A stretch of 64,000 nucleotides of DNA, from the NCBI GenBank assembly GCA_963715775.1, contig OY970274.1, forward strand, positions 263,043-327,042. Direction: 5' to 3'. Shown here piece by piece: positions 1 to 64,000 of this stretch. Origin of the DNA: an uncultured Solirubrobacterales bacterium (lineage in GTDB: Bacteria > Actinomycetota > Thermoleophilia > Solirubrobacterales > Solirubrobacteraceae). A program made the position numbers and the translations under genes. Each line of letters begins with the position of its first letter. Within the stretch, counting starts at the first letter, position 1. The notes under the pieces are model-generated. The model made no database searches. It saw only the letters and a program-made list of their open reading frames with translations, and was not told the origin of the DNA.

Positions 1-464
1 TCCGTAAGGACGTGCTCGTCACGATCGACTGGGGCGCGCTGCACGAGGGCTACTGCTCGGACTGCACGCGCACGTACGCGACGGGAGAGCGGATCTCGGA
101 GCGGGCCCGCGAGGTCTACGCGCTCGTGCTCGAGGCCCAGGAACGGGCGCTCGCCGCGGTCAGGGCGGGCCCGAACGGCAAAGAGCTCGACGCGGTCGCG
201 CGCGAGCCGATCGAGGCGGCGGGGGAGGGGGAGCACTTCGGCCACGGCCTCGGCCACGGCGTCGGGATCGAGGTCCACGAGGGACCGCGCCTCTCGCGCC
301 TGGCGAGCGAGGATCCGCTGCTCGTCGGCAACGTCGTCACGGTCGAGCCCGGCGTCTACTTGCCCGGGCGGTTCGGCGTGCGGATCGAGGATCTTGTCGT
401 CGTGACCGCGGACGGTCAAGAGGTGCTGACGCGGCTCTCCAAGGAGCTGACGGTCGTCGCGTAG
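1..464 (+). CDS. pepQ: Xaa-Pro aminopeptidase (M24), C-terminal part; 5' end lies outside the window
   Basis: M24 metal-binding motifs IDWGA..Y.SD.TRT, HGLGHGVGIEVHE, VTVEPGVY, GVRIEDLV. Confidence 0.9.
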   Translation, partial: RKDVLVTIDWGALHEGYCSDCTRTYATGERISERAREVYALVLEAQERALAAVRAGPNGKELDAVAREPIEAAGEGEHFGHGLGHGVGIEVHEGPRLSRLASEDPLLVGNVVTVEPGVYLPGRFGVRIEDLVVVTADGQEVLTRLSKELTVVA

Positions 465-2926
465 CGCGGCGCCCGCGTCAGCACGGGCCGCGGCAGGCGC
501 AGCGAGCGCCAGCCCATCAGCACGGCCGCCGGCAGCGCCCACAGGACATAGAAGAGGCTGGTGATGTCGCCGCTATAGGTGAAGTTGACCGGCTCGAAGC
601 TGAGCCACACGAGGACCGATGCCGCGAGCGTGAACAGCGGCGCGCGCCGGCCGCTGCAGACCTCCCAGGCGCCGAGGCTCACGAGGAACGGCAGCTGGTA
701 ATAGATTTCGTTCCAGGGGTCGAGCATCCCGCGCAGCAGCATCGCGAGCGCGAGCACGAGCAGGGCATCGCTGGGTTGTAGACGGCGCCGCCGCAGCCAG
801 TACGCAAAGCCGAGCAGAACCGCGCTCAGCACGGTCAGGGGGCGGCTGTAGGACGCGACGAACGCGATCGGCGCGCGTTCGTAGAACGTGCCTCCCAGAT
901 GGCGCAGTTGGTCGAGGTGCAGCGTCCACCAGATCTGCTGGGGTCGGAAGAAGACGGCGGCGCTGGCGAGGCCCTTGTTGGCCGCCACGAAATGGCCCGT
1001 GTTAGAGAGCGCCAGGGGGGCGAAGAGGATCAGCGCGGCGCCGCCGCAGAGGGCCGAGAAGCGAATCCACTGCTCGCGCGGCGTCGCGGCCAGCGCGACC
1101 GGCAGCGCGAGCAAAGCCCACTGCTTGGAGGCAACCGCCAGCCCCAGCAGGATCGCGCCCGTCGTGATCCGCCCGCGGATTACGAGCAACATGCCGCCGA
1201 CGCACAGCGCGGTCGTCAGCAGTTCCTCCGGGTGGCCGTATTTGAGAGCCCAGTCGCAGGCGGGGCCGGTGATGAGCAGGCCGATCAAGAGCCAGCGGCT
1301 GAGCGCCGGCCCGCCCTCCGAGCGTTGAATCCGCGCGAGGGCCAGCGCCAGCGCCGCGATCGCGATCGCGCAAACGAGCACCTCGAGGCGATAGGCCCCG
1401 CTGAGGCCGCCAAGCGTTCCACCGAGCGCCAGCGCCGGCGCGTTGAGCAATAGCGACCCGCCGTAGATCGGCGCGAGCGCGAGGAAGTCGTGCAGGTTGC
1501 CCGCGATCAGACGTTCCACCGCCGGGCCGGCTTCGTTGAAGAAGTCGCGCCAGATGACCACGCGCATCGAAAGGTAATAGAGCACCCCCAGCATCGCGAC
1601 GGCCACCGCTGTGTCGGCGTAGGCGGGTAGACGGCGATGTATCGTCGTGGGGGTCATATCGGTCTGATCCGGCTTTGCTCGATGAGTGAGCCTGCCCATC
1701 AGCTCCGGCGCGTACAGCCGCAGGGCGAGCCCCACGCCCAGCGGCACGGTCCAGGCCAGGAAGAAGGCAGCCTGGACGTCGGCCGAGACGTGGCCCGGCA
1801 GCCAGACGAAGCTGACCCACGCGAGCACGGTGCTCGACAGCGCGAGCACCGCGGGACGGCGGCGGGACTCGCCGAGGCACTCCCACGCGAGCAGCGCGAG
1901 CACGAACGGGATCGGGTAGTAGACGGTGTCCCAGGTGTCGAGCACGCAGCGCAAGAGCAGCAACAGAGCCAGCAGCAGCAGCGCGTCCGAGCGCCCGCGA
2001 CGTCCGCGGAACCAGGCAAGCGCGGTCAGCGGCAGCGAGACGGCGACGATCAGCGGATGGCTGATCACCCCGACCCAGGCGGGCGCGGTCCGGTAGCCGA
2101 CCTTGACTTCGCCGAACAGGCCGCGCACGGTCGATCCGTGGTGGCCGAGGAACCAGAAGAGCTGCCACGGCTGGAAGATCGTGCTGGGCGGCGCGGCCGC
2201 GCCGCGCGTGGAGGCGACGAACCCGCTCGAGCCGACGAGCGCGAGCGGGGCGAGGACGATCGCAGCGACCGCGCCGGCGCAGCCAATGCAGAGGATCGCC
2301 GGCTTCCAGCCGCGGTTCCAGGCTCGTGCGCCGGGGGAAGGCGCCAGCGCGATCAGCACCGGCCCGACCGCGAGCAGTGCCCACTCCTTGTTCGCGATCG
2401 CCAGGCCCAAAGCCAGCCCGGCCCACAGCGGCCGCTCACGCGCGGCCAGCAGCACCGCGACGACGCACAGCACGCCCCCGAGCAGATCCTCGGGGTGGCC
2501 GATTTCAAGCGCGCGCAGGGTCAGGGGATTGGCGACGCAGATCCCCAGCGCGAGCGCGCGCGCGAGCCTCGAGCCGTCCGGGCGCGCCCGCATCTGCGCG
2601 ACGAGCCATACCCCCAGCGCCGCAGCCGCCAGCAGGCAGGGCAGCGCCACCATCCGGTACACCGCAAGCGCGCCGCCGCCCCACAGCCCCGGCAGCAGCG
2701 CGAACGGCGCGCGCTCGACGAGCGAGCCGCCATAGGCGGGCGCGAGGCGCAGGAACTCGAGCACGTGCCCCTGCGTCAGCGCAGAGAACGCCGGCTTCGC
2801 CTCGGTTTCATAGTCGCTCCAGGTGAAGCCGTACAGCCCGAGCCACGCGATCGTCGCGGTGGCGACGCCCGCCAGGAACGCGCACAGGGCGTTCTCGCGT
2901 ACCAGCGCGCGCATCTGCGGTCTCAT
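416..2926 (-). CDS. Polytopic membrane glycosyltransferase (GT-C, GT87/DUF2029-like) with two tandem homologous domains
   Basis: Both halves carry APxYGGSL, GHPE(D/E)L, GLA(I/V)AxK(E/Q)WAL and DxWxxxYYxxPF; many hydrophobic helices; start taken at ATG 2926 (MRPQMRAL); 3' end overlaps pepQ by 49 bp. Confidence 0.7.
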   Translation of the reverse strand: MRPQMRALVRENALCAFLAGVATATIAWLGLYGFTWSDYETEAKPAFSALTQGHVLEFLRLAPAYGGSLVERAPFALLPGLWGGGALAVYRMVALPCLLAAAALGVWLVAQMRARPDGSRLARALALGICVANPLTLRALEIGHPEDLLGGVLCVVAVLLAARERPLWAGLALGLAIANKEWALLAVGPVLIALAPSPGARAWNRGWKPAILCIGCAGAVAAIVLAPLALVGSSGFVASTRGAAAPPSTIFQPWQLFWFLGHHGSTVRGLFGEVKVGYRTAPAWVGVISHPLIVAVSLPLTALAWFRGRRGRSDALLLLALLLLLRCVLDTWDTVYYPIPFVLALLAWECLGESRRRPAVLALSSTVLAWVSFVWLPGHVSADVQAAFFLAWTVPLGVGLALRLYAPELMGRLTHRAKPDQTDMTPTTIHRRLPAYADTAVAVAMLGVLYYLSMRVVIWRDFFNEAGPAVERLIAGNLHDFLALAPIYGGSLLLNAPALALGGTLGGLSGAYRLEVLVCAIAIAALALALARIQRSEGGPALSRWLLIGLLITGPACDWALKYGHPEELLTTALCVGGMLLVIRGRITTGAILLGLAVASKQWALLALPVALAATPREQWIRFSALCGGAALILFAPLALSNTGHFVAANKGLASAAVFFRPQQIWWTLHLDQLRHLGGTFYERAPIAFVASYSRPLTVLSAVLLGFAYWLRRRRLQPSDALLVLALAMLLRGMLDPWNEIYYQLPFLVSLGAWEVCSGRRAPLFTLAASVLVWLSFEPVNFTYSGDITSLFYVLWALPAAVLMGWRSLRLPRPVLTRAPRYATTVSSLESRVSTS

Positions 2927-3012
2927 AGTTCGGCATCGGCGTCGTGGGGAGCTTGCTTGAGTGTGTTTTCCAAGGCAGCCGGCGTCGATGATGGCTTCAG
3001 TGGCCACGGTCA

Positions 3013-3033
3013 CTACATCTACTACAATGTAGA
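3013..3033 (+). promoter_or_regulatory. -10 hexamer TACAAT inside an inverted repeat; probable autoregulated leaderless TA promoter
   Basis: CTACAT-N8-ATGTAG (3013-3032) and TCTAC-tacaat-GTAGA (3018-3033); ATG at 3037, 8 nt after the -10. Confidence 0.6.
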
Positions 3034-3036
3034 GCA

Positions 3037-3468
3037 ATGGCCGCTAACCCCGCGAAGACACAGCCCTTCTCGATCAGGCTCGGTGCGCAGGCGGATCTGC
3101 TCGTCGCTGACGAGGTGCGTCGTTCGGGACACTCGCGCAGCGTCGTCGTCGAGGAGCTGGCCGAGGAGGCCGCGAAGATGCGGCTGTTTCCCGGCATTGC
3201 TTTCCGTGAGGGCAACCCTCGCCGCGCTTGGGCGATCGGCAGCGGCTTGGATGTGTGGCAGGTCATCGAACTCATGCGCTCTTACAAAGGCGATGAGGAG
3301 ACGCTGCGGGAGAATCATCCTCTCGTAACGGATAGGCATTTGCGCCTTGCCGAGGCCTATACGAAGCGCTTTCCGGAGGAGATCGAGGCCATGATCGAGC
3401 GAAATCATCCGCCTTTCGAGGAGCTCCTCGAGCTCTATCCCTTCATCCGCACCTTTCCTCCGCGATAG
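3037..3468 (+). CDS. Antitoxin: RHH-like N-terminus plus DUF433 domain
   Basis: PFSIRL..(RHH strand), PGIAFREG..RRAWAIGSGLDVWQVIE typical of DUF433; directly upstream of a PIN-like gene. Confidence 0.75.
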   Translation: MAANPAKTQPFSIRLGAQADLLVADEVRRSGHSRSVVVEELAEEAAKMRLFPGIAFREGNPRRAWAIGSGLDVWQVIELMRSYKGDEETLRENHPLVTDRHLRLAEAYTKRFPEEIEAMIERNHPPFEELLELYPFIRTFPPR

Positions 3469-3474
3469 CCGTAA

Positions 3475-3846
3475 TTGCGCTTTCTACTCGACGCGCACGT
3501 CTCGGGCCGCAACATCGGGGGCCCGCTGGGAGCGGACGGCCACGACGTGCGCGCGCTCGATCAGGAGTTGGCGCTCGAGGGGCTCGCCGACGATCGGGTG
3601 TTGACGCTTGCGGCCCAGGAGCAGCGTATTCTCGTCACCAACGACGTCAGCGACTTTCCCGGCATGCTGCGTAAGTGGGCCGAGGCGGATCGCTCCCATG
3701 CCGGTGCGATGCTCGTCTACGGCATCGACCACCGTGAGTTCGATCTCGTCATCCGCGGCATACGCCGCTGGCTGGAGCTCTACCCAGACCCGGCGAGCTG
3801 GGCTGATCTCACTGTGTCCGTCGACCGTGATTTCGCCTCGGGCTGA
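3475..3846 (+). CDS. DUF5615 family PIN-like toxin
   Basis: RFLLDAHV, D..VL.LA..EQRILVTND.SDF pattern. Confidence 0.8.
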   Translation: MRFLLDAHVSGRNIGGPLGADGHDVRALDQELALEGLADDRVLTLAAQEQRILVTNDVSDFPGMLRKWAEADRSHAGAMLVYGIDHREFDLVIRGIRRWLELYPDPASWADLTVSVDRDFASG

Positions 3847-3881
3847 GTGCCCCAGCCGTGGAGTAATCTATCATCGGCACG

Positions 3882-4454
3882 GTGGCGACCATCGTTCATC
3901 CGCATGTTGAGCCTTGGGAATTCGATGCGTTGCAGTTCAACGCGGGTTGGTCGATGGACATCGAGCTCATCGCCGGCGAGGCCGTCGTAGTGTCGCCGGA
4001 GGGAGGCGCTTCGTCCGCGGCGCGGGGAGAGCTGTATGTCGCGCTGCGTCGCTGGCAGGAGGAAACGGGCGACGAAGGTCTCGTCCTCCAGGATGTGTTC
4101 GTCGCATTCCCCGATGGCAGTCGCCCCGCGCCCGACATCTCCTGGTGGAGGGGCGAGCGGCGCCCGCCGGTGTCCGTGGGTGCGATCGAGAGCGTTCCCG
4201 ACCTCGTCGTGGAGGTGCTCTCGCCGTCCACGCGAGCCAACGACGAAGGCGTCAAGCGCGAGCTGTACATGAGCTCGGGCGTGCGCGAGCTGTACCTCGT
4301 GGACCCCGACGCTCGTACGATCACCCGGGTGCCGGCCGATCCCGGACGATCGACGGACGCCGGTCGGGACGAGATCCTCGGCGAGGGGGATACGCTGCGC
4401 AGCGAGCTGCTGCCCGGCTTCGCGTTGGAGCTCGCGCGCGTCTTTCGCCGCTGA
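3882..4454 (+). CDS. Uma2 family (PD-(D/E)XK) endonuclease-like protein
   Basis: ELIAGE..VSP, PAPDISWW, PDLVVEVLSPST..ND..VK..LY...GV.E.YLVDP; TATCAT -10 7 nt before the GTG. Confidence 0.85.
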   Translation: MATIVHPHVEPWEFDALQFNAGWSMDIELIAGEAVVVSPEGGASSAARGELYVALRRWQEETGDEGLVLQDVFVAFPDGSRPAPDISWWRGERRPPVSVGAIESVPDLVVEVLSPSTRANDEGVKRELYMSSGVRELYLVDPDARTITRVPADPGRSTDAGRDEILGEGDTLRSELLPGFALELARVFRR

Positions 4455-4522
4455 TCGAACCATCCCGGGCAAAGTTCCGTCCACCCTACGTATGCCTCAC
4501 CTTGGGATAGGATCGCCCCGCA

Positions 4523-5125
4523 ATGGCACGGTTGCGGAAAGAGGAGTTCTCGGCGGGTATGGCGATCATGGGCCTGGTGATCCAGCGGTCGGACACGATC
4601 AACGGAGTCAAGTCGCGGCTGGCCGAGCGGTTTCCGACGGCGCGCTGGTCGCCGTCGGCCCCCTACGAGGCGATCAACAGCCTCGAGGGGCGTGGCTACG
4701 TGCGTGTAGCCGTGGGGGGCGCGGCGCGGTCGTTGAACCTGTATGAGGCGACGCCCGAGGGGATCGGCTGGTTCAGGAAGTGGTTCGAGGACCTGCTGGA
4801 GGAGCCGCCGGCCTTGCGCGACGCGCTGCGGGGGAAACTGGAGTATGTCGCCGACGAGCAGGATCTGCAGGTCGTGATAGAGGCCATTCGCGAGCAGGAG
4901 GAAGCCTGCTTTGAGGCCAGCCACGCGGCGAATGCGCGTCTTGACAGAGCGCGGCGGCGCGGAGAGCTCGGCTCGGCCAAGAGCGGAGACTGGGAGAGTC
5001 GGCTGCTGTACGGGGTGATGACGTATGACGTGAAGCTGTGGAGCGACCGGGGAGCGCTCCTGAAGCGCTTGCGTGAAACCCTCGAAGGACCCGACGAGCC
5101 GCTCGATGGCCGGGACGAGGGGTGA
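4523..5125 (+). CDS. PadR-like transcriptional regulator with helical C-terminal domain
   Basis: Winged-helix pattern (Y.AI.SLE.RGYV...R.LYEATPEG..WF.KW) followed by a helical region; heads the ABC operon. Confidence 0.7.
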   Translation: MARLRKEEFSAGMAIMGLVIQRSDTINGVKSRLAERFPTARWSPSAPYEAINSLEGRGYVRVAVGGAARSLNLYEATPEGIGWFRKWFEDLLEEPPALRDALRGKLEYVADEQDLQVVIEAIREQEEACFEASHAANARLDRARRRGELGSAKSGDWESRLLYGVMTYDVKLWSDRGALLKRLRETLEGPDEPLDGRDEG

Positions 5126-5922
5126 GGAGAGTGGCCGATCTGCTCGTGCTGTCGGAGGTGTGCAAGAGCTACCGGCGTGGAGATCGAAGCCTGCCGGTGC
5201 TGGTCGATGTGACGCTGCGGATGGGCGCGGGGGAGATTGGCGCCGTGCTCGGCTCGCGCGACGAGGGCAAGACGACGCTGCTGCAGATCGCCGCCGGTCT
5301 GCTGCGACCCGATCGCGGGGAGGTGTGGTTGGGGGACGTGGAGCTGACGCGGTGCTCGGACAGCGAGCGTGCACGGGTGCTCAGGCACGAGATCGCGTGG
5401 ATTCATCGCGAGGGCACGGGTCTGGATCTGAAGATGCTCGAGTATGTCGCGCTGCCGCTGTGGACCGGTCACCGGTTGCCGCTGATGCGTTACCGTCGCG
5501 GACGGCGCGAAGCCGAGCACGCCGCGATGACGGCGCTGGAGCGCGTCGGGGCGGCGCAGTGCGCAGGGTTGCGCTGGGGCGATCTCTCCAATTGGGAGCG
5601 CGTGCTCGTCGGGCTCGCTCGTGGCATCGCGCGCGAGCCGCGACTGATGATCGTCGACGACGTGATCGACGGGTTCGGCATGAGCAAAACGCGGGAGGCC
5701 GGCGAGCTGCTGCTGTCGTTCGTCGCAGATCTGGGATGTGCGGTCTTGATGAGCGTCTCCGATCTCGAGGCGGCGCTGGTCGCTGAACGGGTGTGGTGCT
5801 TTGAACGCGGGAAGCTGAAGCTGATGTCCGGCGAAGCCCGTGCCGATGCCGAAGTCATCGATCTGCACGACGAGGCGCGTCAGCGTCGGGGTTCGAACGG
5901 CATGCGCTCTCAGGGTGCTTGA
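5122..5922 (+). CDS. ABC transporter ATP-binding protein, degenerate (LolD/MacB-like)
   Basis: Walker A GSRDEGKT; signature LSNWE, Walker B IVDD and H-loop SVSD are non-canonical; start may be GTG 5131. Confidence 0.75.
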   Translation: MRRVADLLVLSEVCKSYRRGDRSLPVLVDVTLRMGAGEIGAVLGSRDEGKTTLLQIAAGLLRPDRGEVWLGDVELTRCSDSERARVLRHEIAWIHREGTGLDLKMLEYVALPLWTGHRLPLMRYRRGRREAEHAAMTALERVGAAQCAGLRWGDLSNWERVLVGLARGIAREPRLMIVDDVIDGFGMSKTREAGELLLSFVADLGCAVLMSVSDLEAALVAERVWCFERGKLKLMSGEARADAEVIDLHDEARQRRGSNGMRSQGA

Positions 5923-6631
5923 GCTACGCGACCTGCGTAAGAGCTACCGCGTCGGTGGCGGTGAGTCGATTCATGCCGTCGACGGCGCCTCGCTGACGGT
6001 CGCCGGGGGAGAGCTCGTGGCGCTGTACGGTCCCAGCGGATCCGGCAAGACGACGCTGCTGGAACTGATCGAGGGTATTTCCTGGCCAGACAGCGGGACG
6101 GTGCTGGTGGAAGGCCGTGACGTTTTTGGGATGTCGGAGCGGGAGCGCGAGGAGTATCGCCTGCGGCAGTTGGGCGTCGTCGGTCAGCCGCAGCACCTGC
6201 TCCCAGGGGCGCGCGCGATCGAGAACGCGTCGCTGAAGCTGTTGCTGACCAACAAGCGCACCGCCCAGTCCACGGTCGAACCATTGCTGGAGCGGTTGGG
6301 TCTCGGGGAGCGTCTGCGGCATCGCACCGAGCAGCTCTCGATGGGCGAGCGTCAGCGCGTGATGATCGCGCGGGCGCTGTCGCTCGACCCCAAGCTCGTG
6401 CTCGCGGACGAGCCGACGGGAAACCTGGATACGCAGCGCACCAGGGAGGTGCTCTGGTTGCTGCGCGAGATCTGCTCAGAACGCGGCGCGGCGGTCCTGC
6501 TCGCCACCCACGATCCGGAAGCGGCGATGTTCGCCGACCGCGTCTGCGAGCTGCGCGATGGCCGCCTCGTGGAGGACCGTCCCGAGGGGATCCTCGGCAT
6601 GAGGGGACGGTGCGAGCAATGGGAAGGATGA
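5915..6631 (+). CDS. ABC transporter ATP-binding protein (LolD/MacB-like)
   Basis: GPSGSGKT, LSMGERQRV, LADEPTGNLD, ATHD; GTG start overlaps the upstream stop. Confidence 0.9.
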   Translation: MLELRDLRKSYRVGGGESIHAVDGASLTVAGGELVALYGPSGSGKTTLLELIEGISWPDSGTVLVEGRDVFGMSEREREEYRLRQLGVVGQPQHLLPGARAIENASLKLLLTNKRTAQSTVEPLLERLGLGERLRHRTEQLSMGERQRVMIARALSLDPKLVLADEPTGNLDTQRTREVLWLLREICSERGAAVLLATHDPEAAMFADRVCELRDGRLVEDRPEGILGMRGRCEQWEG

Positions 6632-9168
6632 GCCTGGCGAACATCCTGTTCCTGTACCGCGCACGGCTGCGGGCGAGGGCGGTGCTCGCGCAGGAGGGGT
6701 TTGCGGTCTTCGGGATCGCAGTCGGTGTGGCGCTGCTGTTCGCCAGTCAGGTGGCGAGCACGAGCCTGTCGAGCTCGGTGACGGCGCTCGATAAGCAGAT
6801 CGTCGGACGCACGCAGTTTCAGCTGCAGGCGAAAGGTCCGGATGGCTTTGACGAAGGTCTGCTCGAACGGGTGCGGCGGGCGCCGGGTGTGCAAACGGCG
6901 TTTCCGATCTTGGAGCAGCAGACCAACGTGATCGGGCCGAGCGGTGAGCGGTCGGTCGATCTGATCGGCGCCGATCCGCGCTTCGCGAGCGTGGGCGGGG
7001 CATTGTTGCGACGGTTTTCCGCCCAGCAGCTCGCTGTTCAGAACGCGATCGCGCTGCCGGCGCCGCTCGCCGGCGAAATCGGTGCGGGCTCGCTGGTCCA
7101 GATCAAGCTCCAGATCGGTGCGCGCGTGGCTACTACTCTGCTCGGCGCGGCGCTGGGCGAAAGCGAAATCGGTGGGCTGGTCCACAGTCCCGTCGCGCTT
7201 GCCCCGATCCACTACGCCCAGCGGTTGGCGGGGATGCGGGGAAGAGTCACACGGATCTTCATCCGCGCCCAGCCGGGACGCGAACGTGAGGTGCAAGCGG
7301 CGCTCTCGACACTCGCCGCGAGCGCGGGCGTGAACCTCGATCCGGCCGATTACGATACGAAGCTGTTCGCGGTGGCGGTGGCGCCCGAGAGTAAAAGCGA
7401 GGCGCTGTTCTCCGCGATCAGCGCGCTGGTCGGTTTTATGTTCGCGCTCAACGCGATGCTGATCACCGTGCCCTCGCGCCGGCGGCTGATCGAGGAGGTC
7501 CGCCCGCAGGGCGCCACGCGGCTGGCGATCGTCCAGATCCTGCTGTTCGACGCCGCCGTGATCGGCCTGCTGGCCTGTGTCCTGGGTCTCGTGCTCGGAG
7601 ACGTTCTGTCGGTCGCCGTCTTTCGCACGACGCCCGGCTATCTGGCGTTTGCATTCCCGGTCGGGGACAACCGGATCGTGACGTGGCAGAGCGTCCTGCT
7701 GGCCGTTGGCGCCGGACTGGCGGCCGCGATCGTGGGGGTGCTCTGGCCGCTGCGCGCGGTCCTCACGCGTCCTCTGCAGACCGGTGATCAGACCGGTGAT
7801 GGGTCCGCAAGCGCCCGGCCGGGTTGGGTTACGGCCAGACTGGCTGTCGGGCTGGCGTGCCTCGCCGTTACGCCGGTCGTCTCGACTGCCCACAACCAGG
7901 GGGCGTTCTTTGGGAATATCACGCTCCTCGTCGCGCTCGTCTGTCTGCTGCCGTTTCTCTTCGATGGGCTCGTGTGGCTGTTCGCACACGCGCAGCGTCC
8001 GCTCAACGGGGCGGCGACCGTGCTCGCGGTCACGGGGTTGCGGACTCCCCAGACCCGAGTGCGCTCGCTGGCGATCGCTGTGACGGCGGCGGTCGCGGTG
8101 TTCGGGGCGGTCCAGTTTCAGGGTATCCAGACGAACCTCACGAACGGCCTCGACGCATCCATACGCGGCATCGACTCGAGCGCCGAGGTGTGGGTCACGC
8201 CGGGCGGGGATTCCAGTCTTCTGTCAACGACTCCCTTTAGTCCGATCGATTCCGCCGCTATCGCTCGTCGCCCGGGAGTCGCCGCGCTCGGTGTGTACCG
8301 CGGCGGATTTCTTGACTGGGGCGCTCGACGCCTGTGGATTCTCGCGCAACCTGCCAGTACTCCGCAACCGATCCCGGTGAGCCAGCTCGTCAGCGGCGAT
8401 CCCGCCTTGGCGGCCATCAGAATCCGTCAGGGCGGCTGGGCGGTGCTCTCCCAAGCACTGGCCGGCGAACACAACCTCCACGTAGGTCAGACGTTCGTGC
8501 TGCCCTCGCAGCACTACATCAAGTTGCGTGTGGCGGCTTTGAGCACGAATCTGGGATGGCCACCGGGCACGATCATCATGAACGCCGCCGATTATGCGCG
8601 CGCCTGGGGGAGCAGCTACCCGAGCGCATATGAGATTCAGACCAGCCCCGGAGCGTCTGCCGTGATGGTCCGCTCCCAAGTACAGCGCGCGCTGGGCCCG
8701 GGAACGGGACTCGTGGTCGAAACCACAGGCGAACGCGAGCGGCGCCACTACGAGCTGGCGGCTCAGGGACTCTCGCGGTTGACGCAGATCAGGCTGCTCG
8801 TGCTGATCGCCGTAGTGCTCGCCGTGACGGGCGCGATGGGCTCGATGCTGTGGCAGCGCCGCGCCCTGGTCGCATTCATGAAGGTGGACGGATACCGCCG
8901 GGGTGTGCTGTGGCGATGGCTGCTGTGTGAGAGCGCGATCCTGCTCGCGGCGGGTTCTTCGATCGGAGCGGTTTTTGGTGTCTACGCGCAACTGCTGGGA
9001 AGCCACTTTCTGGCGAGTGCCACAGGTTTTCCGATCGTGTACAACGTCCAGTGGCTTGCCGCGCTCTCCAGTTTCGCACTGGTCACCGCCTTCACGGTCG
9101 CGGCCACGGCCCTGCCCGGGTATCTCGTAGCGAGGGTGCGTCCCAGGGCCGTCAGTCCTGCCTATTAG
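6628..9168 (+). CDS. ABC transporter permease (FtsX/MacB-like, duplicated)
   Basis: Two repeats of TM1, large extracellular domain and 3 TMs; ATGA overlap with the ATPase stop. Confidence 0.85.
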   Translation: MSLANILFLYRARLRARAVLAQEGFAVFGIAVGVALLFASQVASTSLSSSVTALDKQIVGRTQFQLQAKGPDGFDEGLLERVRRAPGVQTAFPILEQQTNVIGPSGERSVDLIGADPRFASVGGALLRRFSAQQLAVQNAIALPAPLAGEIGAGSLVQIKLQIGARVATTLLGAALGESEIGGLVHSPVALAPIHYAQRLAGMRGRVTRIFIRAQPGREREVQAALSTLAASAGVNLDPADYDTKLFAVAVAPESKSEALFSAISALVGFMFALNAMLITVPSRRRLIEEVRPQGATRLAIVQILLFDAAVIGLLACVLGLVLGDVLSVAVFRTTPGYLAFAFPVGDNRIVTWQSVLLAVGAGLAAAIVGVLWPLRAVLTRPLQTGDQTGDGSASARPGWVTARLAVGLACLAVTPVVSTAHNQGAFFGNITLLVALVCLLPFLFDGLVWLFAHAQRPLNGAATVLAVTGLRTPQTRVRSLAIAVTAAVAVFGAVQFQGIQTNLTNGLDASIRGIDSSAEVWVTPGGDSSLLSTTPFSPIDSAAIARRPGVAALGVYRGGFLDWGARRLWILAQPASTPQPIPVSQLVSGDPALAAIRIRQGGWAVLSQALAGEHNLHVGQTFVLPSQHYIKLRVAALSTNLGWPPGTIIMNAADYARAWGSSYPSAYEIQTSPGASAVMVRSQVQRALGPGTGLVVETTGERERRHYELAAQGLSRLTQIRLLVLIAVVLAVTGAMGSMLWQRRALVAFMKVDGYRRGVLWRWLLCESAILLAAGSSIGAVFGVYAQLLGSHFLASATGFPIVYNVQWLAALSSFALVTAFTVAATALPGYLVARVRPRAVSPAY

Positions 9169-9288
9169 CTCGCTCATGCGACGCACGCGATCCAATGGCC
9201 GACGGCGCCCCGCGGTCGGGTTGTACTGACCCGATCGTGGTGTTCATTTCGACGCAAACATAGCCAAAGCGGGCTAGAATGTCCGGGT

Positions 9289-10437
9289 TTGGTAAACGAT
9301 TCGGTTCTGCCGACCGGAGTGCGCGGGACCGGTACCCCAGGCGGCGCTCCCAACCCGGCGCCGCTCTCGCCGCGGCAGCTCGGCGTTCTCGCTCGTGCGG
9401 CAACACGCGAGCTTCTCTGGGGGTTGCCGGCGGCAGGGCGTGAGCTTCGTGGATGGCGTATCCGTGCAGTGGGGATACCCGACGAGCAGATCCGTCAGGA
9501 CGCGCTGAGCGCGCTGGATCGTAAGCGCGGTAACACCCATGGCGCTGCGCTGTTCTGGACCTTGCCGCGCGCTCGTGACCCGTGTCTGCTGCGTCTGCTC
9601 GTGACCTACCAGATCATGTGGGACTACCTGGACTGTCTCAGCGAGCACGGTGCCACCGCGGGACAGGCGAATGGCCTGCAGTTGCACCTGGCGCTGGTCG
9701 ACGCGATCGATCCCAGCCGGCCGATTTCCGACTACTACTGTCGTCATCCCTGGCGCGAGGACGGCGGCTACCTGCGTGCCCTCGTTGAGGCGTGCCGGCA
9801 GTGCTGCCGCGAGCTGCCTTCGTTTCAGATGGTTCACCCAGTTCTTACGCGAGAGGCGATGCGCGCGAACGTGCAGGCGATCAACCACGAGCTCGATCCG
9901 GCGATCAGAGAGCGGGATCTTCGAAAGTGGGTCGCACGTGAGTTTTCAGCCGGCCATGAGGTGGAGTGGTTCGAGATGGCCGCGGCGGGTGGCGCCGGTC
10001 TCGCGATCTATGGGCTGTTTGCCCTGGCGGCCGAACCTGTGTGTAGTGAGAAGGATGTCGCTCGGGTCTACCACGCATATTTCCCGTGGACATCGGCTAT
10101 TGCGACGATGCTTGACAGTTATGTCGACGAAGCGGAGGACGCGGCCAACGGCGATCACCGCTATGTCGCGTATTACGGGCAGCCCGAGCGCGCCACACAA
10201 CGTATAGACCAGTTAATACGACGTTGCCTGTATGAGGCTCGTGGCTTCAGGAACGGCGAGAGACACATCTTAATCGCAACCTGCATGGTCGCAATGTACC
10301 TGTCCAAGGACAGTGCACATACCAGCGCGATGAGTGTAAGAACTCGACGACTTGTGGACGCGGGGGGGTCCCTGACCAAGGTCCTGCTCCCAATTCTGCG
10401 GCTGTGGCGGATTGTCTACGCCCAGCGCTCCATGTAA
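9289..10437 (+). CDS. YtpB/DUF2600-family terpene cyclase (tetraprenyl-beta-curcumene synthase-like)
   Basis: EL..W...A..IPD..IR..AL.AL..K, YQIMWDYLDCLSE, DGGYLR.LV..C, LDSYVDEAED...GDH.YV.YY resemble YtpB; start uncertain. Confidence 0.75.
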   Translation: MVNDSVLPTGVRGTGTPGGAPNPAPLSPRQLGVLARAATRELLWGLPAAGRELRGWRIRAVGIPDEQIRQDALSALDRKRGNTHGAALFWTLPRARDPCLLRLLVTYQIMWDYLDCLSEHGATAGQANGLQLHLALVDAIDPSRPISDYYCRHPWREDGGYLRALVEACRQCCRELPSFQMVHPVLTREAMRANVQAINHELDPAIRERDLRKWVAREFSAGHEVEWFEMAAAGGAGLAIYGLFALAAEPVCSEKDVARVYHAYFPWTSAIATMLDSYVDEAEDAANGDHRYVAYYGQPERATQRIDQLIRRCLYEARGFRNGERHILIATCMVAMYLSKDSAHTSAMSVRTRRLVDAGGSLTKVLLPILRLWRIVYAQRSM

Positions 10438-10497
10438 CCCAACCAAGCTGCTCCCCAGGTCAAACCACCCACGTAACAAAATCATAAAGGAGACACG

Positions 10498-11916
10498 GTG
10501 CTGCTCACCAATTCACTATTTTTTATTCCCTCCGGCAGACGCGAGCTTCCACCCACAGTACCGCTTCCGGCCATGTTGCAGACGCCCGCCTGCCGGTGGT
10601 GGCCATTTGAGTTGCTTGAATTGTGTCGTGCGCGTTACGGTGATCGTTTCACTCTCTATCCGATCGACATGCCGCCCCTCGTATTTCTCTCAGACCCACA
10701 GGACATTCGGGCGGTCGTGACCGCGCCCGCGGATGTCCTGCACCCGGGAGCCGCCGGGTCTGTGATGGCGCCGCTGTTCGGGGAGGAATCGTTTGCGGTG
10801 CGCGAGGAAGACGAGCACTGGCACGGACGCAACGCGGTGATACCCGCCTTTCAACATCGTACGGTGCAGGGGTACGCCGCCGAGATCGCCGATATCGCCG
10901 AGACCGAGATCGCGTCGTGGCCGGTCGATGGGGCCTTCCCACTCGCTACGCGCCTGCAGAGCTTGACAATGAGGGTGATGCTGACGATCGTCGTCGGCGA
11001 TCGCGACGATCGGTTCGAGGCGCTGCACGAGGGATTGCTGGGCATGTTGTCGGTGATGGCGAGCTTCGTTCTGCAGGAGCCGCGCCTGCGTCACCTGCCG
11101 GGGTGGCGCGGTACATGGCGCAGGTTCGTGCGCCGGCGCGATGAAGTCGACGCGCTGATCTTCGCACTGATCGAACGGCGACGTCACGAATATCCCGTCC
11201 GCGGAGGCTTGTCCGACAGCCACGACGTCAGCGGCGACCTGCTCGACATGCTGCTCGCCGCGCACAACCTCGACGGCTCGCCGATGTCAGACCGTCAGGT
11301 GCGCGACAACCTCGTGTCCGTGATCATCGCCGGACACGAGACCACGGCCGCGACGCTCGCGTGGGCGTTTCAACTGCTGGCGCACAATCCGGCCGTCCAG
11401 GACCGGCTGGTCGAGGAGATCGACACCGGGTCGGGTGATGAGTACATGGACGCGACGGTCCAGGAGACGCTGCGGCACAGGCCGGCGTTCCTGTTCATTC
11501 CCCCGCGCGCGGTCGCACGACCGATCGAGATCGGCGACTGGACCTATCATCCACCGGTCCAACTGCTCGGCTGCACCTATCTGATGCATCACGACCCGCG
11601 GCTGTACCCCGATCCTCAGACGTTTCTTCCCGAGCGCTTCCTGGAAAGGGCTCCCCCGACGGGCGCTTGGTTGCCTTGGGGGGCCGGTCGCAAGCGCTGT
11701 CCGGGCCGTCACCTCGCGCTCCTGGAGATCCAGACGGTGCTGCGAGAGGCGCTGTCGAGGCGACGAGTGCTGCCCGTGGGCTCAAGTATCGAGCACCCGA
11801 GCTGGCGAAGCGTGATCCTCACACCCCACGACGGGGCGAAGGTCCTCCTGCGCAGACGTCGAGTTCTGACCAGCTCACCACTGATACGGACACACAGCCG
11901 CGGCATTCCAAAGTAG
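10498..11916 (+). CDS. Cytochrome P450
   Basis: I-helix AGHETT, ETLR (ExxR), PERF, heme motif PWGAGRKRCPG; RBS AAGGAG before the GTG. Confidence 0.92.
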   Translation: MLLTNSLFFIPSGRRELPPTVPLPAMLQTPACRWWPFELLELCRARYGDRFTLYPIDMPPLVFLSDPQDIRAVVTAPADVLHPGAAGSVMAPLFGEESFAVREEDEHWHGRNAVIPAFQHRTVQGYAAEIADIAETEIASWPVDGAFPLATRLQSLTMRVMLTIVVGDRDDRFEALHEGLLGMLSVMASFVLQEPRLRHLPGWRGTWRRFVRRRDEVDALIFALIERRRHEYPVRGGLSDSHDVSGDLLDMLLAAHNLDGSPMSDRQVRDNLVSVIIAGHETTAATLAWAFQLLAHNPAVQDRLVEEIDTGSGDEYMDATVQETLRHRPAFLFIPPRAVARPIEIGDWTYHPPVQLLGCTYLMHHDPRLYPDPQTFLPERFLERAPPTGAWLPWGAGRKRCPGRHLALLEIQTVLREALSRRRVLPVGSSIEHPSWRSVILTPHDGAKVLLRRRRVLTSSPLIRTHSRGIPK

Positions 11917-11997
11917 CGTTTTCAGATTAGAAGGATTTCCTTTAGATAAGAATCAAACCTTTCGGAATAGATCATTTGCCAGTCAGAATAGAACGAT

Positions 11998-12513
11998 GTG
12001 CTTGACACGTCGCCCCCCGACCGGGCAGCATGGCGGCGGCGTGAGCGGAGATCTGTATATCGGCTGCGTTCTGTCATCCCGCGTTCCGCATATCCGGAGG
12101 GCGGCAGCCGCGTGCGAGGTCTCGGAGACCGCGAAGTGATCGGGGCGCCGCCGGCCGGACGAGTGGATATCGAGCTCTTCAGGAGTTGGGTGATGCCGTC
12201 GGCCTCGATGTCTTCGGCATCGAGGTCTTCGGTCCGGGAGCTACGGGAGAGAATCGCGGTCTATGGGACGAACGAACTGCCCGAGATGATCGCGATCGTG
12301 CGCGAGGCCGAGATCGCTTGTATGGTCGCCCTCGGCGAGCTCAACCGGCAGATACGGAGCGAACGGGAGCAGACCGCCGCCCAGCGGGGTGAGTGCGACC
12401 TGAGCATCCTGATCTGGGGCGAGGCGGTCGAGCGCTGGAACGGCAGGATCGCGTGGTTGCAGAACGTGCGTCGGTACTTGGAGAAAGAGCAACGGCAGCA
12501 TGAAGATGGTTGA
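11998..12513 (+). CDS. PadR-related protein resembling the C-terminal domain of 4523..5125; DNA-binding domain eroded or absent
   Basis: ELRERIAVYG..ELPEMIAIVREAEIAC...W..R..WL..VR..LE aligns by eye with LRGKLEYV..DLQVVIEAIREQEEAC...W..R..LLKRLRETLE. Confidence 0.55.
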   Translation: MLDTSPPDRAAWRRRERRSVYRLRSVIPRSAYPEGGSRVRGLGDREVIGAPPAGRVDIELFRSWVMPSASMSSASRSSVRELRERIAVYGTNELPEMIAIVREAEIACMVALGELNRQIRSEREQTAAQRGECDLSILIWGEAVERWNGRIAWLQNVRRYLEKEQRQHEDG

Positions 12514-12619
12514 CAAGCCCGATCAGGTACTCGACGAATTGCGCGCGCTGCTCCCGGTCCCGCAGGGTGTTTAGTTTCGGGCAGACCGGTTGTGGAGTTC
12601 CAGTCGGTCCCGGTGTCTT

Positions 12620-12903
12620 CTCCGGACGTCGACCAGTTCGTCGATCGTCCGTCCTCCCCATGTCGCCGCCTGCTCCGCAAGGATTTCGCGAAACGGGAAA
12701 CGCATTCGCCATCAGCCCAGCCCACATCTCAGCGCGGTTGCGGTCCAGCCCCTTGTTCTCGACCAATACCCGGGTCGTCTCGGCTACGAGCTCTTCGCTC
12801 CAGATCAGCTCGAGTGGGCCACCCGTGTTCGCCGCACGACCGAGCAACTCGTGCAGCACGCGAGAAAGATGACGTTCGTGTCGAGAACGGCCTTCGGCGG
12901 CAC
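12620..12903 (-). pseudogene. PIN-domain toxin pseudogene (frameshift plus internal deletion)
   Basis: MPPKAVLDTNVIF shifts frame at a T run (12865-12867) into SRVLHELLG..LIWSEELVAE..NAFP, then jumps to C-terminal REILAEQAATWGGRTIDELVD in a third frame; the acidic catalytic middle is missing. Confidence 0.7.
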
Positions 12904-12975
12904 TACTCGAAGACGCCGGCGTCGTTCATCGTTGCCGCGAATTCATCAAACCGGCGCTTGGCGGACCGGGCCGCT
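12903..12975 (-). pseudogene. 3' remnant of the cognate antitoxin gene
   Basis: ..RSAKRRFDEFAATMNDAGVFE* ends in TAG overlapping the PIN GTG; in-frame stop shortly upstream and no start. Confidence 0.4.
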
Positions 12976-13066
12976 CAACGACAACATCGATCTGAAGGAG
13001 CGTGCAAATGATCGTGATTGGGCGGAGGATGTTCACAAGACGCCACGTAACCGAAGGAGGACCGTA

Positions 13067-13627
13067 ATGCCGAAGCTGATCTACTCGATGACCGCGTCGC
13101 TGGACGGCTACATCGCCGACCCCGATGGCGCGATCGACTGGTCGGTGCCCGACGAGGAGCTGTTTCGGTTCCACACCCGGCATGTGCAGGAAATCGGCGT
13201 GCAGCTCTGCGGACGGCGGCTGTACGAAACGATGACCTACTGGGAGACCGCCGAGGAGGGTTCGCTTGACGCGGATCAGGTCGCGTTCGCCCGGATCTGG
13301 AAGGCCCTGCCGAAGGTCGTGTTCTCGACGACGCTCGAGAGCGTGGTGGGCAACACCCGGCTGGCCACCGGCGGCGTCGGTGAGGAGGTCTCGCGGCTCA
13401 AGGCGCAGCCCGGAAAGGACATCGCCGTCGGCGGCGCCGGCCTCGCCCGCGCGTGCATGGAGCTGGGCCTGATCGACGAGTGGCGGCTGTTCGTCAGCCC
13501 AGTCCTGCTCGGCGGTGGCACGCCCTACTTCCCGATCCTGGACGGCAGGGTTGACCTCGAGCTGATCGAGACGAAGACGTTTGGCTCTCGCGTCGTTTTC
13601 CTTCGCTACAGGCGCGTGCTCGCGTAA
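13067..13627 (+). CDS. Dihydrofolate reductase-like / RibD C-terminal domain protein
   Basis: MPKLIYSMTASLDGYIA, GRRLYE, KVVFSTTL, GGAGLA..LIDE..L.V.PVLLGGG.P.F; RBS GAAGGAGG. Confidence 0.9.
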   Translation: MPKLIYSMTASLDGYIADPDGAIDWSVPDEELFRFHTRHVQEIGVQLCGRRLYETMTYWETAEEGSLDADQVAFARIWKALPKVVFSTTLESVVGNTRLATGGVGEEVSRLKAQPGKDIAVGGAGLARACMELGLIDEWRLFVSPVLLGGGTPYFPILDGRVDLELIETKTFGSRVVFLRYRRVLA

Positions 13628-13633
13628 CGTCCC

Positions 13634-13744
13634 AGCATTGTGCTCAGCGCATCGACGGCCAAGGCGTTCAACGAGGCGCTCGAGCAGCCTGCCCAAGTCA
13701 ACGAGCGCCTGGCGCAAGCCCTCAAACGGACACGTGCACGCTAA
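13634..13744 (+). pseudogene. C-terminal remnant of a DUF1778 (TacA-like) antitoxin
   Basis: SIVLSASTAKAFNEALEQPAQVNERLAQALKR* matches the I.LS....F..AL..P...N..L..AL.R pattern; no N-terminal RHH and no GNAT toxin follows. Confidence 0.55.
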
Positions 13745-13792
13745 TCACAGAGCCTGGCATCGCATCCGGACAGACGGCCATGCTGCACGGCT

Positions 13793-14107
13793 GTGGACGA
13801 TCAGCCCGAGACATCCGAGACCGCCGACCCCGCAGGCGCACGGGTCGTTCTTGACGACGCGCTTTGGCGCGAGAAGATTGTCCGCGACCATCCCGAGATC
13901 GACTCGCACAGGGAGGATGCCTTGCGGGCGGTGTCCACGCCCGACCACGTCGCACCCGATCCGAGCTTCGAGGCCCGCACGCGCTACTACGCGCGGGGCG
14001 TCGGTCCAAGTCGCTGGCTGCTGGTCGTCGTAAGCTATGAACAGACGCCAGCACGGATCGTGTCCGTGTTCGCCAACCGGAAGGACCCCAAGTCATGGAG
14101 CGCGTAA
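13793..14107 (+). CDS. Small RelE/DUF4258-like putative toxin
   Basis: DP.G.RVVL....W..KI...HPEI.....L..V..PD.V......R.RYY.......LLVVV.Y.....IVSVF; overlaps the DUF2283 gene. Confidence 0.5.
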   Translation: MDDQPETSETADPAGARVVLDDALWREKIVRDHPEIDSHREDALRAVSTPDHVAPDPSFEARTRYYARGVGPSRWLLVVVSYEQTPARIVSVFANRKDPKSWSA

Positions 14108-14382
14108 ACATCACCATCGGGCCGCTGACCTTCGACCATGCCGACTACGACACCGAGGGCGACGTGCTCTACCTGCACGTTGGCGAGCCGCAGGCGGGGG
14201 AGGGCGAGGAGACGCCAGAGGGGCATGTCGTGCGCTACGCGCCGGGAACGAACCGGATTGTCGGCCTGACCGTGCTCGGTGCTCGCCACCTGCTGAAGCG
14301 CGACGGCCATCTGGCGGTCACGGTTCCCGAGACTGTTGAGACCACGGCGGAGGCCCTGGCCCCCGCGCTCGCTGCCGTCTGA
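14095..14382 (+). CDS. DUF2283 domain protein (putative antitoxin)
   Basis: DYDTEGDVLYL...EETPEGHVVRY......IVGLTVL. Confidence 0.75.
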   Translation: MERVNITIGPLTFDHADYDTEGDVLYLHVGEPQAGEGEETPEGHVVRYAPGTNRIVGLTVLGARHLLKRDGHLAVTVPETVETTAEALAPALAAV

Positions 14383-14684
14383 CGCGTCTCCTCAGTAGCT
14401 ATTGTGATCCAGCTGCGGAACTTGCCGCGCGATAATTGAACCACAGCAAAACTTGGCTCTAGAAAGGGCTGATCAGTCATTATTAGCACCAATCAGTTCA
14501 AGTTGGTGTCTAGAACGTAGTGAGGAGAAGGGGTAGTTTCGCCCGACGTCGGCCTGAACGCAGCCAAGCGGCCGCCAAGATCGCGCGAAAAGGGTGGCCC
14601 ACGTGCGGAGTCATTGAGAGAGACCAGTTGTGCCAAGGTCTCAGGTTTCCCAGGTTGTTGTTCTGTCCGAAGCTACGTGCTAGA

Positions 14685-14710
14685 GTAACCTTGTAAGCAA
14701 GTAAGCATAA
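14685..14710 (+). promoter_or_regulatory. Three tandem 8-bp repeats overlapping a CATAAT -10; probable RHH operator
   Basis: GTAACCTT GTAAGCAA GTAAGCAT (14685-14708), then GGAG RBS and ATG 14726. Confidence 0.5.
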
Positions 14711-14725
14711 TGGTTTGGAGAAGTC

Positions 14726-15049
14726 ATGAGTGAGCGTACGACCAAGAGCATCCGTATCACCGAGGACGCCCAGCGTCTGCTGCGGCTCGTCGCTGCTTTT
14801 GAGGATCGCACCGAGGGCGCGATCGTTGAGGACGCCCTTGCCGCGTATCTGCAGATCCGCTCCCTCGGCTACGAGAGCGTGCTGCCCGAGGCCCGCGAGC
14901 TCGCGCACACCACGCCCGAGGATGTCGGCGATACCGTCGCCCGGCTTACCAGTGCGATCGAGAACGCGCTCGTCGACGGCCGTCGTGCGCCCAAGCCCGG
15001 TGCGGCGAAGAAGCGCCTGCGCGAGCGTGCCAAGCAGCGTGCCGCCTAG
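14726..15049 (+). CDS. Ribbon-helix-helix-like DNA-binding protein
   Basis: TTKSIRITEDAQRLL..VA..EDRTEGAIVEDALAAYL fits the RHH strand-helix-helix pattern. Confidence 0.6.
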   Translation: MSERTTKSIRITEDAQRLLRLVAAFEDRTEGAIVEDALAAYLQIRSLGYESVLPEARELAHTTPEDVGDTVARLTSAIENALVDGRRAPKPGAAKKRLRERAKQRAA

Positions 15050-15096
15050 CTTGCCGGCGTACGCGCCCCGACCGTAGCTCCCCGTATCTTCCCGAC

Positions 15097-15867
15097 GTGC
15101 TCGAACGATGGTTGACCAGCCGCTGCTGGCACGAGGACGCCCCGGCACTCACAACGGCCCGTGGCGCGATCGTCAAGTTCCTCGAACAGCAGGACCAGCG
15201 TGCTTCGGGGACCGAGCCGTTCGCCGCTGCCGGACGGCCCGACACCTTCACCTACCACTTCGGTAGTGGGCGTGGCGTTCGCTGGCACGACAAGCCACGG
15301 GGCTTGCTCTGGCTGTGCTCATTCGACGATGCGCACGATCGGGGATATGGGCACGCAGCACATCTCCAGCAATCAGGGTTGCTCTATCCCGACATCGAGC
15401 AGCACGCCGCTTTCCCCGCAAGCCCACCGCTGCCATGGGGCACGCACGCCGATGAGGACGCACACGAGTGGGCACAGGCGATCTACGGCGCTTTGGAGAC
15501 GTGGGAGACCAGCAGTGCGCAACTTGCCGGCGGTGAGACGATTAGCTACCCCGCCGCGTTGCACCTCGAGCTATCGAAGGGCCAGGACGAGATTTGGACA
15601 CTCGTCATCCGCAGACGCCTCGCCTACCTGCACACGGGCGCTGAGGAGCGCGAGCGCTGGCTGACGAACGGCGAGATACACGCCGTCTTCCGTCACCTTG
15701 CCGGCCAGCCTGACGAGGACGATTACGAGTTCGAGAACCCGCCCCATCCCCAAGCGTTCCTCTTCACCCAGGTCCATTTCCTCAGCGGAGCGATTCCACC
15801 CGCCGTCTGGCTACGGCAAGTCTGCGATCAGGTCGCCACGGGCACGCAGCCGGCTCTCGTCACCTAA
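15097..15867 (+). CDS. Hypothetical protein, possibly a RelE-like toxin domain plus C-terminal extension
   Basis: 256-aa open frame after the RHH gene; RGVRWHD...LLWLC..DDAHD.GY segment; no confident family; start uncertain. Confidence 0.5.
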   Translation: MLERWLTSRCWHEDAPALTTARGAIVKFLEQQDQRASGTEPFAAAGRPDTFTYHFGSGRGVRWHDKPRGLLWLCSFDDAHDRGYGHAAHLQQSGLLYPDIEQHAAFPASPPLPWGTHADEDAHEWAQAIYGALETWETSSAQLAGGETISYPAALHLELSKGQDEIWTLVIRRRLAYLHTGAEERERWLTNGEIHAVFRHLAGQPDEDDYEFENPPHPQAFLFTQVHFLSGAIPPAVWLRQVCDQVATGTQPALVT

Positions 15868-16163
15868 CGCTGCGGTCTCATTGACATGGGAGTGAGAGAG
15901 CGAGAGGTCCGGCGGAAGGCTCGCGAACCGGACTGGCCTCGTGGTGCCGGGACGTCGATCTCCGGATCGTAAGTATTGATCAACCGACGGCCGGATTAGG
16001 TGGCGATCAGGCGTTGGCTGTGACGGTCGCATACACTAGAACGGCAACCACATTCGGTGGGAGATCTGGCTTGGCCAAGCCGATTCATGCGAGCCCGGAC
16101 TGTCAGTGGGCGTGCGGTTGGAGGGCCAGGGCGAACGTCAAAAACTAGCGATTTGCAGGGAAA

Positions 16164-16727
16164 ATGTCGATCTCGACAAACCAATTCAAAAACGGAAACC
16201 ACATCGACGTTGACGGGACCGTCTTCAAGATCCTCGAGTTCCAGCACGTCAAGCCCGGGAAGGGCGGCGCGTTCGTGCGCACGAAGCTGCGCCGGGCCAG
16301 CGACGGCAACGTGATCGACCGCACCTTCCGCGCCGGGGAGAAGTTCAGATCCGTCAGGACGGAGGCGCGCAGGATGCAGTTCCTGTACGCCGACGGGACC
16401 GACGCGCACTTCATGGACACGGAGTCCTTCGAGCAGATCGCGGTCGCCGAGGGCACCGTCAGCGAGATGCTGCGCTGGACCAAGCCGAGCAGCGAGGTCG
16501 ACGTGCTGTTCATCGACGACGAGCCGGCCGACATCCAGCTGCCGAGCGGGGTCGACCTGGAGGTCACGCAGGCCGACCCGGGGCTGCGCGGCGACAGCGT
16601 CTCCAGCGGCGGCACGAAGCCGGCGACGCTCGAGACCGGCGCGAGCATCCAGGTGCCGCTGTTCGTCGAGGTCGGCGAGCGCATCCGCGTGGACACGCGC
16701 TCGGGCGAATACGTCTCGCGGGCGTAG
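16164..16727 (+). CDS. efp: Translation elongation factor P
   Basis: FQHVKPGKGGAFVRTKL, PGLRGDS, ATLETGA.IQVPLF. Confidence 0.97.
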   Translation: MSISTNQFKNGNHIDVDGTVFKILEFQHVKPGKGGAFVRTKLRRASDGNVIDRTFRAGEKFRSVRTEARRMQFLYADGTDAHFMDTESFEQIAVAEGTVSEMLRWTKPSSEVDVLFIDDEPADIQLPSGVDLEVTQADPGLRGDSVSSGGTKPATLETGASIQVPLFVEVGERIRVDTRSGEYVSRA

Positions 16728-16746
16728 AGGCGGGCGGGCAGGCGGA

Positions 16747-17154
16747 ATGCGGCGCTCGGATCAGCGCAGGGCCGCGGTGGTGGCGCTCTACCAGCACGAT
16801 CTGACCGGCCGGCCTTTGGTCGAGACGCTCGGGCCGAACGCGTCGATCTTCGCGCGCGCGCTCGCCTACGCCGCGGCCGATCGCTCCGAGGAGCTCGACG
16901 AGGTGATCGATCGCCACGCGCACGGCTGGTCGGTGCAGCGGATCCAGCCGCTGGAGCGCAGCATCATGCGCGTGGCCTTGATCGAGATGCTGCACCCAGA
17001 CGTCGCGCCGGCGGATGAGCCGATCCCGGCGGAGGGCGCGATCGAGGAGGCGCTGGAGAGCGCGAAGACGTTCTGCGGCTCGGACGCGCCGGGGTTCGTC
17101 AACGGGGTGCTGGGCGCAGTTTTGCGCGAGGTGCGACAGAATCAACCTATATGA
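16747..17154 (+). CDS. nusB: Transcription antitermination factor NusB
   Basis: RR.AVVALYQ, W...RI..LERSIMR, GFVNGVLG; follows efp. Confidence 0.92.
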   Translation: MRRSDQRRAAVVALYQHDLTGRPLVETLGPNASIFARALAYAAADRSEELDEVIDRHAHGWSVQRIQPLERSIMRVALIEMLHPDVAPADEPIPAEGAIEEALESAKTFCGSDAPGFVNGVLGAVLREVRQNQPI

Positions 17155-17357
17155 GCGGCGTCGAGCACTTGGACAACCTGATCGCGCAGCTGGAGCGCGC
17201 CGCCGAGCAGCTGCGCTCCGGCGAGCTCTCGCCCGATGCCGCGGCGACGATGGTCGAGGACTGCGCTGCCCTGGCGACGCAGGCGGCGACTGAGCTCGAG
17301 CAGCTTGCGCACGCCGAAGCCTTCGCGCCGGCTCCCGGCCAGGACTCACTGCTCTAG
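17151..17357 (+). CDS. xseB: Exodeoxyribonuclease VII small subunit-like protein
   Basis: Short helical protein (L..LE.....L.SGELS.D.A) at the canonical position before ispA. Confidence 0.7.
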   Translation: MSGVEHLDNLIAQLERAAEQLRSGELSPDAAATMVEDCAALATQAATELEQLAHAEAFAPAPGQDSLL

Positions 17358-17360
17358 CCC

Positions 17361-18293
17361 GTGCCGGGCCCCGGCCAGGCTGTGAGCGCCGATGTCCCCA
17401 CCGAGGACTACCCCGAGCACCTGCGCGAGCAGGTGGAGCGCCACCTGCAGGCGCTGGGCTTCTCCGAAGAGGCGCTGACGGCCGGGCTGGAGGAGGCGAT
17501 GCGCTACTCGCTGCTGGCGGGCGGCAAGCGCATCCGCCCGGTGCTCGCGCTCGCGACCGCGCGCGCGGTCGGACTCGACCAGGACGCGGCGCTGGGGCTG
17601 GCGGGCGCGGTCGAGCTGATCCACACCTACTCGCTGATCCACGACGACCTGCCGGCGATGGACGACGACGCGCTGCGCCGCGGGCAGCCGACCTGCCACG
17701 TGAAGTTCGGCGAGGACGTCGCGATCCTCGCCGGCGACGGGCTCTATGCGGAGGCCTTCCGGCATCTGCTCAGCGAGCGCCGCGCACTGCCCGAGCGCGT
17801 GCTCGCGGCGGCCGCCGAGCTGGCCGCGGCGACGGGCGTGGGGGGGATGGTCGGCGGGCAGTACGCCGACGTGAGCCTGGGCACCCCCAGTGGGCCGGCG
17901 GCGCTGCGGCGGCTGCACGAGCTGAAGACGGGCCGGCTGATCGGCGCCTCGGTCATCTGCGTGCTGTGCTTGGCGGGGATCGAGGACGGACCTGCGACAA
18001 TCGAGTTTCGCCGTTTTGCCGCCGAGCTGGGCGTGTTGTTCCAGATCGTCGACGACATCCTCGACGTGACGGGCACCGATGACGCGCTCGGCAAGCCGCA
18101 GGGCAGCGACGAGCGCCATGGAAAGCGGACATATGTGAGCGAGTTCGGGATCGAGCGCGCCAGGGAGCTGGCGGCGGAGTCCCACGGGACCGCGCGCCGG
18201 GCGCTCGCCGCGGCCGCCGCGCGGCTCGATCGAACGGACGCCACGGGCGAGCTCGAGCAGATCACGGACTTCATCTACACCAGGACCTCATGA
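17361..18293 (+). CDS. ispA: Polyprenyl (farnesyl/geranylgeranyl) diphosphate synthase
   Basis: GGKRIRP, LIHDDLPAMDDDALRRG, FQIVDDILD. Confidence 0.93.
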   Translation: MPGPGQAVSADVPTEDYPEHLREQVERHLQALGFSEEALTAGLEEAMRYSLLAGGKRIRPVLALATARAVGLDQDAALGLAGAVELIHTYSLIHDDLPAMDDDALRRGQPTCHVKFGEDVAILAGDGLYAEAFRHLLSERRALPERVLAAAAELAAATGVGGMVGGQYADVSLGTPSGPAALRRLHELKTGRLIGASVICVLCLAGIEDGPATIEFRRFAAELGVLFQIVDDILDVTGTDDALGKPQGSDERHGKRTYVSEFGIERARELAAESHGTARRALAAAAARLDRTDATGELEQITDFIYTRTS

Positions 18294-20275
18294 GCATCCT
18301 CCAGAACATCGACGACCCCAAAGATCTGCACAGCCTCAGTGACGAGCAGCTCACCGAGCTGGCCCAGGAGGTGCGCGAGCACATCATCGACACGGTCGGC
18401 GAGATCGGCGGGCACTTCGGCGCGAACCTCGGCACGTGCGAGCTGGCGGTCGCGCTGCACTCGGTCCTCGACAGCCCGCGCGACAAGATCCTCTGGGACG
18501 TCGGCCACCAGGCCTACCCGCACAAGGTGCTCACCGGCCGTCGCAACCAGCTGAGCACGATCCGCCAGTACGAGGGCCTCGCGCCGTTCTGCTCGATCGC
18601 GGAGTCCCCGCACGACATCATGGGCGCCGGGCACGCCTCGACCTCGATCGGCTACGCGGTCGGGATCAAGGAGGGCATGCGCCAGGGGGCAGGCGAGAAC
18701 GGCAAGGTCGTGGCCGTGATCGGCGACGGCGCGATGACCGGGGGCGTCGCCTTCGAGGCGATCGAGCAGGCGGGGGGCCTGGGCACCCCGATTGTGGTCG
18801 TGCTGAACGACAACGGCATGTCGATCGCCCCGAACGTTGGGGCGATGTCGAAATACTTCAACCGGGTCCGCCTGAACCCGAAGCTGTGGCACGCGCGCGA
18901 GGGCGTCGAGGGCGGCCTCACGCGCCTGCCGGGCGGGATCGGCGCCGCGCTCGAGCGCCTCGGTCCTCAGCTGAAGGAGTCGATCAAGGCCTTCTGGGCG
19001 CCCGGGCTGTGGTGGGAGGAGCTCGACTGGGCCTACATGGGCGTCGTCGACGGCCACGACGTGCGCGCCCTGCGCGAGGCGCTGCGCGAGGCGCTCGCGG
19101 CCGAACGCCCGGTCGTCGTGCATGCGGCGACGGTCAAGGGCAAGGGCTTCGCCCCGGCCGAGGACGGCGGGTTGGAGGGCATGGAGAAGTGGCACGCGGC
19201 CAAGCCGAACTCAATCCTCAACGGCTCGCCCACCAGCCCGGCGCCGGCGCCGAACGGATCCGCTGGCAAGACGACGAAAGCACGGGCGGGACTCCAATAC
19301 ACGCAGGTCTTCGGCGAGGCGCTCGTGCGCGAGTGCGAACGCGACGAGCGCGTGGTCGGGATCACCGCGGCGATGAACTCGGGCACGGGGCTGAACATCC
19401 TGCAGAAGGCGCTGCCCGGCAGGTACTTCGACGTCGGCATCGCCGAGCAGCAGGCGATCCTGTTCGCGGCCGGGCTCGCGCTGCAGGGGGTCAAGCCGGT
19501 GGCGGCGATCTACTCGACGTTCCTGCAGCGCGCCTACGACCAGATCGTCCACGACGTCTGCCTGCAGAAACTGAACGTCGTGTTCGCGCTCGACCGCGCC
19601 GGTCTCGTCGGCGACGACGGCCCCACGCACCACGGCGCCTTCGACATCGCCTACCTGCGCTGCCTGCCGAACATCGTCCTGATGGCCCCGCGCGACGAGG
19701 CGCTGCTCGTCGACATGCTCCACACCGCGCTCCTCCACGACGACGGCCCGATCGCGCTGCGCTACCCGCGCGGCGAGGGGCCTGGCACGGAGCTGCCAGT
19801 CAGCCCCCGCGCGATTGAGATCGGCACCGGCGAGATCTTGATCGAGCCCCACCCACCCGGCGCCGGCGCTCATGCGGGTGGACGGGTCGCGCTGCTCGGC
19901 TACGGCAGCGGCGTCGGCAAGGCCCTGGAGGCCGCCGCGGAGCTGGCCGGCGAGGAGATCGCGGTGACGGTCGCCGACGCGCGCTTCGCGAAGCCAATCG
20001 ACGCCGGACTCGTGGCCCAGCTCGCCGCCGAGCACGATCTGCTCGTGACGGTCGAGGAGGGCGTTCTGGCGGGCGGCTTCGGCACTGCCGTGTGGGAGAC
20101 CCTGAACGAGGCCGGCACGACGATCCCGCGAATTTTGCGCGTGGGTCTGCCCGATCGCTACGTCACGCATGGCAAGCCGGCGTTGTTACACGAGGAGGTC
20201 GGCTTCACGGGCAAGCGCATCGCCGAGCGCGTCCGGGCGGCGATCCTCACTCATGAGTCCGCGCCAATTGCATAA
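18290..20275 (+). CDS. dxs: 1-deoxy-D-xylulose-5-phosphate synthase
   Basis: WDVGHQAYPHK, GDGAMTGG..LNDNGMSI, DVGIAEQ, YSTFLQRAYDQ. Confidence 0.97.
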   Translation: MSILQNIDDPKDLHSLSDEQLTELAQEVREHIIDTVGEIGGHFGANLGTCELAVALHSVLDSPRDKILWDVGHQAYPHKVLTGRRNQLSTIRQYEGLAPFCSIAESPHDIMGAGHASTSIGYAVGIKEGMRQGAGENGKVVAVIGDGAMTGGVAFEAIEQAGGLGTPIVVVLNDNGMSIAPNVGAMSKYFNRVRLNPKLWHAREGVEGGLTRLPGGIGAALERLGPQLKESIKAFWAPGLWWEELDWAYMGVVDGHDVRALREALREALAAERPVVVHAATVKGKGFAPAEDGGLEGMEKWHAAKPNSILNGSPTSPAPAPNGSAGKTTKARAGLQYTQVFGEALVRECERDERVVGITAAMNSGTGLNILQKALPGRYFDVGIAEQQAILFAAGLALQGVKPVAAIYSTFLQRAYDQIVHDVCLQKLNVVFALDRAGLVGDDGPTHHGAFDIAYLRCLPNIVLMAPRDEALLVDMLHTALLHDDGPIALRYPRGEGPGTELPVSPRAIEIGTGEILIEPHPPGAGAHAGGRVALLGYGSGVGKALEAAAELAGEEIAVTVADARFAKPIDAGLVAQLAAEHDLLVTVEEGVLAGGFGTAVWETLNEAGTTIPRILRVGLPDRYVTHGKPALLHEEVGFTGKRIAERVRAAILTHESAPIA

Positions 20276-20403
20276 CGTGGAGTCTGAGGGGTCGAGCGGG
20301 ACGCAGGCCAAGCAGGCCCAGGACGCAGTGAGCGTGGCGTGCTTTGCACGCGAGCGATCGAGGACGCCGAGATGCGCCGGCATGCGTTCCGGTCGACTTA
20401 AAT

Positions 20404-20434
20404 GAAACGGCCCGCAGGGGAGGCGGGCCGTTTC
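20404..20434. terminator. Perfect 12-bp stem-loop between dxs and tlyA (terminator-like)
   Basis: GAAACGGCCCGC-aggggag-GCGGGCCGTTTC; followed by ATTT on the minus strand. Confidence 0.55.
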
Positions 20435-20445
20435 GGGGAGGAGGG

Positions 20446-21153
20446 ATGCTGCTGTGCTTCGGGTCGTTCATCATGATGCCCAACGTGTGGGTGGCTATGT
20501 GTGATGTTGATCACAGAGGCGAGCATACGTTCGTCTCGCGGGGCGGGACGAAGCTCGAGAACGCGCTCGCCGCGACGGGGCTCGAGGTCGCGGGCCGGCG
20601 CGCGCTCGACATCGGCGCCTCAACCGGCGGCTTCACCGACTGCCTGCTGCAGGGCGGCGCGACGGACGTGATCGCGGTCGACGTCGGCTACGGCCAGCTC
20701 GACTGGGGTCTGCGCAACGACCCCCGCGTGCACGTGCTCGAGCGGACGAACGCGCGCGCGCTGACCCCCGAGCAGCTCCCGTACACGCCCGACCTCGTGA
20801 CGATCGACGTCTCCTTCATCTCGCTCGCCAAGATCCTGCCCGCGGTGCTCGCGTGCGTGGCCGAGCGCTACGACGTGCTCGCGCTGGTCAAGCCCCAGTT
20901 CGAGGTCGGTCGCGCGCTCGCGAGCAAGGGGCGCGGCGTGATCCGTGACCCGGCCGACCGGCGGATGGCGCTCGTTGGCGTGGGGGAGACGGCTCTACGC
21001 CTCGACGCGAGCGTGCTCGGGTTCCACTCCTCGGGGCTCGCGGGGCCGAAGGGCAACAAAGAGACGTTCCTGTGGCTGGCCGAGCCGGGGCGCGCGGGGG
21101 CGGCCGAGAATGGCCAGGAGATCGAGACGATGGCAAGGAAGGTGGAGCCCTGA
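20446..21153 (+). CDS. tlyA: TlyA family rRNA 2'-O-methyltransferase, apparently lacking the N-terminal S4 domain
   Basis: FVSRGG.KL, LDIGASTGGFTD, DVSFISL, LVKPQFE, GPKGN.E; start uncertain (20446-20497). Confidence 0.85.
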   Translation: MLLCFGSFIMMPNVWVAMCDVDHRGEHTFVSRGGTKLENALAATGLEVAGRRALDIGASTGGFTDCLLQGGATDVIAVDVGYGQLDWGLRNDPRVHVLERTNARALTPEQLPYTPDLVTIDVSFISLAKILPAVLACVAERYDVLALVKPQFEVGRALASKGRGVIRDPADRRMALVGVGETALRLDASVLGFHSSGLAGPKGNKETFLWLAEPGRAGAAENGQEIETMARKVEP

Positions 21154-21190
21154 GCCAGTGGCAGGCAGGGCGCCCTGGGAAGATGAGGCC

Positions 21191-22048
21191 ATGAGAGAGA
21201 TCACCGTCTTCACGCACCGGCGCCCGGAGGACACGAGCGCGACCCTCGCGCGGTTCGCGGCGGCGGCCGCGCATGCGGGCGTGACGCTGCTCCTCGATGA
21301 GACGGAGACGCGCAAGCACGGTCTCCAGGAGGGTCCGGGGCTCGCGGTGAACGCGCCCGTGAAGGACGACGTCGAGCTGTGCGTCGTGCTCGGCGGCGAC
21401 GGGACGATCCTCGGCGCGCTGCAGCGCTATGCGGGCACCGGCGTACCGGTGTTCGCGATCAACTTCGGCGAGATCGGCTTTCTCGCGACGGTCGAGCCCG
21501 ATGAGATCGAGGACGGCATCGCTCGCGCGCTCGCCGGCGACTTCGAGCTGCGAGGTCTGCCGGGGATCGTGCTGGACGGGCCGGGAGGTGGCTCGGACGC
21601 GCGGCGGACGGCGTTCAACGACATCGCGATCCACCGCAAGGTCGGCGAGCGGATCGCGCAGATCGCCTATGCCCTCGACGGCGAGGAGGTCGGGAGCGTG
21701 CGCTGCGATGGTCTGGTCGTGGCCACCCCGGCCGGCTCGACCGGTTACAACCTCGCCAACGGCGGGCCCGTGATGGCGTGGGGCGTGGAGGGGTTCGTGG
21801 TCTCGTTCATCGCGCCCCACTCGCTCGCGGCGCGCACGCTCGTGGTGGCACCCCGCGACCGCCTGACGATCCACAACCGCTCGCACGAGCCGCTCGACGT
21901 GGCCGTCGACGGACGCCCCGCCACCGAGATCCCGGCGGGCGGGTCGATCAACGCGCGCTTCGTCGACGCGGTCGGGACGATCGCGCAGCTGCCGGGCTCC
22001 TCGTTCTACCGCCGCCTGCGCGAGAAGTTCGGGCGTCTCGCAAGCTGA
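21191..22048 (+). CDS. nadK: NAD kinase
   Basis: LGGDGTIL, INFGEIGFL, FNDI, DGLVVATPAGSTGYNLANGGP. Confidence 0.93.
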   Translation: MREITVFTHRRPEDTSATLARFAAAAAHAGVTLLLDETETRKHGLQEGPGLAVNAPVKDDVELCVVLGGDGTILGALQRYAGTGVPVFAINFGEIGFLATVEPDEIEDGIARALAGDFELRGLPGIVLDGPGGGSDARRTAFNDIAIHRKVGERIAQIAYALDGEEVGSVRCDGLVVATPAGSTGYNLANGGPVMAWGVEGFVVSFIAPHSLAARTLVVAPRDRLTIHNRSHEPLDVAVDGRPATEIPAGGSINARFVDAVGTIAQLPGSSFYRRLREKFGRLAS

Positions 22049-22057
22049 GGCGGCCGC

Positions 22058-22303
22058 TCAGGCGACTTTGGCCGCTGGGGCGGCCTCGTGGATCTCGCCC
22101 GCGTTCTGCATCGAGGTGACGAACTCGTCGAGCTGGTCGCGCGAAAAGCGGCGCTGGCTGCCGGGCGTCCGGTAGCAGTGGATGTGGCCGGCGTCGGTCC
22201 AGCGGCGGATCGTCGCCAGCGAGACGCCGACGTAGCGCGCCGCCTGAGAGCTAGTGAAGACGAGCTGGCGGTCTGAGTGGGGCTGCAGGGGTGTGATGGG
22301 CAT
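22058..22303 (-). CDS. BldC-like / excisionase-type MerR HTH DNA-binding protein
   Basis: QAARYVGVSLATIRRWTDAGHI.CYRTPG.QRRFSR..L; RBS GAGGA. Confidence 0.8.
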   Translation of the reverse strand: MPITPLQPHSDRQLVFTSSQAARYVGVSLATIRRWTDAGHIHCYRTPGSQRRFSRDQLDEFVTSMQNAGEIHEAAPAAKVA

Positions 22304-22572
22304 GTCCTCGCCTTTGGGTCGTTGTCGGTGTCGTATGCGGTCCGCCGGGTCGCCGGCTGTGCCCGCCTGGTGAGTCGGCGGCTCTCAGTCAGATGCGCCC
22401 AGGCAGACGTTCCGGCTGCTCCATCTTTCGGGTGGATGGGGGCATAAGCCGAGCGCAGCGAAGCTTTGTGGACCTTTGGTCGAGAAAGGCCGCGAGATCC
22501 CTGCGGCGCGCGGCGATTCGGGCCGCTGAATCCCTTCGTCTGCAAGCATTCGTGCAAAAGTCGAGCAAAAGC

Positions 22573-22600
22573 TGGACATTTCGTCCAATCTCGCTACTAT
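22573..22600 (+). promoter_or_regulatory. Sigma70-like promoter (TGGACA-N16-TACTAT) with no long plus-strand gene downstream
   Basis: tggacatttcgtccaatctcgctactat; -35 lies in the palindrome TGGAC-N5-GTCCA and follows an 11-bp direct repeat. Confidence 0.4.
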
Positions 22601-22913
22601 GGTGCTCGAACCTACTCAAAGGCGCGCGTTCCTGTGGATGGAGACAAACGGAGCCCGCTTGGCAAATATGGCCCTTGGGGGCCGCAAACGAGGGAGATCT
22701 TCATGGGCCATCACCTGTAAGCTTAAGTGCCCTTTTTGGGGCCGAGACGGCCACAAACGTGGCATGTCAACGGGAGCGTCGCACTGTGTGCGGCGCTTTC
22801 GTCATTTAAGCCCCGTCAATCAAGGTCCTTCAATCGTCGGTCGAGGCTGAAAGCGAAGCCGTGTAACGCCCGGAGCGCGCCACAACATGCTGCTCGAGGG
22901 GCTTGGAACTTAC

Positions 22914-24302
22914 TCAGCCTCCGGATGCGGGCTGGGCGAACTTGCGCGCCCGTCGCTCGAACGCGAGCTCGGTCTCGAAGTTGGCGTCGTCGCCGTGCGC
23001 GGAGGTGACCGGACCGTCGCGCTCGAGCATCGCAATGAAGCTCTCGACGAGCTCAGCGTCGAGCTGGCGACCGGCGACCCGCCGCAGCTCGGCGATTGCG
23101 TCCTGCGGGGTCATCGGCGAGCGGTACGTTTCGCGCGCTGTCAGCGTGTCGTACGTCGAGCAGATCGCGATAATCCGTGAAGCGAGCGGGATCTCGTTGC
23201 CGATCAGGCCGGCCGGGTAGCCGCCGCCGTCGACGTGCTCGTGGTGGTAGAGGATCGCGTCGGCGACCGGGCCGTAGCCGTCGAGCCTGCCGACGAGCGT
23301 CGCCCCGTCCTGTGGATGGCGGCGGATCACCGCCCAGTCCTGATCGGACAGGACCTCGGCGTGGAGAATGCTGTCGGGCAAGGCGAACTTGCCGATGTCG
23401 TGCAGCAAGCCCGCAGTGTGGACGAGGTCCTGCTCAGCCTCGTCGAGACCCAGCTCGGTGGCGAGCTCCCGCGCATAACGAGCGACGGCCGCTGCGTGGC
23501 GCGCAGTCATCCGGTCGCGTAGCGCGAGCGTCTCGACGAGCGTCGTCAGCACGCCGAGCTGCAGGGAGGCGAGGTGGATCGAGCGAGCCTCTAGTTGGTC
23601 TGCTCGCTCCTCCGAACGCAGCAGCGCGACTGCCAAATATTGGAAGATCAGCAGCAGCAATACTGCGCCGAGCAATATCGGAAAGCCGACGTTCGTGTAG
23701 GCCACGGCGAGGATCGCGGCTACTGCACCTGTGGCAATCTGCCCGGGCATCAGTGGGATCAAGACTTCGCGCACCTGACTGCGCAGTGTGCGTTCTTGGA
23801 TCACGTATACGTGAATCGCGACTACTGCGAAGTTGAGAACATTGGTAATTATGAATACGCCGAACACCACGAGCCCAAACGTGATGCTCTTCGTTAGAGC
23901 GTTGTGAGGATCGTGCACGTTGCCGATCAACGCCCGGATCATTAGTCCGCCGAGCAAAGGAAAGACTGCATAGTTCGTCAGGTTGTTGAGCCATGCAGAT
24001 GGCGATATGCGTCGCGAGGCAGAGGACAAGGCGATAGCGGCGATGCCGAAGCACACAGCGGGAGCAGGTCCCAACAGGCTCATTGCGAGCACAAGCGCGA
24101 GGAAGTCTGCGGTCACCTGCTGACTGCGGAGGGTTACACCAAGTCGCTGCCCGATCAGGGCAAGTGCCAACAGTAGGCCCACAAGGTCCAACGGACCCCA
24201 TTCCTGAGCGTTAGAGATACCGACCGTCGCAAGGAGGGCGCCTGCAAGCACCACGCCCTCGGCGAACCAGAGGAGCCGGCTCTTTGTCTGCGCAGTCAAC
24301 AT
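22914..24302 (-). CDS. Membrane-bound HD-GYP domain protein (putative cyclic dinucleotide phosphodiesterase)
   Basis: N-terminal multi-TM region; LHDIGK, HHEHVDGGGYPAGL.G.EIPL.SRII. Confidence 0.88.
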   Translation of the reverse strand: MLTAQTKSRLLWFAEGVVLAGALLATVGISNAQEWGPLDLVGLLLALALIGQRLGVTLRSQQVTADFLALVLAMSLLGPAPAVCFGIAAIALSSASRRISPSAWLNNLTNYAVFPLLGGLMIRALIGNVHDPHNALTKSITFGLVVFGVFIITNVLNFAVVAIHVYVIQERTLRSQVREVLIPLMPGQIATGAVAAILAVAYTNVGFPILLGAVLLLLIFQYLAVALLRSEERADQLEARSIHLASLQLGVLTTLVETLALRDRMTARHAAAVARYARELATELGLDEAEQDLVHTAGLLHDIGKFALPDSILHAEVLSDQDWAVIRRHPQDGATLVGRLDGYGPVADAILYHHEHVDGGGYPAGLIGNEIPLASRIIAICSTYDTLTARETYRSPMTPQDAIAELRRVAGRQLDAELVESFIAMLERDGPVTSAHGDDANFETELAFERRARKFAQPASGG

Positions 24303-24305
24303 TTG

Positions 24306-25715
24306 TCAGTTCCTGTCGTTCTTAACGGCCGATACAGCGTCGGACTTAAGGTGCTCATGGGTGGTGATGGACGCGGGAACAGTGGCTTGCAAGAGGCTCG
24401 CAAGCCCGGTGTTCGCTGGCTCGTCCGGTTGCGCGGCAGCAACCTCCGCTTCAGTCACAGTGAGGCTCGCCGCCGTGAAGCGGTCGAGCCCTTTCAGCAC
24501 GAGCGCCAAGAACACGAACGTCATCGCCGTCGCTCCGATCCCGACGGTCAGAAAGGCAGTACGGGGCGAGCTGATCGCGACCAACGCCCCCCCGAGCGCC
24601 AGCCCGAGCGCAAGCGACAGCGCGCCGATCGATTCGACGGTGCTCATCAGGCGACCGTGCAGCATCGGTGGCGTCAGCCGCTGGACGAGGCTGATCACCG
24701 AGGCCCACTCGACGCCGTTGCCGACCCCCCCGACGACAGCAGCGAGACAGGCGACCTCGAGCGACCCGGCCGCGGCAAACCCTATGTAGGCAAAGCCCAT
24801 CGCGAGCGTGCCGCCGGTGAGCATCGCACCCAATCCGCGCTTCGGCGAGCGCGCGAAGATGAAGCTGCCGATCACCACGCCCACACCCCACACCCCGAGC
24901 AGCAAGCCGAAGCCGCGGTCGCCCGCGTTCAGCGTCACCTTCGCGTAGGCGATCTCGATCGGATCGGCCGAGTTGAAGAACACCAGCGCGATCGTCTCCG
25001 CCAGCAGCAGGCCGCGCAAGAGCGGCACCCCGTTGACGTACTCCAACGCCGCGCGCAGACGTTGCAACACGGTGGCGCCGGCGGCATCCTCGGCATGGGG
25101 GCGCAGGTCGAACAGCATCCCACCGCAGATCAAAAACGAGGCGGCGTCGATGAACAGCGCGGCGGGCGCCCCCGCGGCGCTGACCAGGACACCGGCGATC
25201 GCGGGACCGAGCATGAACGTGGCCGAGAAGGCTATGTTCAGAGTCGCGTTCGCCTGCCGCTCGGCCGCCTGCGTGAACGCCTCCAGATCCTTGCCGCGCG
25301 CGGCGTCCCACTCAACCTTTGCCTCCTCGCGCGCGGCCTTTGCCGTCTCCGCGCGCAACAGTGCGCTCGCAGCTAGCGCCGCCGTGCCGTCGAGCGCCGC
25401 CAGCAGCAGGATCGCAGGCAGCCAGAAGTGCCACAGCAGCACCGCCAGCCCGACCGTCACGATACCCTCGAACACGTACAGCCCGCTCAGCACGCCGCGC
25501 CGTTGCGATGCTTCGACCCGCGCCGCCAGCGCCGGCGCCACGAACGCGGGCAGCGCCTGTCCCGAGATCAGCAGCGCCGCGACCGCGAGCGCGCTGTGTG
25601 TGTGGTCGAAAACGGCCACGGACAGCGCGACGAAGCCGAACCAGGTACCGAGCCGGTTGACCGTGTACGCGCCGATGATCCGGCGCAGCCGGTGGGATCT
25701 CAGGGTTGAAGGCAC
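24306..25715 (-). CDS. MFS transporter (DHA3/H+ antiporter-like)
   Basis: About 12 hydrophobic segments, GPAIAGVL, GRLMS..ES; low-complexity C-terminal tail. Confidence 0.8.
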   Translation of the reverse strand: MPSTLRSHRLRRIIGAYTVNRLGTWFGFVALSVAVFDHTHSALAVAALLISGQALPAFVAPALAARVEASQRRGVLSGLYVFEGIVTVGLAVLLWHFWLPAILLLAALDGTAALAASALLRAETAKAAREEAKVEWDAARGKDLEAFTQAAERQANATLNIAFSATFMLGPAIAGVLVSAAGAPAALFIDAASFLICGGMLFDLRPHAEDAAGATVLQRLRAALEYVNGVPLLRGLLLAETIALVFFNSADPIEIAYAKVTLNAGDRGFGLLLGVWGVGVVIGSFIFARSPKRGLGAMLTGGTLAMGFAYIGFAAAGSLEVACLAAVVGGVGNGVEWASVISLVQRLTPPMLHGRLMSTVESIGALSLALGLALGGALVAISSPRTAFLTVGIGATAMTFVFLALVLKGLDRFTAASLTVTEAEVAAAQPDEPANTGLASLLQATVPASITTHEHLKSDAVSAVKNDRN

Positions 25716-25850
25716 GCCGCCACGCTAACGGTTGTCTGCGACGGCAGCGAGCGCTGCAAGCGCTTGCGCGGGTCGCGCAGATGGGGGAGCTGAGGGCGAG
25801 CGCTCGCCCTCACAGCAGACCCTTGCGGCCTTTCGCGACGTACCCGCGCG

Positions 25851-26315
25851 TTATCCGTGCCGCAGGCGCAGCTCGTCGTTGTACACGGGGCGCGGTCCGT
25901 GCGCTTCGGTGGGGTCGTCGACGATCAGCACGGGCAACTCGGGATGGCGGTGGGCGAGCGTCTGCAGCAGCGACTCCGCGGGGGCATCGTCGAGGTCGCC
26001 GGCGATGAACGCCATGCGGCTCCCGGAGGCGTGCTCGAGCGCCTCGCAAACCGCGTCAGCCTGCTCGAACACAGTGCTCTTCGGCAGCGTCTGGCTGAGC
26101 TCGTCGAGCAGCGTCGCGCGCCGCTCGGCATCCGCTCCGGCGAGCAGGATGCGGGTCGGCCCGGCGATCACGCGCAGCGCCGGCGAGCGCGCCTCTCCTC
26201 CCCGCAGGGACTCCGACTGCGTGCGGGGCTCGCTGGGACACGGATCGGGCAGCAGGCGCAGCGCGGGAACACGTGAGCCGGAGCGCCGTCTGGCCAGTGT
26301 CTGTGCAGGGCTCAT
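25851..26315 (-). CDS. Stand-alone atypical receiver-like domain protein
   Basis: RILLAGAD...LL.EL...V.EQAD.V.EALE....MAFIAGDL..AESLLQ.L..HPELPVLIV resembles a CheY fold; ATG overlaps the upstream stop. Confidence 0.5.
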   Translation of the reverse strand: MSPAQTLARRRSGSRVPALRLLPDPCPSEPRTQSESLRGGEARSPALRVIAGPTRILLAGADAERRATLLDELSQTLPKSTVFEQADAVCEALEHASGSRMAFIAGDLDDAPAESLLQTLAHRHPELPVLIVDDPTEAHGPRPVYNDELRLRHG

Positions 26316-26494
26316 AGCGGGGAGGCTCCCGGCATCGCGGGCCACGTTTCGCTCATCGCGAGCTCGTGCGGATCGCGCGAGGCCCGCTCGGTCGCGAGGT
26401 CCTCGCCCAGCTCGATGCGACCGAGCGCTGACAGCGCGGCGAAGCCGGCGGCCGTCAGGGCCAGCCACGTCAACGCGATGCTGAAGGCGATCAT
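26312..26494 (-). CDS. Small single-pass membrane protein
   Basis: MIAFSIALTWLALTAAGFAALSALG hydrophobic N-terminus; RBS GGAGCC; ATGA coupling to the next gene. Confidence 0.5.
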   Translation of the reverse strand: MIAFSIALTWLALTAAGFAALSALGRIELGEDLATERASRDPHELAMSETWPAMPGASPL

Positions 26495-26590
26495 GAGGGC
26501 TCCTTCCCGGTCGCGAGGCACCTAAAGGGTGAAAGCTCGTGCGGCATAGCCGACATGATGGGGCCCCGCGGGTCGTTTGTCTGTAGGCGG

Positions 26591-26646
26591 AAGGTGCCGA
26601 TCGTGTAGTCCCAAAGGTGCCGATCTGTGTAGTCCTTCCGGTGCCG
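26591..26646. repeat. Tandem 21-22 bp direct repeats (period 23-24 bp) in a divergent promoter region
   Basis: AAGGTGCCGATC-GTGTAGTCC (26591), AAGGTGCCGATCTGTGTAGTCC (26614), partial GGTGCCG (26640). Confidence 0.75.
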
Positions 26647-26801
26647 TCGCGGACCCAGCCCGCACCCGCGGAAGATAGGGGAGGGCGAAATCGACGGGCC
26701 GCGCGCCGGATTTGCGGGCTCCTGCGCACCGCAGGCTCTCCGTCGCGCGGAGGTCGCGCCCGCACGCGAGACCCGCCGGTCCAGGCAGTACTGTGCGCAC
26801 G

Positions 26802-27458
26802 ATGGAGGGCGGCACACCAGGGGTCGATCGGCCGATCGACGTGATCATCGCCGACGATCATGGGGTCGTGCGCGACGGCATCCGCATGGTGCTCGAGCGC
26901 GAGGCGGGCGAGTTCCGGGTCGTAGCCGAAGCCGGCGACGTGCCCGCCACGATCCGCGCGGTCCGCGAGCACAAGCCCGACCTGCTGACGCTCGACCTGT
27001 CGATGCCGGGCGGCTCGAGCCTCGCGGCGCTGCCGCAGTGCTTCGTCGCCCATCCCACGCTCGCGGTCGCGATCCTGACGATGCGCGAGGACCCCGAGTA
27101 TGCCCGCCAGGCGCTGCGCGCCGGCGCGCGCAGCTACGTGCTGAAGGAGGCCGAGCCGGCGGAGCTCTTGCAGGCCTTCCGGCTGGCGGTGGCCGGTGGC
27201 AACTACCTGCACCCGCGCCTCGGCGCGCTGATGGCCACGGGCGATGAGACCCCGAGCGACGGCGTCGCGCTCTCAGAGCGCGAGCGCGAGGTCGTGCGGC
27301 TGATCGCCAACGGCTTCACCAACCCCCAGATCGCCGAGCAGCTGCACGTCGCCGAGCGCACCGTCAAGACCTATCGCGCGCGAGCGATCGAGAAGCTCGG
27401 CTTCTCCTCGCGCGCGGAGATCACGGCCTACGCGCGGCGCCTCGGCCTGGTCGAGTAG
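26802..27458 (+). CDS. NarL/LuxR-family response regulator
   Basis: IIADDHGVVRDG, LTLDLSMP, YVLK, LSEREREV..IANG.TN.QIA..L.V.ERTV. Confidence 0.95.
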   Translation: MEGGTPGVDRPIDVIIADDHGVVRDGIRMVLEREAGEFRVVAEAGDVPATIRAVREHKPDLLTLDLSMPGGSSLAALPQCFVAHPTLAVAILTMREDPEYARQALRAGARSYVLKEAEPAELLQAFRLAVAGGNYLHPRLGALMATGDETPSDGVALSEREREVVRLIANGFTNPQIAEQLHVAERTVKTYRARAIEKLGFSSRAEITAYARRLGLVE

Positions 27459-27522
27459 CGCTTTCGGACCGTAGTCCCGGCCGGCGGGGCTCCCTCGGTC
27501 CTCGACGGATGCTTCTTCGTCC

Positions 27523-28656
27523 TCAACGACCGGCGAGCGCTCCCGAGACCTCCTCGGCGGTAGGTCGGTCCGCGAGCGGGACCGTCAGGCGCATGACCGT
27601 CCCTTTTCCGGGAGCGGGGACGAGCTCCAGCTCGCCCCCGACCAGCTCGGCGCGCTCGCGCATCCCCGACATCCCAAACCCGCCCTCAAGGCCGTCGCCG
27701 CGCGGCCCAAGCCGGTCCGCTTCTGGCAGTCCCTGTCCGTCGTCGGTCACCGACGCGCGCACGACCCCATCTCGCTCGACGATGCTGATCGTCGCGCTCG
27801 TCGCCTGCGCGTGGCGGCTGACGTTTGTGAGCGCCTCCTGGACGACGCGGTAGATCGTGCTCTCGAGCTCCGCGTCGAGACGGTGTTGCTCTGGCTCTGG
27901 ACCAAGATCGATCTCGGTCTGCACCTCCAGCCCGTCGATCGCCTGCGCGCGCCGGGCGAGCGCCTCCAGCGCGGCCGCCAGCCCGAGGTCGTCGAGCGCC
28001 GCGGGACGAAGCTCGGTGATCAGGTGGCGCAGCCCGTCGATCTCATCGCCCAGCCCTTCGAGCACGTCCTGCACTGCGGCGCTCAGCGCCTGCTGCTCGT
28101 CCTGGTCGCGCGCGTTGGCCAGGCGCATCCGCAGCGCGCCGAGGCCCTGGATCGTTTCGTCGTGGATCTCGCGCGCCCAACGCGTGCGCTCGCGCTCGCG
28201 CGCCTCCATGCCGTAGCGCAAGCGCTTGATCTCGACCGAGCGCTCCGCCGCCATCCGCTGTGCGACGCTCGTCGCGAACGCGTTCAGCGCTTCGCGATCG
28301 GGTCCGCGGAAGCCGCCGTCGCGGCGTAGCGCGATCACCAGGCCGCCGCCGTAGCCCTCCATGCTCAACGGCTCGACCAGCGCGGCGCGCGCCTCCAACC
28401 CCAGTTCGTGCAGCCACGCCGCCTCCTGCCCGCGCGGGCGATCCAGCGAGATCGCCTTGCCCTGCCCGTACAGCTCGCCGAGCGCGCTGCCCTGCACGGG
28501 CACGATCCGCAGGCGTACGGTTTCCTGCCCGCTGGAGGCCGCCACGCGCAGCTCGCCACGCTCCTCGATCACGACCAGCAGCGTGCCGGCGTCGAGCAGC
28601 GCGAGGCCGCGATCGGCCATCAGCCGCAAAAGCCACAACTCCGATCCCGAAAGCAT
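27523..28656 (-). CDS. GAF-domain sensor histidine kinase (HisKA_3)
   Basis: WAREIHDETIQGL, LRP.ALDDLGL, RVVQEALTNV.RHA, DDGQG, GFGMSGMRERA. Confidence 0.92.
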   Translation of the reverse strand: MLSGSELWLLRLMADRGLALLDAGTLLVVIEERGELRVAASSGQETVRLRIVPVQGSALGELYGQGKAISLDRPRGQEAAWLHELGLEARAALVEPLSMEGYGGGLVIALRRDGGFRGPDREALNAFATSVAQRMAAERSVEIKRLRYGMEARERERTRWAREIHDETIQGLGALRMRLANARDQDEQQALSAAVQDVLEGLGDEIDGLRHLITELRPAALDDLGLAAALEALARRAQAIDGLEVQTEIDLGPEPEQHRLDAELESTIYRVVQEALTNVSRHAQATSATISIVERDGVVRASVTDDGQGLPEADRLGPRGDGLEGGFGMSGMRERAELVGGELELVPAPGKGTVMRLTVPLADRPTAEEVSGALAGR

Positions 28657-28665
28657 CGGCAGGGA

Positions 28666-29187
28666 TTATGTCTCGATCGTCTCTACGCCGTTTTCGCGGC
28701 GCGCGGCGGCCCTGGTCTGGGCGAGCAGCTCCTCGCCGCCGAGATCTCCCTGCCAGGCCGCGATACCAACCGAAACGCGCAGCGGCCGGCGCCGGCCGCC
28801 GGCTTCGACCTTGATCGCGCGCAGGCGCTGTAGCGCGCGCCGGGCGACGATCTCCCCGCGCGGCGCGTCGGCGCCCGGCAGCAGCACCGCGAGCTCGCCT
28901 TCGCTGGGGCGCCCGACACGGTCGAAGCGGCGCAGCTCGTGCCGCAGCGCCTCGCTGACGTAGACGAGCGTCTGCTCGGACAGCTCGCTGCCGTGGGCTC
29001 GAGTCAGCTCGTCGAGGTTCTCGATCACGACCAGCAGGCAGCTCAGCGGCGTGCCGTGGCGCCCGGCGCGGTTGATCTCCTCCTCGATCCGCTCTGTCAA
29101 GGCAGCCGCCGACAGGCACACGATCGCGCCCGCCGGAAGCGGGTCTGCACGGGGGTCCAGGTTGCCGGGCCGCATATGCCTCATCAT
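28666..29187 (-). CDS. Degenerate GGDEF domain protein
   Basis: LEEEI.RA.R.G.PLS.LLV.I, LRRFDRVGRPSEGELAVLLP, VSVGIA; GGDEF replaced by SEGEL. Confidence 0.82.
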   Translation of the reverse strand: MMRHMRPGNLDPRADPLPAGAIVCLSAAALTERIEEEINRAGRHGTPLSCLLVVIENLDELTRAHGSELSEQTLVYVSEALRHELRRFDRVGRPSEGELAVLLPGADAPRGEIVARRALQRLRAIKVEAGGRRRPLRVSVGIAAWQGDLGGEELLAQTRAAARRENGVETIET

Positions 29188-29320
29188 CGTCAATCCACTA
29201 CGTTCGCTCAAGCATCCGCGACCCGTCCCTCGCGATCGACCCCAGCGTCCGCGCGGGATCCCTTCCGTCAGCCGAGGCATTCGCGGCAGGTCCGTCCCCG
29301 TGCGCTGGTACACCTGCCCT

Positions 29321-30988
29321 GTGCTGCAAGAGCTGAACGTCGAGAACCTGCTCCTGATCGAGCGCGCGCAGCTGCGGCTCGCCCCCGGGCTGAACGTGCT
29401 CACAGGGGAGACGGGCGCGGGCAAGACGGTGCTCGCGCACGCGCTCGACCTGTTGCTCGGCGGCCGCGCCCGTGCCAACATCGTCCGACCGGGCGCCGCG
29501 GAGGCCTATGTCGAGGGCGTCTTCGACCTGCCCGCCACGCTCCCAGATGAGCTCGCCGAGCGGCTCCCCGAGGGCGCTGAGGAGGTCGTTCTCGCCCGCC
29601 GCCTCGGCGCCGACGGTCGCACCCGCGCCTATATCAACGGCCGCACAGCGACCGTCGCGGAGCTGCGGGAGCTCGGCTCGCGCCTGGTCTCCTTCTACGG
29701 CCAGCACGAGCACCGCAAGCTGATGCTCGCCGGCGCGCAGCTGGAGATCCTCGACGCGTGTTGCGGTCCCGACCACGCGCTGCGCCTGCGCGCCTGCGCG
29801 CGGACGTTCGCCGCGACCAGGCGCCTGGTCGCGGAGCTGGAGGAGCTGCGCGAGCTCTCCGCCGCGCGCGAGCGCGAGCTCGGCCTGCTCGAGCACGAGC
29901 TCGCGGAGATCGACGCGGCCGGCCTCGACCAGCACGAGTACGACGAGTTGCTGGCCACGCGTGCCCGACTCGGCCGCCTCGACGCGCTTCGCCTGGCCGC
30001 CGGCGCGGCCGCCGACGCACTGGTGCCCGAAGACGGAGCCGCCGGCCTCGGCGGCTCCCAGCTGATCGCCGCGGGCGCCGCGAGCCTCGACGGCATTGCC
30101 GGCGTGGATCGAGACCTCGATGCGCTCGGCAAGCGGCTGCGCGCGCTCGCGATCGAGTCGCAGGACCTCGCCGCCGAGCTGCGCGGCTACTGCGAGCGGA
30201 TCGCCGGCGAGGACGGATCGCTGGACGCGGTCGAAGAGCGCCTCGCGGGCGTCGAGCGGCTCGTGCGCAAGCATGGCGGATCGCTCGCCGCGGTGCTCGA
30301 CCACGCCGCCTCCGCGCGGGCGCGGCGCGAGCAGCTGAACGGCGCCGAGGTTGCGTTCGCCGAGGCCACCCGGCGCTTGGACGAGGCGCAGACAGCGCTC
30401 GCTGGCCATGTAGTGGCGCTGCGCAAGGCGCGCGAGCAGCACGCCCCACGGCTCGAGTCGGCGGTGCGCGAGCAGCTCGCGGCGCTGGCGATGGCGGACG
30501 CCACCTTTGCGGTCTCGCTGACCCCGCGCGAGCCGGGTCCGACGGGCGGCGACGCGGTCGAGCTCATGATCGCGCCGAACCCCGGCGTGCCGGCCGGCCC
30601 GTTGCGCGAGATCGGCTCCGGCGGGGAGCTCTCGCGCGTGATGCTCGCCCTGATGAGCGCCGCGAACGCGTCATCCCTGGAGGCAACGCTCGTGTTCGAC
30701 GAGGTCGATGCCGGGATCGGCGGTCATACCGCACGGGCCGTCGGCGAGCGTCTGCGCGATCTCGCTGAGGACAGGCAGGTGTTGTGCATCACCCACCTGC
30801 CGCAGATCGCCTCGCTCGGGGCGCGCCACTTTTCGATCGTCAAGGACACCTCCGCCGAGCCCACGCGTACCTCGGTTCTGCAGCTCGCCGAGCCCGACGT
30901 CGTCTCGGAGCTTGTGCGCATGCTTGGCGCCGACGCAGAAGATTCGACTGCCCGCCGGCACGCCAGGGGTCTACGCAAGGCAGCCTGA
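29321..30988 (+). CDS. recN: DNA repair protein RecN
   Basis: LTGETGAGKT, GQHEH, SGGELSRVML, FDEVDAGIGG, ITHLPQIA. Confidence 0.95.
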   Translation: MLQELNVENLLLIERAQLRLAPGLNVLTGETGAGKTVLAHALDLLLGGRARANIVRPGAAEAYVEGVFDLPATLPDELAERLPEGAEEVVLARRLGADGRTRAYINGRTATVAELRELGSRLVSFYGQHEHRKLMLAGAQLEILDACCGPDHALRLRACARTFAATRRLVAELEELRELSAARERELGLLEHELAEIDAAGLDQHEYDELLATRARLGRLDALRLAAGAAADALVPEDGAAGLGGSQLIAAGAASLDGIAGVDRDLDALGKRLRALAIESQDLAAELRGYCERIAGEDGSLDAVEERLAGVERLVRKHGGSLAAVLDHAASARARREQLNGAEVAFAEATRRLDEAQTALAGHVVALRKAREQHAPRLESAVREQLAALAMADATFAVSLTPREPGPTGGDAVELMIAPNPGVPAGPLREIGSGGELSRVMLALMSAANASSLEATLVFDEVDAGIGGHTARAVGERLRDLAEDRQVLCITHLPQIASLGARHFSIVKDTSAEPTRTSVLQLAEPDVVSELVRMLGADAEDSTARRHARGLRKAA

Positions 30989-31007
30989 GCGGGTACTCTC
31001 GGCTGTG

Positions 31008-32246
31008 ATGGCCGCTACCAGGCAGCCGCGGGATCCAGCTGCTCTGCCACAGGGTCAAGACCCTCTGCCCGGAGGCGATGTCGCGCCCTGGCGCACGGTC
31101 ACCGGGCCGGTGCGCCCGGGCCGGCGCACGAAGCTGCTCGTCAAGCACCTCTCCCGTGGCGACGTCGCGCTGATCGACCACCTCGACGTCGACCGGGTCT
31201 CGGCCGAGGAGCTGATCGCCGCAAACGTCGGCGCGGTGTTGAACTGCCGGGCCTCCTCCAGCGGCTCATACCCGAACCTCGGCCCCCAGCTGCTCGTCGA
31301 GGCGGGCATCCACCTGGTCGATCTGCCCGACGATTCGCTGTTCGATCTGCTCTCCGACGGTGAGGCGATCACCGTGCGCGACGGTGAGGTTGCGCGTGAC
31401 GGCGAGATCCTGGCCCGCGGCGAAGTGCTCGACCTCGCCCGCGTGCGCGCGGAGACGGACGCGCGCAGGCAGGAGATCGGCGAGGCGCTCGAGCGTTTTG
31501 CGCACAACACGATCGAGCACATGCGCGAGGAGCGCGAGCTGCTCTCCGGAAAAATCGAGATGCCGCGCTTCGCCACCGATTTCCGCGACCGCGCCGCGCT
31601 CGTGGTCGTTCGCGGCGTCGGGCATCAGCGCGACCTGCGCGCGCTGCGGCCGTTCATCCGCGACATGCGCCCCGTCCTGATCGCCGTAGACGGCGGCGCC
31701 GAGGCGTTGCTGGAGGAGGGCCTGCGCCCGGACATGATCGTCGGCGACATGGACTCCGCCGGGGAGGCGACGTTGACGACCGCCGCCGGTGGCCGTCGCG
31801 GATGGGGTGGGGGAGGGTCGGGCGCCGAGCTCGTCGTACACGCCTACCCCGACGGGCGCGCCCCGGGCCGCGAGCGGCTGGAACATCTGGACCTGCCCTT
31901 CAAGCTGGTGCCGGCGCCCGGCACCAGCCAGGATGTCGCGATGCTGATCGCCGCCGAGAAGGGCGCCAACCTGATCGTCTCGGTCGGCTCTCAGTTCAAC
32001 CTCGTCGAGTTCCTCGACCGCAACCGCGAGGGTATGTCCTCGACGTTCCTCACGCGCCTGCGCATCGGGGAGATCCTCGTCGACGCGAAGGGCGTGAGCC
32101 GCCTATATCACCCGCGGCCGGGCCTTACGCCTCTGCTGGTGGTGATCGCGGCGGGCCTGATCGCGATGATCGCCGTCGTCTGGTTGACCCCCGCGCTGCG
32201 CGACGTCCTCGACCTGCTCTGGCTCAAGCTGCAGCTGCTCGTCTGA
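31008..32246 (+). CDS. steA: Putative cytokinetic ring protein SteA (thiamine pyrophosphokinase-like domain)
   Basis: RRTK.LVK.L..GDVALIDH.D.DRVSAE.L, YPNLGP..L, LIAVDGGA, MSSTFLTRLRIG; follows recN. Confidence 0.85.
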   Translation: MAATRQPRDPAALPQGQDPLPGGDVAPWRTVTGPVRPGRRTKLLVKHLSRGDVALIDHLDVDRVSAEELIAANVGAVLNCRASSSGSYPNLGPQLLVEAGIHLVDLPDDSLFDLLSDGEAITVRDGEVARDGEILARGEVLDLARVRAETDARRQEIGEALERFAHNTIEHMREERELLSGKIEMPRFATDFRDRAALVVVRGVGHQRDLRALRPFIRDMRPVLIAVDGGAEALLEEGLRPDMIVGDMDSAGEATLTTAAGGRRGWGGGGSGAELVVHAYPDGRAPGRERLEHLDLPFKLVPAPGTSQDVAMLIAAEKGANLIVSVGSQFNLVEFLDRNREGMSSTFLTRLRIGEILVDAKGVSRLYHPRPGLTPLLVVIAAGLIAMIAVVWLTPALRDVLDLLWLKLQLLV

Positions 32247-32248
32247 GC

Positions 32249-33139
32249 GTGTTCGATTACCGCTACCACGCGCTTTCCCTCGCCGCCGTCCTGTTCGCGC
32301 TCGCGGTCGGCGTGCTGATCGGCGTGGCGATCGGCGATTCGAACCTCGTCTCCTCCGCCAAGAACGGGATCGTGCACAACCTCGAATCGGAAGTGAACGG
32401 CGCGCAGGAACACGCGGCGACGCTGCAGACCCAGCTGGGCGCCGAGGAAACCTTCGCCAACGATCTCTACCCACTCGCCGTCCACGGCCTGCTCGCCGGT
32501 CACAACATCGGCCTGGTGTTCCTCGGCGGCGCCTCCGATCGCGTGAACGGCCTCGTGCGCGGCGCCGTCACCCAGGCCGGCGGCAACCTCGCGACGGTCG
32601 TGGCCGTGCGCGAGCCGCTCGATGAGGCGGGGCTGGCGCAGGAGGCCGGCGGGACGGTCTACGCCGGGCTTGCGAGCAATCCCGAACTGGTGCACAAGCT
32701 AGGGGGGCTCCTCGGGCGCCAGCTCGTGAGCGGTGGCTCGCAGGTGAGCCGCGAGCTGCTCGGCCGCGTGCGCGGCAGCCTGCTCAGCGCCTTCGACGGG
32801 CAGCTCGGCAAGCTCGAAGGGCTCGTCGTGATGCGCGCCGAACCGACCGGCATGAGCAGCGAACAGACGCAGGCGACCGTCGCCCTGGAGTCGGGGTTGC
32901 TGGCCGGCGCGAGCGCCGTCGGCGTCCCGGTCGTGGGGGTCGAGCTGAGCAACACCGAACCCTCCCAGGTGCCCTGGTACAAGAGCGTCGGCGTCTCCAG
33001 CGTCGATGACCTCGACGCGCTCGCCGGCCAGGCCGCGCTCGACTACGCGCTCGCGGGCTCGGAGGGCGCTTACGGGACGAAGTCCACCGCGGACTCGCTG
33101 CTGCCGGCGGTCGCCGGGAGCTCGAATCAACAGCCGTGA
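32249..33139 (+). CDS. Copper transporter MctB / SteB family (DUF3186)
   Basis: FDYRYHALSLAAVLFALAVG.LIG, SSVDD.D...GQ.AL; follows steA. Confidence 0.85.
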   Translation: MFDYRYHALSLAAVLFALAVGVLIGVAIGDSNLVSSAKNGIVHNLESEVNGAQEHAATLQTQLGAEETFANDLYPLAVHGLLAGHNIGLVFLGGASDRVNGLVRGAVTQAGGNLATVVAVREPLDEAGLAQEAGGTVYAGLASNPELVHKLGGLLGRQLVSGGSQVSRELLGRVRGSLLSAFDGQLGKLEGLVVMRAEPTGMSSEQTQATVALESGLLAGASAVGVPVVGVELSNTEPSQVPWYKSVGVSSVDDLDALAGQAALDYALAGSEGAYGTKSTADSLLPAVAGSSNQQP

Positions 33140-33248
33140 GGCAGCTCGCCAGCTGCGAGCCTCTCGGCGCATCTGCGAGGCGATCGACCCGCGCGTGAGA
33201 CATGCGGCTCAACCGCGAAGCGTCCGCCTTCGCCGCTAGCTTTCGCCC

Positions 33249-36228
<2,980 letters not shown>

Positions 36229-36241
36229 CGTTCCGGTCGCA

Positions 36242-37465
36242 ATGCTGAAGCTGCGCCGTGCCATCGTCCTGGACGCCGGTTCCCCCGGGAGCGGCCCCGA
36301 GCAGGAGCTCGTGATCGAGCTGGACGGCCACCATCGCCCGGCGATCGCGGATGTCGCGCTTGTCGGCGCGGCGCAGACGGGCGACGAGGTGATCGTCAAC
36401 ACCGAGGCGCTCGACCTCGGCCTCGGCTCGGGTGGCTTCGACATCGTCCACGTCAACCTCTCCCGCGGCCTGCAAGGACCCGCAGATCGGGACCCAGTTC
36501 GCCCCGCTCGCGCCGCCGGCCCGCACGTGATGAAGCTCAACTACACGAGCCTCCAGCACACGATTGAGCCGGTCGAGGGTCTCGGCGATGGCACAGGACC
36601 GGCAGGCGGCACGCAGGAGCATCCGGTCGCGGTGCTGGCCCTGCACGGTCAGCTCGCGGCGGTCGCGTGGGCGTTCGCACAGGCCTTTCCGGACGGCCGG
36701 CTCGGGTATGTGCAGACGGTGGGCGGCGCCTTGTCCGGGGGGCACTCGCGCACCGTGCGCTCGCTGCGCGAGCGTGGCCTGCTGGCCGGTTATCTCACCG
36801 CGGGCGCCGCGTTCGGGGGCGAGGGCGAGGCGATTACGACGGTCGGCGCGCTCGACCACGGTCTGAGAGCGCTCGGCTGGGACGCGGCGGTCTGCGGTCC
36901 CGGCCCGGGGATCGTGGGCTCGAGCTCGCCGCTCGGGCACGGCGGCATGGCCGCGCTGGACTCGGCGCACGCAGCGCTCGCGCTCGGCGCGCCGACGCTG
37001 CTGGTCGCGCGGATGTCATCCGGCGATCCCCGAGCCCGCCACCGCGGGATCTCACATCACACGCTCACCGTGCTCGACCTGCTGCTCGAGCCGGTCACGG
37101 TCGCGCTGCCCGCGGGAATGCGCTCGCCCGTCGGGGCCGACCTGAGAGCCGGTCTCGGCTCAGTCTTCGGCGGGACGCTCCCGAGCCGTCCGGCGCTGGC
37201 GCTCGACGTCGAGCGCCCGACCGATCAAAGACCGGCTAGCATCCTCCGCCACGACTGGCGGCGGGCGATCATCGATCTGCCGGCCTATGCCGCCGCCGGT
37301 CTGCCTGCCGAGACGATGGGCCGTGGGCTGACGGAGGATCCCCTGTTCTTCGGGGCCGCGCTCGCCGCCGGAGCGACGCTGGCCGAGCTCGCTCACGACG
37401 CCGAGCACGCCGAGGATGGGGCGGAGGTGGCTGAATGGTCGGTTGCACCGCCAGGTGTCCGCTGA
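36242..37465 (+). CDS. DUF3866 family protein
   Basis: GD.V.VN..A.DLGLGSGG, HVMKLNYT.LQ, LHGQL, GPGPGIVG, SS.DPR.RH.GISHHT. Confidence 0.8.
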   Translation: MLKLRRAIVLDAGSPGSGPEQELVIELDGHHRPAIADVALVGAAQTGDEVIVNTEALDLGLGSGGFDIVHVNLSRGLQGPADRDPVRPARAAGPHVMKLNYTSLQHTIEPVEGLGDGTGPAGGTQEHPVAVLALHGQLAAVAWAFAQAFPDGRLGYVQTVGGALSGGHSRTVRSLRERGLLAGYLTAGAAFGGEGEAITTVGALDHGLRALGWDAAVCGPGPGIVGSSSPLGHGGMAALDSAHAALALGAPTLLVARMSSGDPRARHRGISHHTLTVLDLLLEPVTVALPAGMRSPVGADLRAGLGSVFGGTLPSRPALALDVERPTDQRPASILRHDWRRAIIDLPAYAAAGLPAETMGRGLTEDPLFFGAALAAGATLAELAHDAEHAEDGAEVAEWSVAPPGVR

Positions 37466-37468
37466 GGG

Positions 37469-38437
37469 GTGGGCGAAGCAGTTGAAGTGCCACCTGGCTC
37501 GACCCAAGAGCTCCCGAGGCCAAGCGCCAAGCTCGCGCGGCTGACCCTCGACTTCCTCGCCTATCTCGAGCTGGAGCGCGGCCTCTCGAGGAATACGCTC
37601 GGCGCATACCGCTCGGATCTGCTCCAGTTCGGGGAGTTTCTCGATCGCCGCGGCCTCGACACGATGCAGGCCCGCCACGGTGACCTCGCGGCGTTTATGT
37701 CAGAGCTCGCGACGGGTGAGGGCGAGCGCCCCGCGGTCACGGCAGCGACGCTGCAGCGCAAGGCCGCGTGCCTGCGCTCGTTCTACCGCCACCTGCGTCG
37801 CGAAGGCCTGATCGAACACGATCCCACCGCTGAGCTGCGCGGGCCTCGCAAGACCGGGCGACTGCCGCGCGTGCTCTCGCGGGACGAGGTCGCGACGCTG
37901 CTCGGCCAGCCACGGGGGACCGAGCCACTCGCGCTGCGCGACCGCGCGCTGCTCGAGGTCATGTATGCGTGCGGCCTGCGCGCCTCGGAGACAATCGGTT
38001 TGCAGGCCAGCGACGTCGATCTCGACGAGGGTCTGTTGCGCGCCCGCGGCAAGGGTTCGAAGGAGCGCCTCGTGCCGATCGGACGCCAGGCGGTGGCAGC
38101 GCTACGCGCCTACGAGCAGCGCGGACGTCCCGCGCTCGTCGGCGACAGGGTCCAGACGCAGCTCATCGTCAATCATCGTGGTGGCGCCCTGACGCGCCAG
38201 GGTCTCTACAAGATCGTCCAAGGTCACGCCCGCGGCGCCGGCTTGGAGCAGAAGATGAGCCCGCACACGCTCCGTCACAGCTTCGCCACGCACCTGCTCG
38301 CCGGCGGCTGCGATCTGCGTTCGTTGCAGGAGATGCTCGGTCACGCTGACCTTGCGACCACCCAGGTCTACACGCACCTCTCGGCCGAGCGGCTGAAGGA
38401 CGTCTACTTCCGCGCGCACCCGCGGGCCAAGCGGTGA
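37469..38437 (+). CDS. xerD: Tyrosine recombinase XerD
   Basis: ERGLSRNT..AYR.DL, RDRALLEVMYACGLR.SE, GKGSKER, HTLRHSFATHLL, LGHA...TTQVY. Confidence 0.92.
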   Translation: MGEAVEVPPGSTQELPRPSAKLARLTLDFLAYLELERGLSRNTLGAYRSDLLQFGEFLDRRGLDTMQARHGDLAAFMSELATGEGERPAVTAATLQRKAACLRSFYRHLRREGLIEHDPTAELRGPRKTGRLPRVLSRDEVATLLGQPRGTEPLALRDRALLEVMYACGLRASETIGLQASDVDLDEGLLRARGKGSKERLVPIGRQAVAALRAYEQRGRPALVGDRVQTQLIVNHRGGALTRQGLYKIVQGHARGAGLEQKMSPHTLRHSFATHLLAGGCDLRSLQEMLGHADLATTQVYTHLSAERLKDVYFRAHPRAKR

Positions 38438-38556
38438 CGCAGGTCTCGTGGAGGGGCTCTCGCGCGGGCGGGGCCTCGCTGGGAGTGATCTGGCAGGGGC
38501 GGATCCCAGGGCGAGCGAGCCTCGTGGGGGAGAGGTCCGCATAAGCTAGGAGATCG

Positions 38557-39402
38557 ATGCCCGAGCTCCCCGAGGTCGAGACGATCAGACGCCAGCTCGC
38601 GCCACTGGTGGAGGGCCGCCGGCTGCGGAGCGTAGAGATCCTGGACTGGCGCTGGTCGCGACCGCTCGCGCCAAGCGAACTGGCCGATGCGCTGCAGGGT
38701 CGGCGCGTGCAGCGGCTCTCCAGGCGGGGCAAGTACCTCGTATGGGAGCTCGAGGACGAGGTCTACCTCGTCCAGCACCTGCGCATGACGGGCGCCGTCC
38801 TGTGCAACCCAGACCCTGAGCCGCCACATACCCGGGTGCGGATCGACCTCGGGCGAGGTAGGCGGCTGGCGATCGTTGACCCACGCCGCTTCGGCACCGG
38901 GGAGCTGCTGCTTGGCGAGGAGGCGCTGGAGGCGTTCTTCGCTGCGCGCCTCGGGCTGGAGCCGCTGGACGAGCTGTTCACCGCCGAGCACCTGCGTGCG
39001 CAGGCGCGGGGGCGGACGGCGCCGGTGAAGGCATTCCTGCTCGACCAGCGGCGCGTCGCCGGGGTGGGGAACATCTACGCCGACGAGGCGCTGTTCCGCG
39101 CCGGCATCCACCCGCTGCGCCCCGCGGGTAAGCTCTCGAGCGAGCAGTACGAGCGCCTGCGCGAGACGACGATCGCGGCGCTGCAGGCCGGGATCGACGC
39201 GCGCGGTGCGAGCATCGACGACTTCCGCCACGTCGACGGGGTGCGCGGCTCCTTCCAGCACGAGTTTCTCGTCCACCGGCGCGAGGGCGAGCCGTGCGGT
39301 ACCTGCGGGACGACGATCGTGAAGATGGTCGTCGCCGGGCGCGGGACCTATGTCTGCGAGACCTGTCAGTCACGGCCGCGGCGTAAACGTGTCCGTGCGT
39401 GA
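38557..39402 (+). CDS. mutM: Formamidopyrimidine-DNA glycosylase
   Basis: MPELPEVE, RRGKYL, HLRMTG, DPRRFG, GNIYADE, C-terminal zinc finger. Confidence 0.97.
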   Translation: MPELPEVETIRRQLAPLVEGRRLRSVEILDWRWSRPLAPSELADALQGRRVQRLSRRGKYLVWELEDEVYLVQHLRMTGAVLCNPDPEPPHTRVRIDLGRGRRLAIVDPRRFGTGELLLGEEALEAFFAARLGLEPLDELFTAEHLRAQARGRTAPVKAFLLDQRRVAGVGNIYADEALFRAGIHPLRPAGKLSSEQYERLRETTIAALQAGIDARGASIDDFRHVDGVRGSFQHEFLVHRREGEPCGTCGTTIVKMVVAGRGTYVCETCQSRPRRKRVRA

Positions 39403-39420
39403 GGTGCGTGCGTGAGGTGC
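39395..39420. repeat. 13-bp tandem duplication at the mutM stop
   Basis: GTGCGTGAGGTGC x2. Confidence 0.8.
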
Positions 39421-39423
39421 GGC

Positions 39424-39693
39424 TCAGGCGGCTGACTGATCTTCGATCAGTAGCTCATCCAGGCGCCCGGACTCGGCGGCGGCCTGGACCTCGGTGAAGC
39501 CGCCGACGAGCTCGTCGCCGATGATCACCTGCGGGAAGGTCATCATCCCGGTCCGCTGCGCGAGCTCTACACGGCCATCGGGGTCGCGCGAAAGATCGAC
39601 CTCGGAAAACTCGACCCCGTGGGCCTTCAACAGGCCCTTAGCGCGGGCACAGTAAGAGCAAGGCTCGGTCGTGTAGACAGTCACATCGCTCAT
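39424..39693 (-). CDS. Glutaredoxin
   Basis: CSYC active site, TFPQVII, VGGFTE. Confidence 0.9.
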   Translation of the reverse strand: MSDVTVYTTEPCSYCARAKGLLKAHGVEFSEVDLSRDPDGRVELAQRTGMMTFPQVIIGDELVGGFTEVQAAAESGRLDELLIEDQSAA

Positions 39694-39714
39694 TACTTTA
39701 CAAAGTATAGCAAG

Positions 39715-41541
39715 CTAAACCGTGTGCTCGAGCGCCCGCTCCTGAGCGCGGTCGAACTCACGCTTGACCTCACCGCGACTCCGCGCCAGCTCGCTGACCT
39801 CGCCACTTTCCTGCCCCCGCGCCTGCTGGATGCGACGGTCCACCCGCGCGAGCTCCAGTTGCAGCCGCTGAACGTCGAGCATCGCCGGTTGCGCCGGTTC
39901 GCGGCCGGCTTCCACGACCAGCTCGGCCAGCAGCGCCTTCAAATGAGGATCACCGTCCAATCCGTCCTCCAGATCGGCCGGGTCGGTCATCGGATCGCGC
40001 AGGTGCCCGGCGCCGAGATGTTTCGCGGCGCGCTGCAGCAGCCCGCTGGTGAAGTGCTCGTCCACGTCGAGGCTCGCCAGCGCCTGCTCTCCCTCCTCCG
40101 GTGAGGCGATGCAGAGCGCGAGGAACGTGCGCTCGGTCTCTTCGCGGCGAGACAGCCCGTTGGCAATCACGGAAGGGGCCGAGACGTTACGAGGTATCGC
40201 CGGTCCTTCGCTACCCTCGCTTGTGAGCCGCTGTTGGCGGGTCTGAGGCGCCAGCAGCGTCTCCATCAGGCTCTCGGGCAGTGCCAGGCGTCCGGAGACG
40301 AGCCTCGTCAGCTCCAACCGCATCGTGCTGGGCGGGAGCATCGCGAATATTGGGCGCAGCTCATCGACCATCCGGTCGCGACCCTCTGGGCTGCCGTGGT
40401 CGCCGGTCGCGAGCACTCGCTCGACGCGGAAGCGCACGAACGGGACGGCCTGCTCGACCGCCGTGTTGATCGCCTGCGCTCCGTCGCGCTGCACCAGGTC
40501 GGCCGGATCGGTCCCGGGAGGCAGCGCCACCACGCGCAGCTCGAGCTTGCGCTTCGCCGCGAGCCCCGCGGCCTTCAACATTGCCTCCTGGCCGGCGCTG
40601 TCGGCGTCCAGCGCCAGCAGCACCGTCTGCGCCATCCGCGCGAGCTCGCCCACCTGCTCGGCCGTCAACGCGGTGCCCATCGACCCGACCGTGTTGCGCA
40701 AGCCTGCCTGGTGCAAAGCGATCACGTCGGTGTAGCCCTCGCACAGGATCGCCTGCCCGGCGCGCGCCGCGTGTGCGCGCGCGAGGTCTGAGCCGTACAG
40801 GTGCAGACCCTTGTGGTAGACGTCGTTGTCGGAGGTGTTCAGGTACTTCGGTTTCTGTTCATCGCGCATCGCGCGTGCGCCGAAGCCGAGCACGCGGCCG
40901 CGCACGTCTGCGAGCGGGAACATGATCCGTCCGCGAAAGCGATCGTAGAGGCGGCCGTTCTCCTTCGAGCGCTGCGCCAGTCCCGTCGCGTACAGCTCCT
41001 GCTCGGTAAAGCCGCCTCTGCGCGAGGCAAGTAGCACTCGATCCCAGGCGCTCGGGGAGTAGCCGACATGAAATTCGCGCAGGATCTCCTCGCCAAGACC
41101 GCGGCTCTCGAGATATTCGCGCGCCGCCTTCGCCTCATCGGCTTCCCACAGGCAGCGTTCGTAGTAGGCCGCCGTGCGGGTGAGCAGCTCCAGCAGCCGC
41201 TCGCGCCGGCGGCGGCGCTCGGCCGCGCGCGGATCCTCCTCCTCGCGCTCGAGCTCGACGCCAAACCGGTCCGCCAGCAGCTCGATCGCGCCTTTGAAGT
41301 CGACCCCCTCGGTCTCCTGCACGAACGTGAACACGTCGCCCGCGGCCTGGCAGCCGAAGCAGTAGTAGACCTTCTTGTGCGGGTCGATCCCGAACGAAGG
41401 GCTGCGCTCCTCGTGGAACGGACACAGGCCCTCATACCGCGCCGGCCCAGCCCGGCGCAGCTCCGTGCGCGCCGAGACCAGCTCGACGAAGTCGACCGCG
41501 TCGCGCACGCGATCCTTGGACTCACGGGTGTAGAAGGCCAC
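39715..41541 (-). CDS. dnaG: DNA primase
   Basis: CPFH.E..PSF, CFGC, FRGRIMFP, KYLNT, EGY.DV, LALDADSAG. Confidence 0.97.
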   Translation of the reverse strand: MAFYTRESKDRVRDAVDFVELVSARTELRRAGPARYEGLCPFHEERSPSFGIDPHKKVYYCFGCQAAGDVFTFVQETEGVDFKGAIELLADRFGVELEREEEDPRAAERRRRRERLLELLTRTAAYYERCLWEADEAKAAREYLESRGLGEEILREFHVGYSPSAWDRVLLASRRGGFTEQELYATGLAQRSKENGRLYDRFRGRIMFPLADVRGRVLGFGARAMRDEQKPKYLNTSDNDVYHKGLHLYGSDLARAHAARAGQAILCEGYTDVIALHQAGLRNTVGSMGTALTAEQVGELARMAQTVLLALDADSAGQEAMLKAAGLAAKRKLELRVVALPPGTDPADLVQRDGAQAINTAVEQAVPFVRFRVERVLATGDHGSPEGRDRMVDELRPIFAMLPPSTMRLELTRLVSGRLALPESLMETLLAPQTRQQRLTSEGSEGPAIPRNVSAPSVIANGLSRREETERTFLALCIASPEEGEQALASLDVDEHFTSGLLQRAAKHLGAGHLRDPMTDPADLEDGLDGDPHLKALLAELVVEAGREPAQPAMLDVQRLQLELARVDRRIQQARGQESGEVSELARSRGEVKREFDRAQERALEHTV

Positions 41542-41552
41542 TGCGTCCTACG

Positions 41553-42605
41553 CTACAGCGCGAATGCTTTCGGCACCTCGAGGTCGGTGTACGCGTTGAT
41601 GCAATACCGATCCGTCATCCCTGCGAGGTAGTCCGTCACGCGCCTGGCCAGATCGTCCTCGCCGCCGCCGTCGCCGTCGCCGTCCGCCGGTGGCAGTTGC
41701 TCGGGTCGATCGACGTAATGCTCGAACAGGGTTCGCACGACCCCCGCAATCCGTGCGTGCTCGGCGCGCACGGCTGGACCGAGATAGACGCGCTCGAACA
41801 TGAAGTCCCGCAGCTCGCGCATCGCCGTCCCGGCCTGCTGGCCCTGGACGATGTCTCCGGTGCGCTCGGAATGCTCCACCATGTCGTGCACGAGCGCGTC
41901 GATCCGGGTTGAGCCGCTGCTCCCCAGCACGGCGATCGGCTGCTCCGGCAGCTCATCCTCGCTCAGCAGGCCCGCGCGGACCGCGTCGTCGATGTCGTGG
42001 TTGATGTAAGCAACGCGGTCCATCACCCTCACGATCCGGCCCTCGAGCGTCTGTGGCAGCGGCGCGCGGGTGGAATGGCCCGCGATCCCGTCGCGCACCT
42101 GCTGGGTCAGGTTCAAGCCCGCACCGTCGCGCTCGAGGCTCTCGACCACCCGCAGCGAGTGCTCGTAATGGCGGAAGCCAGTCCCGAAGCGCTCTTTGAG
42201 GCAACTGTCCAGAACCTCCTCGCCGATGTGGCCGAACGGCGGGTGTCCGAGGTCGTGGCCGAGGCCGATCGCCTCCGTCAGGTCCTCGTTCAGGCGCAGC
42301 GCTCGCGCGACCGTGCGCGAGATCGTCGTCACCTCGAGCGTGTGCGTCAAGCGTGTGCGGTAGTGGTCGCCCTGGGGGGCGACGAACACCTGTGTCTTGT
42401 GCTTCAGCCGTCTGAACGCCTTGCAGTGCACGATCCGGTCGCGGTCACGCTGAAACGGGGTGCGCAACGCGCAGTCGTCCTCGGCGCGGGCGCGGAGTGC
42501 CGGGTAGGAGCGGGCGGCAAGCGGAGAGAGCGTGCGCTCCTCCAGCTCACGCTGGCGCTCGGCGAAGGCGTTCGCGACCGTGTCTGTCGGCTTGGCGAGA
42601 CTCAT
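41553..42605 (-). CDS. dgt: Deoxyguanosinetriphosphate triphosphohydrolase (dGTPase)
   Basis: FQRDRDRIVH.KAFRRLKHKTQVF, RTRLTHTLEV, HDLGHPPFGH, YLAGMTDRY. Confidence 0.95.
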   Translation of the reverse strand: MSLAKPTDTVANAFAERQRELEERTLSPLAARSYPALRARAEDDCALRTPFQRDRDRIVHCKAFRRLKHKTQVFVAPQGDHYRTRLTHTLEVTTISRTVARALRLNEDLTEAIGLGHDLGHPPFGHIGEEVLDSCLKERFGTGFRHYEHSLRVVESLERDGAGLNLTQQVRDGIAGHSTRAPLPQTLEGRIVRVMDRVAYINHDIDDAVRAGLLSEDELPEQPIAVLGSSGSTRIDALVHDMVEHSERTGDIVQGQQAGTAMRELRDFMFERVYLGPAVRAEHARIAGVVRTLFEHYVDRPEQLPPADGDGDGGGEDDLARRVTDYLAGMTDRYCINAYTDLEVPKAFAL

Positions 42606-42696
42606 CGCTCGATTGTGGCAGCGGGCTCGGCGAGTCCGGGCTTGCGCGCGCGAATGATCGCGATCGTTTCGCGATGCTCGATCGCGGGAGGAGCGC

Positions 42697-43053
42697 TCAG
42701 CGCTCGTGATGCCAGTCGTTGCGGCCGGTGTACTTCCGCACCAGGTGGCTCCACTTGGTTTGCGTCGCTGGATCCTCGTCGAACACCGGCGCTTTGTGCT
42801 CCGGCTCAGGTAGATTCGAGGCGGCAGCCGAATCGATCCGTAGATCGACACCGCGTTCATGAAGCGATGCGATCGCATCTGCCTCGAGGAAGCGAAGGCC
42901 GTGGCTTGGGGTGTTGATCAGCAGCCCGTGGAACACGTCCTCCTCGGGGGCGCTCAGCACGCTTCCGACGGTCCCGACCTGCTCACCGTCGGAGGCGAGC
43001 ACGGGCACGCCGGTTTCCAGCACCTGGTAGGCGATTGGGGATCCCTCGTCCAC
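42697..43053 (-). CDS. Small hypothetical protein, PRC-barrel-like
   Basis: G.PV.ASDGE.VG.V..V pattern; fills the recO-dgt gap. Confidence 0.55.
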   Translation of the reverse strand: MDEGSPIAYQVLETGVPVLASDGEQVGTVGSVLSAPEEDVFHGLLINTPSHGLRFLEADAIASLHERGVDLRIDSAAASNLPEPEHKAPVFDEDPATQTKWSHLVRKYTGRNDWHHER

Positions 43054-43099
43054 GGCCCACCACGATATCGGGATCGGCGCGCGGGCCGGGCGCGCCGGG

Positions 43100-43936
43100 T
43101 CAGCCCGTGCGAGCCGCGGCCGGCATCAGCCGCAGGTGCGCGTGGTGCTCGAGCGTCTCCGCGATCGCGCGCTCGACCTGCCCGAGCGCCGGCGCGGGCC
43201 CCCCGGGGATCTCCGTCAGCGGGCGGCCGAGGGCCGCGGTCATGAACTCGTACGCGGCCTCGTCCAGCGGGAACGACGCCGCCTCGCACGCGCCGCACAC
43301 CACGCCGCCGGCGGATCCGGAGAAGCCGACGAGGTGCTCGCGCTCGCCGCAGCAGGCGCACGCGCCGAGCTGGGGCGCCAGGCCGGCCGCGAGCAGCAGC
43401 TTCAGGCGGAATGCGAGCGAGCCGGCGCGGCCGCTCGTAGGGCTGCCGGTCGGCGTAGAGCTGCCGGTCGGCGCCTCGCCCGAGCTTTCCTCGGTGCTAG
43501 ATGGTTGCGCGGTGGGCAAATCCGGCCCGGCGGCCCGATTCATCCCAGTGCTCTGCTCGTCCAGCAAAGCAAGGTGCCGGCACAGCAGGTTGAACACGCC
43601 CGGGTGCGGCTCGCCGGTCTCGAACAGGCGGCCGACCGCGTCGCAGGCGCGCGCGGCGCTGTCCAGCGCGCGCGCGTCGCCGCGCAGGCGTGGATAGGCG
43701 TCGACCGTCTGCGCACCCGTCACCGTCAACAGCTCGCCGCGACCCTCGTGCAGGTCCAGTCGCAGGCGAAAGAACGGCTCCAGGCGACCTCCGAAGCGGC
43801 TGCGGGTGCGCCGGACGCCCTTCGCGATCGCGCTGATCCTGCCGCGGTGGGGGGTGTAGAGGTGGAGGATGCGGTCGGCCTCGCCGTAGCGCATCGATCT
43901 CAGCACCACCGCCTCGGTCTTGACTGGGCCTGCCAT
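43100..43936 (-). CDS. recO: DNA repair protein RecO
   Basis: TEAVVLR...YGEADRI, AKGVRR..SRFGG.LEPF, C..CG..G.VC..C; internal low-complexity insertion. Confidence 0.93.
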   Translation of the reverse strand: MAGPVKTEAVVLRSMRYGEADRILHLYTPHRGRISAIAKGVRRTRSRFGGRLEPFFRLRLDLHEGRGELLTVTGAQTVDAYPRLRGDARALDSAARACDAVGRLFETGEPHPGVFNLLCRHLALLDEQSTGMNRAAGPDLPTAQPSSTEESSGEAPTGSSTPTGSPTSGRAGSLAFRLKLLLAAGLAPQLGACACCGEREHLVGFSGSAGGVVCGACEAASFPLDEAAYEFMTAALGRPLTEIPGGPAPALGQVERAIAETLEHHAHLRLMPAAARTG

Positions 43937-43988
43937 CGGACCGTCGAGTCTAGGCTCGCGGGCGGCGGGCATTTGCGCCATCGTCACA

Positions 43989-44021
43989 AAATTGGCACAG
44001 AATCTGCTGGAAATTGGCACA
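43989..44021. repeat. 11-bp direct repeat with 22-bp period between divergent recO and HNH starts
   Basis: AAATTGGCACA at 43989-43999 and 44011-44021. Confidence 0.8.
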
Positions 44022-44054
44022 TTCTCGGCCGCGAGAGCTGAGACAATAGGATGC

Positions 44055-44768
44055 ATGGATCGCGCTTCTTTGGAGCAGCTGTTGGGGCAGGGGTTGTCGC
44101 TGGCCGAGATCGGCCGGCGGTTTGGGTTGCACGAATCGACCGTTGGCTACTGGGTCGAGAAACATGGGTTGCGGGCGGCCAACCGCGACAAGCATGTGGC
44201 CCGCGGCGGTCTTGCCCGGGAGGATTTGGAATCGCTGATCGAACGAGGCATGTCGATCGCCCAGATTGCGGAGGCAGTCGAGTGCAGCAAGGGGACCGTA
44301 CGCCACTGGCTCCGGCAATATGGTCTGAAAACCCAGGCGCAACGATGGATCGGCGAGGAATCGACGCGCGCGATGAGAGGGGCCGGGAAGGCGACGGTCA
44401 TGCGGGAGTGCCGCAAGCATGGCGTCACCGAGTTTTGGCTCGAGGGTCGTGGCTATTACCGCTGCAAGCGCTGCCGTTTGGAGCGCGTGAGTCGACGCAG
44501 ACGAAAGGTTAAGCAGATCCTGGTAGCCGAGGCCGGTGGATGTTGCGCACTGTGTGGCTACGACCGTTGCGTTGCGGCGCTTCACTTCCATCACCTCGAT
44601 CCCAGCAGCAAGCAGTTTCATCTGAGCATGCACGGCGCCGCTCGCTCGATCGCCTCCGCGCGTGCCGAGATGGCGAAGTGCGTGCTGCTGTGCGCCAACT
44701 GCCACGCAGAGGTTGAGTCGGGGCTCGCGACTCTCGAGACGGATGCAATCCGAAGCGGGCTTGCGTAG
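44055..44768 (+). CDS. HNH endonuclease with two HTH domains and a zinc finger
   Basis: Two IA..(G/C).....V..W....GL HTH repeats; CRKH..YRCKRC; CALCGY..LHFHHLDP..K..KCVLLCANCH. Confidence 0.85.
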   Translation: MDRASLEQLLGQGLSLAEIGRRFGLHESTVGYWVEKHGLRAANRDKHVARGGLAREDLESLIERGMSIAQIAEAVECSKGTVRHWLRQYGLKTQAQRWIGEESTRAMRGAGKATVMRECRKHGVTEFWLEGRGYYRCKRCRLERVSRRRRKVKQILVAEAGGCCALCGYDRCVAALHFHHLDPSSKQFHLSMHGAARSIASARAEMAKCVLLCANCHAEVESGLATLETDAIRSGLA

Positions 44769-44783
44769 AATCTCTGCCTGCGG

Positions 44784-44856
44784 TCCTCGGCAGCTCGATT
44801 GGCCGAGCGCTCGACTGTTAATCGAGAGGTTGTGGGTTCGAGCCCCACCCGGGGAG
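44784..44856 (+). tRNA. tRNA-Asn (GTT) with non-canonical C8, G14, C21; CCA not encoded
   Basis: Acceptor TCCTCGG/CCGGGGA, D stem GCTC/GAGC, anticodon stem CTCGA/TCGAG with CTGTTAA loop, T arm GTGGG-TTCGAGC-CCCAC. Confidence 0.93.
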
Positions 44857-44892
44857 CTGTTTGAAGTCGCTTGGAAGTCCGTCGCGTCCAGC

Positions 44893-46152
44893 CTAAGCCC
44901 GGGCGTGACGGACTCTGAGCGGCGTTCGGCCCCTAACTGACTCTGTTGGTTCGCGCATAGCCAGTTCCTCCACCAGCCCCGCCGCGGCGTCCCCGGCATC
45001 GTGTGAGTCGCCCCACGCCGCTAGCTCCCGCGCCCGCGCCCGAATCGAAGGCTCCTCGAGCGCCCGTTCGACCGCCAGCCGTAGCGGCCGCGGCGAGATG
45101 AACCGCTGCGGTACCCGCACCCCCGCACCGGCCCAGTCAACCCGCGCGGCATTCTCGTTCATGTCGCCGATCGCCGGGCAGGCGACCACGGCGCATCCCG
45201 AGGAGAGCGCGCGTACGAGCGTGCCGTGCCCGGCGTGGCAGACGACGACGTCGCAGCTGGGCATCGTGCGCGCGTAGGAGACCCAGTCGACGATCCTCGC
45301 GTTCGCCGGCACGGGCAGTGGGCGAGGCGGAAGGCGGCGGTTCCAGGTCGCGAGCACTCGCACGGGCGCGTCGGCCAGTCCGCGCAGGGCGGCATGCAGC
45401 ATCCGGTGCGTCGGGTCCTGTGCCGTCGAGGGCGCGACGAGCACGAGCGGCTCGTCACCCGGCGGGAGCTCGACGTCGGCGGCCGGGGGCTCCCACATCA
45501 GCGGGCCGACCACGTGCGCGTGCTCCGGCCACACGCGCGGGTACTCGAGCTGGGGAAACGTCGCGACGAGCGCAAGCTGGCGGCTGGTGCCGCCGTGGGT
45601 ATGGTCCAGGGGCGGCAGGTCTACGCGCGCGCGGGTGTCGTTCAGCTGGGCGCGGCCGAGCTGCAGGCCGTGCTCTAGCGGTCGGCCGGCACGACGCCAG
45701 AATGCGCGGCCGGCTGCCGTCCGCGGCAATCGCGCGCCGAGCGAGTAGATCGGCAGGCCGGGCTCGCCCTCCGGGAAGACGTGGGGGATCAGCGTCGCTT
45801 GGGGGACGCCCTCGAGCTCGGCCGCGAGGGCGGGGGCGAGCGTGAGGATGTCGGCGACGACGACGTCGGGTTCGAGCTCGGCGACCAGAGGAAGGGTGTC
45901 GCGCGTGGCGTGGACGACCGCCTCGTAGAAGTCAAGCGGCTCCGGTCCCGTCGGGAAGACGTGGTACTCCGGCGCGGGGGAGAAGGACAGGCCCTCGGCC
46001 TCGATCGGCGCGCGCCAGCGCTCCCACGTCTGCACCGTCACCTCGTGCCCGCGCGCGGCGAGTGCCTTGCCGAGGGCGATGATCGGGAAGGCGTGTCCGG
46101 GATCGCCGAAGGCGCCCAGCAGCACCCGCAACGTTGGCCTCACTGGCGACAC
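44893..46152 (-). CDS. GT1 family glycosyltransferase (MGT/UGT-like)
   Basis: GD.GH.FP..ALG..L.ARGHEV, DWVSY...VVCHAGHGT. Confidence 0.88.
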   Translation of the reverse strand: MSPVRPTLRVLLGAFGDPGHAFPIIALGKALAARGHEVTVQTWERWRAPIEAEGLSFSPAPEYHVFPTGPEPLDFYEAVVHATRDTLPLVAELEPDVVVADILTLAPALAAELEGVPQATLIPHVFPEGEPGLPIYSLGARLPRTAAGRAFWRRAGRPLEHGLQLGRAQLNDTRARVDLPPLDHTHGGTSRQLALVATFPQLEYPRVWPEHAHVVGPLMWEPPAADVELPPGDEPLVLVAPSTAQDPTHRMLHAALRGLADAPVRVLATWNRRLPPRPLPVPANARIVDWVSYARTMPSCDVVVCHAGHGTLVRALSSGCAVVACPAIGDMNENAARVDWAGAGVRVPQRFISPRPLRLAVERALEEPSIRARARELAAWGDSHDAGDAAAGLVEELAMREPTESVRGRTPLRVRHARA

Positions 46153-46255
46153 GGACAGTCGTGACCGGTAACACGAGCCTTGCTACGGAAAACGACGCTC
46201 GACGGTCTCCCCAAAAAAGCGCCCAACATCGCGCCGGCGAACATGGATTCAGTAG

Positions 46256-47293
46256 CTAAGCGGCGGCCAGCTCGGCCACGAGCCGCAACTGCTCCAGCCG
46301 CTCGGCCGCGGTGAACGCGATCGGCGTGACCCCCAGCGTGCCGACCCCGGCGTCGCGGTAGATCGCAAGGCGCTCGCGCACGACATCCGGCGGCCCGCAC
46401 AGCGAGACGGAGTCGATCAGGGCGTCGGGGATCGCGGCCATCGCCTCCTCGCGCTTGCCTTCGAGGTAGAGATCCTGGATCACGGCGGCCTCGGCCTCGA
46501 AGCCGTAGCGGCAGACGAGCTGGTTGTAGAAGTTCTGCTTGCGCGAGCCCATGCCGCCGACGTACAGGGCGATGAACGGGCGCATCCCGTCGCGCGCGTC
46601 CTGCAGGTCGTCGGTGATGAACACCTGCACGGTCGGCGCCATGTCGAAGTCCTCGAGCGATTTCCCGGAGCGCGCGGCCCCTTCCTGCAGCAGCGGGCGC
46701 AGCTCGGAGACGTGCTCGGGGCTGAACAGCGTCGGGATCCAGCCGTCGGCGATCTCGCCGGCGAGCGCCGTGTTCTTCGGGCCGATCGCCGCCAGGTAGA
46801 TCGGGATCCGCTCCTGCACGGGCGAGATCGTCAGCTTCAGCGCCTTGCCGGGGCCGTCGGGCAGCGGCAACGTGAGCGTCTCGCCGGCGAACTCGACCCG
46901 TTCGCGCGCCAGCGCCATGCGGATCACCGCCACGTACTCGCGCGTGCGCTGCAGCTGCTTCCCGAAGCGCTGCCCGTGCCAGCCCTCCGCCACCTGCGGA
47001 CCCGACGAGCCGATCCCGAGGATCATCCGCCCGTTCGAGAGCTGGTCGATCGTCGCCGCGGTCATCGCGGTCATCGCCGCCGAGCGCCCGGGCATCTGGA
47101 AGATCCCCGAGCCCAGGCGGATCTTCGAGGTCTGCCCCGCCAGCCAGCCGAGCACGGTCGCCGTGTCCGAGCCATAGGCCTCCGCCGCCCAGACAGAGTC
47201 ATAGCCGAGCCGCTCGGCCTCCTGCACGATCTTCAGCTGCTCCTCCGAAGTCAGGCCGAGGCCCCAGTAGCCGATGTGAACGCCGAGCTTCAT
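46256..47293 (-). CDS. LLM-class F420-dependent oxidoreductase
   Basis: AERLGYDSVWAAEAYGSD, GRMILGIGSSGPQVAEGWHG, IYLAAIGPKN..LAGEIADGW. Confidence 0.9.
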   Translation of the reverse strand: MKLGVHIGYWGLGLTSEEQLKIVQEAERLGYDSVWAAEAYGSDTATVLGWLAGQTSKIRLGSGIFQMPGRSAAMTAMTAATIDQLSNGRMILGIGSSGPQVAEGWHGQRFGKQLQRTREYVAVIRMALARERVEFAGETLTLPLPDGPGKALKLTISPVQERIPIYLAAIGPKNTALAGEIADGWIPTLFSPEHVSELRPLLQEGAARSGKSLEDFDMAPTVQVFITDDLQDARDGMRPFIALYVGGMGSRKQNFYNQLVCRYGFEAEAAVIQDLYLEGKREEAMAAIPDALIDSVSLCGPPDVVRERLAIYRDAGVGTLGVTPIAFTAAERLEQLRLVAELAAA

Positions 47294-47306
47294 CTCGTCC
47301 TTCACC

Positions 47307-48029
47307 CTACAGGGCGTCACCCGGGCGCACGAACATCATCTCCGGGACGATGCACGCGGGGGAGACCTTCAAAAGGAAGCGCACCGCCTCGGCGATATCC
47401 TCGGGCCGGATCATCTTCTCCGCGGCGACGTGCTGCTTGGCGAACTCGGTCATCGGCGTGTCGACGAACGCCGGGCAGAGTGCCGTGGACTTGATGCCCT
47501 GCGAGGCGAGTTCCTTGTTCATCGCCTCCGTCCACCCGACGACGCCGTGCTTGGTCGCCGAATACACCGACAGCCAGCCCTGACCGAACTTGCCGGAGAT
47601 CGAAGACGTGTTCACGACGAGCGCGTTGGAGTGCTCGGCCGCCGCGGCCTGGAGGAGGGGAAGGCACTCGCGGTAGAAGATCACGATCGAGCGCAGGTTG
47701 ATCGCGAGCTGCATGTCCAGGTGCTTGGTCTGGATCTCCCCGACCGTCGCCCCAAAGCCGACCCCCGCGTTGTTCAGCAACACATCCAGTCGCCCATATC
47801 GCTCGCGATGGCTCGCCACGATCTTCTGGATCGCGCTCTCGTCGGCCACGTTCCCCGCGACCCCGGTCACATCGAGCCCGTCGGCGACGAGACCTTGCAC
47901 CGCCGTCTCGAGCTTGTCCGGCCGCCGCGCCGCCATCGTCACCCCATAGCCTTCCTCGCCGAGCACCCTCGCAACCGCCAGCCCGATCCCGCTCGATGCC
48001 CCCGTAACGATCGCCGCGCGCTCCGCCAT
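47307..48029 (-). CDS. Short-chain dehydrogenase/reductase
   Basis: TGASSGIG, NNAG, YSATK. Confidence 0.93.
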   Translation of the reverse strand: MAERAAIVTGASSGIGLAVARVLGEEGYGVTMAARRPDKLETAVQGLVADGLDVTGVAGNVADESAIQKIVASHRERYGRLDVLLNNAGVGFGATVGEIQTKHLDMQLAINLRSIVIFYRECLPLLQAAAAEHSNALVVNTSSISGKFGQGWLSVYSATKHGVVGWTEAMNKELASQGIKSTALCPAFVDTPMTEFAKQHVAAEKMIRPEDIAEAVRFLLKVSPACIVPEMMFVRPGDAL

Positions 48030-48119
48030 GCTGCCTCCCCGGTTGTTTTGTGTCAGGTCCGGCGAGAGCATTCCACACGCTGGTTGGTAGCGTCTGCTCG
48101 CCGATCGCAGATCGGCAGC

Positions 48120-48193
48120 GGGCCTGTAGCTCAGCTGGTTAGAGCAGCGGACTCATAATCCGTCGGTCCCTGGTTCGAGTCCAGGCAGGCCCA
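48120..48193 (+). tRNA. tRNA with CAT anticodon, most likely tRNA-Ile2 (lysidine)
   Basis: Cloverleaf GGGCCTG/CAGGCCC, loop CTCATAA; G1-C72 excludes initiator; C4-G69 and C5-G68 are TilS determinants. Confidence 0.92.
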
Positions 48194-48194
48194 T

Positions 48195-49037
48195 ATGGAG
48201 TACAGGCAGACCCATAGGGATACCGGCGAGCCCCTGCCCGCCACGGTCGAGCTCAGCGAGAAGCAGTACGAGAAGGAGCTGCTGCGCCTACAGACCGAGC
48301 TCGTCTACCTGCAGGAGTGGGTCGTCGCCGGCGGCCGTCGCCTCATCGTGCTGTTCGAGGGCCGCGACACCGCCGGCAAGGACGGCGCGATCAAGCGCAT
48401 CATCGCCTACCTGAACCCGCGCACCTGCCGCGTCGTCGCGGTTCCCACCCCCGGCGAGCGCGAGCGCACGCAGTGGTACTTCCAGCGCTACGTCGAGCAT
48501 CTGCCGGCCGCCGGGGAGATCGTGCTGTTCAACCGCAGCTGGTACAACCGCGCCGGGGTCGAGCGCGTGATGGGCTACTGCACGCAGGACGAGTACGAAG
48601 AGTTCCTGCGCTTCTGCCCGCTGTTCGAGCAGGCCCTGCAGAACGACGGGATCATGCTCATCAAGTACTGGCTGTCGGTCAGCGACGACGAGCAGGAGCG
48701 GCGCTTTGAGAAACGGCTGTCCGATCCGCGCAAGCGCTGGAAGTTCAGCCGGACCGACCTGCAGGCCCGCGCCCGCTGGGTCGACTACGCCGAAGCGAAG
48801 GACCGGATGTTCGCCTACACCGACACCGAGCACAGCCCCTGGTACGTGGTCGAGGCCGACGACAAGCGCACCGCGCGCCTGAACCTGATCAGCCACCTGC
48901 TCTCGATCGTCCCCTACGAGCACGTGCACGAGGGCAAGCGGCCGAAGCTACCGCCCCGCCAGAAGCGCAAGTACCTGCGCCCGCCCAAGCGCACCGAGCG
49001 CGTCGTGCCCGAGCGTTACGTCGTGAGCTCTCGCTGA
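48195..49037 (+). CDS. ppk2: Polyphosphate kinase 2
   Basis: FEGRDTAGKDG.IKRI, WYFQRY..HLP..GEIVLFNRSWYNRAGVERVMG. Confidence 0.95.
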   Translation: MEYRQTHRDTGEPLPATVELSEKQYEKELLRLQTELVYLQEWVVAGGRRLIVLFEGRDTAGKDGAIKRIIAYLNPRTCRVVAVPTPGERERTQWYFQRYVEHLPAAGEIVLFNRSWYNRAGVERVMGYCTQDEYEEFLRFCPLFEQALQNDGIMLIKYWLSVSDDEQERRFEKRLSDPRKRWKFSRTDLQARARWVDYAEAKDRMFAYTDTEHSPWYVVEADDKRTARLNLISHLLSIVPYEHVHEGKRPKLPPRQKRKYLRPPKRTERVVPERYVVSSR

Positions 49038-49048
49038 AGGGGCCTAAC

Positions 49049-50710
49049 TCAACTATGCGTGGCGAGGCGCTCGTGGACCGAGCGCACGGCGCTCGAGCCC
49101 TCGCCGACCGCGGCGGCGACGCGCTTCATCGAGCCGTGGCGTACATCGCCCGCGGCGAATATTCCCGGCACCGAGGTCTCAAACGGCAGCGGGCTCGGCG
49201 TCCCTGCGGCGATCGGCCCCGACAGCTGACGATCGGTGAGCACGAACCCGTCCCCGTCGAGCAGCACGCCGTCGCACAGCCAGCCCGTCGCCGGCTGCGC
49301 GCCGATGAAGCAGAACAGCCCCGAACAGGGAATCGTCTGCTTCTGGCCGGTCGCGGTGTGCCGCAGCGTGACCTCGTCCAGATGATCCTCACCCGCAAGG
49401 GCATCGACTTCGACGCCGGTCAGTAGGTTGATCTTCGGATCGGCGACGATCCGCTCGATCAGGTACTGGGACATGCTCTGGGTGATCTCGTCGCGCCGGA
49501 TCGCGATCGTGACACTGCAGTTGTGCTCGCCGAGATGGATCGCGGCCTGTCCCGCGGAGTTGCCGCCGCCGACGACGAGCACCGGCCTGCCGTCGCAAAC
49601 CCTCGCCTCGAGGTCGGTCGCGGCGTAGTAGACGCCGGCGCCCTCGAAGCGCTCGAGGTCTTCGACGTCCAGGCGCCGGTAGCTGGCGCCCGAGGCGACG
49701 ATCGCGGCGCGGGTCGGGACCTCTGAGCCGTCGCGGAGGATGACGACGTGGAATCCAGCCTCGACCCGCAGGCCCACGACTTCGCAAGGGGAGTTCAGCC
49801 GCGCGCCGAGCCGCATCGCCTGCACCGCGGATCGCGCGGTGAGATCGCCGCCGGAGATGCCGTTGGGAAAGCCCGTGTAGTTCTCGATCCGTGAGCTCGC
49901 ACCGGCCTGGCCGCCGATTGCGACGGCGTCCAGTGAGACCGTGCGCAGGCCCTCCGACGCCCCGTATACGGCGGCTGCCAGGCCCGCGGGGCCGCTGCCG
50001 ACGACGACGAGATCGAAGATGTAGCCGGGCTTCGGCCGGTAGGTCAGCCCGAGGTGTTCGGCGAAAACCGCCGGCGTGGTGCGGCGCAGGATCTCCGTGG
50101 GGGTGATCACGACCGGCATGTCCGCCGCGCGCAGCTCCATCGTCTGCAGTAGCGCCTCGATGTCCTCGGCGTCCTCGACGTCGATCCACGTGTGGGCCAG
50201 ACGCGAGTGCTCGGCGAACGCCCTCAGGCTCATCGCCTGCGGCGAATAGCGCGACCCGATGATTCTGATCGCCTGGGCGCCCTCACCGGTGCGCAGCAGC
50301 TCGCGGCGGGCGAGCAGCGCGCTGAAGATCACCCCGGCGAGGGTCGGGCGCAGGCTCATCAGCCGCCGGAAGTCGGGCTGGGGGACCGCCAGCACCCTGC
50401 CGGCTCGGCTGACGCGCGCGGTCAGGAAGCGGCGCTGGCCGGTCAGCAGGTTCAGCTCGCCGATGAAGTTGCCCGCTCCAAATACAAAGAGCGGCTCGTG
50501 CTCGGCGCCGTCGTCGGCCGGGCTGAGGATCGCCACGATCTCGACCTCGCCCTCGAGCACGACGAACAGGTCGTAGGAGGACTCGCCCGCCGCGAACAGC
50601 AGATCCCCCTCGCTCACCTGCCGCTCGGCGCCGAACTCGGCGACTTCCGCGAGCTCGGCGGCGCTCAGCACGGGCCAGGCGGCGGCACTCTGGTCACTGC
50701 GAGCGCTCAT
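49049..50710 (-). CDS. Cyclic-nucleotide-binding domain fused to a thioredoxin reductase-like FAD oxidoreductase
   Basis: N-terminal cNMP domain (F.GE..LL....R..TAR); GSGPAG, SSRIENY.GFP.G, GGGNSAGQAA, GDVR. Confidence 0.88.
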   Translation of the reverse strand: MSARSDQSAAAWPVLSAAELAEVAEFGAERQVSEGDLLFAAGESSYDLFVVLEGEVEIVAILSPADDGAEHEPLFVFGAGNFIGELNLLTGQRRFLTARVSRAGRVLAVPQPDFRRLMSLRPTLAGVIFSALLARRELLRTGEGAQAIRIIGSRYSPQAMSLRAFAEHSRLAHTWIDVEDAEDIEALLQTMELRAADMPVVITPTEILRRTTPAVFAEHLGLTYRPKPGYIFDLVVVGSGPAGLAAAVYGASEGLRTVSLDAVAIGGQAGASSRIENYTGFPNGISGGDLTARSAVQAMRLGARLNSPCEVVGLRVEAGFHVVILRDGSEVPTRAAIVASGASYRRLDVEDLERFEGAGVYYAATDLEARVCDGRPVLVVGGGNSAGQAAIHLGEHNCSVTIAIRRDEITQSMSQYLIERIVADPKINLLTGVEVDALAGEDHLDEVTLRHTATGQKQTIPCSGLFCFIGAQPATGWLCDGVLLDGDGFVLTDRQLSGPIAAGTPSPLPFETSVPGIFAAGDVRHGSMKRVAAAVGEGSSAVRSVHERLATHS

Positions 50711-50737
50711 GACGCGAGCTTAGCTTGAGATCTGCCT

Positions 50738-52210
50738 CTAAACCGTGACCGTGCGCGATTGCCCGAGCGGCGCCCCGCCGGTGCCGAGCGCTTGGACTGC
50801 CACGTACCGGCCGGGCGCCACGGGCGCGCGCAGCGCGCTCTCGAACCCCCGCGAGCGCGTGCCGGCAACCGGGGAGAGGGCTTCTGTCCGCGCACCGGCG
50901 AGCAGCTGCCAGCTCGCGACGCCGGTCGCCCCGTTCCAGCTGGCGTAAGCCGTCAACTGTTCACCGTCGCGCGCCGTGGCGAGCGCCGGGGCTTCGGCGG
51001 GCAGGCCCGTCCAGGGCAGGCGGAAGGCCCTGTAGGACTGATACTTCTCCCCGAGCACCGCGTCGAACAGCATGCGCCCGGCATGGTCGAACTCGGACAC
51101 GCGCGGCGCTTCTCCCCAGCCGATGAACACGTTCCCGTTTGGGAGCAGCTGCACGCTGCCCTGGCTACCGGAGAGGACCTTCGGGTGGGTGTACTGGTGC
51201 ACCAGGCTCGCGGTCATCGCCCGCTCGTCGAGGTCGAGGATCAGGCCGCGCGAGCGCTTCTCGACGGCTGGGGTCGCGCCGTTGTCGAAGATCGTGAGCG
51301 TCCCGTCGGGCCGGCGGCGAGCATGGTGCTGCCAGGCGAAGCCCGCGCCGGGATCGATCTCGAAGTCGCTGTGCTTGCCGCCCAGGCGCCACAGGATCGC
51401 CCCTCGGCGGTCGAGCTTGTAGACGGTCTGCATGCTGCGCGAGGAGACCAGCAGGTTGCCGTCGCCGTCGAGATCGACCGAGTTGATGTGAAAGAAGTCC
51501 CAGTTCGCTTCCACCGGCGCGTAGGAATCTCCCAGCGCCACGTGATCGAGGCTGTGCCACTCGAGCAGCAGCCTGCCGCTCGACAGGTCGATCTCCTGGA
51601 AGATTGCGTCCTGGATCGTGCCATCGCGCGGTCCGCCGACGGCGCGCAGGTCGGCTTTCCTGATCACATAGCTCGTCAGCAGCGCCGTATCGCGCGGCGT
51701 GATCACGAACTCGTGCAGGTCCCCGTGCAGCCCGCGCGCGGCCTGTACGCGTCGAATCGTGCGGTAGCCGGCATCCGCGATCACGTATTCGCCCACGCCG
51801 TGGCCGTACTCGATCAACCCCTCCCACCAGGTCAGGACCGGGCTGCCGCGGTAGCTCTGCACCCGGAAGTTGGTCGTCACCTTCCCCGCGATCGGGTTCT
51901 CCCAGATCGGCTCGCCGGTGTTGTCGACGATCACCGCGCCGACCTGACCGACCGGCGCGTTGTAGGGGGCGATGAAGATCGGGTCGGTGCAGACGCCCTG
52001 CTCGCAGCGGGCGATCGTCAGCGCCGGAATCCGCAGGTCCGGTCGCGTATGCCATTTCGGCGCTTTCGGCGGCGCTGGAGCGGATGATGCGAGGGCCGCA
52101 GCGGCGAGCTCGCCCACTCCCCCCGCAAGGGTGAGCCCGGCCACGCCGATCCCGGCGGAGCGAAGAAGCTGCCTGCGGGTCAGTGACGGATCGTCGTGGA
52201 CCATCTCCAT
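50738..52210 (-). CDS. Tat-exported arylsulfotransferase (ASST) family protein
   Basis: LTRRQLL twin-arginine signal; DLHEF, DFFHINSV, QHHAR, FDNG. Confidence 0.85.
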   Translation of the reverse strand: MEMVHDDPSLTRRQLLRSAGIGVAGLTLAGGVGELAAAALASSAPAPPKAPKWHTRPDLRIPALTIARCEQGVCTDPIFIAPYNAPVGQVGAVIVDNTGEPIWENPIAGKVTTNFRVQSYRGSPVLTWWEGLIEYGHGVGEYVIADAGYRTIRRVQAARGLHGDLHEFVITPRDTALLTSYVIRKADLRAVGGPRDGTIQDAIFQEIDLSSGRLLLEWHSLDHVALGDSYAPVEANWDFFHINSVDLDGDGNLLVSSRSMQTVYKLDRRGAILWRLGGKHSDFEIDPGAGFAWQHHARRRPDGTLTIFDNGATPAVEKRSRGLILDLDERAMTASLVHQYTHPKVLSGSQGSVQLLPNGNVFIGWGEAPRVSEFDHAGRMLFDAVLGEKYQSYRAFRLPWTGLPAEAPALATARDGEQLTAYASWNGATGVASWQLLAGARTEALSPVAGTRSRGFESALRAPVAPGRYVAVQALGTGGAPLGQSRTVTV

Positions 52211-52291
52211 CACCCAGGAAAGCGCATCTCCCGAAAGACTCTCTAAGCGTCTTGAAGAAATGCGCGAGAGCCCACTAGGATCACTGGGGCG

Positions 52292-53200
52292 ATGAGCGAG
52301 CCGGCGTCCCTGGAAGATGCGATCACGCACGGCGAGGCCGTCCTCGACGGCGGTCTGCGCTTGCACTATGTGGAGGCGGGGGAGGGTCCGCTGGTCGTCC
52401 TGCTCCACGGCTTCCCCGAGCTCTGGTACTCCTGGCGCCGTCAGCTGCAGCCGCTCGCCGCCGCCGGCTTTCACGTGGTGGCGCCGGACATGCGTGGCTA
52501 CAACCTCTCGGACAAGCCCGCGGGCTGGCGTGCCTATGACATGAAGTTCCTTGCGGGCGATATCGCCGGGTTGATCAAGCACTTCGGCGTCGAGCGCGCC
52601 GATGTCGTCGGTCACGACTGGGGCGCCGCGGTCGCCTACGGGGTGGCGGCGCTGCACCCTGAGTCGGTGCGGCGGCTGGCGATCCTCAACGTGCCCCATC
52701 CGGCGCGGATGCTTGCGGGGCTGAAGACTCTCAAGCAGCTGCGTAAGAGCTGGTACATGTTCTTCTTCCAGCTGCCCTCGATCCCCGAGCGGCTGTTGCG
52801 GCGCGACGGCTTCTCGGGGCTGAAGCGTGCGATGCGCGCCGATCGCGCGAAGCTCGGCAGGCCGACCGTATTCAGCGACGAGGTGCTCGAGCGCTACACG
52901 CAGGCGTGGTCGGAGCCCGGTGCGTTGACCGCGATGCTTGGCTACTACCGCGCCGCCCTGCGCCAGTCGCCGCGCGCGGCCGGCGCGAGGATGCGCCCGA
53001 TCGATGCGCCCACGCTCGTGATCTGGGGCGATCGCGACACCCTGCTCGGAGCGGAGCTGGCCGAGCCGGAAGCGCGCTGGGTGAAGGACGTGCGCGTCGT
53101 GCACCTGCCCGAGGCGACGCACTGGGTCCAGCACGACGAGCCGGAGCGCGTCAACGAGCTGCTGATCGAGTTTCTCGGCGGCACTGAGCCCGCCGCCTAA
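52292..53200 (+). CDS. Alpha/beta hydrolase (epoxide hydrolase-like)
   Basis: LLHGFPE, GHDWG, SWYMFFF, HWVQHD. Confidence 0.92.
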   Translation: MSEPASLEDAITHGEAVLDGGLRLHYVEAGEGPLVVLLHGFPELWYSWRRQLQPLAAAGFHVVAPDMRGYNLSDKPAGWRAYDMKFLAGDIAGLIKHFGVERADVVGHDWGAAVAYGVAALHPESVRRLAILNVPHPARMLAGLKTLKQLRKSWYMFFFQLPSIPERLLRRDGFSGLKRAMRADRAKLGRPTVFSDEVLERYTQAWSEPGALTAMLGYYRAALRQSPRAAGARMRPIDAPTLVIWGDRDTLLGAELAEPEARWVKDVRVVHLPEATHWVQHDEPERVNELLIEFLGGTEPAA

Positions 53201-53269
53201 GCGATAGACCTCCGTCCGGTCCGCCCTGCCCGTCGGCGTGGGCGCGGGCCGGGTCGATGATCCCCGCGC

Positions 53270-54775
53270 TCAGACACCGACGCGCGCCGGGACGGGCCGC
53301 TCGACCTCCACGGGTCCCTGTGTCTGCTCCGGATCGTCTTCGCACAACCGCGCGGCGGTCGCGGTCGCTGTGTCGAGCGCCCAGCGCGTGGTCGTGACCA
53401 GCCCGAGCACGACGATCAGCGCGCCGCAGCCGGCGAGGAGCCACCAGCCCGGGTGGGTCCCGGTCGCCAGCAGCGCCGGGTCTGCCGTCGCCACGACCGC
53501 GATTGCGCCGGCCAGCGCGACGCCGAGCGACTGGCCCACCTGCCGGCTCGTGGAGGCGACGGCCGAGGCGACGCCGGCCTGCGCCGGCGGCATCCCGGAG
53601 ACGGCGGTGTTTGTGATCGGCGGGTTGACCGAGCCGAAGCCGATCCCGAAGACGACGTAGGCGGCGAGCAGCCAGGCCGGTGAAGTGGACACGGTCAGGC
53701 CCGTCAGCATCAGACCCGAGAGCAGGATCGCGCCGCCGCCGATCACGAGCGACGGGCGTGCGCCGCGCGCGCCGACCAGACGCCCGGTCAGCGGTCCAAC
53801 GACGACCGTGATCGCCGCCATCGGCAGCGTGTAGAGGCCGGCGTGGAAGGGCGATAGGCCGCGCGCCTCCTGCAGGTAGATCGTGTTCAGGAACAGGAAG
53901 GCGCCGAGTGCGATGAAGGCGGCGATCGCGGTAAGGGTCGCGCCCGAAAAGGGCACGCTCGCGAAGAAGCGCACGTCGATCAGGGGATCGACGCGACGCC
54001 GCTCGTAGCGGACGAGCGCGCCGACGGCGACCGCCGCGAGCGCGAACAGGCCGAGGATCTCGCCCGAAAGCCAGCCGTGGGAGGGCCCCTCGATGATCGC
54101 GTAGACGGTGCTCGCGAGCAGCACGATCACGAGCAGCTGCCCCACGGGGTCCACACGCCGGGGGCGCGGCGCCTTGGACTCGGGCACGAAGCGCCAGGTG
54201 AGCGCCGCCGCGAGCAGGCCGATCGGCACGTTCACCCAGAAGACCGAGCGCCAGCTGCCGGCGTCGACGAGCGCGCCGCCGAGCACCGGGCCCATCGCCA
54301 TGCTGAGGCCGATCACGCCCGCCCACAGCCCGATCGCCTGCGCGCGCTCGCGCGCGTCCGTGAAGGTGTTGCGGATGATCGACATCGCGACCGGGTTGAG
54401 CATCGAGCCACCGACCGCCTGGACCATGCGAAAGACGATCAGCAGTTGCACGGTCGGCGCGAGGCTGCAGAGCAGCGAGCCGAGCGTGAACAGCACCAGC
54501 CCGAGCTTGAACACGCGCGCGCGACCGAAGCGGTCGGCCATCGAGCCCGAGAGCATCAAGAGGCTCGCGAGCACCAGCGTGTAGGAGTCGATCGTCCACT
54601 GCAGCTGCGGCACCGAGGCGTGCAGTTCGCGGCGGATCGAGGGCAGCGCGACGTTCACGATCGTGTTGTCGAGCCCGACGATGAACAGGCTCATGCAGCA
54701 GATCGCGAGGATCAGGTAGCGGCGGCGGTCGGGCGCCTGAGCCGGTGGGAACGCTGCGCTTGCGCTTGTGGCCAC
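53270..54775 (-). CDS. MFS drug transporter, DHA2 (EmrB/QacA) family
   Basis: LDNTIVNVALP, DRFGR, GPVLGG.L...WR.VFWVNVP. Confidence 0.93.
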   Translation of the reverse strand: MATSASAAFPPAQAPDRRRYLILAICCMSLFIVGLDNTIVNVALPSIRRELHASVPQLQWTIDSYTLVLASLLMLSGSMADRFGRARVFKLGLVLFTLGSLLCSLAPTVQLLIVFRMVQAVGGSMLNPVAMSIIRNTFTDARERAQAIGLWAGVIGLSMAMGPVLGGALVDAGSWRSVFWVNVPIGLLAAALTWRFVPESKAPRPRRVDPVGQLLVIVLLASTVYAIIEGPSHGWLSGEILGLFALAAVAVGALVRYERRRVDPLIDVRFFASVPFSGATLTAIAAFIALGAFLFLNTIYLQEARGLSPFHAGLYTLPMAAITVVVGPLTGRLVGARGARPSLVIGGGAILLSGLMLTGLTVSTSPAWLLAAYVVFGIGFGSVNPPITNTAVSGMPPAQAGVASAVASTSRQVGQSLGVALAGAIAVVATADPALLATGTHPGWWLLAGCGALIVVLGLVTTTRWALDTATATAARLCEDDPEQTQGPVEVERPVPARVGV

Positions 54776-54891
54776 CCAACGACTGTAGTGTCCGATCGCG
54801 CGCCCGCGTGGGAGCGCAGGGGCCGCGTGGAGGCGCGAAGCTCGCCGCCTGGAGCGCCAGAGCCCTCCGGCGCGGCCAATACGCTCAAGTC

Positions 54892-56493
54892 ATGCAGCCC
54901 GACGAGCGTCTCGCCGTGATCGATCTCGGCTCGAACTCGTTCCGGCTCGTCGTCTTCGCGGCAGCCGACGGCTGGTGGAAGCGCACGGATGAGATCTATG
55001 AGCCTGTGCGGATCGGCGAGGGGCTGGCGGCGAGCGGCAGGCTGGGGGAGAAGCCGATGCGGCGCGCGCTTGCAACGCTCGACGTGTTCGCCCATTTCTG
55101 TCGCGCCGCCGGCTTACTGCCCGATCCGGGTTCCTCAATGGCGGGGGCCGAAGGCACGGTCGACGCGGTCGCGACGAGCGCGATCCGCGACGCGGAGAAT
55201 GCGGCCGAGTTCCTCGCGCGCGCACGGGAGCTGACCGGGCTGCCGATCCGCGTGCTCGATCGCAAAGCCGAGGCGCGCTACGGCTACCTGGCGGCGATCA
55301 ACTCGACGACGCTGCACGACGGCTGCGTGCTCGACCTCGGCGGCGGATCGCTGCAACTGGTGCGCGTGACCGAGCGCCTGGCGCGCGACTGCGGCTCCTG
55401 GCGCCTCGGCGCCGTGCGAATGACCGAGCGTTTCCTGCCGCCGAACGGACCGGCCAAGCGCAAGCAGATGGAGGAGCTGCGCGAGCACGTCGCGCGCGAG
55501 CTCGAGCAGGCGCCCTGGCTCGCACGGGCCGGCCGGCGTCTCATTGGGATCGGGGGGACCGTGCGCAGCCTTGCGACCGCAGCGCAGCGCGCGGCGGGGT
55601 TGCCTTCGAACGGTGTACAGGGCATGGTGATCGAACGCGGGGCGCTCGACGATCTGGTGGAGCGACTGGCCGCGCTGCCCGTCGCCGAGCGCAGCACGAT
55701 TCCCGGTATCAAGCCCGCCCGCGCGGACCTGATCCTCGCCGGGGCGATCGTCGTGCAGGTTGTGCTCGAGGCCGGCGGTTTCGACGGCCTCGAGGCGACC
55801 GAGGCGGGGTTGCGCGAGGGGGTGTTCTTCGAGCGCCTGCTCAGCCGGCAGGAGCGGCCGCTGTTCGAGGATCTCAGGCACACGAGCGTGATGAACCTGG
55901 CGACCCGCTACAACGTCGACGCCGCGCACACACGTCACGTCGCCGCGCTGGCGCTCGGGATGTTCGACGAGCTGGCGCGCCTCGGGCTGCACGACGGCGA
56001 TCCGCGCGAGCGCGAGCTCTTGTGGGCGGCCTGCATGCTGCACGACATCGGCATGTCGGTCGACTACGACGACCACCACAAGCACTCGCGCTACCTGATC
56101 CTCAACGGCGGCCTGCCGGGCTTTACCCCGGTCGAGGTCGCGACGATCGCGCAGGCCGCCCGCTACCACCGTAAGGGCATGCCCGATCCGGGGCCGCTCG
56201 CGGCCCTGTTCGAGGCCGAGGACATGGCGCGCCTGAACCGCTGCGCCGTGCTGTTGCGCCTGGCCGAGGACCTCGAGCGCTCGCGCGACCAGCTCGTGCG
56301 CGGCGTCGAGGTCTCACTGCTCGGCGGCGGCAAGCCCTCCAACGGAGCCGGTGCGGATGGAGGCGAAGGCGCGGGCGAAGTCGAGCTGCGCGTGATCGCC
56401 GACGGCGACGCGGCCGTGCCCCGCTGGGCGGCCAGTCGCGAGACCGAGCTGTTTGCGCGGGCCTTTCATCACGATCTATCGGTAGCGGCGTAG
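54892..56493 (+). CDS. ppx: Ppx/GppA exopolyphosphatase with HD domain
   Basis: IDLGSNSFRL, ATSAIRDA, DLGGGS, LREG, LHDIG. Confidence 0.9.
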   Translation: MQPDERLAVIDLGSNSFRLVVFAAADGWWKRTDEIYEPVRIGEGLAASGRLGEKPMRRALATLDVFAHFCRAAGLLPDPGSSMAGAEGTVDAVATSAIRDAENAAEFLARARELTGLPIRVLDRKAEARYGYLAAINSTTLHDGCVLDLGGGSLQLVRVTERLARDCGSWRLGAVRMTERFLPPNGPAKRKQMEELREHVARELEQAPWLARAGRRLIGIGGTVRSLATAAQRAAGLPSNGVQGMVIERGALDDLVERLAALPVAERSTIPGIKPARADLILAGAIVVQVVLEAGGFDGLEATEAGLREGVFFERLLSRQERPLFEDLRHTSVMNLATRYNVDAAHTRHVAALALGMFDELARLGLHDGDPRERELLWAACMLHDIGMSVDYDDHHKHSRYLILNGGLPGFTPVEVATIAQAARYHRKGMPDPGPLAALFEAEDMARLNRCAVLLRLAEDLERSRDQLVRGVEVSLLGGGKPSNGAGADGGEGAGEVELRVIADGDAAVPRWAASRETELFARAFHHDLSVAA

Positions 56494-56509
56494 CCCGAAC
56501 CGAACTTGC

Positions 56510-58516
56510 TCAGCCGGCGGCCGCCAACGCTCGTTCGTGCCCGGCGCAGTCGAACAGCGCGAGGCCGTACGGGTAGGGGACCGGGCTGCGCCAGGCTGAG
56601 GGCGCGAGCTCCGTGCAGGCGCGCAGAACCGCGCGCGTGGCGCGGTTGCCGCCGCGCAGCGAGTACTCGCCGCCGAGCAGCACGTAGCGCGCTTGGTGGT
56701 TGGCGACCATCCGCGCGAGCTCGGGGCCTTCGACGGCCGGGTCGGTGCCGCTGTAGCCGCCGAGTGCGCCCGCGTCGAGGCCAAACAGCATCATCGGGGC
56801 GGCGGTGTCGGAGGCGACCGTCAACAGCGCCCAGCGTGTGCCGGGGTCGTGCGTGCTGACGTAGTCGGCCAGCGCGCGGTCGATGCTCTCGTCGCGCGCG
56901 TCGACGCCGTAGGCGCCGGCGCCGGGATCGTGATGGGGGCCGGCGGCGGGGAACGTGCCCTCGGCCGGCGCCAGCCACGTGGTGGTCGAGTAGGCGCCCG
57001 GCGCCACCAGCAGCAGTAGGAAGGTGAAGGCGATCGCCGGCACCGCGAGGCGGCGCAGGGCGAAGAACGCGCAGACGCCGGCGGCTCCGCCGGCCACGAG
57101 CACCGGGATGAACCACTCCATGTAGTGCTCGCGGTGCATCAGCACGACCTGCACCGCGACCGTCGCCGCGACCGCGCAGGCGAACAGCACGAGGCTCGAG
57201 ATCCGGCGCGCTCCGAGCGCGGGCCCGCGTGCGAGCTCGACGAGCGCGAGGACACCGGCGCCGGCCATCGCGCCGGTTCCGGGCGCGAGCCCGGAGACGT
57301 AATAGGGGTGCACGATCCCCTTCGAGAGGCTCAAAACGACCGCCTCGACCGCGAACCATCCTCCGAGCACGAGCAGCGCCATCAGCCGAAGATCGCGCCG
57401 GCCGTCGAGGATCAACAGCAGCCCCAGCGAGAGCAGCCCGACGAGCGCGAACGGGAGCATCCAGGCGGCCTGATCGCCGAGTCCGATGTGGAACAGCCGC
57501 AGGGGGCCGGGAGGGCCGCCGAAGGGGATCGGGTTCTTTTCCCGGCCCTTCGTCACGACCGGCGCCAGCGTCGGGGTGGGCTCGTTTTTAGCGGCGCTCG
57601 ACGCCGACGCACCATGTGCGGCACCCGGACCGGCGCCGTTGCCGGAATGAGCATGGGCGGCCTTTTCGGCGACCGCGCGTTCGCGCGCAGGCGGTACATA
57701 TGCCCCGGGCAGAACGGCCACCTGCCCGGGGCCACCGGACTGCCCTTCGACGCGCCCGAAGCCGTTGTATTCGAACGTCAGACCAAGCTCCGTGTTGTTC
57801 GTCGAGCTGCCCACGTAGGGTCGCTGGGAGGCGGGGGTGAGTTCGACGACGGCGATCCACGCGAACGAGACGGCGAGCATCGCCAGGCCGGCGACCGCGA
57901 GCTGGCCAATGCGTCGTGGAATCGAGCCGGGGGCGCAGACGAGGTAGGCGAGCGCGACCCCGGGGACGACGAGGTAGGCGGCGAGCGTCTTCGTGTTGAA
58001 GGCGAGCCCGACGAGCACGCCGCACCACAAGAGCGTGCGCCAGCGGCCGGTCTCGCAGGCGCGCAGCGCGGCGCCACAGGCGAGCACGAGCAGCAGGATC
58101 AGCACCGGGTCGACGCCGTTCTCGCGCGAGACGGCCACGAACGACGGGAACACGGCCAGCGCGAGCGCGCCGGCAATCGCGGGCCAGGGGCCGAGTCGGC
58201 GGCTCATCACCCAGTACAGCGCCGCGACCGAGAGCACGCCGATGATCGCCTCGGGCAGTAGCAGGCTGAGGGGGGAGAAGCCGAACAGCTTTGCGCTCGC
58301 GGCCTGCACCCACAGCGCCAGCGGCGGCTTGTCGACCGTGACCAGCCCGCCGGGGTCGAACGAGACGAACAGGAAATTGTGCCACGAGCGCAGCATCGAC
58401 CGCACGCCGGCCGAGTAGAAGATGTTGGCGTAGCCGTTCTGGGAGAGCTTGTTGAGGTTCAGCACGGCCGACAGCGCGAGCACGCCCGCGAGCGCGAGAC
58501 GGCGGAGAACGATCAT
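56510..58516 (-). CDS. GT39 (ArnT/PMT-like) membrane glycosyltransferase
   Basis: YSAGVRSM..SWHNF.F..FDP.G.VTVDKPP, VGLAFNTK.L. Confidence 0.88.
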   Translation of the reverse strand: MIVLRRLALAGVLALSAVLNLNKLSQNGYANIFYSAGVRSMLRSWHNFLFVSFDPGGLVTVDKPPLALWVQAASAKLFGFSPLSLLLPEAIIGVLSVAALYWVMSRRLGPWPAIAGALALAVFPSFVAVSRENGVDPVLILLLVLACGAALRACETGRWRTLLWCGVLVGLAFNTKTLAAYLVVPGVALAYLVCAPGSIPRRIGQLAVAGLAMLAVSFAWIAVVELTPASQRPYVGSSTNNTELGLTFEYNGFGRVEGQSGGPGQVAVLPGAYVPPARERAVAEKAAHAHSGNGAGPGAAHGASASSAAKNEPTPTLAPVVTKGREKNPIPFGGPPGPLRLFHIGLGDQAAWMLPFALVGLLSLGLLLILDGRRDLRLMALLVLGGWFAVEAVVLSLSKGIVHPYYVSGLAPGTGAMAGAGVLALVELARGPALGARRISSLVLFACAVAATVAVQVVLMHREHYMEWFIPVLVAGGAAGVCAFFALRRLAVPAIAFTFLLLLVAPGAYSTTTWLAPAEGTFPAAGPHHDPGAGAYGVDARDESIDRALADYVSTHDPGTRWALLTVASDTAAPMMLFGLDAGALGGYSGTDPAVEGPELARMVANHQARYVLLGGEYSLRGGNRATRAVLRACTELAPSAWRSPVPYPYGLALFDCAGHERALAAAG

Positions 58517-59592
58517 CCGTGCAGCGCGCTGAGCAGCCGATCGAGGTCGCCCTCGTCGTTCCATGCCCCGACCGAGGCGCGCAGCCACGGTCGTCCCGGG
58601 ATGTCGCGCAGCACCACACCGCCTGCGGCGAGCCGTGCGCGCTCGGCTTCGGGATCGGCGCGCTCGAAGGAGACCAGGGTGCTCTTGCCCCGCGGGGCGA
58701 CAGAGATGTCCCGTTCTCCCAGCAGCTCCGCCAGTCGTGCGGCCAGTGCGATCGCGCGCTCGTGCACCGCCCCCCAGCCCGCCGACGCCAGCAGTGTCGT
58801 GGACGCCAGCGCGCCGGCGACGGTCTCGGCGCTGAGGCTCAGCGAGTCAAAGCGTCTGCCGTCCTCGTGCAGCTGGGCCTCCAGGCCCTCGTTCGGGTCG
58901 GCCAGGTTCGGATAGCCGCGCCGGGCCACCTGTACCTGCGCACGCAGGGCTGGGCTCACGTACAGCATCCCCGTCCCGTCCGGGCCGCACAGCCACTTCT
59001 GCCCGGCCCCCGCATATGCGTCGCAGCCGAGCGCCGCCACATCGACCGGTACGGCGCCGACTCCCTGCGCGCCGTCGAGCAGCACGGGGACCTCGACCTG
59101 CCCCAGCTCCTCCGGAGCGACGCTCCCGCTCATCCAGCCGACGTGTGAGCAGGCGACGAGCCGCGTCTTGGGACCGAGGGCATTCGCCACCTCGGCGAAC
59201 GGCACCGCCCTGATCGAGACGCCCTTCAGCTCCCGCGCGGCGCTCAGCGCGCCCAGCAGCCCGGGGTGCTCCTCGTCGCTCGTCACGATCTCATCGCCCG
59301 GGCTCAGCTCCAGGCCGCCGATCACCTGCGCGATACCCTCGCTCGTCGACGTCGTCAGCGCCAGATCCGCGCTGTCACAGCCAAGCGCCGCGGCGTAGAG
59401 CGCTCGCAACTGCCCGTTCAGCTCCGTGCGCCGTTCGAAGTGCGCCTGCGTGCGGCCCGCTTCAGCCTCGCGGTTGAGCTCGTCCCCGGCGGCGGCCACC
59501 GCGCGCGCGGGCAGCGGCCCGTCGGTGCCGGCGTTCAGATAGGCCAGCCGCTGCAGGACGGGAAACTCGGCACGTAACCCGGGAAGCTCCAC
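58513..59592 (-). CDS. Class V PLP-dependent aminotransferase-like enzyme
   Basis: YLNAGT.GP, EHPG, LDGAQGVG, GQKWLCGP (PLP lysine); start GTG 59592 or ATG 59613. Confidence 0.85.
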   Translation of the reverse strand: MELPGLRAEFPVLQRLAYLNAGTDGPLPARAVAAAGDELNREAEAGRTQAHFERRTELNGQLRALYAAALGCDSADLALTTSTSEGIAQVIGGLELSPGDEIVTSDEEHPGLLGALSAARELKGVSIRAVPFAEVANALGPKTRLVACSHVGWMSGSVAPEELGQVEVPVLLDGAQGVGAVPVDVAALGCDAYAGAGQKWLCGPDGTGMLYVSPALRAQVQVARRGYPNLADPNEGLEAQLHEDGRRFDSLSLSAETVAGALASTTLLASAGWGAVHERAIALAARLAELLGERDISVAPRGKSTLVSFERADPEAERARLAAGGVVLRDIPGRPWLRASVGAWNDEGDLDRLLSALHG

Positions 59593-59611
59593 AAACCGCG
59601 AGAATACCCGC

Positions 59612-61669
59612 ATGGCCAGCGCCCCTGAGCAGATACCGCTGTGGGAGCCGACGGCCGGGCAGCGCGAGCGCGCGGAGATGACGCGCTTCATGCGCTTCGC
59701 CGGCGAGCGCTGCGGCGAGCCGTTCGCCGACTACGACGAGCTGTGGCGCTGGTCGGTGGCGGAGGTCGAGGAGTTCTGGGCGAGCATCTGGGAGTTCTGC
59801 GGCGTGCGCGTGTCGAAGCCCTACAAGCGCGTGCTGGGCTCTCACGTGATGCCGGGGACGCGCTGGTTCGAGGGGGCCGAGCTGAACTACGCGGAGAATC
59901 TGCTTCTGGGACCTATAGATGGCGAAGACGCCGGCCCGGTCTCGGGGGAGGCGGCGCCGGACGCGCGCGCATCCGGGCGCAACCCAGGGGAGCCCGCGGT
60001 CCTGCACTGCTCGGAGCTGCGCGAGCTGGCCCAGCTCACCCGGGGCGAGCTGACCGCCGAGGTCGCCCGCGCCGCGGCCGGGTTGCGTGCGCTCGGCGTG
60101 GGCCGCGGCGACCGCGTCGTCGCCTACATGCCCAACATCCCCGAGACGTTGATCGCGTTCCTTGCGACGGCGTCGATCGGCGCGATCTTCTCGAGCGCGG
60201 CACCCGAGTTCGGGGCGCGCAGCGTGATCGATCGCTTCGCGCAGATCGAGCCGAAGGTGCTGCTCGCCGTCGACGGGTATCGGCACGGGGGCAAGGACTT
60301 CGACCGGCTCGCCGTCGTGCGGAGCATCCTCGAGGAGTTGCCGACGGTCGAGCACGCGGTCCTTTTGCCCTATCTCGACCTCGATGCGGATCCCGCCGGA
60401 ATCGAGGAGGGAATCTCCTGGGAGGATCTCCTCGAGCGCGGCGAGGGCGCCGAGCTGAGCTTCGAGCAGGTCCCGTTCGACCACCCCCTGTGGGTGCTCT
60501 ACTCCTCCGGCACGACCGGCCTGCCGAAGGCGATCGTGCACAGCCACGGCGGGATTCTCGTCGAGCAAATGAAGAAGCGCCTGCATCTGGACCTGCGGCA
60601 GGGCGACCGGATGTTCTGGTTCACGACGACCGGCTGGATGATGTGGAACTTCCTCGTCGGCTGCCTGCTCTCCGACGCCGCGATCGTGCTCTACGACGGC
60701 AGCCCTGCGTACCCGGATCTGGGGATGCTGTGGAACCTGGCAGAGAGCACCGGGATGACCTGCATGGGCCTCAGCGCCGGTCTGCTGGCCAGCATGGAGA
60801 AGGCGGGGATCGAGCCCGCCCGCGACCACGACCTGAGCAGGTTGCGCGCGATCGGCTCGACCGGTTCGCCGCTTGCGCCGGAGAGCTTCAGGTGGGTCTA
60901 CGAGCACGTCAAGCCCGACGTCTGGCTGTTCTCCACGAGCGGCGGCACCGACGTCTGCACGGCGTTCGTCGCGGGCTGTCCGCTGCTGCCGGTGTACGAA
61001 GGCGAACTGCAATGCCGCGCGCTCGGCTGTGCGGTGGAGGCGTTTGACGAGCAGGGGCGTAGCCTCGTCGATGAGGTCGGCGAGCTGGTGATCACGGAGC
61101 CGCTGCCCTCGATGCCGATCTATTTCTGGAACGACCCCGACGGTGCGCGGTTGCGAGAGAGCTACTTCGCGATGTACCCGGGCGTCTGGCGCCACGGCGA
61201 CTGGATTCGGATCACGCCCCGGGGTGGAGCGGTGATCTACGGCCGCTCCGATTCGACGATCAACCGGCAGGGCGTGCGGATGGGCACGAGTGAGATCTAC
61301 CGGGCCGTCGCGACCGTGCCGGAGGTGCTGGACGCGCTCGTCGTCGACGTTCCCCGGGGCGCAAGCGAAGCCGGTGGGGGGAAGGAGCTGTGGATGGGAC
61401 TGTTTGTCGTTCTGAGCGAGGAAGCCTCACTGGATGAGGATCTGACGAAGACGATCAAGCGACGAATCCGTGAGGACTGCTCACCCCGTCACGTGCCCAA
61501 TGAGATCCTGCAGATCGGGGAGGTCCCGCGCACATTGTCCGGAAAGGTGCTGGAGGTGCCGGTCAAGAAGATCCTGATGGGCACCGCCCCCGAGCAGGCC
61601 GCGAGCGTCGATTCGCTCGCCAACCCCCGTTCCCTCGACTACTTCGTCGAGCTTTCGAAGACGCTCTGA
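59612..61669 (+). CDS. Acetoacetate--CoA ligase
   Basis: WF.GAELNYAEN, YSSGTTGLPKAIVH.HGG, SGGTDVCT, WRHGDW, TLSGK. Confidence 0.93.
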   Translation: MASAPEQIPLWEPTAGQRERAEMTRFMRFAGERCGEPFADYDELWRWSVAEVEEFWASIWEFCGVRVSKPYKRVLGSHVMPGTRWFEGAELNYAENLLLGPIDGEDAGPVSGEAAPDARASGRNPGEPAVLHCSELRELAQLTRGELTAEVARAAAGLRALGVGRGDRVVAYMPNIPETLIAFLATASIGAIFSSAAPEFGARSVIDRFAQIEPKVLLAVDGYRHGGKDFDRLAVVRSILEELPTVEHAVLLPYLDLDADPAGIEEGISWEDLLERGEGAELSFEQVPFDHPLWVLYSSGTTGLPKAIVHSHGGILVEQMKKRLHLDLRQGDRMFWFTTTGWMMWNFLVGCLLSDAAIVLYDGSPAYPDLGMLWNLAESTGMTCMGLSAGLLASMEKAGIEPARDHDLSRLRAIGSTGSPLAPESFRWVYEHVKPDVWLFSTSGGTDVCTAFVAGCPLLPVYEGELQCRALGCAVEAFDEQGRSLVDEVGELVITEPLPSMPIYFWNDPDGARLRESYFAMYPGVWRHGDWIRITPRGGAVIYGRSDSTINRQGVRMGTSEIYRAVATVPEVLDALVVDVPRGASEAGGGKELWMGLFVVLSEEASLDEDLTKTIKRRIREDCSPRHVPNEILQIGEVPRTLSGKVLEVPVKKILMGTAPEQAASVDSLANPRSLDYFVELSKTL

Positions 61670-61716
61670 ATCCCCTCCAGGATTCAATCCCCCCCCCAGG
61701 ATTCCGTTGAAGGGCC

Positions 61717-62883
61717 CTACAAACCCATACTGCGACCCACGATCTCCTTCATGATCTCGTTCGCCCCGCCATATATACGTGTGACGCGCGCGTCCGCGTA
61801 CGCGCGCGCGATCGGGTACTCGGTCATGTAGCCGTAGCCGCCGAACAGCTGCAGGCAGCGGTCGACGACGCGCCCCTGCACCTCGGTGCACCACCACTTC
61901 GCGATCGCCGCGTCCTCGGGCGTCAGGTCGCCTTCGTTCAGGGCTACGACGCAGCGATCGACGTACGTGCGCGCGATCTCGACTTCGCTGCGCACCTCGG
62001 CGAGCGTGAACCGCGAGCTCTGAAACGACCCGATCGGCTGGCCGAAGGCCTGGCGCTCGCGCACGTAGTCGAGCGTCCAGCCGAGCGCGGCCTCCGCCGC
62101 CGCGACCGCCGAGGCGGCGATCGACAGCCGCTCCTGGGGGAGGTTGGAGACGAGGTAGCGAAAGCCCTCGCCCTCATGGCCGAGCAGGTTCTCGAGCGGG
62201 ACGCGCGCCTCGGTGAACGACAGCTCGGCCGTGTCCTGGGAGTGCTGGCCGAGCTTCTCGAGGTTGCGCCCGCGCTCGAAGCCCTCGGTGCCGCGCTCGA
62301 CGACGAGCAGCGAGATCCCGCGGTGTCTGTCCTGATGGCCGCCCGCCCCGGTCTTGACCGCGAGGATCACGAGGTCGGCGTTGATCCCATTCGTGATGAA
62401 CGTCTTGGCGCCGTCGACGACGTAGTGCTCGCCCTCGCGCCGCGCGCGCGTGGACATGTTCGCCAGGTCCGAGCCGATCCCGGGCTCGGTCATCGCCAGC
62501 GCCGTGATCAGCTCGCCGGAGGCGATCCCCGGCAGCCAGCGCTCGCGCTGGGACTCGTCGCAGTAGCTGAGGAAGTAGGGCAGGCAGATGTCGTTGTGCA
62601 AAGTGATCCCGAGCCCGAAGCCGCCGACGCCGGCGCGCTGGGTCTCCTCGCCGATCACGAGGTTGAAGCGGAAGTCCGCGGCGCCCGCGCCGCCGTGGCG
62701 CTCGGGCACGGACATCCCGAGAAAGCCGCCGCGGCCGGCGAGCGCGAAGACCTCGCGCGGGACGATCCCGTTGCGCTCCCACTCGCCGTAGCGGCCAACT
62801 TCGCCGAGCACCTCGCGCTCGAGAAACGTGCGGAAGCTCGCGCGGAAGTCTTCGTGGAGGTCTTCGTAGAGGGTGCGCTTCAT
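61717..62883 (-). CDS. Acyl-CoA dehydrogenase
   Basis: AMTEPG.GSDL, G.KTFITNG, R.AFGQ.I, GGYGY..EYPI, IYGGANEIMK. Confidence 0.93.
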   Translation of the reverse strand: MKRTLYEDLHEDFRASFRTFLEREVLGEVGRYGEWERNGIVPREVFALAGRGGFLGMSVPERHGGAGAADFRFNLVIGEETQRAGVGGFGLGITLHNDICLPYFLSYCDESQRERWLPGIASGELITALAMTEPGIGSDLANMSTRARREGEHYVVDGAKTFITNGINADLVILAVKTGAGGHQDRHRGISLLVVERGTEGFERGRNLEKLGQHSQDTAELSFTEARVPLENLLGHEGEGFRYLVSNLPQERLSIAASAVAAAEAALGWTLDYVRERQAFGQPIGSFQSSRFTLAEVRSEVEIARTYVDRCVVALNEGDLTPEDAAIAKWWCTEVQGRVVDRCLQLFGGYGYMTEYPIARAYADARVTRIYGGANEIMKEIVGRSMGL

Positions 62884-63983
62884 GCAGCGAGAGACACTAC
62901 CGGCGCCGACTCCCCGCGATAGCCCGGCTTCGCGAGCAGCAGTTGCACGTCCTGGATCCGCCGCTCGCGGAAGCCCCCCTCGCAGTAGCAGAGGTAGAGC
63001 TCCCACAGCCGGCGGAAGCGCTCGTCGTAGCCGAGCTCGGCGAGACGCTCAGAGGCGGCGAGGAAGCGCTCGCGCCAGCGCGCGAGCGTCGTCGCGTAGT
63101 GGGCGGTGATGTCCTCCAGATGCACCTGGCGCAGGTCGGTCACGCGCGGCAGCTGACGGGAGATCAGCTCGAGCGAGGGCAGGCAGCCGCCCGGAAAGAT
63201 GTAGGTGTTGATGAAGCTCTTGCCGGCCTTCTCGACCTGGTAAGCGCGGTCGTCGATCACGATCGCCTGCAGCAGCATCGCGCCCTCGCGCGTCAAGAGC
63301 TCCGAGCAGCGGCGGAAGTAGGTCGGGAAGTTCTGCCAGCCGACGGCCTCGATCATCTCGATCGAGACGAGCTTGTCGTAGGAGCCCCGCAGGTCGCGAT
63401 AGTCCTCGAGCAGCACCGTCACGCGATCCTCGAGCCCCGCCGCGCGCACACGGGCGGTCGCGTAGGCGTGCTGCTCGCGCGAGATCGTCGTCGTCGTCAC
63501 GCGGCAGCCGTGGTGTTCTGCGGCGTAGACGGCGAACCCGCCCCAGCCGGTCCCGATCTCCAGCACGTGATCGCCGGGGCCGAGGTCGAGCTTCGCGCAG
63601 ACCCGCTCGAGCTTCGTCAGCGAGGCCTCCTCGAGCGTCGCCCGTGGCGAGGGGAAGATCGCGCAGGAGTACATCATCGTCGGGTCGAGGAACAGCCCGA
63701 ACAGCTCGTTGCCGAGGTCGTAGTGGGCGGCGATCTGCCGGCGCGAGCGCCCGATCGTGTTGCGCCGCAACCACCGCATCCAGCGCTGCATCGGGATCAG
63801 CACCGGCGCGAGCGCGCGGCGCAGGTTGTCGAGCGAGCGCACGTTGAGCGCGGCGAGGCGGGTCAGCGCGACCAGGTCGGGGCACTCCCAGAGGCCGTCC
63901 ATGTAGGACTCGCACAACCCGACGCTGCCGCGCAGCAGGGCGGGATAGAAGCGGGGGGAATGGACCTCCACAGTGACCCGCAA
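62880..63983 (-). CDS. Cyclopropane-fatty-acyl-phospholipid synthase family methyltransferase (5' part probably outside window)
   Basis: IAAHYDLGN..F.LFLD.TM.YS, LEIGTGWG, SIEMIEAVG, YIFPGG, YCEGGF. Confidence 0.9.
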   Translation of the reverse strand: MRVTVEVHSPRFYPALLRGSVGLCESYMDGLWECPDLVALTRLAALNVRSLDNLRRALAPVLIPMQRWMRWLRRNTIGRSRRQIAAHYDLGNELFGLFLDPTMMYSCAIFPSPRATLEEASLTKLERVCAKLDLGPGDHVLEIGTGWGGFAVYAAEHHGCRVTTTTISREQHAYATARVRAAGLEDRVTVLLEDYRDLRGSYDKLVSIEMIEAVGWQNFPTYFRRCSELLTREGAMLLQAIVIDDRAYQVEKAGKSFINTYIFPGGCLPSLELISRQLPRVTDLRQVHLEDITAHYATTLARWRERFLAASERLAELGYDERFRRLWELYLCYCEGGFRERRIQDVQLLLAKPGYRGESAPVVSLAA

Positions 63984-64000
63984 TGGGTGCGGGGCCTGCA

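Follow-up and report, generated by a model that had tools for sequence, protein, structure and literature searches.

A 237-amino-acid HTH-HTH-Zn ribbon-HNH endonuclease gene (P0001) was identified in the window, the 64,000-nucleotide stretch of an uncultured Solirubrobacterales genome analysed here. Together with the tRNA-Asn gene downstream of it, this gene probably forms a chromosomal free-standing HNH homing endonuclease cassette that occupies one fixed site in the Solirubrobacterales, between dnaG and a glycosyltransferase gene; we put the probability of this reading at roughly 0.6. The location of the cassette is fixed, its presence is patchy and accompanied by decay, the nuclease is under purifying selection, the tract is exchanged laterally, the tRNA type is linked to the HNH clade, and relatives carry LexA boxes. 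The core features, in window coordinates, are as follows.

44055..44768, + strand: HTH-HTH-Zn ribbon-HNH endonuclease gene P0001, 237 aa
44058..44159, + strand: HTH module 1, residues 2–35 (Pfam)
44217..44330, + strand: HTH module 2, residues 55–92 (Pfam), dN/dS ~0.26
44394..44474, + strand: three-stranded zinc ribbon, residues 114–140, with C119, H122, C137 and C140 invariant (AF2 model)
44535..44720, + strand: HNH (beta-beta-alpha-metal) nuclease core (motifs, PHROG and structure matches)
44784..44857, + strand: tRNA-Asn(GTT), the only one in the genome (ARAGORN; Rfam tRNA, 53.7 bits)

The domain order HTH-HTH-Zn ribbon-HNH, proposed in a preliminary description made from the sequence alone, was confirmed by Pfam, PHROG, invariant residues and an AF2 model. 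Pfam HTH_38 covers residues 2–35 of P0001, and HTH_23 covers residues 62–89. Among 45 homologues, C119, H122, C137 and C140 are invariant, as are C164, C167, H179, H180, C213, C216 and H217, and N215 is nearly so (at least 90% conserved). C164-x2-C167, H179, H180, C213-x2-C216 and H217, together with N215, agree with the motif of the HNH superfamily (catalytic His on the first strand, structural Asn, metal-binding His and, often, two CxxC zinc ligand pairs). PHROG families of HNH endonucleases matched P0001 with E-values of 2e-30, 7e-24 and 8e-18, the first two over residues 83–227, and a Foldseek search of the AF2 model (pLDDT 79) against BFVD yielded 41 matches at E ≤ 1e-3, nearly all of which are (phage) HNH endonucleases. 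The Pfam HNH models did not match P0001, including when the C-terminal half was searched alone, a PDB sequence search returned tandem-HTH proteins only, and the Foldseek matches in PDB were weak (best, Cap5 HNH and Gme HNH; E ~0.07–1). Therefore, the assignment of P0001 to the HNH (beta-beta-alpha-metal) nuclease superfamily, in which we place it, rests on PHROGs, motifs and BFVD.

The dN/dS of the gene is ~0.17, and HTH module 2 is the domain that varies most. The nuclease is thus under purifying selection, and with its catalytic and zinc residues invariant the enzyme has been maintained. Order-wide persistence under strong purifying selection speaks against homing, and a benefit to the host would explain it equally well.

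Homologues of the gene were predicted to be linked to tRNA genes, and the linkage turned out to be complete. In 20 loci of relatives and 80 loci from genome contigs, the gene or its remnant always lies directly upstream of tRNA-Asn on the same strand (~100/100). Its native site in the Solirubrobacterales is located between dnaG (or an inverted substitute) and tRNA-Asn, in neither an intron nor an intein. The gene is present in 179 of the 401 genomes of the order (~45%), as a single copy in all carriers, including the genome of the window; the remaining ~55% lack it, and sisters of carriers are among them. A phylum-wide search outside the order detected HNH-domain fragments only, none of them at tRNA-Asn. 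Presence and absence changed at least five times on the flank tree of 20 genus genomes, where the empty genome G003 is the sister of the intact G023 with 100/100 support. The idea that the empty genomes, whose tRNAs are identical, represent one clade was ruled out by the flank tree. Clean empty sites were also found among relatives, together with copies broken by nonsense mutations or frameshifts (L053, L075, L112, L088, G004 and G024) and short remnants of the gene (G013, G034 and G016b). Most of the genomes are MAGs; for the key cases L064, L072 and L054, however, the chromosomes were completed from long reads. Such presence/absence polymorphism with degenerate copies is the pattern of a homing gene that passes through a cycle of invasion, decay and loss.

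Simple vertical conservation, which would have contradicted the preliminary description, does not apply to this gene: it is patchy and decaying, its trees conflict with those of both flanks, the exchanged tract includes the tRNA, and tRNA-Asn variation is tied to HNH. In AU tests of clades chosen after the trees had been seen, the HNH data rejected five clades supported by the flanks (p = 1.8e-5, 0.0015, 0.0029, 0.029 and 0.037). Spearman coefficients were 0.89 between the two flanks and 0.63–0.69 between HNH and the flanks. Sliding identity revealed a sharply bounded divergent tract consisting of HNH, the tRNA and a further ~100–200 nt, within flanks that are ~90% identical. In the window, this tract is as follows.

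44140..44960, + strand: laterally replaced cassette (HNH gene minus its 5' end, tRNA and ~100 nt downstream), as compared with L064

Nucleotide identity to L064 is 35–75% within this tract and 86–95% in the rest, and four further sister pairs show the same pattern. Over its first ~100 nt, the gene is ~90% identical between sister lineages that differ in the remaining HNH sequence, and this region thus acts as the left recombination junction. The HNH and tRNA tract is therefore exchanged laterally, and such horizontal transmission with co-conversion of flanking markers is characteristic of homing genes. The proposal of a minimal selfish element is thus partly supported; the mobile unit is HNH plus tRNA and not the nuclease gene alone.

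The motif GAAC-N4-GTTC is located upstream of the HNH ATG, at approximately -46 to -50, in 52 of 86 loci of relatives, and does not occur in 512 kb of control sequence. The same motif precedes lexA and recA in the genome of the window, and it fits the Streptomyces consensus (PMC9380542). Most relatives thus carry a putative LexA SOS box (CGAAC-N4-GTTCG operator) before the gene. This box is absent upstream of the window's gene and throughout its subclade (G000, L051–53, L064 and L088), and the promoter region of the window's gene accordingly lacks the operator that defines the LexA regulon, a point against the homing reading.

The SOS boxes bring into consideration a host-beneficial, SOS-inducible DNA nuclease or regulator, that is, a homing nuclease that was anciently recruited and domesticated. 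On this view, ordinary homologous recombination in a hypervariable region would have shuffled the alleles, and the association with tRNA-Asn would be a historical one. A LexA box in most lineages, the order-wide spread as a single copy at a constant site and a dN/dS of ~0.17 in all domains agree with this explanation, whereas the lack of the gene in ~55% of the genomes, sisters of carriers included, its frequent decay and the sharp bounds of a tract whose flanks agree with each other and not with HNH do not. It also leaves unexplained why tRNA-Asn has diversified only where HNH is present, and we consider it unlikely, although it retains an appreciable share of our belief.

The altered 5' half of the window's tRNA-Asn, already recognized in the preliminary description, is borne out by comparison with relatives: the gene has C8, G14 and C21, and its acceptor pairs 4:69 and 5:68 are swapped (U4:G69 and C5:G68). 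Its score is 53.7 bits versus 71.6–71.7 bits for the canonical allele of HNH-free relatives, and the variants still score as tRNAs. The sequence type of tRNA-Asn follows the HNH clade, requiring 15 changes on the HNH tree versus 25 on the flank tree. In tRNA-Asn, 12.3 positions differ between the members of occupied pairs, versus 5.6 in tRNA-Met, and empty pairs show a median of 2 tRNA-Asn differences versus 4 in tRNA-Met. In other words, at occupied loci the divergence of tRNA-Asn is approximately double that of the neighbouring tRNA-Met, and at empty loci tRNA-Asn is nearly invariant. The variation is concentrated in position 8, the D-arm and the anticodon stem. Divergence of tRNA-Asn within the genus was discarded as an anomaly in its own right, because the tRNA-Met control has a substantial baseline; therefore, only the excess of tRNA-Asn divergence and its dependence on HNH count. 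A canonical D-arm is kept in several HNH-containing loci (L079, L127, L096, L114 and G023), so that a change in the tRNA is not obligatory for carriage, which also speaks against the homing reading. At many loci, the 3' end of the HNH gene duplicates 15–30 nt from the start of tRNA-Asn. No 3' fragments of tRNA-Asn, the trace of an integrase, were found downstream of the tRNA, and a 5'-like 14-mer was found there in 5 loci only (1.6 expected). By inference, cleavage would fall in the canonical tRNA gene or its flank, and the tRNA variants would confer immunity to the nuclease.

The pairing of nuclease type and tRNA allele would also be expected of a defence-like enzyme for self/non-self exclusion, which would cut incoming DNA with foreign tRNA-Asn alleles (phage tRNA genes or those of other strains) and read the resident allele as a 'self' mark. 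Phage relatives within tRNA arrays and an SOS control suited to a response to incoming DNA point in the same direction. However, PADLOC detected no significant match to known defence families, partner genes are absent, and it is the cassette itself that passes from lineage to lineage, a behaviour more in keeping with drive than with defence. We therefore regard exclusion as improbable; homing and exclusion would have a common enzymology, and both may operate at once. Alternatively, another force, for example tRNA-targeting toxins or anticodon nucleases, may lie behind the diversity of tRNA-Asn, with the HNH nuclease only promoting, or hitchhiking on, the replacement of tRNA alleles. The substitutions in the tRNA are indeed compensated, and they affect the D-arm and the anticodon stem; moreover, a homing nuclease can serve tRNA-based counter-defence in phages (PMC13096335). 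General toxin pressure would, however, reach HNH-free loci too, and these keep one canonical tRNA-Asn even across lineages that differ in tRNA-Met; with no toxin candidate seen at the locus, this explanation appears very improbable.

The surroundings of the gene in the window include the following features.

44766..44771, + strand: TAGAAT, -10-like hexamer that includes the HNH stop codon TAG (44766–44768), 12 nt upstream of the mature tRNA 5' end
43937..44054, no strand assigned: divergent spacer from the recO start (M41) to the HNH ATG
39715..43985, - strand: inverted block dnaG-dgt-small ORF-recO (comparison with relatives; boundaries approximate)

The ORF call and the ARAGORN tRNA reproduce the 15-nt spacing between gene and tRNA (44769–44783) given in the preliminary description, and the TAG stop codon at 44766–44768 does form part of TAGAAT (44766–44771). 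Of the 87 distinct HNH-containing loci, 43 have TA[GC]AAT in the 60 nt before the tRNA, and the motif is found only once in the remaining 530 kb of these 87 loci. It falls into two position classes, at -17/-18 (as TAGAAT, throughout the G000-type clade) and at approximately -42 (in other clades). Judged from these counts, the hexamer is evidently not a product of chance. A strict sigma-70 scan of positions 43850–44950 found no full -35/-10 promoter, and TAGAAT may be the promoter of the tRNA, as had been suggested. On the other side of the gene, recO probably starts at M41 (ATG at 43936–43934, - strand). The spacer contains a conserved block, GTCAC..GGCACAGAAT, at 43983–44003, and two occurrences of AAATTGGCACA, at 43989–43999 and 44011–44021. 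GACAAT is located at 44042–44047, 7 nt before the HNH ATG; the arrangement GACAAT-N7-ATG is conserved in most loci, and the hexamer may serve as the -10 element of a leaderless HNH mRNA.

The neighbouring genes are dnaG, dgt, recO, a glycosyltransferase gene and genes for a luciferase-like monooxygenase, an SDR and PPK2. The interval between recO and tRNA-Asn, initially taken as the native locus, is not native: relatives have the gene between dnaG and tRNA-Asn, and the adjacency to recO resulted from a lineage-specific inversion. The HNH ATG follows ~70 nt after the right breakpoint of this recO..dnaG inversion. L051, L052, L053 and L064 have the inversion in common and L088 does not, and no inverted repeats of note were found at its ends. 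No recombinase is present within ±5 kb, in agreement with the absence of integrase and transposase genes stated earlier. The HTH modules resemble transposase N-termini and JGI labels homologues 'transposase', but identity as a transposase or IS, or as the remnant of an integrase-borne tRNA island, is effectively refuted, because NCBIfam transposase models reached 22–32 bits (cut-offs, 74–224) and matched the HTH alone, a DDE or recombinase domain, a nearby integrase and terminal repeats are lacking, each genome has one copy, and the gene precedes the tRNA instead of occupying its 3' end.

Among known systems, SegB of phages T4 and T6 is a homing nuclease that cuts within tRNA genes, driving preferential inheritance of itself and of flanking tRNA genes; microhomology connects the 3' end of its gene with the start of the adjacent tRNA gene (PMC13096335). 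The gene described here likewise is a free-standing nuclease gene that adjoins a tRNA and, at many loci, carries a copy of the tRNA 5' end at its own 3' end. SegB, however, belongs to the GIY-YIG enzymes, is encoded by lytic phages among many tRNA genes and has relaxed specificity, whereas P0001 combines HNH with two HTH modules, resides in a bacterial chromosome beside one single-copy essential tRNA, occurs in many allelic types and has a LexA box in most lineages. Since its catalytic domain is HNH and not GIY-YIG, the likeness to SegB is limited to behaviour, which is putative here. Phage free-standing HNH homing endonucleases (T4 MobA–E; PHROG 2255/3106 families) have the same nuclease-core fold and motifs, with 35–45% identity over the nuclease domain, and are mostly shorter (~118 aa, nuclease only) or have one HTH, unlike the two-HTH P0001. 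Two of the phage proteins, gp262 of Cronobacter phage CR3 and gp159 of Acinetobacter phage Aci05, are encoded inside tRNA arrays. To our knowledge, none of the phage HNH members has been described as forming a series of chromosomal alleles coupled to a tRNA of the host. MobE mobilises flanking DNA (PMC2790892). Integrase-borne islands are also associated with tRNA genes and also leave a partial tRNA duplicate, but they use a tyrosine recombinase, insert at the tRNA 3' end and leave 3' fragments, whereas the present cassette has no recombinase, carries its gene on the 5' side of the tRNA and duplicates the tRNA 5' end. The REP13E12/DUF222-HNH repeat family of Mycobacterium tuberculosis comprises actinobacterial HNH-domain genes, several of which are reportedly in the LexA regulon; as multi-copy dispersed repeats with another N-terminal domain and no tRNA linkage, they are by description set apart from P0001.

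If the locus is a homing cassette, the two HTH modules and the zinc ribbon would guide the HNH domain to the tRNA-Asn of cassette-free or other-type alleles, the likely target being tRNA-Asn positions ~8–43 or the 5' flank. The break would fall in an essential single-copy gene, and RecA repair from cassette-bearing homologous DNA would copy in the nuclease gene together with the linked tRNA allele. Crossovers would lie, on one side, in the promoter of the nuclease gene or the ~100 conserved nucleotides with which that gene opens and, on the other, in the 3' end of the gene for the glycosyltransferase. The resident tRNA allele would evade cutting by structurally compensated substitutions, the candidate escape changes being C8/G14/C21 for U8/A14/A21, swapped acceptor pairs and D-stem insertions. 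The LexA box in most lineages would couple expression to the SOS response, that is, to times of active recombination, and would have been lost in the window's subclade. In addition, the cassette would supply the tRNA with a -10-like element of its own. For homing to take place in a bacterial chromosome, DNA must be taken up or transferred by conjugation, a requirement that counts against the model. A more far-reaching version, which we put forward tentatively and at less than even odds, is an allele-specific gene drive on an essential single-copy tRNA. Each nuclease type would be paired with an uncuttable tRNA-Asn allele, and rival types would replace each other at one site under SOS control, in an arms race that remodels the tRNA core (U8/A14/A21 to C8/G14/C21, bulged D-stems and swapped acceptor pairs) while its function is kept.

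Work on free-standing homing endonucleases has been extensive in phages and organelles, and, as far as we know, clear cases in bacterial chromosomes are rare. Our literature search found no description of a chromosomal homing endonuclease tied to a host tRNA gene. The family comprises dozens of naturally occurring nuclease types, every one of them with its matching tRNA-Asn allele, and includes clean empty sites and decayed copies in close relatives. With this series, one can test directly how a homing gene maintains itself in cellular genomes, whether its spread is coupled to DNA uptake and recombination through SOS control, and how far the core of an essential tRNA can change under DNA-level pressure. 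The allelic HTH-HTH-Zn-HNH proteins may also supply sequence-specific nucleases with readable target changes. If the gene drive is true, selfish DNA would be driving tRNA sequence evolution across an order of soil bacteria.

The nuclease gene, its neighbouring tRNA gene and a repeat in its promoter region lie at the following positions in the window:

44055-44768, + strand, HNH endonuclease gene (237 aa; an intact ORF)
44784-44857, tRNA-Asn(GTT), 15 nt after the HNH stop
43989-43999 and 44011-44021, two copies of the direct repeat AAATTGGCACA in the HNH promoter region, as found in the window's subclade

The order of domains given in the preliminary description (HTH-HTH-Zn-HNH) is borne out by two helix-turn-helix modules detected with Pfam (residues 2-35 and 62-89), a C-x2-H...C-x2-C ribbon (C119, H122, C137 and C140) that is invariant in an alignment of 45 homologues, and a match of residues 83-227 to PHROG HNH-endonuclease families (E values of 2e-30 and 7e-24). 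In the same alignment, C164, C167, H179, H180, C213, C216 and H217 of the HNH core are invariant and N215 is nearly so; the Pfam HNH models did not match the 237-aa protein. Its AlphaFold model (pLDDT 79) consists of three-helix bundles, a three-stranded ribbon and a beta-beta-alpha unit. This model yielded 41 matches at E <= 1e-3 to phage HNH endonucleases in BFVD, the best of which is full-length (Yersinia phage fHe-Yen9-04), and only weak matches in PDB, to the Cap5 and Gme HNH nucleases. The pairwise dN/dS is ~0.17 over the gene (HNH, 0.15; HTH1, 0.17; ribbon, 0.22; HTH2, 0.26) and ~0.10-0.12 between the window's copy and its nearest relatives. Judged from these ratios, the gene is kept working by purifying selection on an intact nuclease.

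The genome containing the window (3.2 Mb, 68% G+C, single contig) has one copy of the nuclease gene and 48 tRNAs, of which the tRNA-Asn(GTT) is the sole tRNA-Asn. The gene order in relatives is dgt, dnaG, the HNH gene where present, tRNA-Asn and a glycosyltransferase (GT) gene on the opposite strand. In 20 of the 20 loci from 40 relatives, including frameshifted copies and 30-40-codon remnants, and in all 80 loci retained out of 429 matches in species-representative genomes, the match precedes tRNA-Asn directly and in the same orientation, and the tRNA linkage proposed earlier thus extends to the homologues. The HNH stop is located between 61 nt before the tRNA and a few tens of nucleotides inside it. 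The adjacency of recO, in contrast, is not the native context that had been assumed but a secondary one, because the recO-(small ORF)-dgt-dnaG block (39715-43985) is inverted in the window and four close relatives (L051, L052, L053 and L064) compared with almost all other relatives, which have dnaG at this position. By comparison with L088, a locus of the same HNH type in normal orientation, the right breakpoint lies ~70 nt before the HNH start; no inverted repeats were found at either end of the inversion. The long version of the recO ORF shares 2 nt with the HNH ATG. Since the RecO_N domain begins only at residue 44 and the identity to L064 falls upstream of M41, recO probably starts at 43936, leaving a 118-nt divergent spacer before the HNH gene.

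The HNH gene was detected (E <= 1e-10) in 179 of the 401 sampled genomes of the order Solirubrobacterales (Thermoleophilia, Actinomycetota) and in 143 of 312 high-quality genomes; it is present in about half of the genomes in each of three large families and in 2/18 and 0/15 genomes of two others. The copies in the 401 genomes are single, and many matches are truncated or contain internal stops. Among 400 genomes sampled across the phylum, only five outside the order yielded matches, all of which comprise the HNH domain alone (~40% identity) and do not adjoin tRNA-Asn. Phage relatives of the nuclease domain show 35-45% identity, and some are located within tRNA arrays, such as gp262 of Cronobacter phage CR3, between tRNA-Asn and tRNA-Glu, and gp159 of Acinetobacter phage Aci05, after tRNA-Ile. 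A possible second tRNA-associated relative in the order is L155 (G054:C4:141152-144355), a short remnant of the HNH domain (residues 157-225, 54% identity) separated by 13 nt from a divergently oriented tRNA-Lys(TTT) gene.

When mapped on a flank tree built from five proteins of 21 genus genomes, the HNH gene switches between presence and absence at least five times. In the sister genomes G003 (empty) and G023 (intact; support 100/100), 801 nt containing the gene correspond to a 19-24-nt spacer between flanks that are 85-90% identical. Decayed copies include nonsense alleles (L053, L075 and L112), short remnants (G013 and G034) and frameshifted alleles (L088, G004 and G024), the last being the weakest evidence of decay because many of the MAGs are nanopore assemblies. 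The bin G016 contains both an intact allele and a ~245-nt remnant. Its two tRNA-Asn loci (contigs C189 and C88; L010 and L024), with nearly identical tRNAs and dnaG parts of 92% identity, reflect either strain-level polymorphism or bin contamination.

The HNH tree of 66 loci repeatedly disagrees with the tree of concatenated DnaG and GT sequences. The window groups with L051, L052 and L064 on the flank tree (support 100), with L072 as their sister, whereas on the HNH tree the window, L051 and L052 join L054-L062 (98) and L064 clusters with L072, L067 and L087 (97). AU tests on the HNH data, for clades picked after the trees had been inspected, rejected five flank-supported clades (p = 1.8e-5, 0.0015, 0.0029, 0.029 and 0.037). 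The pairwise identities of one flank correlate with those of the other at 0.89; for HNH, the correlation with each flank is only 0.63-0.69. The nucleotide identity between the window and L064 is 88-97% in recO and 85-92% in the spacer and over the initial ~90 nt of HNH, drops to 70-75% and then 47-60% in the remaining HNH, and is ~87% in the tRNA and back at ~86% in the glycosyltransferase gene. Four further sister pairs show the same pattern, with divergence extending from 70-130 nt inside HNH, across the tRNA, to 120-250 nt downstream. Because the divergent tract spans both genes between similar flanks, the alignments indicate that the exchanged unit is HNH and tRNA-Asn together. Patchy presence, decay, tree conflict and this bounded tract indicate that the gene is not simply inherited vertically.

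Every tRNA-Asn sequence type corresponds to an HNH clade, and on the HNH tree the types require 15 changes, compared with 25 on the flank tree. In the window's clade, the tRNA has C8 and a D-arm with A14 replaced by G and A21 by C, together with swapped acceptor pairs in many members; in one large clade, the 3' strand of the D-stem is longer by 1 or 2 nt, and others have the D-stems GGCGC or AACTC. The most variable parts of the tRNA are positions 8 and 26, the D-arm and the anticodon stem, and the T-arm is almost fixed. Compared with a control, the syntenic tRNA-Met ~3.3 kb away in the same 21 genomes, pairs of occupied loci differ at 12.3 positions in tRNA-Asn versus 5.6 in tRNA-Met, and six HNH-free genomes scattered on the flank tree differ at 0-2 and 0-8 positions, respectively. 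All variants score as tRNAs (53.7-67 bits versus 71.6-71.7 bits for the canonical allele), and the C8/G14/C21 allele must be functional because the window's genome has no second tRNA-Asn. The tRNA-Met of the window (48120-48193) itself has an acceptor pair 6:67 unlike that of all 20 genus relatives (GGGCCT...AGGCCC versus GGGCCC...GGGCCC). Elsewhere in the genome (G000:C1:1879073-1879168), ARAGORN predicted a tRNA-like gene of 96 nt whose anticodon has four bases (ggag) and to which no amino acid was assigned; this could be a spurious prediction or an unusual tRNA.

Many loci that do not belong to the window's clade carry an incomplete tandem copy of the tRNA 5' end (15-30 nt) immediately before the tRNA, and the HNH ORF often stops at a TAG equivalent to tRNA positions 8-10. 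A 14-mer of tRNA positions 2-15 (<=3 mismatches) was counted 42 times within the 45 nt preceding the tRNA in 109 loci, versus 1.0 expected. Tandem duplicates are present in L064:3725-3741, L072, L107:3687-3715, G007 and ~40 other loci, all outside the window. In G007, G008, G023 and L066, a similar 14-mer is also present ~20 nt downstream of the tRNA. The resemblance between the 3' end of a nuclease gene and the 5' end of the adjoining tRNA gene recalls SegB of phage T6, where such microhomology mediates post-cleavage recombination (PMC13096335), and the duplicate could be left behind by, or used as a substrate in, the repair of breaks at the 5' end of the tRNA.

The HNH stop codon (44766-44768) is part of the TAGAAT that the preliminary description took for a -10 element driving the tRNA. 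TA[GC]AAT precedes the tRNA in 43 of the 87 HNH-containing loci (at -17/-18 or about -42) versus one occurrence in 530 kb of background, and it is therefore a conserved element, plausibly a tRNA promoter brought by the cassette; in loci without the HNH gene, the short spacer contains TAAAGT or TACAGT. Upstream of the nuclease gene, most loci contain GACAAT 7 nt before the ATG, as expected for a leaderless mRNA, and a palindrome, (C/G)GAAC-N4-GTTCG, at about -46 to -50. A perfect GAAC-N4-GTTC is located <=200 nt from the ATG in 52 of 86 distinct loci and is absent from the other 512 kb of those loci; in the window's genome, it is also found upstream of lexA and one recA. The palindrome fits the LexA consensus of Streptomyces venezuelae, tCGAAC-N4-GNNCGa (PMC9380542). 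The genome encodes three full-length RecA-family matches (G000:C1:26078-26863, 422446-423231 and 1469599-1470384; 412-437 bits), with a LexA box upstream only of the copy at 422-423 kb. The main rival explanation is a domesticated SOS nuclease serving the host. The window's subclade has no LexA box; the two copies of AAATTGGCACA that take its place there could serve as the operator of a different regulator or be bound by the HTH of the nuclease itself.

A defence-like exclusion role would involve the same enzymology as homing and is compatible with it. As the preliminary description had stated, neither an integrase nor a transposase was found near the gene, and readings as a transposase or an integrase island were rejected for want of their defining features. 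Full-text literature searches retrieved phage systems (SegB, MobE and Certrevirus HNH genes), with no chromosomal dnaG/tRNA-Asn homing cassette and no SOS-controlled homing nuclease of the HNH/tRNA-Asn kind.

The data fit a free-standing homing endonuclease that is aimed at the tRNA-Asn locus and inherited with the tRNA allele, because the gene has a fixed site and a single copy, is patchy and decaying yet under purifying selection as a nuclease, and belongs to a bounded HNH-tRNA tract that is replaced laterally, with an essential tRNA diversifying alongside the nuclease. For this cassette, we infer cleavage, its target, immunity and promoter function. In most lineages, SOS control would tie the expression of the nuclease to recombination proficiency.

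Follow-up and report, generated by a model that had tools for sequence, protein, structure and literature searches.

The only tRNA-Asn gene of this genome carries C8, G14 and C21 in place of U8, A14 and A21, which are textbook near-invariants of the tRNA fold. Considering the evidence as a whole, we think it probable that the gene encodes an essential, working tRNA-Asn whose core is compensated in the manner of tRNA-Sec, that the same core has recurred in other tRNAs, and that the gene resides in a homing-like cassette with an HNH endonuclease gene. The stretch of DNA that was analyzed (64,000 nucleotides, hereafter the window) is C1:263043-327042 of the source genome (G000), a single contig of 3,195,523 bp with 68% GC.

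The sole tRNA-Asn gene departs from the consensus at positions 8, 14, and 21

The tRNA-Asn numbering is free of insertions, so position n corresponds to window base 44783+n. The gene and its relevant bases, with the evidence for each, are:

44784..44856, plus strand: tRNA-Asn(GUU), 73 nt, CCA not encoded (ARAGORN, Rfam RF00005, copy count)
44787..44788, plus strand: U4 and C5, derived acceptor-stem bases (ancestral G4 and G5; compared with L037-L041, which retain TCCGGGG)
44791, plus strand: C8, canonically U8 (sequence; U8 in 29 relatives, C8 in 11 other congeneric species)
44797, plus strand: G14, canonically A14, proposed Watson-Crick partner of C21 (sequence; joint change of 14 and 21 in the genus; D-arm fold)
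44798, plus strand: A15, Levitt-pair partner of U48, a permissive background (enrichment of A15:U48 with the alternative core)
44804, plus strand: C21, canonically A21 (sequence; covariation with G14 and C8)
44831, plus strand: U48, Levitt-pair partner of A15 (sequence; A15:U48 enrichment)
44851..44852, plus strand: G68 and G69, partners of C5 and U4 (ancestral C68 and C69; C5-G68 and U4-G69 pairing preserved)

ARAGORN calls tRNA-Asn(GTT) at 44784-44857, and Rfam RF00005 matches 44784-44856 over the full length of the model (1-71) with 53.7 bits (E=9.8e-9). This Infernal-type score, which the original prediction had named as a check, exceeds the gathering cut-off of 29, and zero non-standard pairs were flagged in the Rfam alignment. 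All four stems (acceptor, D, anticodon, and T) are intact, and the acceptor stem includes a U4-G69 wobble. G18G19, a TTCGA T-loop, A15/U48, U1-A72, and G73 are retained, and the 7-nt anticodon loop, CTGTTAA, has U33 and A37, with the anticodon given by ARAGORN as gtt. In everything else that marks a tRNA the gene is ordinary, and it departs only from the near-invariant U8/A14/A21 set. C8 (44791), G14 (44797), C21 (44804), the stems, G18G19, the T loop, and the A15-U48 pair were all as originally read from the sequence.

The gene is one of 48 tRNA calls made by ARAGORN in the genome, where Rfam gives 47 tRNA matches. Across the whole single-contig genome, no second tRNA-Asn was detected by ARAGORN, Rfam, or BLAST with the canonical tRNA-Asn of relatives. 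The question posed alongside the original prediction, whether the C8/G14/C21 gene is the only tRNA-Asn of the genome, is thus answered in the affirmative. None of the other tRNAs in the genome has G14/C21.

No AsnRS scored above the curated cut-off in the genome. An archaeal-type non-discriminating AspRS (ND-AspRS; NF003483, 484 bits) and GatB (478 bits) are present, and tRNA-Asn must therefore go via ND-AspRS and GatCAB. ND-AspRS would charge tRNA-Asn with Asp, which GatCAB would then amidate. The substrate features of this indirect pathway are found in the tRNA (U1-A72, G73, and no extra D-loop base) together with the matching enzymes in the genome, and the tRNA is presumably expressed and charged by this route. 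The tail domain of GatB reportedly recognizes the tRNA's D-loop and core (PMC2811023). The GatB tree shows no sign of co-adaptation of GatB with the tRNA core and gives no order of events.

A search for THUMP-domain proteins (PF02926) found none in the genome, while a control search matched 11 of 14 reference genomes. ThiI-type s4U8 synthesis thus places no constraint on position 8, and the earlier remark that U8 is the s4U site is moot here, with zero THUMP-domain proteins encoded.

Several other tRNA genes of the genome are unusual in their own right. Two tRNA-Trp(CCA) copies lie 1.8 kb apart (C1:3175049-3175122 and 3176877-3176950), one with U8 and the other with C8, both with A14/A21. Likewise, tRNA-Trp dominates (53 of 108 genes) among the phage-contig tRNAs that differ only by C8. 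On the minus strand, C1:1879073-1879168 holds a 96-nt tRNA (Rfam, 66.6 bits) that ARAGORN left untyped. Its predicted fold is a cloverleaf whose anticodon loop, CUUUCAA, has the anticodon UUC (Glu) and whose D-loop contains an additional hairpin of ~20 nt; ARAGORN gives no second tRNA with a UUC anticodon for the genome. A weak Rfam tRNA match (C1:2617157-2617234, 31.8 bits), ~60 nt past tRNA-Gln(UUG), partially duplicates the 3' portion of that gene and is perhaps what remains of an integrative element's attachment site.

Distribution of the variant within the genus

The 29 tRNA-Asn genes compared from the same genus and order all have U8/A14/A21. To follow the alleles more broadly, a 200-genome sample of the genus was surveyed. 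C8/G14/C21 occurs in 11 further congeneric species, and U8/G14/C21 occurs in one, G085, as its sole detected tRNA-Asn. In each of the 10 variant genomes checked besides G000, the genus-wide pattern finds no tRNA-Asn but the variant. No allele in the genus sample has G14 without C21 or C21 without G14.

The variant alleles differ among themselves in the acceptor stem. Five genomes (G052, G209, G156, G093, and G127) combine C8/G14/C21 with the ancestral acceptor stem TCCGGGG. In another four (G173, G181, G193, and G161) a C-G pair is added at 5:68, with or without C-G at 4:69. The remaining three (G000, G070, and G062) have U4/C5, and the G69/G68 partners are present in G000 and G070. G077 has the same anticodon stem and a canonical core. 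C60 goes with the core in this genus and is absent with the core in other lineages, so it is not part of a general module. A15:U48 is present in every tRNA-Asn allele extracted from the genus, and the background was thus already permissive for the core.

Over positions 26-69 the tRNA is ~98% identical to its nearest canonical congeners, and the gene order HNH, tRNA-Asn, glycosyltransferase is common to the congeners. A foreign origin of the tRNA-Asn is ruled out by this identity and this conserved order, and the locus is therefore native.

The tRNA-Asn genes of the genus are diverse in further ways. In L002-L005, L007-L009, and L044-L055 the D-stem contains an additional U on its 3' side (GATGC in place of GAGC), and L021 has GTAGC. 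The extra U predicts a bulged D-stem in the apparent tRNA-Asn of those congeners. The anticodon stems in L001-L055 can be wholly different among congeners (CUCGA, CUCGG, UUCGG, GUCGG, AGAUC, GGACC, GGACG, and others), always keep pairing, and differ even between the sister genomes G003 and G023. Such diversity is far above what would be expected within a genus and fits cassette exchange.

A conserved leader of ~15 nt abuts the mature 5' end in L002-L009 and L044-L055, including L004 and L051, which are without an HNH gene, and is also seen in L019, which is HNH-less as well. Its sequence duplicates the 5' end of the tRNA itself (TCCGGGGTAGCNCGA) and has G where position 14 would fall. A longer version of the leader, containing GATTGG, is present in L047, and the variant alleles are without the leader. 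The leader may be left over from an earlier allele, or it may serve in processing or as a target for a nuclease.

Recurrence and covariation of C8, G14, and C21 in other tRNAs

We scanned 185,579 species genomes for the pattern C8-A9-GCTC-G14...GG...C21-GAGC followed by a T-arm. The scan returned at least 120 matching stretches, at least 61 of which are tRNA genes confirmed by ARAGORN. Among the matches listed, 17 are tRNA-Asn of Solirubrobacterales, and the other tRNA genes, at least 44, come from at least nine phyla (one of them again Actinomycetota) and represent 12 or more isotypes. Among the matches listed, tRNA-Arg is the commonest, and tRNA-Ile(UAU) of Planctomycetota comes second. The core is also carried by several actinomycetes in culture, among them Luedemannella flava JCM 13250, Actinocatenispora rupis NBRC 107355, and Actinoplanes and Dactylosporangium, the last two in tRNA-Arg(UCU). 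The remaining pattern matches, haloarchaeal and ~30 others, lie inside coding DNA and were rejected as chance.

Two of the loci merit separate mention. In L086 and L087, from Planctomycetota MAGs, tRNA-Arg(CCU) and tRNA-Arg(UCU) stand in tandem ~5-10 nt apart and both have C8/G14/C21; the core seems to be the lineage norm for those Arg isoacceptors of Planctomycetota. L132, from a Myxococcales MAG, has a C8/G14/C21 tRNA at 6689-6763 with the ARAGORN anticodon UUA, which reads the stop codon UAA. This tRNA could be suppressor-like or mistyped.

Dependence among the three positions was examined in viral contigs using seven patterns that differ only at 8, 14, and 21. Matches inside ARAGORN tRNAs were deduplicated, and the counts cover the class of tRNAs in which A9, a GCUC/GAGC D-stem, GTTCRA, and a variable loop of 5 nt are combined. 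Written in the order 8/14/21, the unique phage tRNA sequences number 23 for CGC, 7 for UGC, 0 for CGA, and 6 for CAC, with 52 for CAA, 70 for UGA, and at least 94 for UAC. The triple change (23) is more frequent than every double change (7, 0, and 6), even though each single change is a rare deviation. C8 depends on the joint presence of G14 and C21 (Fisher p = 8e-17 versus G14/A21; 3e-14 versus A14/C21), and among phage tRNAs with C8, G14 tracks C21 (Fisher p = 5e-15).

Position 15:48 is also biased. A15:U48 accompanies the core in 20 of 23 phage tRNAs and in 29 of 41 genomic tRNAs from outside Solirubrobacterales, where G15:C48 was seen in none and one, respectively. Among canonical tRNAs with the same D-stem, 70% have G15:C48, and A15:U48 makes up 63 of 328 (19%). 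By these comparisons of sequence, C8/G14/C21, together with A15:U48, appears to have arisen repeatedly in bacterial and phage tRNAs. The triple is not described for elongator tRNAs in the open-access papers and preprints searched, and specialized tRNA compilations may mention it.

These data bear on whether the gene is instead a pseudogene in decay, or the product of an error in assembly or consensus calling, with the true tRNA-Asn being canonical. Its Rfam score is low for the genome (53.7 bits, 41st of 47), and the genome appears to be a MAG, both of which speak for such a reading. However, the one-contig genome contains no other tRNA-Asn, changes in the stems preserve pairing, and the covariation is non-random. 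Identical or near-identical alleles are present in a dozen or more independent assemblies, which argues against assembly error. We regard decay or error as having a negligible probability and as effectively refuted. The sole-copy status, the conservation across species, the stem changes that keep pairing, and the three-way covariation of 8, 14, and 21 elsewhere instead point to a functional tRNA with a compensated core. Compensation rather than decay had been proposed at the outset, and the proposal of a functional tRNA with an alternative core is now borne out by strong comparative inference.

A tRNA-Sec-like model for the core

G14 and C21 flank the 13-22 pair. The bases permit a fifth D-stem pair, and positions 14 and 21 covary like a pair. 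Folded in isolation, the D-arm forms a 5-bp stem at -6.4 kcal/mol versus -3.9 for the canonical arm, and MFE folds of the whole tRNA are non-cloverleaf for variant and canonical alleles alike. In the crystal structure of Aquifex aeolicus tRNA-Sec, a G14:C21:U8 triple stands in place of U8:A14 (PMC3711452). The covariation and this triple together make a fifth D-stem pair, G14-C21, with C8 docked on it, likely.

In such a model, the G14-C21 Watson-Crick pair would extend the D-stem to five pairs and leave a six-base loop that still presents G18G19. C8 would dock on the major-groove side of G14-C21, replacing the U8:A14 reverse-Hoogsteen pair, and the resulting triple would stack on the A15:U48 Levitt pair. 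We infer that the N4 amino group of C8 donates to O6/N7 of G14 and that its N3 accepts from N4 of C21; U8 would offer fewer contacts.

The proposed arrangement resembles that of bacterial tRNA-Sec, in which a 14-21 Watson-Crick D-stem pair with residue 8 docked on it replaces U8:A14, and the U8/G14/C21 state of tRNA-Sec itself occurs in the genus (G085). In tRNA-Sec, however, the acceptor/T helices are 8/5 or 9/4, the D-stem has 6 bp and closes a 4-nt loop, the extra arm is long, and the anticodon is UCA. The tRNA-Asn described here is a type-I elongator with 7/5 helices, a predicted D-stem of 5 bp closing a 6-nt loop, a variable loop of 5 nt, and the anticodon GUU. It also keeps the 15:48 Levitt pair and has C8 instead of U8.

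Substitutions at 8-14 have been made in the yeast suppressor SUP4oc, where eight of nine double substitutions were non-functional and only A8-G14 worked (PMC4117946, Guy et al. 2014). As in tRNA-Asn, the 8-14 pair of SUP4oc could be functionally replaced when both partners changed. Unlike tRNA-Asn, SUP4oc is an engineered suppressor, the working pair was A8-G14, and position 21 was not co-varied (PMC4117946). By analogy, a C8-G14 contact alone may be insufficient, and the failure of most SUP4oc doubles fits a need for the third change, C21.

A different explanation is that C8 is edited after transcription to U8, as in Methanopyrus kandleri, and that the mature tRNA has the tRNA-Sec-like U8/G14/C21. 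In the C8 tRNAs of M. kandleri, A14 and A21 are canonical, and C8 must be deaminated. Those tRNAs share with tRNA-Asn a C encoded at the near-invariant position 8, which CDAT8 edits to U8 (as cited in PMC4117946). The product of such editing is viable, given that U8/G14/C21 is found in the sole tRNA-Asn of G085, in 7 phage tRNAs, and in A. aeolicus tRNA-Sec. However, in tRNA-Asn positions 14 and 21 change along with 8. CDAT8 is a deaminase-THUMP fusion, and the genome encodes no THUMP-domain protein and hence no CDAT8-type C8-to-U8 editor. C8 is also the majority state with G14-C21 (23 versus 7 phage sequences), arguing that C itself is favored. Editing is therefore very improbable in our estimation, and C8 docked as such on G14-C21 is preferred.

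An HNH endonuclease gene is co-inherited with the tRNA allele

Immediately upstream of tRNA-Asn lie two further features:

44055..44768, plus strand: HTH-HTH-HNH endonuclease gene, 237 aa, ending 15 nt before the tRNA (Pfam HTH domains, phrog_2255)
44766..44771, plus strand: TAGAAT, candidate -10 element, 12 nt before the tRNA and overlapping the HNH stop codon (conserved spacing)

TAGAAT is found at equal spacing in variant alleles, in the U8/G14/C21 allele L042, and in the canonical L043. A sigma-70 consensus scan upstream of tRNA-Asn returned zero promoters and did not detect the TAGAAT candidate.

The HNH protein has two Pfam HTH domains and a C-terminal CxxC...HFHH...CANCH module. The Pfam HNH match is marginal (E = 0.06), and the protein matches the phage HNH endonuclease families phrog_2255 (E=2e-30), phrog_3106, and phrog_35854 (2e-30 to 8e-18). 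The gene is single-copy in the genome. Across most of the genus a homolog is found ahead of tRNA-Asn, whether the tRNA is canonical or variant, and at least 25 canonical tRNA-Asn alleles adjoin an intact one. The variant allele has no HNH gene within 1.1 kb upstream in L035 and L037 and has a truncated one in L038. Truncated or stop-containing copies are found in L038, L043, L022, and L047. A strict association of the HNH gene with oddities of the D-arm was considered and is ruled out by the existence of HNH-positive alleles with a canonical D-arm.

To compare the history of the locus with that of its host, quick single-gene ML trees were built from MAGs. On the GatB tree the core state is scattered no better than shuffled labels. 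The tree of the downstream glycosyltransferase agrees with the GatB tree and not with the tRNA state. By both glycosyltransferase and GatB, G209 (variant) and G008 (canonical, with a different anticodon stem) are tight sisters, and likewise G003 and G023. The eight HNH sequences adjacent to G14-C21 tRNAs, in contrast, all group as a single clade on the HNH tree (SH-aLRT 99), a degree of clustering that none of 500 shuffles reached. G085 nests in this variant HNH clade with weak support, and the order of the change between U8 and C8 is not given by the tree.

Pairwise alignment of the sisters G003 and G023 reveals a clean indel of ~780 nt comprising the HNH gene and ending ~20 nt before the tRNA. 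Between G209 and G008, divergence is confined to a tract that covers the HNH gene's 3' half, the tRNA, and ~70 nt downstream. The G209 locus is a mosaic: its flanks best match G008 (~92%), and the 3' part of its HNH gene (78-80%) and its tRNA (100%) best match the variant clade. The trees and alignments indicate that the HNH gene and tRNA allele are co-inherited as a cassette with a history differing from that of the flanks. Exchange of this cassette between species looks like homologous replacement of a homing-like kind.

The HNH clade, the indel, the mosaics, and the degenerate copies are together characteristic of a free-standing homing-endonuclease cassette in which the adjacent tRNA is co-converted. 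The family of the nuclease, its presence/absence polymorphism with degenerate copies, and a history unlike that of the host genome are what is found of such cassettes. In T4, the free-standing homing endonuclease SegB has a site that includes a conserved tRNA-gene motif and carries neighboring tRNA genes along (PMC2330249). SegB (PMC2330249) and T4 mobE (PMC2790892) resemble the present case in that the nuclease is beside tRNA genes, shows presence/absence polymorphism, and is co-inherited with the flanking tRNA. However, SegB is a GIY-YIG enzyme of a phage, and the gene described here encodes a putative HTH-HTH-HNH homing endonuclease beside a single-copy, essential chromosomal tRNA in Actinomycetota. 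According to our model, the core would have arisen within one lineage of the HNH-endonuclease/tRNA-Asn cassette in this Solirubrobacteraceae-like genus, and the cassette would then have passed among species by homing-like homologous replacement, presumably driven by the nuclease.

The original prediction had raised the possibility that the variant was selected to escape the adjacent nuclease or an anticodon- or tRNA-targeting toxin. One part of the link to the HNH gene stands, namely that the variant is co-inherited with one HNH clade. The other part does not, as L035, L037, and L038 are variants without an intact HNH gene. The survey of positions 8, 14, and 21 with and without the nuclease, proposed as a way of judging the link, thus went against it. 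Since the core occurs without HNH and HNH occurs beside canonical tRNAs, escape fails as originally stated.

A fuller version would hold that the adjacent HNH is a homing endonuclease that recognizes the tRNA-Asn gene, and that C8/G14/C21 and other odd alleles were selected for resistance to cleavage while still functional. The perfect match of the HNH clade to the core state of the tRNA speaks for it, as do the presence/absence polymorphism and mosaic loci. So does the unusual variety of tRNA-Asn alleles in the genus, some with swapped anticodon stems and some with an additional U in the D-stem, mostly beside HNH genes. The recognition of a conserved tRNA-gene motif by T4 SegB, which drags neighboring tRNA genes (PMC2330249), is a precedent. 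Outside the order, a Chloroflexota tRNA-Asn with the core has fragments of an HNH homolog ~470 nt away.

However, linkage alone accounts for the congruence of HNH and core. The core is found in nine phyla, among the matches listed, and in phages without an HNH homolog nearby. Intact HNH homologs stand beside fully canonical D-arms (L027 and L030), and the variant persists where HNH is lost or truncated (L035, L037, and L038). Selection for resistance to cleavage is therefore unlikely. We give similarly little credence to an arms race driven by a selfish HNH, with C8/G14/C21, bulged D-stems, and swapped anticodon stems as cleavage-immune functional alleles spreading with nucleases. Co-inheritance of a compensated core with a homing-like cassette is the reading we retain.

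Beside the at least 44 tRNA genes with the core listed from outside Solirubrobacterales, no HNH homolog was found, barring the Chloroflexota fragments. In that locus (L116, a Chloroflexota MAG), the C8/G14/C21 tRNA-Asn is at 1912-1985 and the HNH-like fragments are at 2454-2927, ~470 nt off. They are homologous to the nuclease domain of the HNH protein described here, with 42-57% identity.

Significance

C8/G14/C21 is a natural, recurrent, and statistically supported alternative to U8/A14/A21, and it serves as the core of the sole tRNA for one amino acid. A contact known from the crystal structure of tRNA-Sec would thereby be extended to ordinary elongator tRNAs. Close species with ~95% identical GatB use canonical and variant alleles interchangeably, which is in effect a natural allele-swap experiment. 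For structural biology the triple is a defined covariation module, and for tRNA engineering it is a possible orthogonal core. It is also a warning for annotation, as such genes are not to be dismissed as pseudogenes. The cassette, for its part, has the look of homing-type gene conversion, here at an essential tRNA gene present once on the chromosome of soil Actinomycetota. If true, such conversion would account for tRNA-Asn being so unusually diverse in this genus.

Follow-up and report, generated by a model that had tools for sequence, protein, structure and literature searches.

The bases U8, A14 and A21 are near-universal in tRNAs. In textbooks, in modification biology and in software for finding tRNAs, they are regarded as invariant bases that anchor the L-shape. 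Co-ordinated change is classical at other tertiary contacts of the tRNA core, examples being Levitt's 9-12-23 triple and the exchange of G-C and A-U at the 15-48 pair. The tRNA-Asn described here resembles these cases in that interacting core bases are swapped together in a manner that would keep the L-shape, but it is unlike them in that the 8-14-21 triple is normally considered invariant.

A structural precedent is found in bacterial tRNA-Sec. In the crystal structure of the A. aeolicus molecule, a G14:C21:U8 triple replaces U8:A14 (Itoh et al., 2013; PMC3711452). In tRNA-Sec G14:C21 extends the D-stem and a pyrimidine at position 8 docks onto it, and a similar three-dimensional arrangement may be expected in the tRNA-Asn. 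The two molecules otherwise differ: tRNA-Sec has a 6-bp D-stem, a 4-nt loop, 8/5 or 9/4 arms, a long extra arm and U8, whereas the tRNA-Asn is a 7/5 class I elongator with a D-stem of at most 5 bp, a 6-nt D loop, a 5-nt variable loop, A15-U48 and C8. By analogy, its core appears to work like that of tRNA-Sec, yet it is not a tRNA-Sec.

A C encoded at position 8 has been described in 30 tRNA species of Methanopyrus kandleri, where it is edited by CDAT8 (PMC3695527). There, A14 and A21 are canonical and editing restores U8, whereas in the present case C8 changes together with positions 14 and 21, which are G and C, and a CDAT8-like enzyme was not found in the genome.

The gene neighbouring the tRNA-Asn has its closest counterparts in the free-standing homing endonucleases of T4-like phages, these including the GIY-YIG enzyme SegB, located in a tRNA gene cluster (PMC2330249), and the HNH enzyme MobE (PMC2790892). 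SegB cuts inside the tRNA gene region and drives the preferential inheritance of that region (PMC2330249). Shared with these systems are a nuclease gene adjoining a conserved candidate target gene, presence/absence polymorphism, co-inheritance of markers and a phylogeny discordant with that of the host. Unlike them, the present gene lies on a bacterial chromosome at a locus that is stable across an order of the Actinomycetota, and its product, for which nuclease activity is predicted, combines two HTH motifs, a zinc ribbon and an HNH domain.

The tRNA-Asn gene and its charging

The window (the whole stretch of DNA analysed, 64,000 nt) derives from a 3.2 Mb genome that is contained on a single contig and is 94% complete. 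It possesses a tRNA-Asn gene with the following features:

44784..44856, + strand: tRNA-Asn(GUU), allele type C, with no encoded CCA (ARAGORN, Rfam, whole-genome tRNA list)
44787..44788, + strand: acceptor-stem positions 4 and 5, with partners 69 and 68 at 44852 and 44851 (pair tallies)
44791, + strand: C8, a position at which U8 is near-universal elsewhere (sequence; T in every canonical-allele relative)
44797, + strand: G14 in place of canonical A14, with a Watson-Crick pair to C21 possible (sequence, RNAfold)
44804, + strand: C21 in place of canonical A21; in the genus it accompanies every C8 or G14 allele (sequence)

The 5′ part of the gene reads TCCTCGG-C-A-GCTC-GATTGGCC-GAGC. A previous sequence-only reading had reported the three replaced bases at these positions within an otherwise intact tRNA, and direct reading of the sequence gave the same result for the bases as well as for the stems, G18G19, the T loop (TTCGAGC) and A15/U48 (44798 and 44831). 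All four stems are complete, with a single acceptor-stem wobble (U4·G69). ARAGORN calls the gene as tRNA-Asn(GTT) at 44784-44857, and it has a 7/4/5/5-bp cloverleaf, a GUU anticodon, G18G19 and the T-loop consensus. Model scoring had been suggested as a check; against Rfam RF00005 the gene reaches 53.7 bits, above the gathering score of 29, with the comparison tRNA-Met at 48120 reaching 73.2 bits. What is missing is the canonical U8-A14-A21 triple, which is a near-universal feature but does not define the tRNA-Asn class.

It had also been asked whether this is the only Asn tRNA gene. ARAGORN makes 48 calls genome-wide; a single GTT tRNA is among them, and it is the only one of the 48 with G14 or C21. 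The gene almost certainly encodes the functional and sole asparagine tRNA of the genome. From the MAG-like assembly and an Rfam score under that of a typical tRNA, one might suspect an artefact of sequencing or assembly, or else that the gene is a decaying pseudogene and the true tRNA-Asn lies elsewhere. Either origin is scarcely credible, as identical bases are present in the assemblies of 22 other species from several projects, the stem changes are compensatory and the single-contig genome has no second GTT tRNA. The C8-G14-C21 core is real, being neither an error nor the mark of a pseudogene. A scan for sigma-70 promoters around the tRNA, of a kind uninformative for Actinomycetota, returned none and no plausible terminator.

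No AsnRS is present in the source genome and the tRNA-Asn must therefore receive Asp from a non-discriminating AspRS (ND-AspRS), followed by amidation by GatCAB. The genome encodes ND-AspRS (NF003483, 482 bits) and GatB. The features by which these enzymes recognize their substrate (PMC2811023) are kept, namely U1-A72, G73, GUU and a D loop with no extra base (8-nt length), so that charging would be expected to follow this route.

With regard to modification, the sequence-only reading had pointed to U8 as the s4U site, an argument that is moot here as ThiI was not found in the genome. THUMP-domain proteins were likewise not found in the genome, and neither s4U8 nor editing of C8 to U8 of the CDAT8 type is consequently expected. 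Post-transcriptional editing in the manner of M. kandleri has the precedent outlined above, but it is highly improbable for this tRNA. CDAT8 needs a THUMP domain, and the CDAT8 type combines C8 with A14 and a deaminase-THUMP enzyme, while the tRNA-Asn has G14 and C21 co-varying with C8. In addition, the triple is confined to a single tRNA of the source genome.

The C8-G14-C21 triple in the genus and elsewhere

The tRNA-Asn genes of the genus were surveyed in 400 genomes, with 60 genomes picked for comparison by tRNA similarity and not randomly. The C8-G14-C21 triple is not limited to the source genome, being present in at least 22 other species of its genus, and 17 distinct tRNA-Asn sequences with it were obtained in the genus comparison. 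Among these, double-sided changes are present at pairs 3-70, 4-69, 5-68 and 31-39, pair 4-69 being U·G, C-G, G-C or U-A and pair 5-68 being C-G or G-C. Pair tallies revealed a stem mismatch in just 2 of 19 sequences, with U1-A72 invariant.

Five states of positions 8, 14 and 21 occur in the genus (UAA, UAC, UGC, CAC, and CGC). They include the natural intermediates U8-A14-C21, C8-A14-C21 and U8-G14-C21, the last of these being carried in exactly this combination by genome G085. The states CAA, UGA and CGA were not seen in the genus alleles compared; C8 and G14 are therefore found only alongside C21. Covariation of 14 and 21 is apparent in the genus and also in the background tRNA set. In the tRNA-Asn itself, 14 and 21 are Watson-Crick complementary with a pyrimidine at 8, as in a tRNA-Sec-type core, and in RNAfold the 14-21 pair is as probable as the pairs of the D-stem. 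Only pair probabilities were used from RNAfold, as its MFE folds are partly non-cloverleaf because the 5′ strand of the D-arm can pair with the T loop.

These features suggest that G14 and C21 would form a Watson-Crick pair giving a 5-bp D-stem and a six-base D loop, with C8 seated on this pair where the U8:A14 reverse-Hoogsteen pair is normally found, in the manner of U8 in tRNA-Sec. A G14-C21 pair with C8 docked onto it is considered probable. The contact made by C8 is modelled on a tRNA with U8 and a longer D-stem, and it may involve a protonated C or another geometry. The earlier proposal of a functional tRNA with a compensated alternative core is well supported by its sole copy, its conservation across species, the compensatory stem changes, the intermediates and the tRNA-Sec precedent. 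The genus provides a natural case in which all three anchors have been replaced in an essential single-copy elongator tRNA, and in which evolutionary intermediates are available.

The triple is not restricted to tRNA-Asn. A global scan identified it in at least 107 ARAGORN-called tRNAs among the 120 genome matches listed; these tRNAs comprise 26 tRNA-Asn of Actinomycetota (mostly Solirubrobacterales) and about 80 others. It was also present at 27 phage loci. Examples are tRNA-Ile(UAU) of Pirellulaceae, tRNA-Arg of Micromonosporaceae and Planctomycetota, and members of phage tRNA arrays. In neighbouring tRNAs, the CGC triple also occurs together with other D-stem sequences, and G14 is found in 9 of 19 C8 tRNAs versus only about 2% of U8 tRNAs. 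Recurrence in Pirellulaceae, Micromonosporaceae, Planctomycetota and phages suggests a second, under-appreciated solution to the tRNA core. The open literature searched yielded no account of an elongator tRNA with C8-G14-C21, although an earlier one may exist in subscription journals; a paper on tRNA arrays does not discuss positions 8, 14 and 21 (PMC8421152).

The adjacent HTH-HNH gene

Upstream of the tRNA lies a gene predicted to encode an HNH endonuclease. The features of the locus are:

43100..44056, - strand: recO, the conserved left flank (Pfam RecO_N/RecO_C, synteny)
44055..44768, + strand: predicted HTH-HTH-zinc ribbon-HNH endonuclease gene (Pfam HTH_38/HTH_23, PHROG, Cys/His motif, AlphaFold)
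44409..44723, + strand: predicted zinc-ribbon and HNH nuclease domain, residues C119 to G223 (invariant columns, weak fold matches)
44769..44783, + strand: 15-nt spacer from the HNH stop codon to tRNA base 1 (sequence)
44230..44980, no strand: allelic cassette, running from the 3′ half of the HNH gene through the tRNA to the spacer downstream (sliding-window identity)
44893..46152, - strand: GT1-family glycosyltransferase, the conserved right flank (Pfam, synteny)

Read from the ATG at position 44055, the gene encodes 237 aa; its longest ORF begins at 43920. Two HTH motifs (HTH_38/HTH_23) provide a putative DNA-binding module. The protein matches PHROG family phrog_2255, annotated as HNH endonuclease (E-value 2e-30), and a second PHROG HNH family (E-value 7e-24). 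The Pfam HNH model gives an E-value of 0.06 only, which is outside normal thresholds, NCBIfam gives weak HTH or transposase-like matches below cut-off, and a PDB sequence search gave a weak match to a terminase-small-subunit HTH only. Residues C119, H122, C137, C140, C164, C167, H179, H180, C213, C216, and H217 form invariant columns, with the CxxC of the zinc ribbon and the HH and CxxCH motifs invariant across all allele types. The AlphaFold model has a pLDDT of 84. Foldseek returned no match at an E-value of 0.001 or lower for the whole model, while the best fold matches of the C-terminal part (VIA-align, Z 4.3 or less) are the HNH domains of Cap5, IscB and VcaM4I, all of them weak (Z 3.5-4.3, Foldseek E-value above 0.1). 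These fold results are consistent with an HNH nuclease, short of being decisive.

Homologs of this gene adjoin tRNA-Asn across the Solirubrobacterales, with a patchy presence. In a class-wide search, tRNA-Asn was located 0-85 nt away at 24 of 29 non-self homolog loci, and the presence of homologs was 10/23 in one family (f1), 14/26 in another (f4) and 0/166 in three other families. Of 61 syntenic loci (60 from the compared genomes and that of the window), 10 lack the gene and about 15 have a partial or frameshifted copy, though many of the compared genomes are nanopore MAGs and some of the frameshifts may be assembly errors. It is missing or degraded in many genomes with an intact dnaG. Where a type C cassette is intact, 14-15 nt nearly always separate the gene from the tRNA.

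Allele exchange and the possible role of the nuclease

Three types of tRNA-Asn allele were distinguished. Type A is canonical. Type B keeps the canonical triple; its D-stem has an additional U and, in every case, a 15-nt copy of the tRNA 5′ end lies upstream, with the junction after nt 15. Type C has C8-G14-C21. Differences between alleles are concentrated at positions 4-24 of the tRNA gene, and the anticodon loop and stem are the same in types B and C.

The distribution of these alleles does not follow the species. On a tree of six flanking genes the variant requires 16 changes versus a mean of 16.9 for shuffled labels, and this tree rejects its monophyly (AU p 6.5e-5). The unlinked marker GatB gave the same groupings and also rejects monophyly (p 4e-69); one clade of the GatB tree with branch lengths of 0.02 or less contains all three alleles. 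In the HNH protein tree, by contrast with the flank tree, all carriers of the variant group into a single clade, and 3 changes suffice for the three allele types. The sequence differences are likewise local. Segment 44230..44980 has 55-69% identity to the closest type B species (G383), with flanks at about 90%. Genomes G209 and G008 are 92-99% identical in their flanks and 65-71% identical from -300 to +200 of the tRNA start, and the pair G000 and G383 behaves similarly, with divergence local to the tRNA region. Between near-identical genomes the difference is confined to about 500-900 bp covering the HNH 3′ end and the tRNA, and a tRNA-Met 3.3 kb away is far less variable in the same genomes.

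The HNH-tRNA unit is very probably a recombining cassette. Judging from these alignments and trees, tRNA-Asn alleles are swapped between species of one large soil-dwelling genus of the Solirubrobacteraceae along with the end of the HNH gene. Near-identical genomes use any of the alleles, so that one set of partners (ND-AspRS, GatCAB, EF-Tu, RNase P and ribosome) must be able to handle all three; this natural allele swap between canonical, bulged and C8-G14-C21 tRNA-Asn makes tolerance of the core directly testable. An integrative element at the tRNA gene, of which an integrase and att repeats derived from the tRNA 3′ part would be the hallmarks, was considered as a source of the variation and rejected, since no integrase was found among the neighbours, the variation is 5′ and the recO...GT1 synteny is conserved.

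The sequence-only reading had suggested that the alternative core was selected to escape the adjacent nuclease or a toxin targeting tRNA or its anticodon. A link to the nuclease is real in that each tRNA allele is co-inherited and co-exchanged with the 3′ part of the HNH gene, which encodes the nuclease domain; it is, however, a linkage of DNA and not what was first pictured. Escape at the RNA level from a tRNA-cleaving toxin or defence nuclease is very improbable. No tRNase or toxin gene is present near the tRNA, the anticodon loop and stem, which are the usual targets, are unchanged between types B and C, any of the three alleles is tolerated in nearly identical genomes, and HNH enzymes are DNases as a rule. 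In favour of such escape, phage tRNA arrays also hold C8-G14-C21 tRNAs and conflicts between phage and host involving tRNA cleavage are documented, one example being Septu, which is reported to cut tRNA-Tyr (PMC13096335).

As in homing systems, the locus has a presence/absence polymorphism at a fixed site with degenerate copies, a phylogeny discordant with that of the host and local divergent tracts. The explanation favoured here, with some confidence, is an alternative core in a sole tRNA combined with a homing-like HNH cassette. Each allele goes, physically and phylogenetically, with a separate lineage of the phage-type HTH-HNH gene ending 15 nt upstream, and the unit of HNH 3′ part and tRNA is replaced by homologous recombination between species. 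The HNH protein would most likely be a free-standing homing nuclease that recognizes DNA within the first third of the tRNA-Asn gene, counted from its 5′ end, and changes at gene positions 4-24 would shield the carrier's own copy. Because tRNA-Asn is essential, only changes compensated in the RNA would survive, these being paired stem changes and the co-ordinated swap at 8, 14 and 21. It is possible that the tRNA gene is the target of the nuclease and that the changes in the tRNA came about through it. It is put forward only tentatively that a chromosomal family of HNH homing endonucleases has the tRNA-Asn of Solirubrobacterales as its DNA target, and that an arms race between them has time and again made this essential tRNA alter its gene sequence with its fold preserved, leading to the C8-G14-C21 and bulged alleles and to nuclease-tRNA cassettes crossing between species.

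The triple could also have arisen with no causal part for the HNH gene. It would then be a neutral or near-neutral alternative, one of a small number of workable substitutes for U8-A14-A21, reached by stepwise drift (A21 to C21, then G14, then C8) and passed among species through ordinary homologous recombination at a hot spot, with the HTH-HNH gene a passenger or a domesticated DNA-binding protein. The intermediates fit such a course, and over 100 other tRNAs of many phyla and phages, unrelated to this one, have the same triple with no such nuclease as neighbour, which means that the nuclease is not required to explain the triple. Canonical type A alleles also adjoin intact HNH genes, and type C persists at loci where the HNH gene has been lost (L070, L073) or survives as remnants only (L061, L080). 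The sequence-only reading had made the link depend on the variant not occurring without the nuclease, and in formal terms the loci lacking it, together with the HNH neighbours of canonical alleles, count against the link. They do not settle the matter, because loss of the gene after fixation is expected of a selfish nuclease. This course is judged less likely, as it leaves unexplained the adjacency to tRNA-Asn at 24 of 29 loci in several families, the tracking of allele type with HNH clade instead of species, the inclusion of the HNH 3′ end and the tRNA in every exchange tract, a D-arm variability in tRNA-Asn far above that of tRNA-Met and the scar-like 5′ duplications.

If confirmed, the pairing of HNH gene and tRNA-Asn and their joint exchange would show that intronless homing is not confined to phages but reaches bacterial chromosomes, and would provide an example of a selfish nuclease shaping an essential RNA. 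It is worth mentioning that the HNH family has more than 6,700 relatives in soil metagenomes, at present labelled just as transposase or HTH protein.

A sole tRNA-Asn with a probable tRNA-Sec-like core

The tRNA-Asn(GTT) gene of the window was recovered by direct reading and by ARAGORN, and its bases at positions 8, 14 and 21 are exactly those described in the sequence-only reading. Its features are as follows.

44784-44856, + strand: tRNA-Asn(GTT) gene, 73 nt (direct reading and ARAGORN)
44791, + strand: C8 (sequence), followed by A9 and the D-stem GCTC/GAGC
44797, + strand: G14 (sequence)
44804, + strand: C21 (sequence)
44831, + strand: U48, within the variable loop AGGTT

The acceptor stem is of 7 bp with a single wobble (U4.G69), and the D-loop is GATTGGCC, in which A15, G18 and G19 are all present. 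The anticodon loop reads CTGTTAA; the T arm has nothing unusual about it, and G is the discriminator base. With the Rfam tRNA model the gene scores 53.7 bits against a threshold of 29 bits, the tRNA-Met at 48120 scoring 73.2 bits.

The genome to which the window belongs (G000; a single contig of 3.196 Mb, 68% G+C, 94% complete) has this gene as the only one with a GTT anticodon among its 48 ARAGORN tRNAs, with no other Asn tRNA gene, a point raised in the earlier reading, among the calls. It is also the only one of the 48 possessing G14 or C21. No AsnRS was found in G000; its best asnS-like gene is for a non-discriminating aspartate--tRNA(Asn) ligase of archaeal type (NF003483, 482 bits), and the genome does have GatB. 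Asn-tRNA must therefore be formed by transamidation on this one tRNA, a route which in bacteria reads U1-A72 and the D-loop (PMC2811023). Neither ThiI nor any other THUMP-domain protein was found in G000; s4U8 is consequently no issue, and a CDAT8 editor, for which Methanopyrus is the precedent (PMC3695527), is unlikely.

G14 and C21 are complementary, and in the ViennaRNA ensemble their pairing probability equals that of the four D-stem pairs, giving a D-stem of 5 bp with a loop of 6 nt. The canonical 8-14-21 triple is of the tWH/cWS class (PMC3287178). In the crystal structure of Aquifex aeolicus tRNA-Sec, a G14:C21 Watson-Crick pair lies within an extended D-stem and U8 is docked on C21, forming a 'G14:C21:U8' triple at the canonical U8:A14 site, and a C8 in archaeal tRNA-Sec is in contact with the adjacent D-stem pair (PMC3711452). 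The bases of the window tRNA-Asn would allow the same G14:C21 pair in a lengthened D-stem. From this complementarity, the Aquifex precedent and the covariation described below, we infer a tRNA-Sec-like core in what is, unlike tRNA-Sec, otherwise an ordinary class I tRNA.

D-arm nucleotides 10-15 of the variant (type C) allele (GCUCGA, 44793-44798) are perfectly complementary to T-loop nucleotides 55-60 (UCGAGC, 44838-44843), position 60 being C in the variant and U in types A and B, the other alleles of the genus; this complementarity leads to competing non-cloverleaf folds in MFE predictions. Outside the window, G000 also has two near-identical tRNA-Trp(CCA) genes 1.75 kb apart (3175049-3175122 and 3176877-3176950), which differ at position 8 (U8 versus C8) and both have A14 and A21. 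The interval between the two copies contains an ORF with an HTH of excisionase type, and the arrangement resembles a small integrated element bounded by duplicated tRNA genes.

Covariation and recurrence of C8-G14-C21

The relatives of the window organism are mostly soil MAGs. An initial 40 had canonical tRNA-Asn only, a sampling effect, as C8-G14-C21 was present in 22 further species within a 400-genome sample of this very large genus. The same sample contains natural intermediates, namely U8-G14-C21 (G085), C8-A14-C21 (G224) and U8-A14-C21 (G239); none of C8-A14-A21, U8-G14-A21 or C8-G14-A21 was seen in it, and C21 accompanies every G14 or C8. Among 19 distinct sequences of the variant allele family, double-sided changes occur at acceptor pairs 3-70, 4-69 and 5-68 and at pair 31-39 of the anticodon stem, U1-A72 is invariant and just two sequences have a stem mismatch, a sequence signature of selection for the fold. 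The earlier suggestion of compensation rather than decay is thus supported by the double-sided changes, the intermediates and the 22 further species. The triple is not unique to the window, being found in these species and also in other phyla and phages.

A global pattern scan covered one genome per species for 185,579 species, with a pattern (C8, A9, GCTC, G14, GG, C21, GAGC and a T-arm motif at fixed distance) representing one D-stem sequence. It gave at least 120 matches, and 107 of the 120 listed were ARAGORN tRNAs. Among the matches listed are at least 26 Actinomycetota tRNA-Asn, mostly of Solirubrobacterales, at least 16 tRNA-Ile(UAU) of Pirellulaceae and other Planctomycetota, tRNA-Arg(UCU) of Micromonosporaceae, several tRNA-Arg of Planctomycetota, and Thr, His, Met and further tRNAs. 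The triple is also present on 27 phage contigs from IMG/VR, most of which bear large tRNA arrays. A further 525 tRNAs are bystanders in these loci, a set which is array- and phage-enriched and non-independent; within it G14 is present in 9 of 19 C8 tRNAs as against about 2% of U8 tRNAs, and CGC is the commonest G14 combination, on five other D-stem sequences. C8-G14-C21 thereby presents itself, at the level of sequence, as a recurrent natural solution. No description of it in elongator tRNAs was found in the literature searched, the coverage of which was incomplete.

The phage loci (L305-L331) hold 12-35 tRNA genes each, with the triple in Arg, Ile, Met, Cys, Val, Thr and Ala tRNAs. The planctomycete tRNA-Ile(UAU) form a conserved lineage (L137, L140, L148, L149, L158, L174, L194, L199, L204, L205, L211, L213, L226 and others), as do the Micromonosporaceae tRNA-Arg(UCU) (L129, L138, L164, L185).

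Exchange of three tRNA-Asn alleles between species

Three tRNA-Asn alleles occur in the genus: type A is canonical, type B keeps the canonical triple but has one additional U on the 3' side of the D-stem (GAUGC), and type C is C8-G14-C21. Type B, in which GCUC is paired with GAUGC (e.g., L087 of G383 near 7067, and L002), is the only tRNA-Asn in many species, and a D-stem bulge of this kind is in its own right unusual in an essential tRNA.

Syntenic regions of 14 kb were taken from 60 genomes picked by tRNA similarity, the locus order being dnaG, dGTPase, recO, HTH-HNH, tRNA-Asn, GT1, luciferase-like, SDR and tRNA-Met. Trees were made with IQ-TREE in quick mode. On the flank tree (six proteins, 2,256 columns) the alleles are interleaved, the variant state requiring 16 changes against a shuffled-label mean of 16.9, and monophyly of the variant carriers is rejected (AU test, delta lnL 3132, p 6.5e-5). 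The tree of GatB, 280 kb away, agrees on the species groups, and monophyly is rejected there as well (p 4e-69). All three alleles occur within a single clade whose branch lengths are at most 0.02 (G008, G052, G209, G335), and types C and B are mixed in the tight clade of G000.

In their flanks G209 (type C) and G008 (type A) share 92-99% identity, but in a sliding window identity is just 65-71% from about -300 to +200 of the tRNA start. Between G000 and G383 (type B) it is 55-69% within window positions 44230-44980, as against about 90% outside them. As delimited by these alignments, the exchanged unit comprises the 3' portion of the upstream gene together with the tRNA-Asn and about 100 nt of spacer, and the allele is by this evidence mobile between species. 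In these genomes, chosen by their tRNA-Asn, variable columns number 16 in the tRNA-Met 3.3 kb away versus 35 in tRNA-Asn, and the tRNA-Met D-arm is nearly invariant. The allele differences concentrate at gene positions 4-24 (acceptor 4/5, 8, 14, 16, 17, 20/21 and the inserted U); outside them, the changes are confined to compensatory partners.

The upstream HTH-HNH gene and a possible homing system

The gene just upstream of the tRNA is the following.

44055-44768, + strand: HTH-HNH ORF, 237 aa, likeliest start ATG at 44055, stop 15 nt before the tRNA

The product has two HTH motifs (Pfam HTH_38, HTH_23), a zinc ribbon (CxxH...CxxC) and an HNH core. It strongly matches phage HNH-endonuclease families (phrog_2255, E 2e-30; phrog_3106, 7e-24) and marginally the Pfam HNH model, and its Cys/His residues are invariant in 29 homologues covering all three allele types. 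In the AlphaFold model (pLDDT 84) the N-terminus resembles bipartite HTH DNA binders, and the C-terminal domain matches best, though weakly, the HNH domains found in Cap5, IscB and VcaM4I. More than 6,700 relatives are present in metagenome protein collections (P0001-P0120 among them), labelled 'transposase' (JGI) or 'helix-turn-helix domain-containing protein' (NCBI); the nuclease domain and tRNA-Asn association of the family are unrecognised in public annotation.

The gene is absent in 10 of 61 syntenic loci and partial or frameshifted in about 15, where some frameshifts may be nanopore errors, and on this sequence record it is dispensable. It was found in 30 of 301 genomes sampled class-wide, G000 included, being patchy within families (f1, 10/23 genomes; f4, 14/26) and not found in the 166 genomes of three other families in that sample. 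At 24 of the 29 loci other than its own, the distance to a tRNA-Asn gene is 0-85 nt, and truncated copies adjoin tRNA-Lys or tRNA-Glu. In some families of the order (L284, L287, L288, L297) the adjacent tRNA-Asn is in opposite orientation and has a quite different D-stem, AUGU/ACAU. Locus L160, from a Chloroflexota MAG, has a C8-G14-C21 tRNA-Asn at 1912-1985 and, a few hundred bases past it, an ORF frame (1443-2978, +) with two copies of this HNH motif, 57% identical across the domain; it represents a second, independent neighbourhood of a putative nuclease and variant tRNA-Asn.

The 14 variant-linked copies all group in one clade of the HNH protein tree, on which the three allele types require three changes only, indicating that nuclease lineage and tRNA allele are inherited together. 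The nuclease link proposed earlier stands at the level of DNA co-inheritance and not as a demonstrated escape, and the accompanying idea of a tRNA-targeting toxin found no support.

In the homing systems of T4-like phages, the carrier genome is protected through target polymorphisms. HTH-HNH resembles the free-standing homing endonucleases of these phages in its fixed position beside a conserved gene, its patchy presence with degenerate copies, its phylogeny discordant with that of the host and the localised conversion tracts that always take in the neighbouring marker, here tRNA-Asn. T4 SegB, within a tRNA gene cluster, drives the preferential inheritance of that cluster (PMC2330249), MobE is an HNH example of the free-standing type (PMC2790892), and nuclease genes are reported at exchange boundaries between phages (PMC10448857). 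Given these features and the clustering of allele differences at positions 4-24, the reading we tentatively favour, by analogy, is that the nuclease would have its target in the first (5') third of tRNA-Asn, the unusual alleles being candidate immunity variants bound to stay functional. Its main rival, which we consider only somewhat less likely, regards the triple as a near-neutral alternative merely riding a recombination hot spot. From the independent presence of the triple in many phyla and phages without the HTH-HNH gene it follows that a nuclease is not required to produce it.

In every type B allele a direct duplicate of the tRNA 5' end, 15 nt long, abuts the gene (-15 to -1; L085-L099, L108, L111-L114, L002-L005, L007-L009, L278); it is absent from the window. 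The duplicate usually ends in ...GCTCGA and so corresponds to nt 1-15 of a U8-G14 allele, with the junction falling in the D-loop. These duplicates resemble break-repair scars, though they may instead be a functional leader. Other HNH-linked lineages (L019, L026/L296, L276, L277, L279) have comparable 5'-end fragments between -15 and -33.
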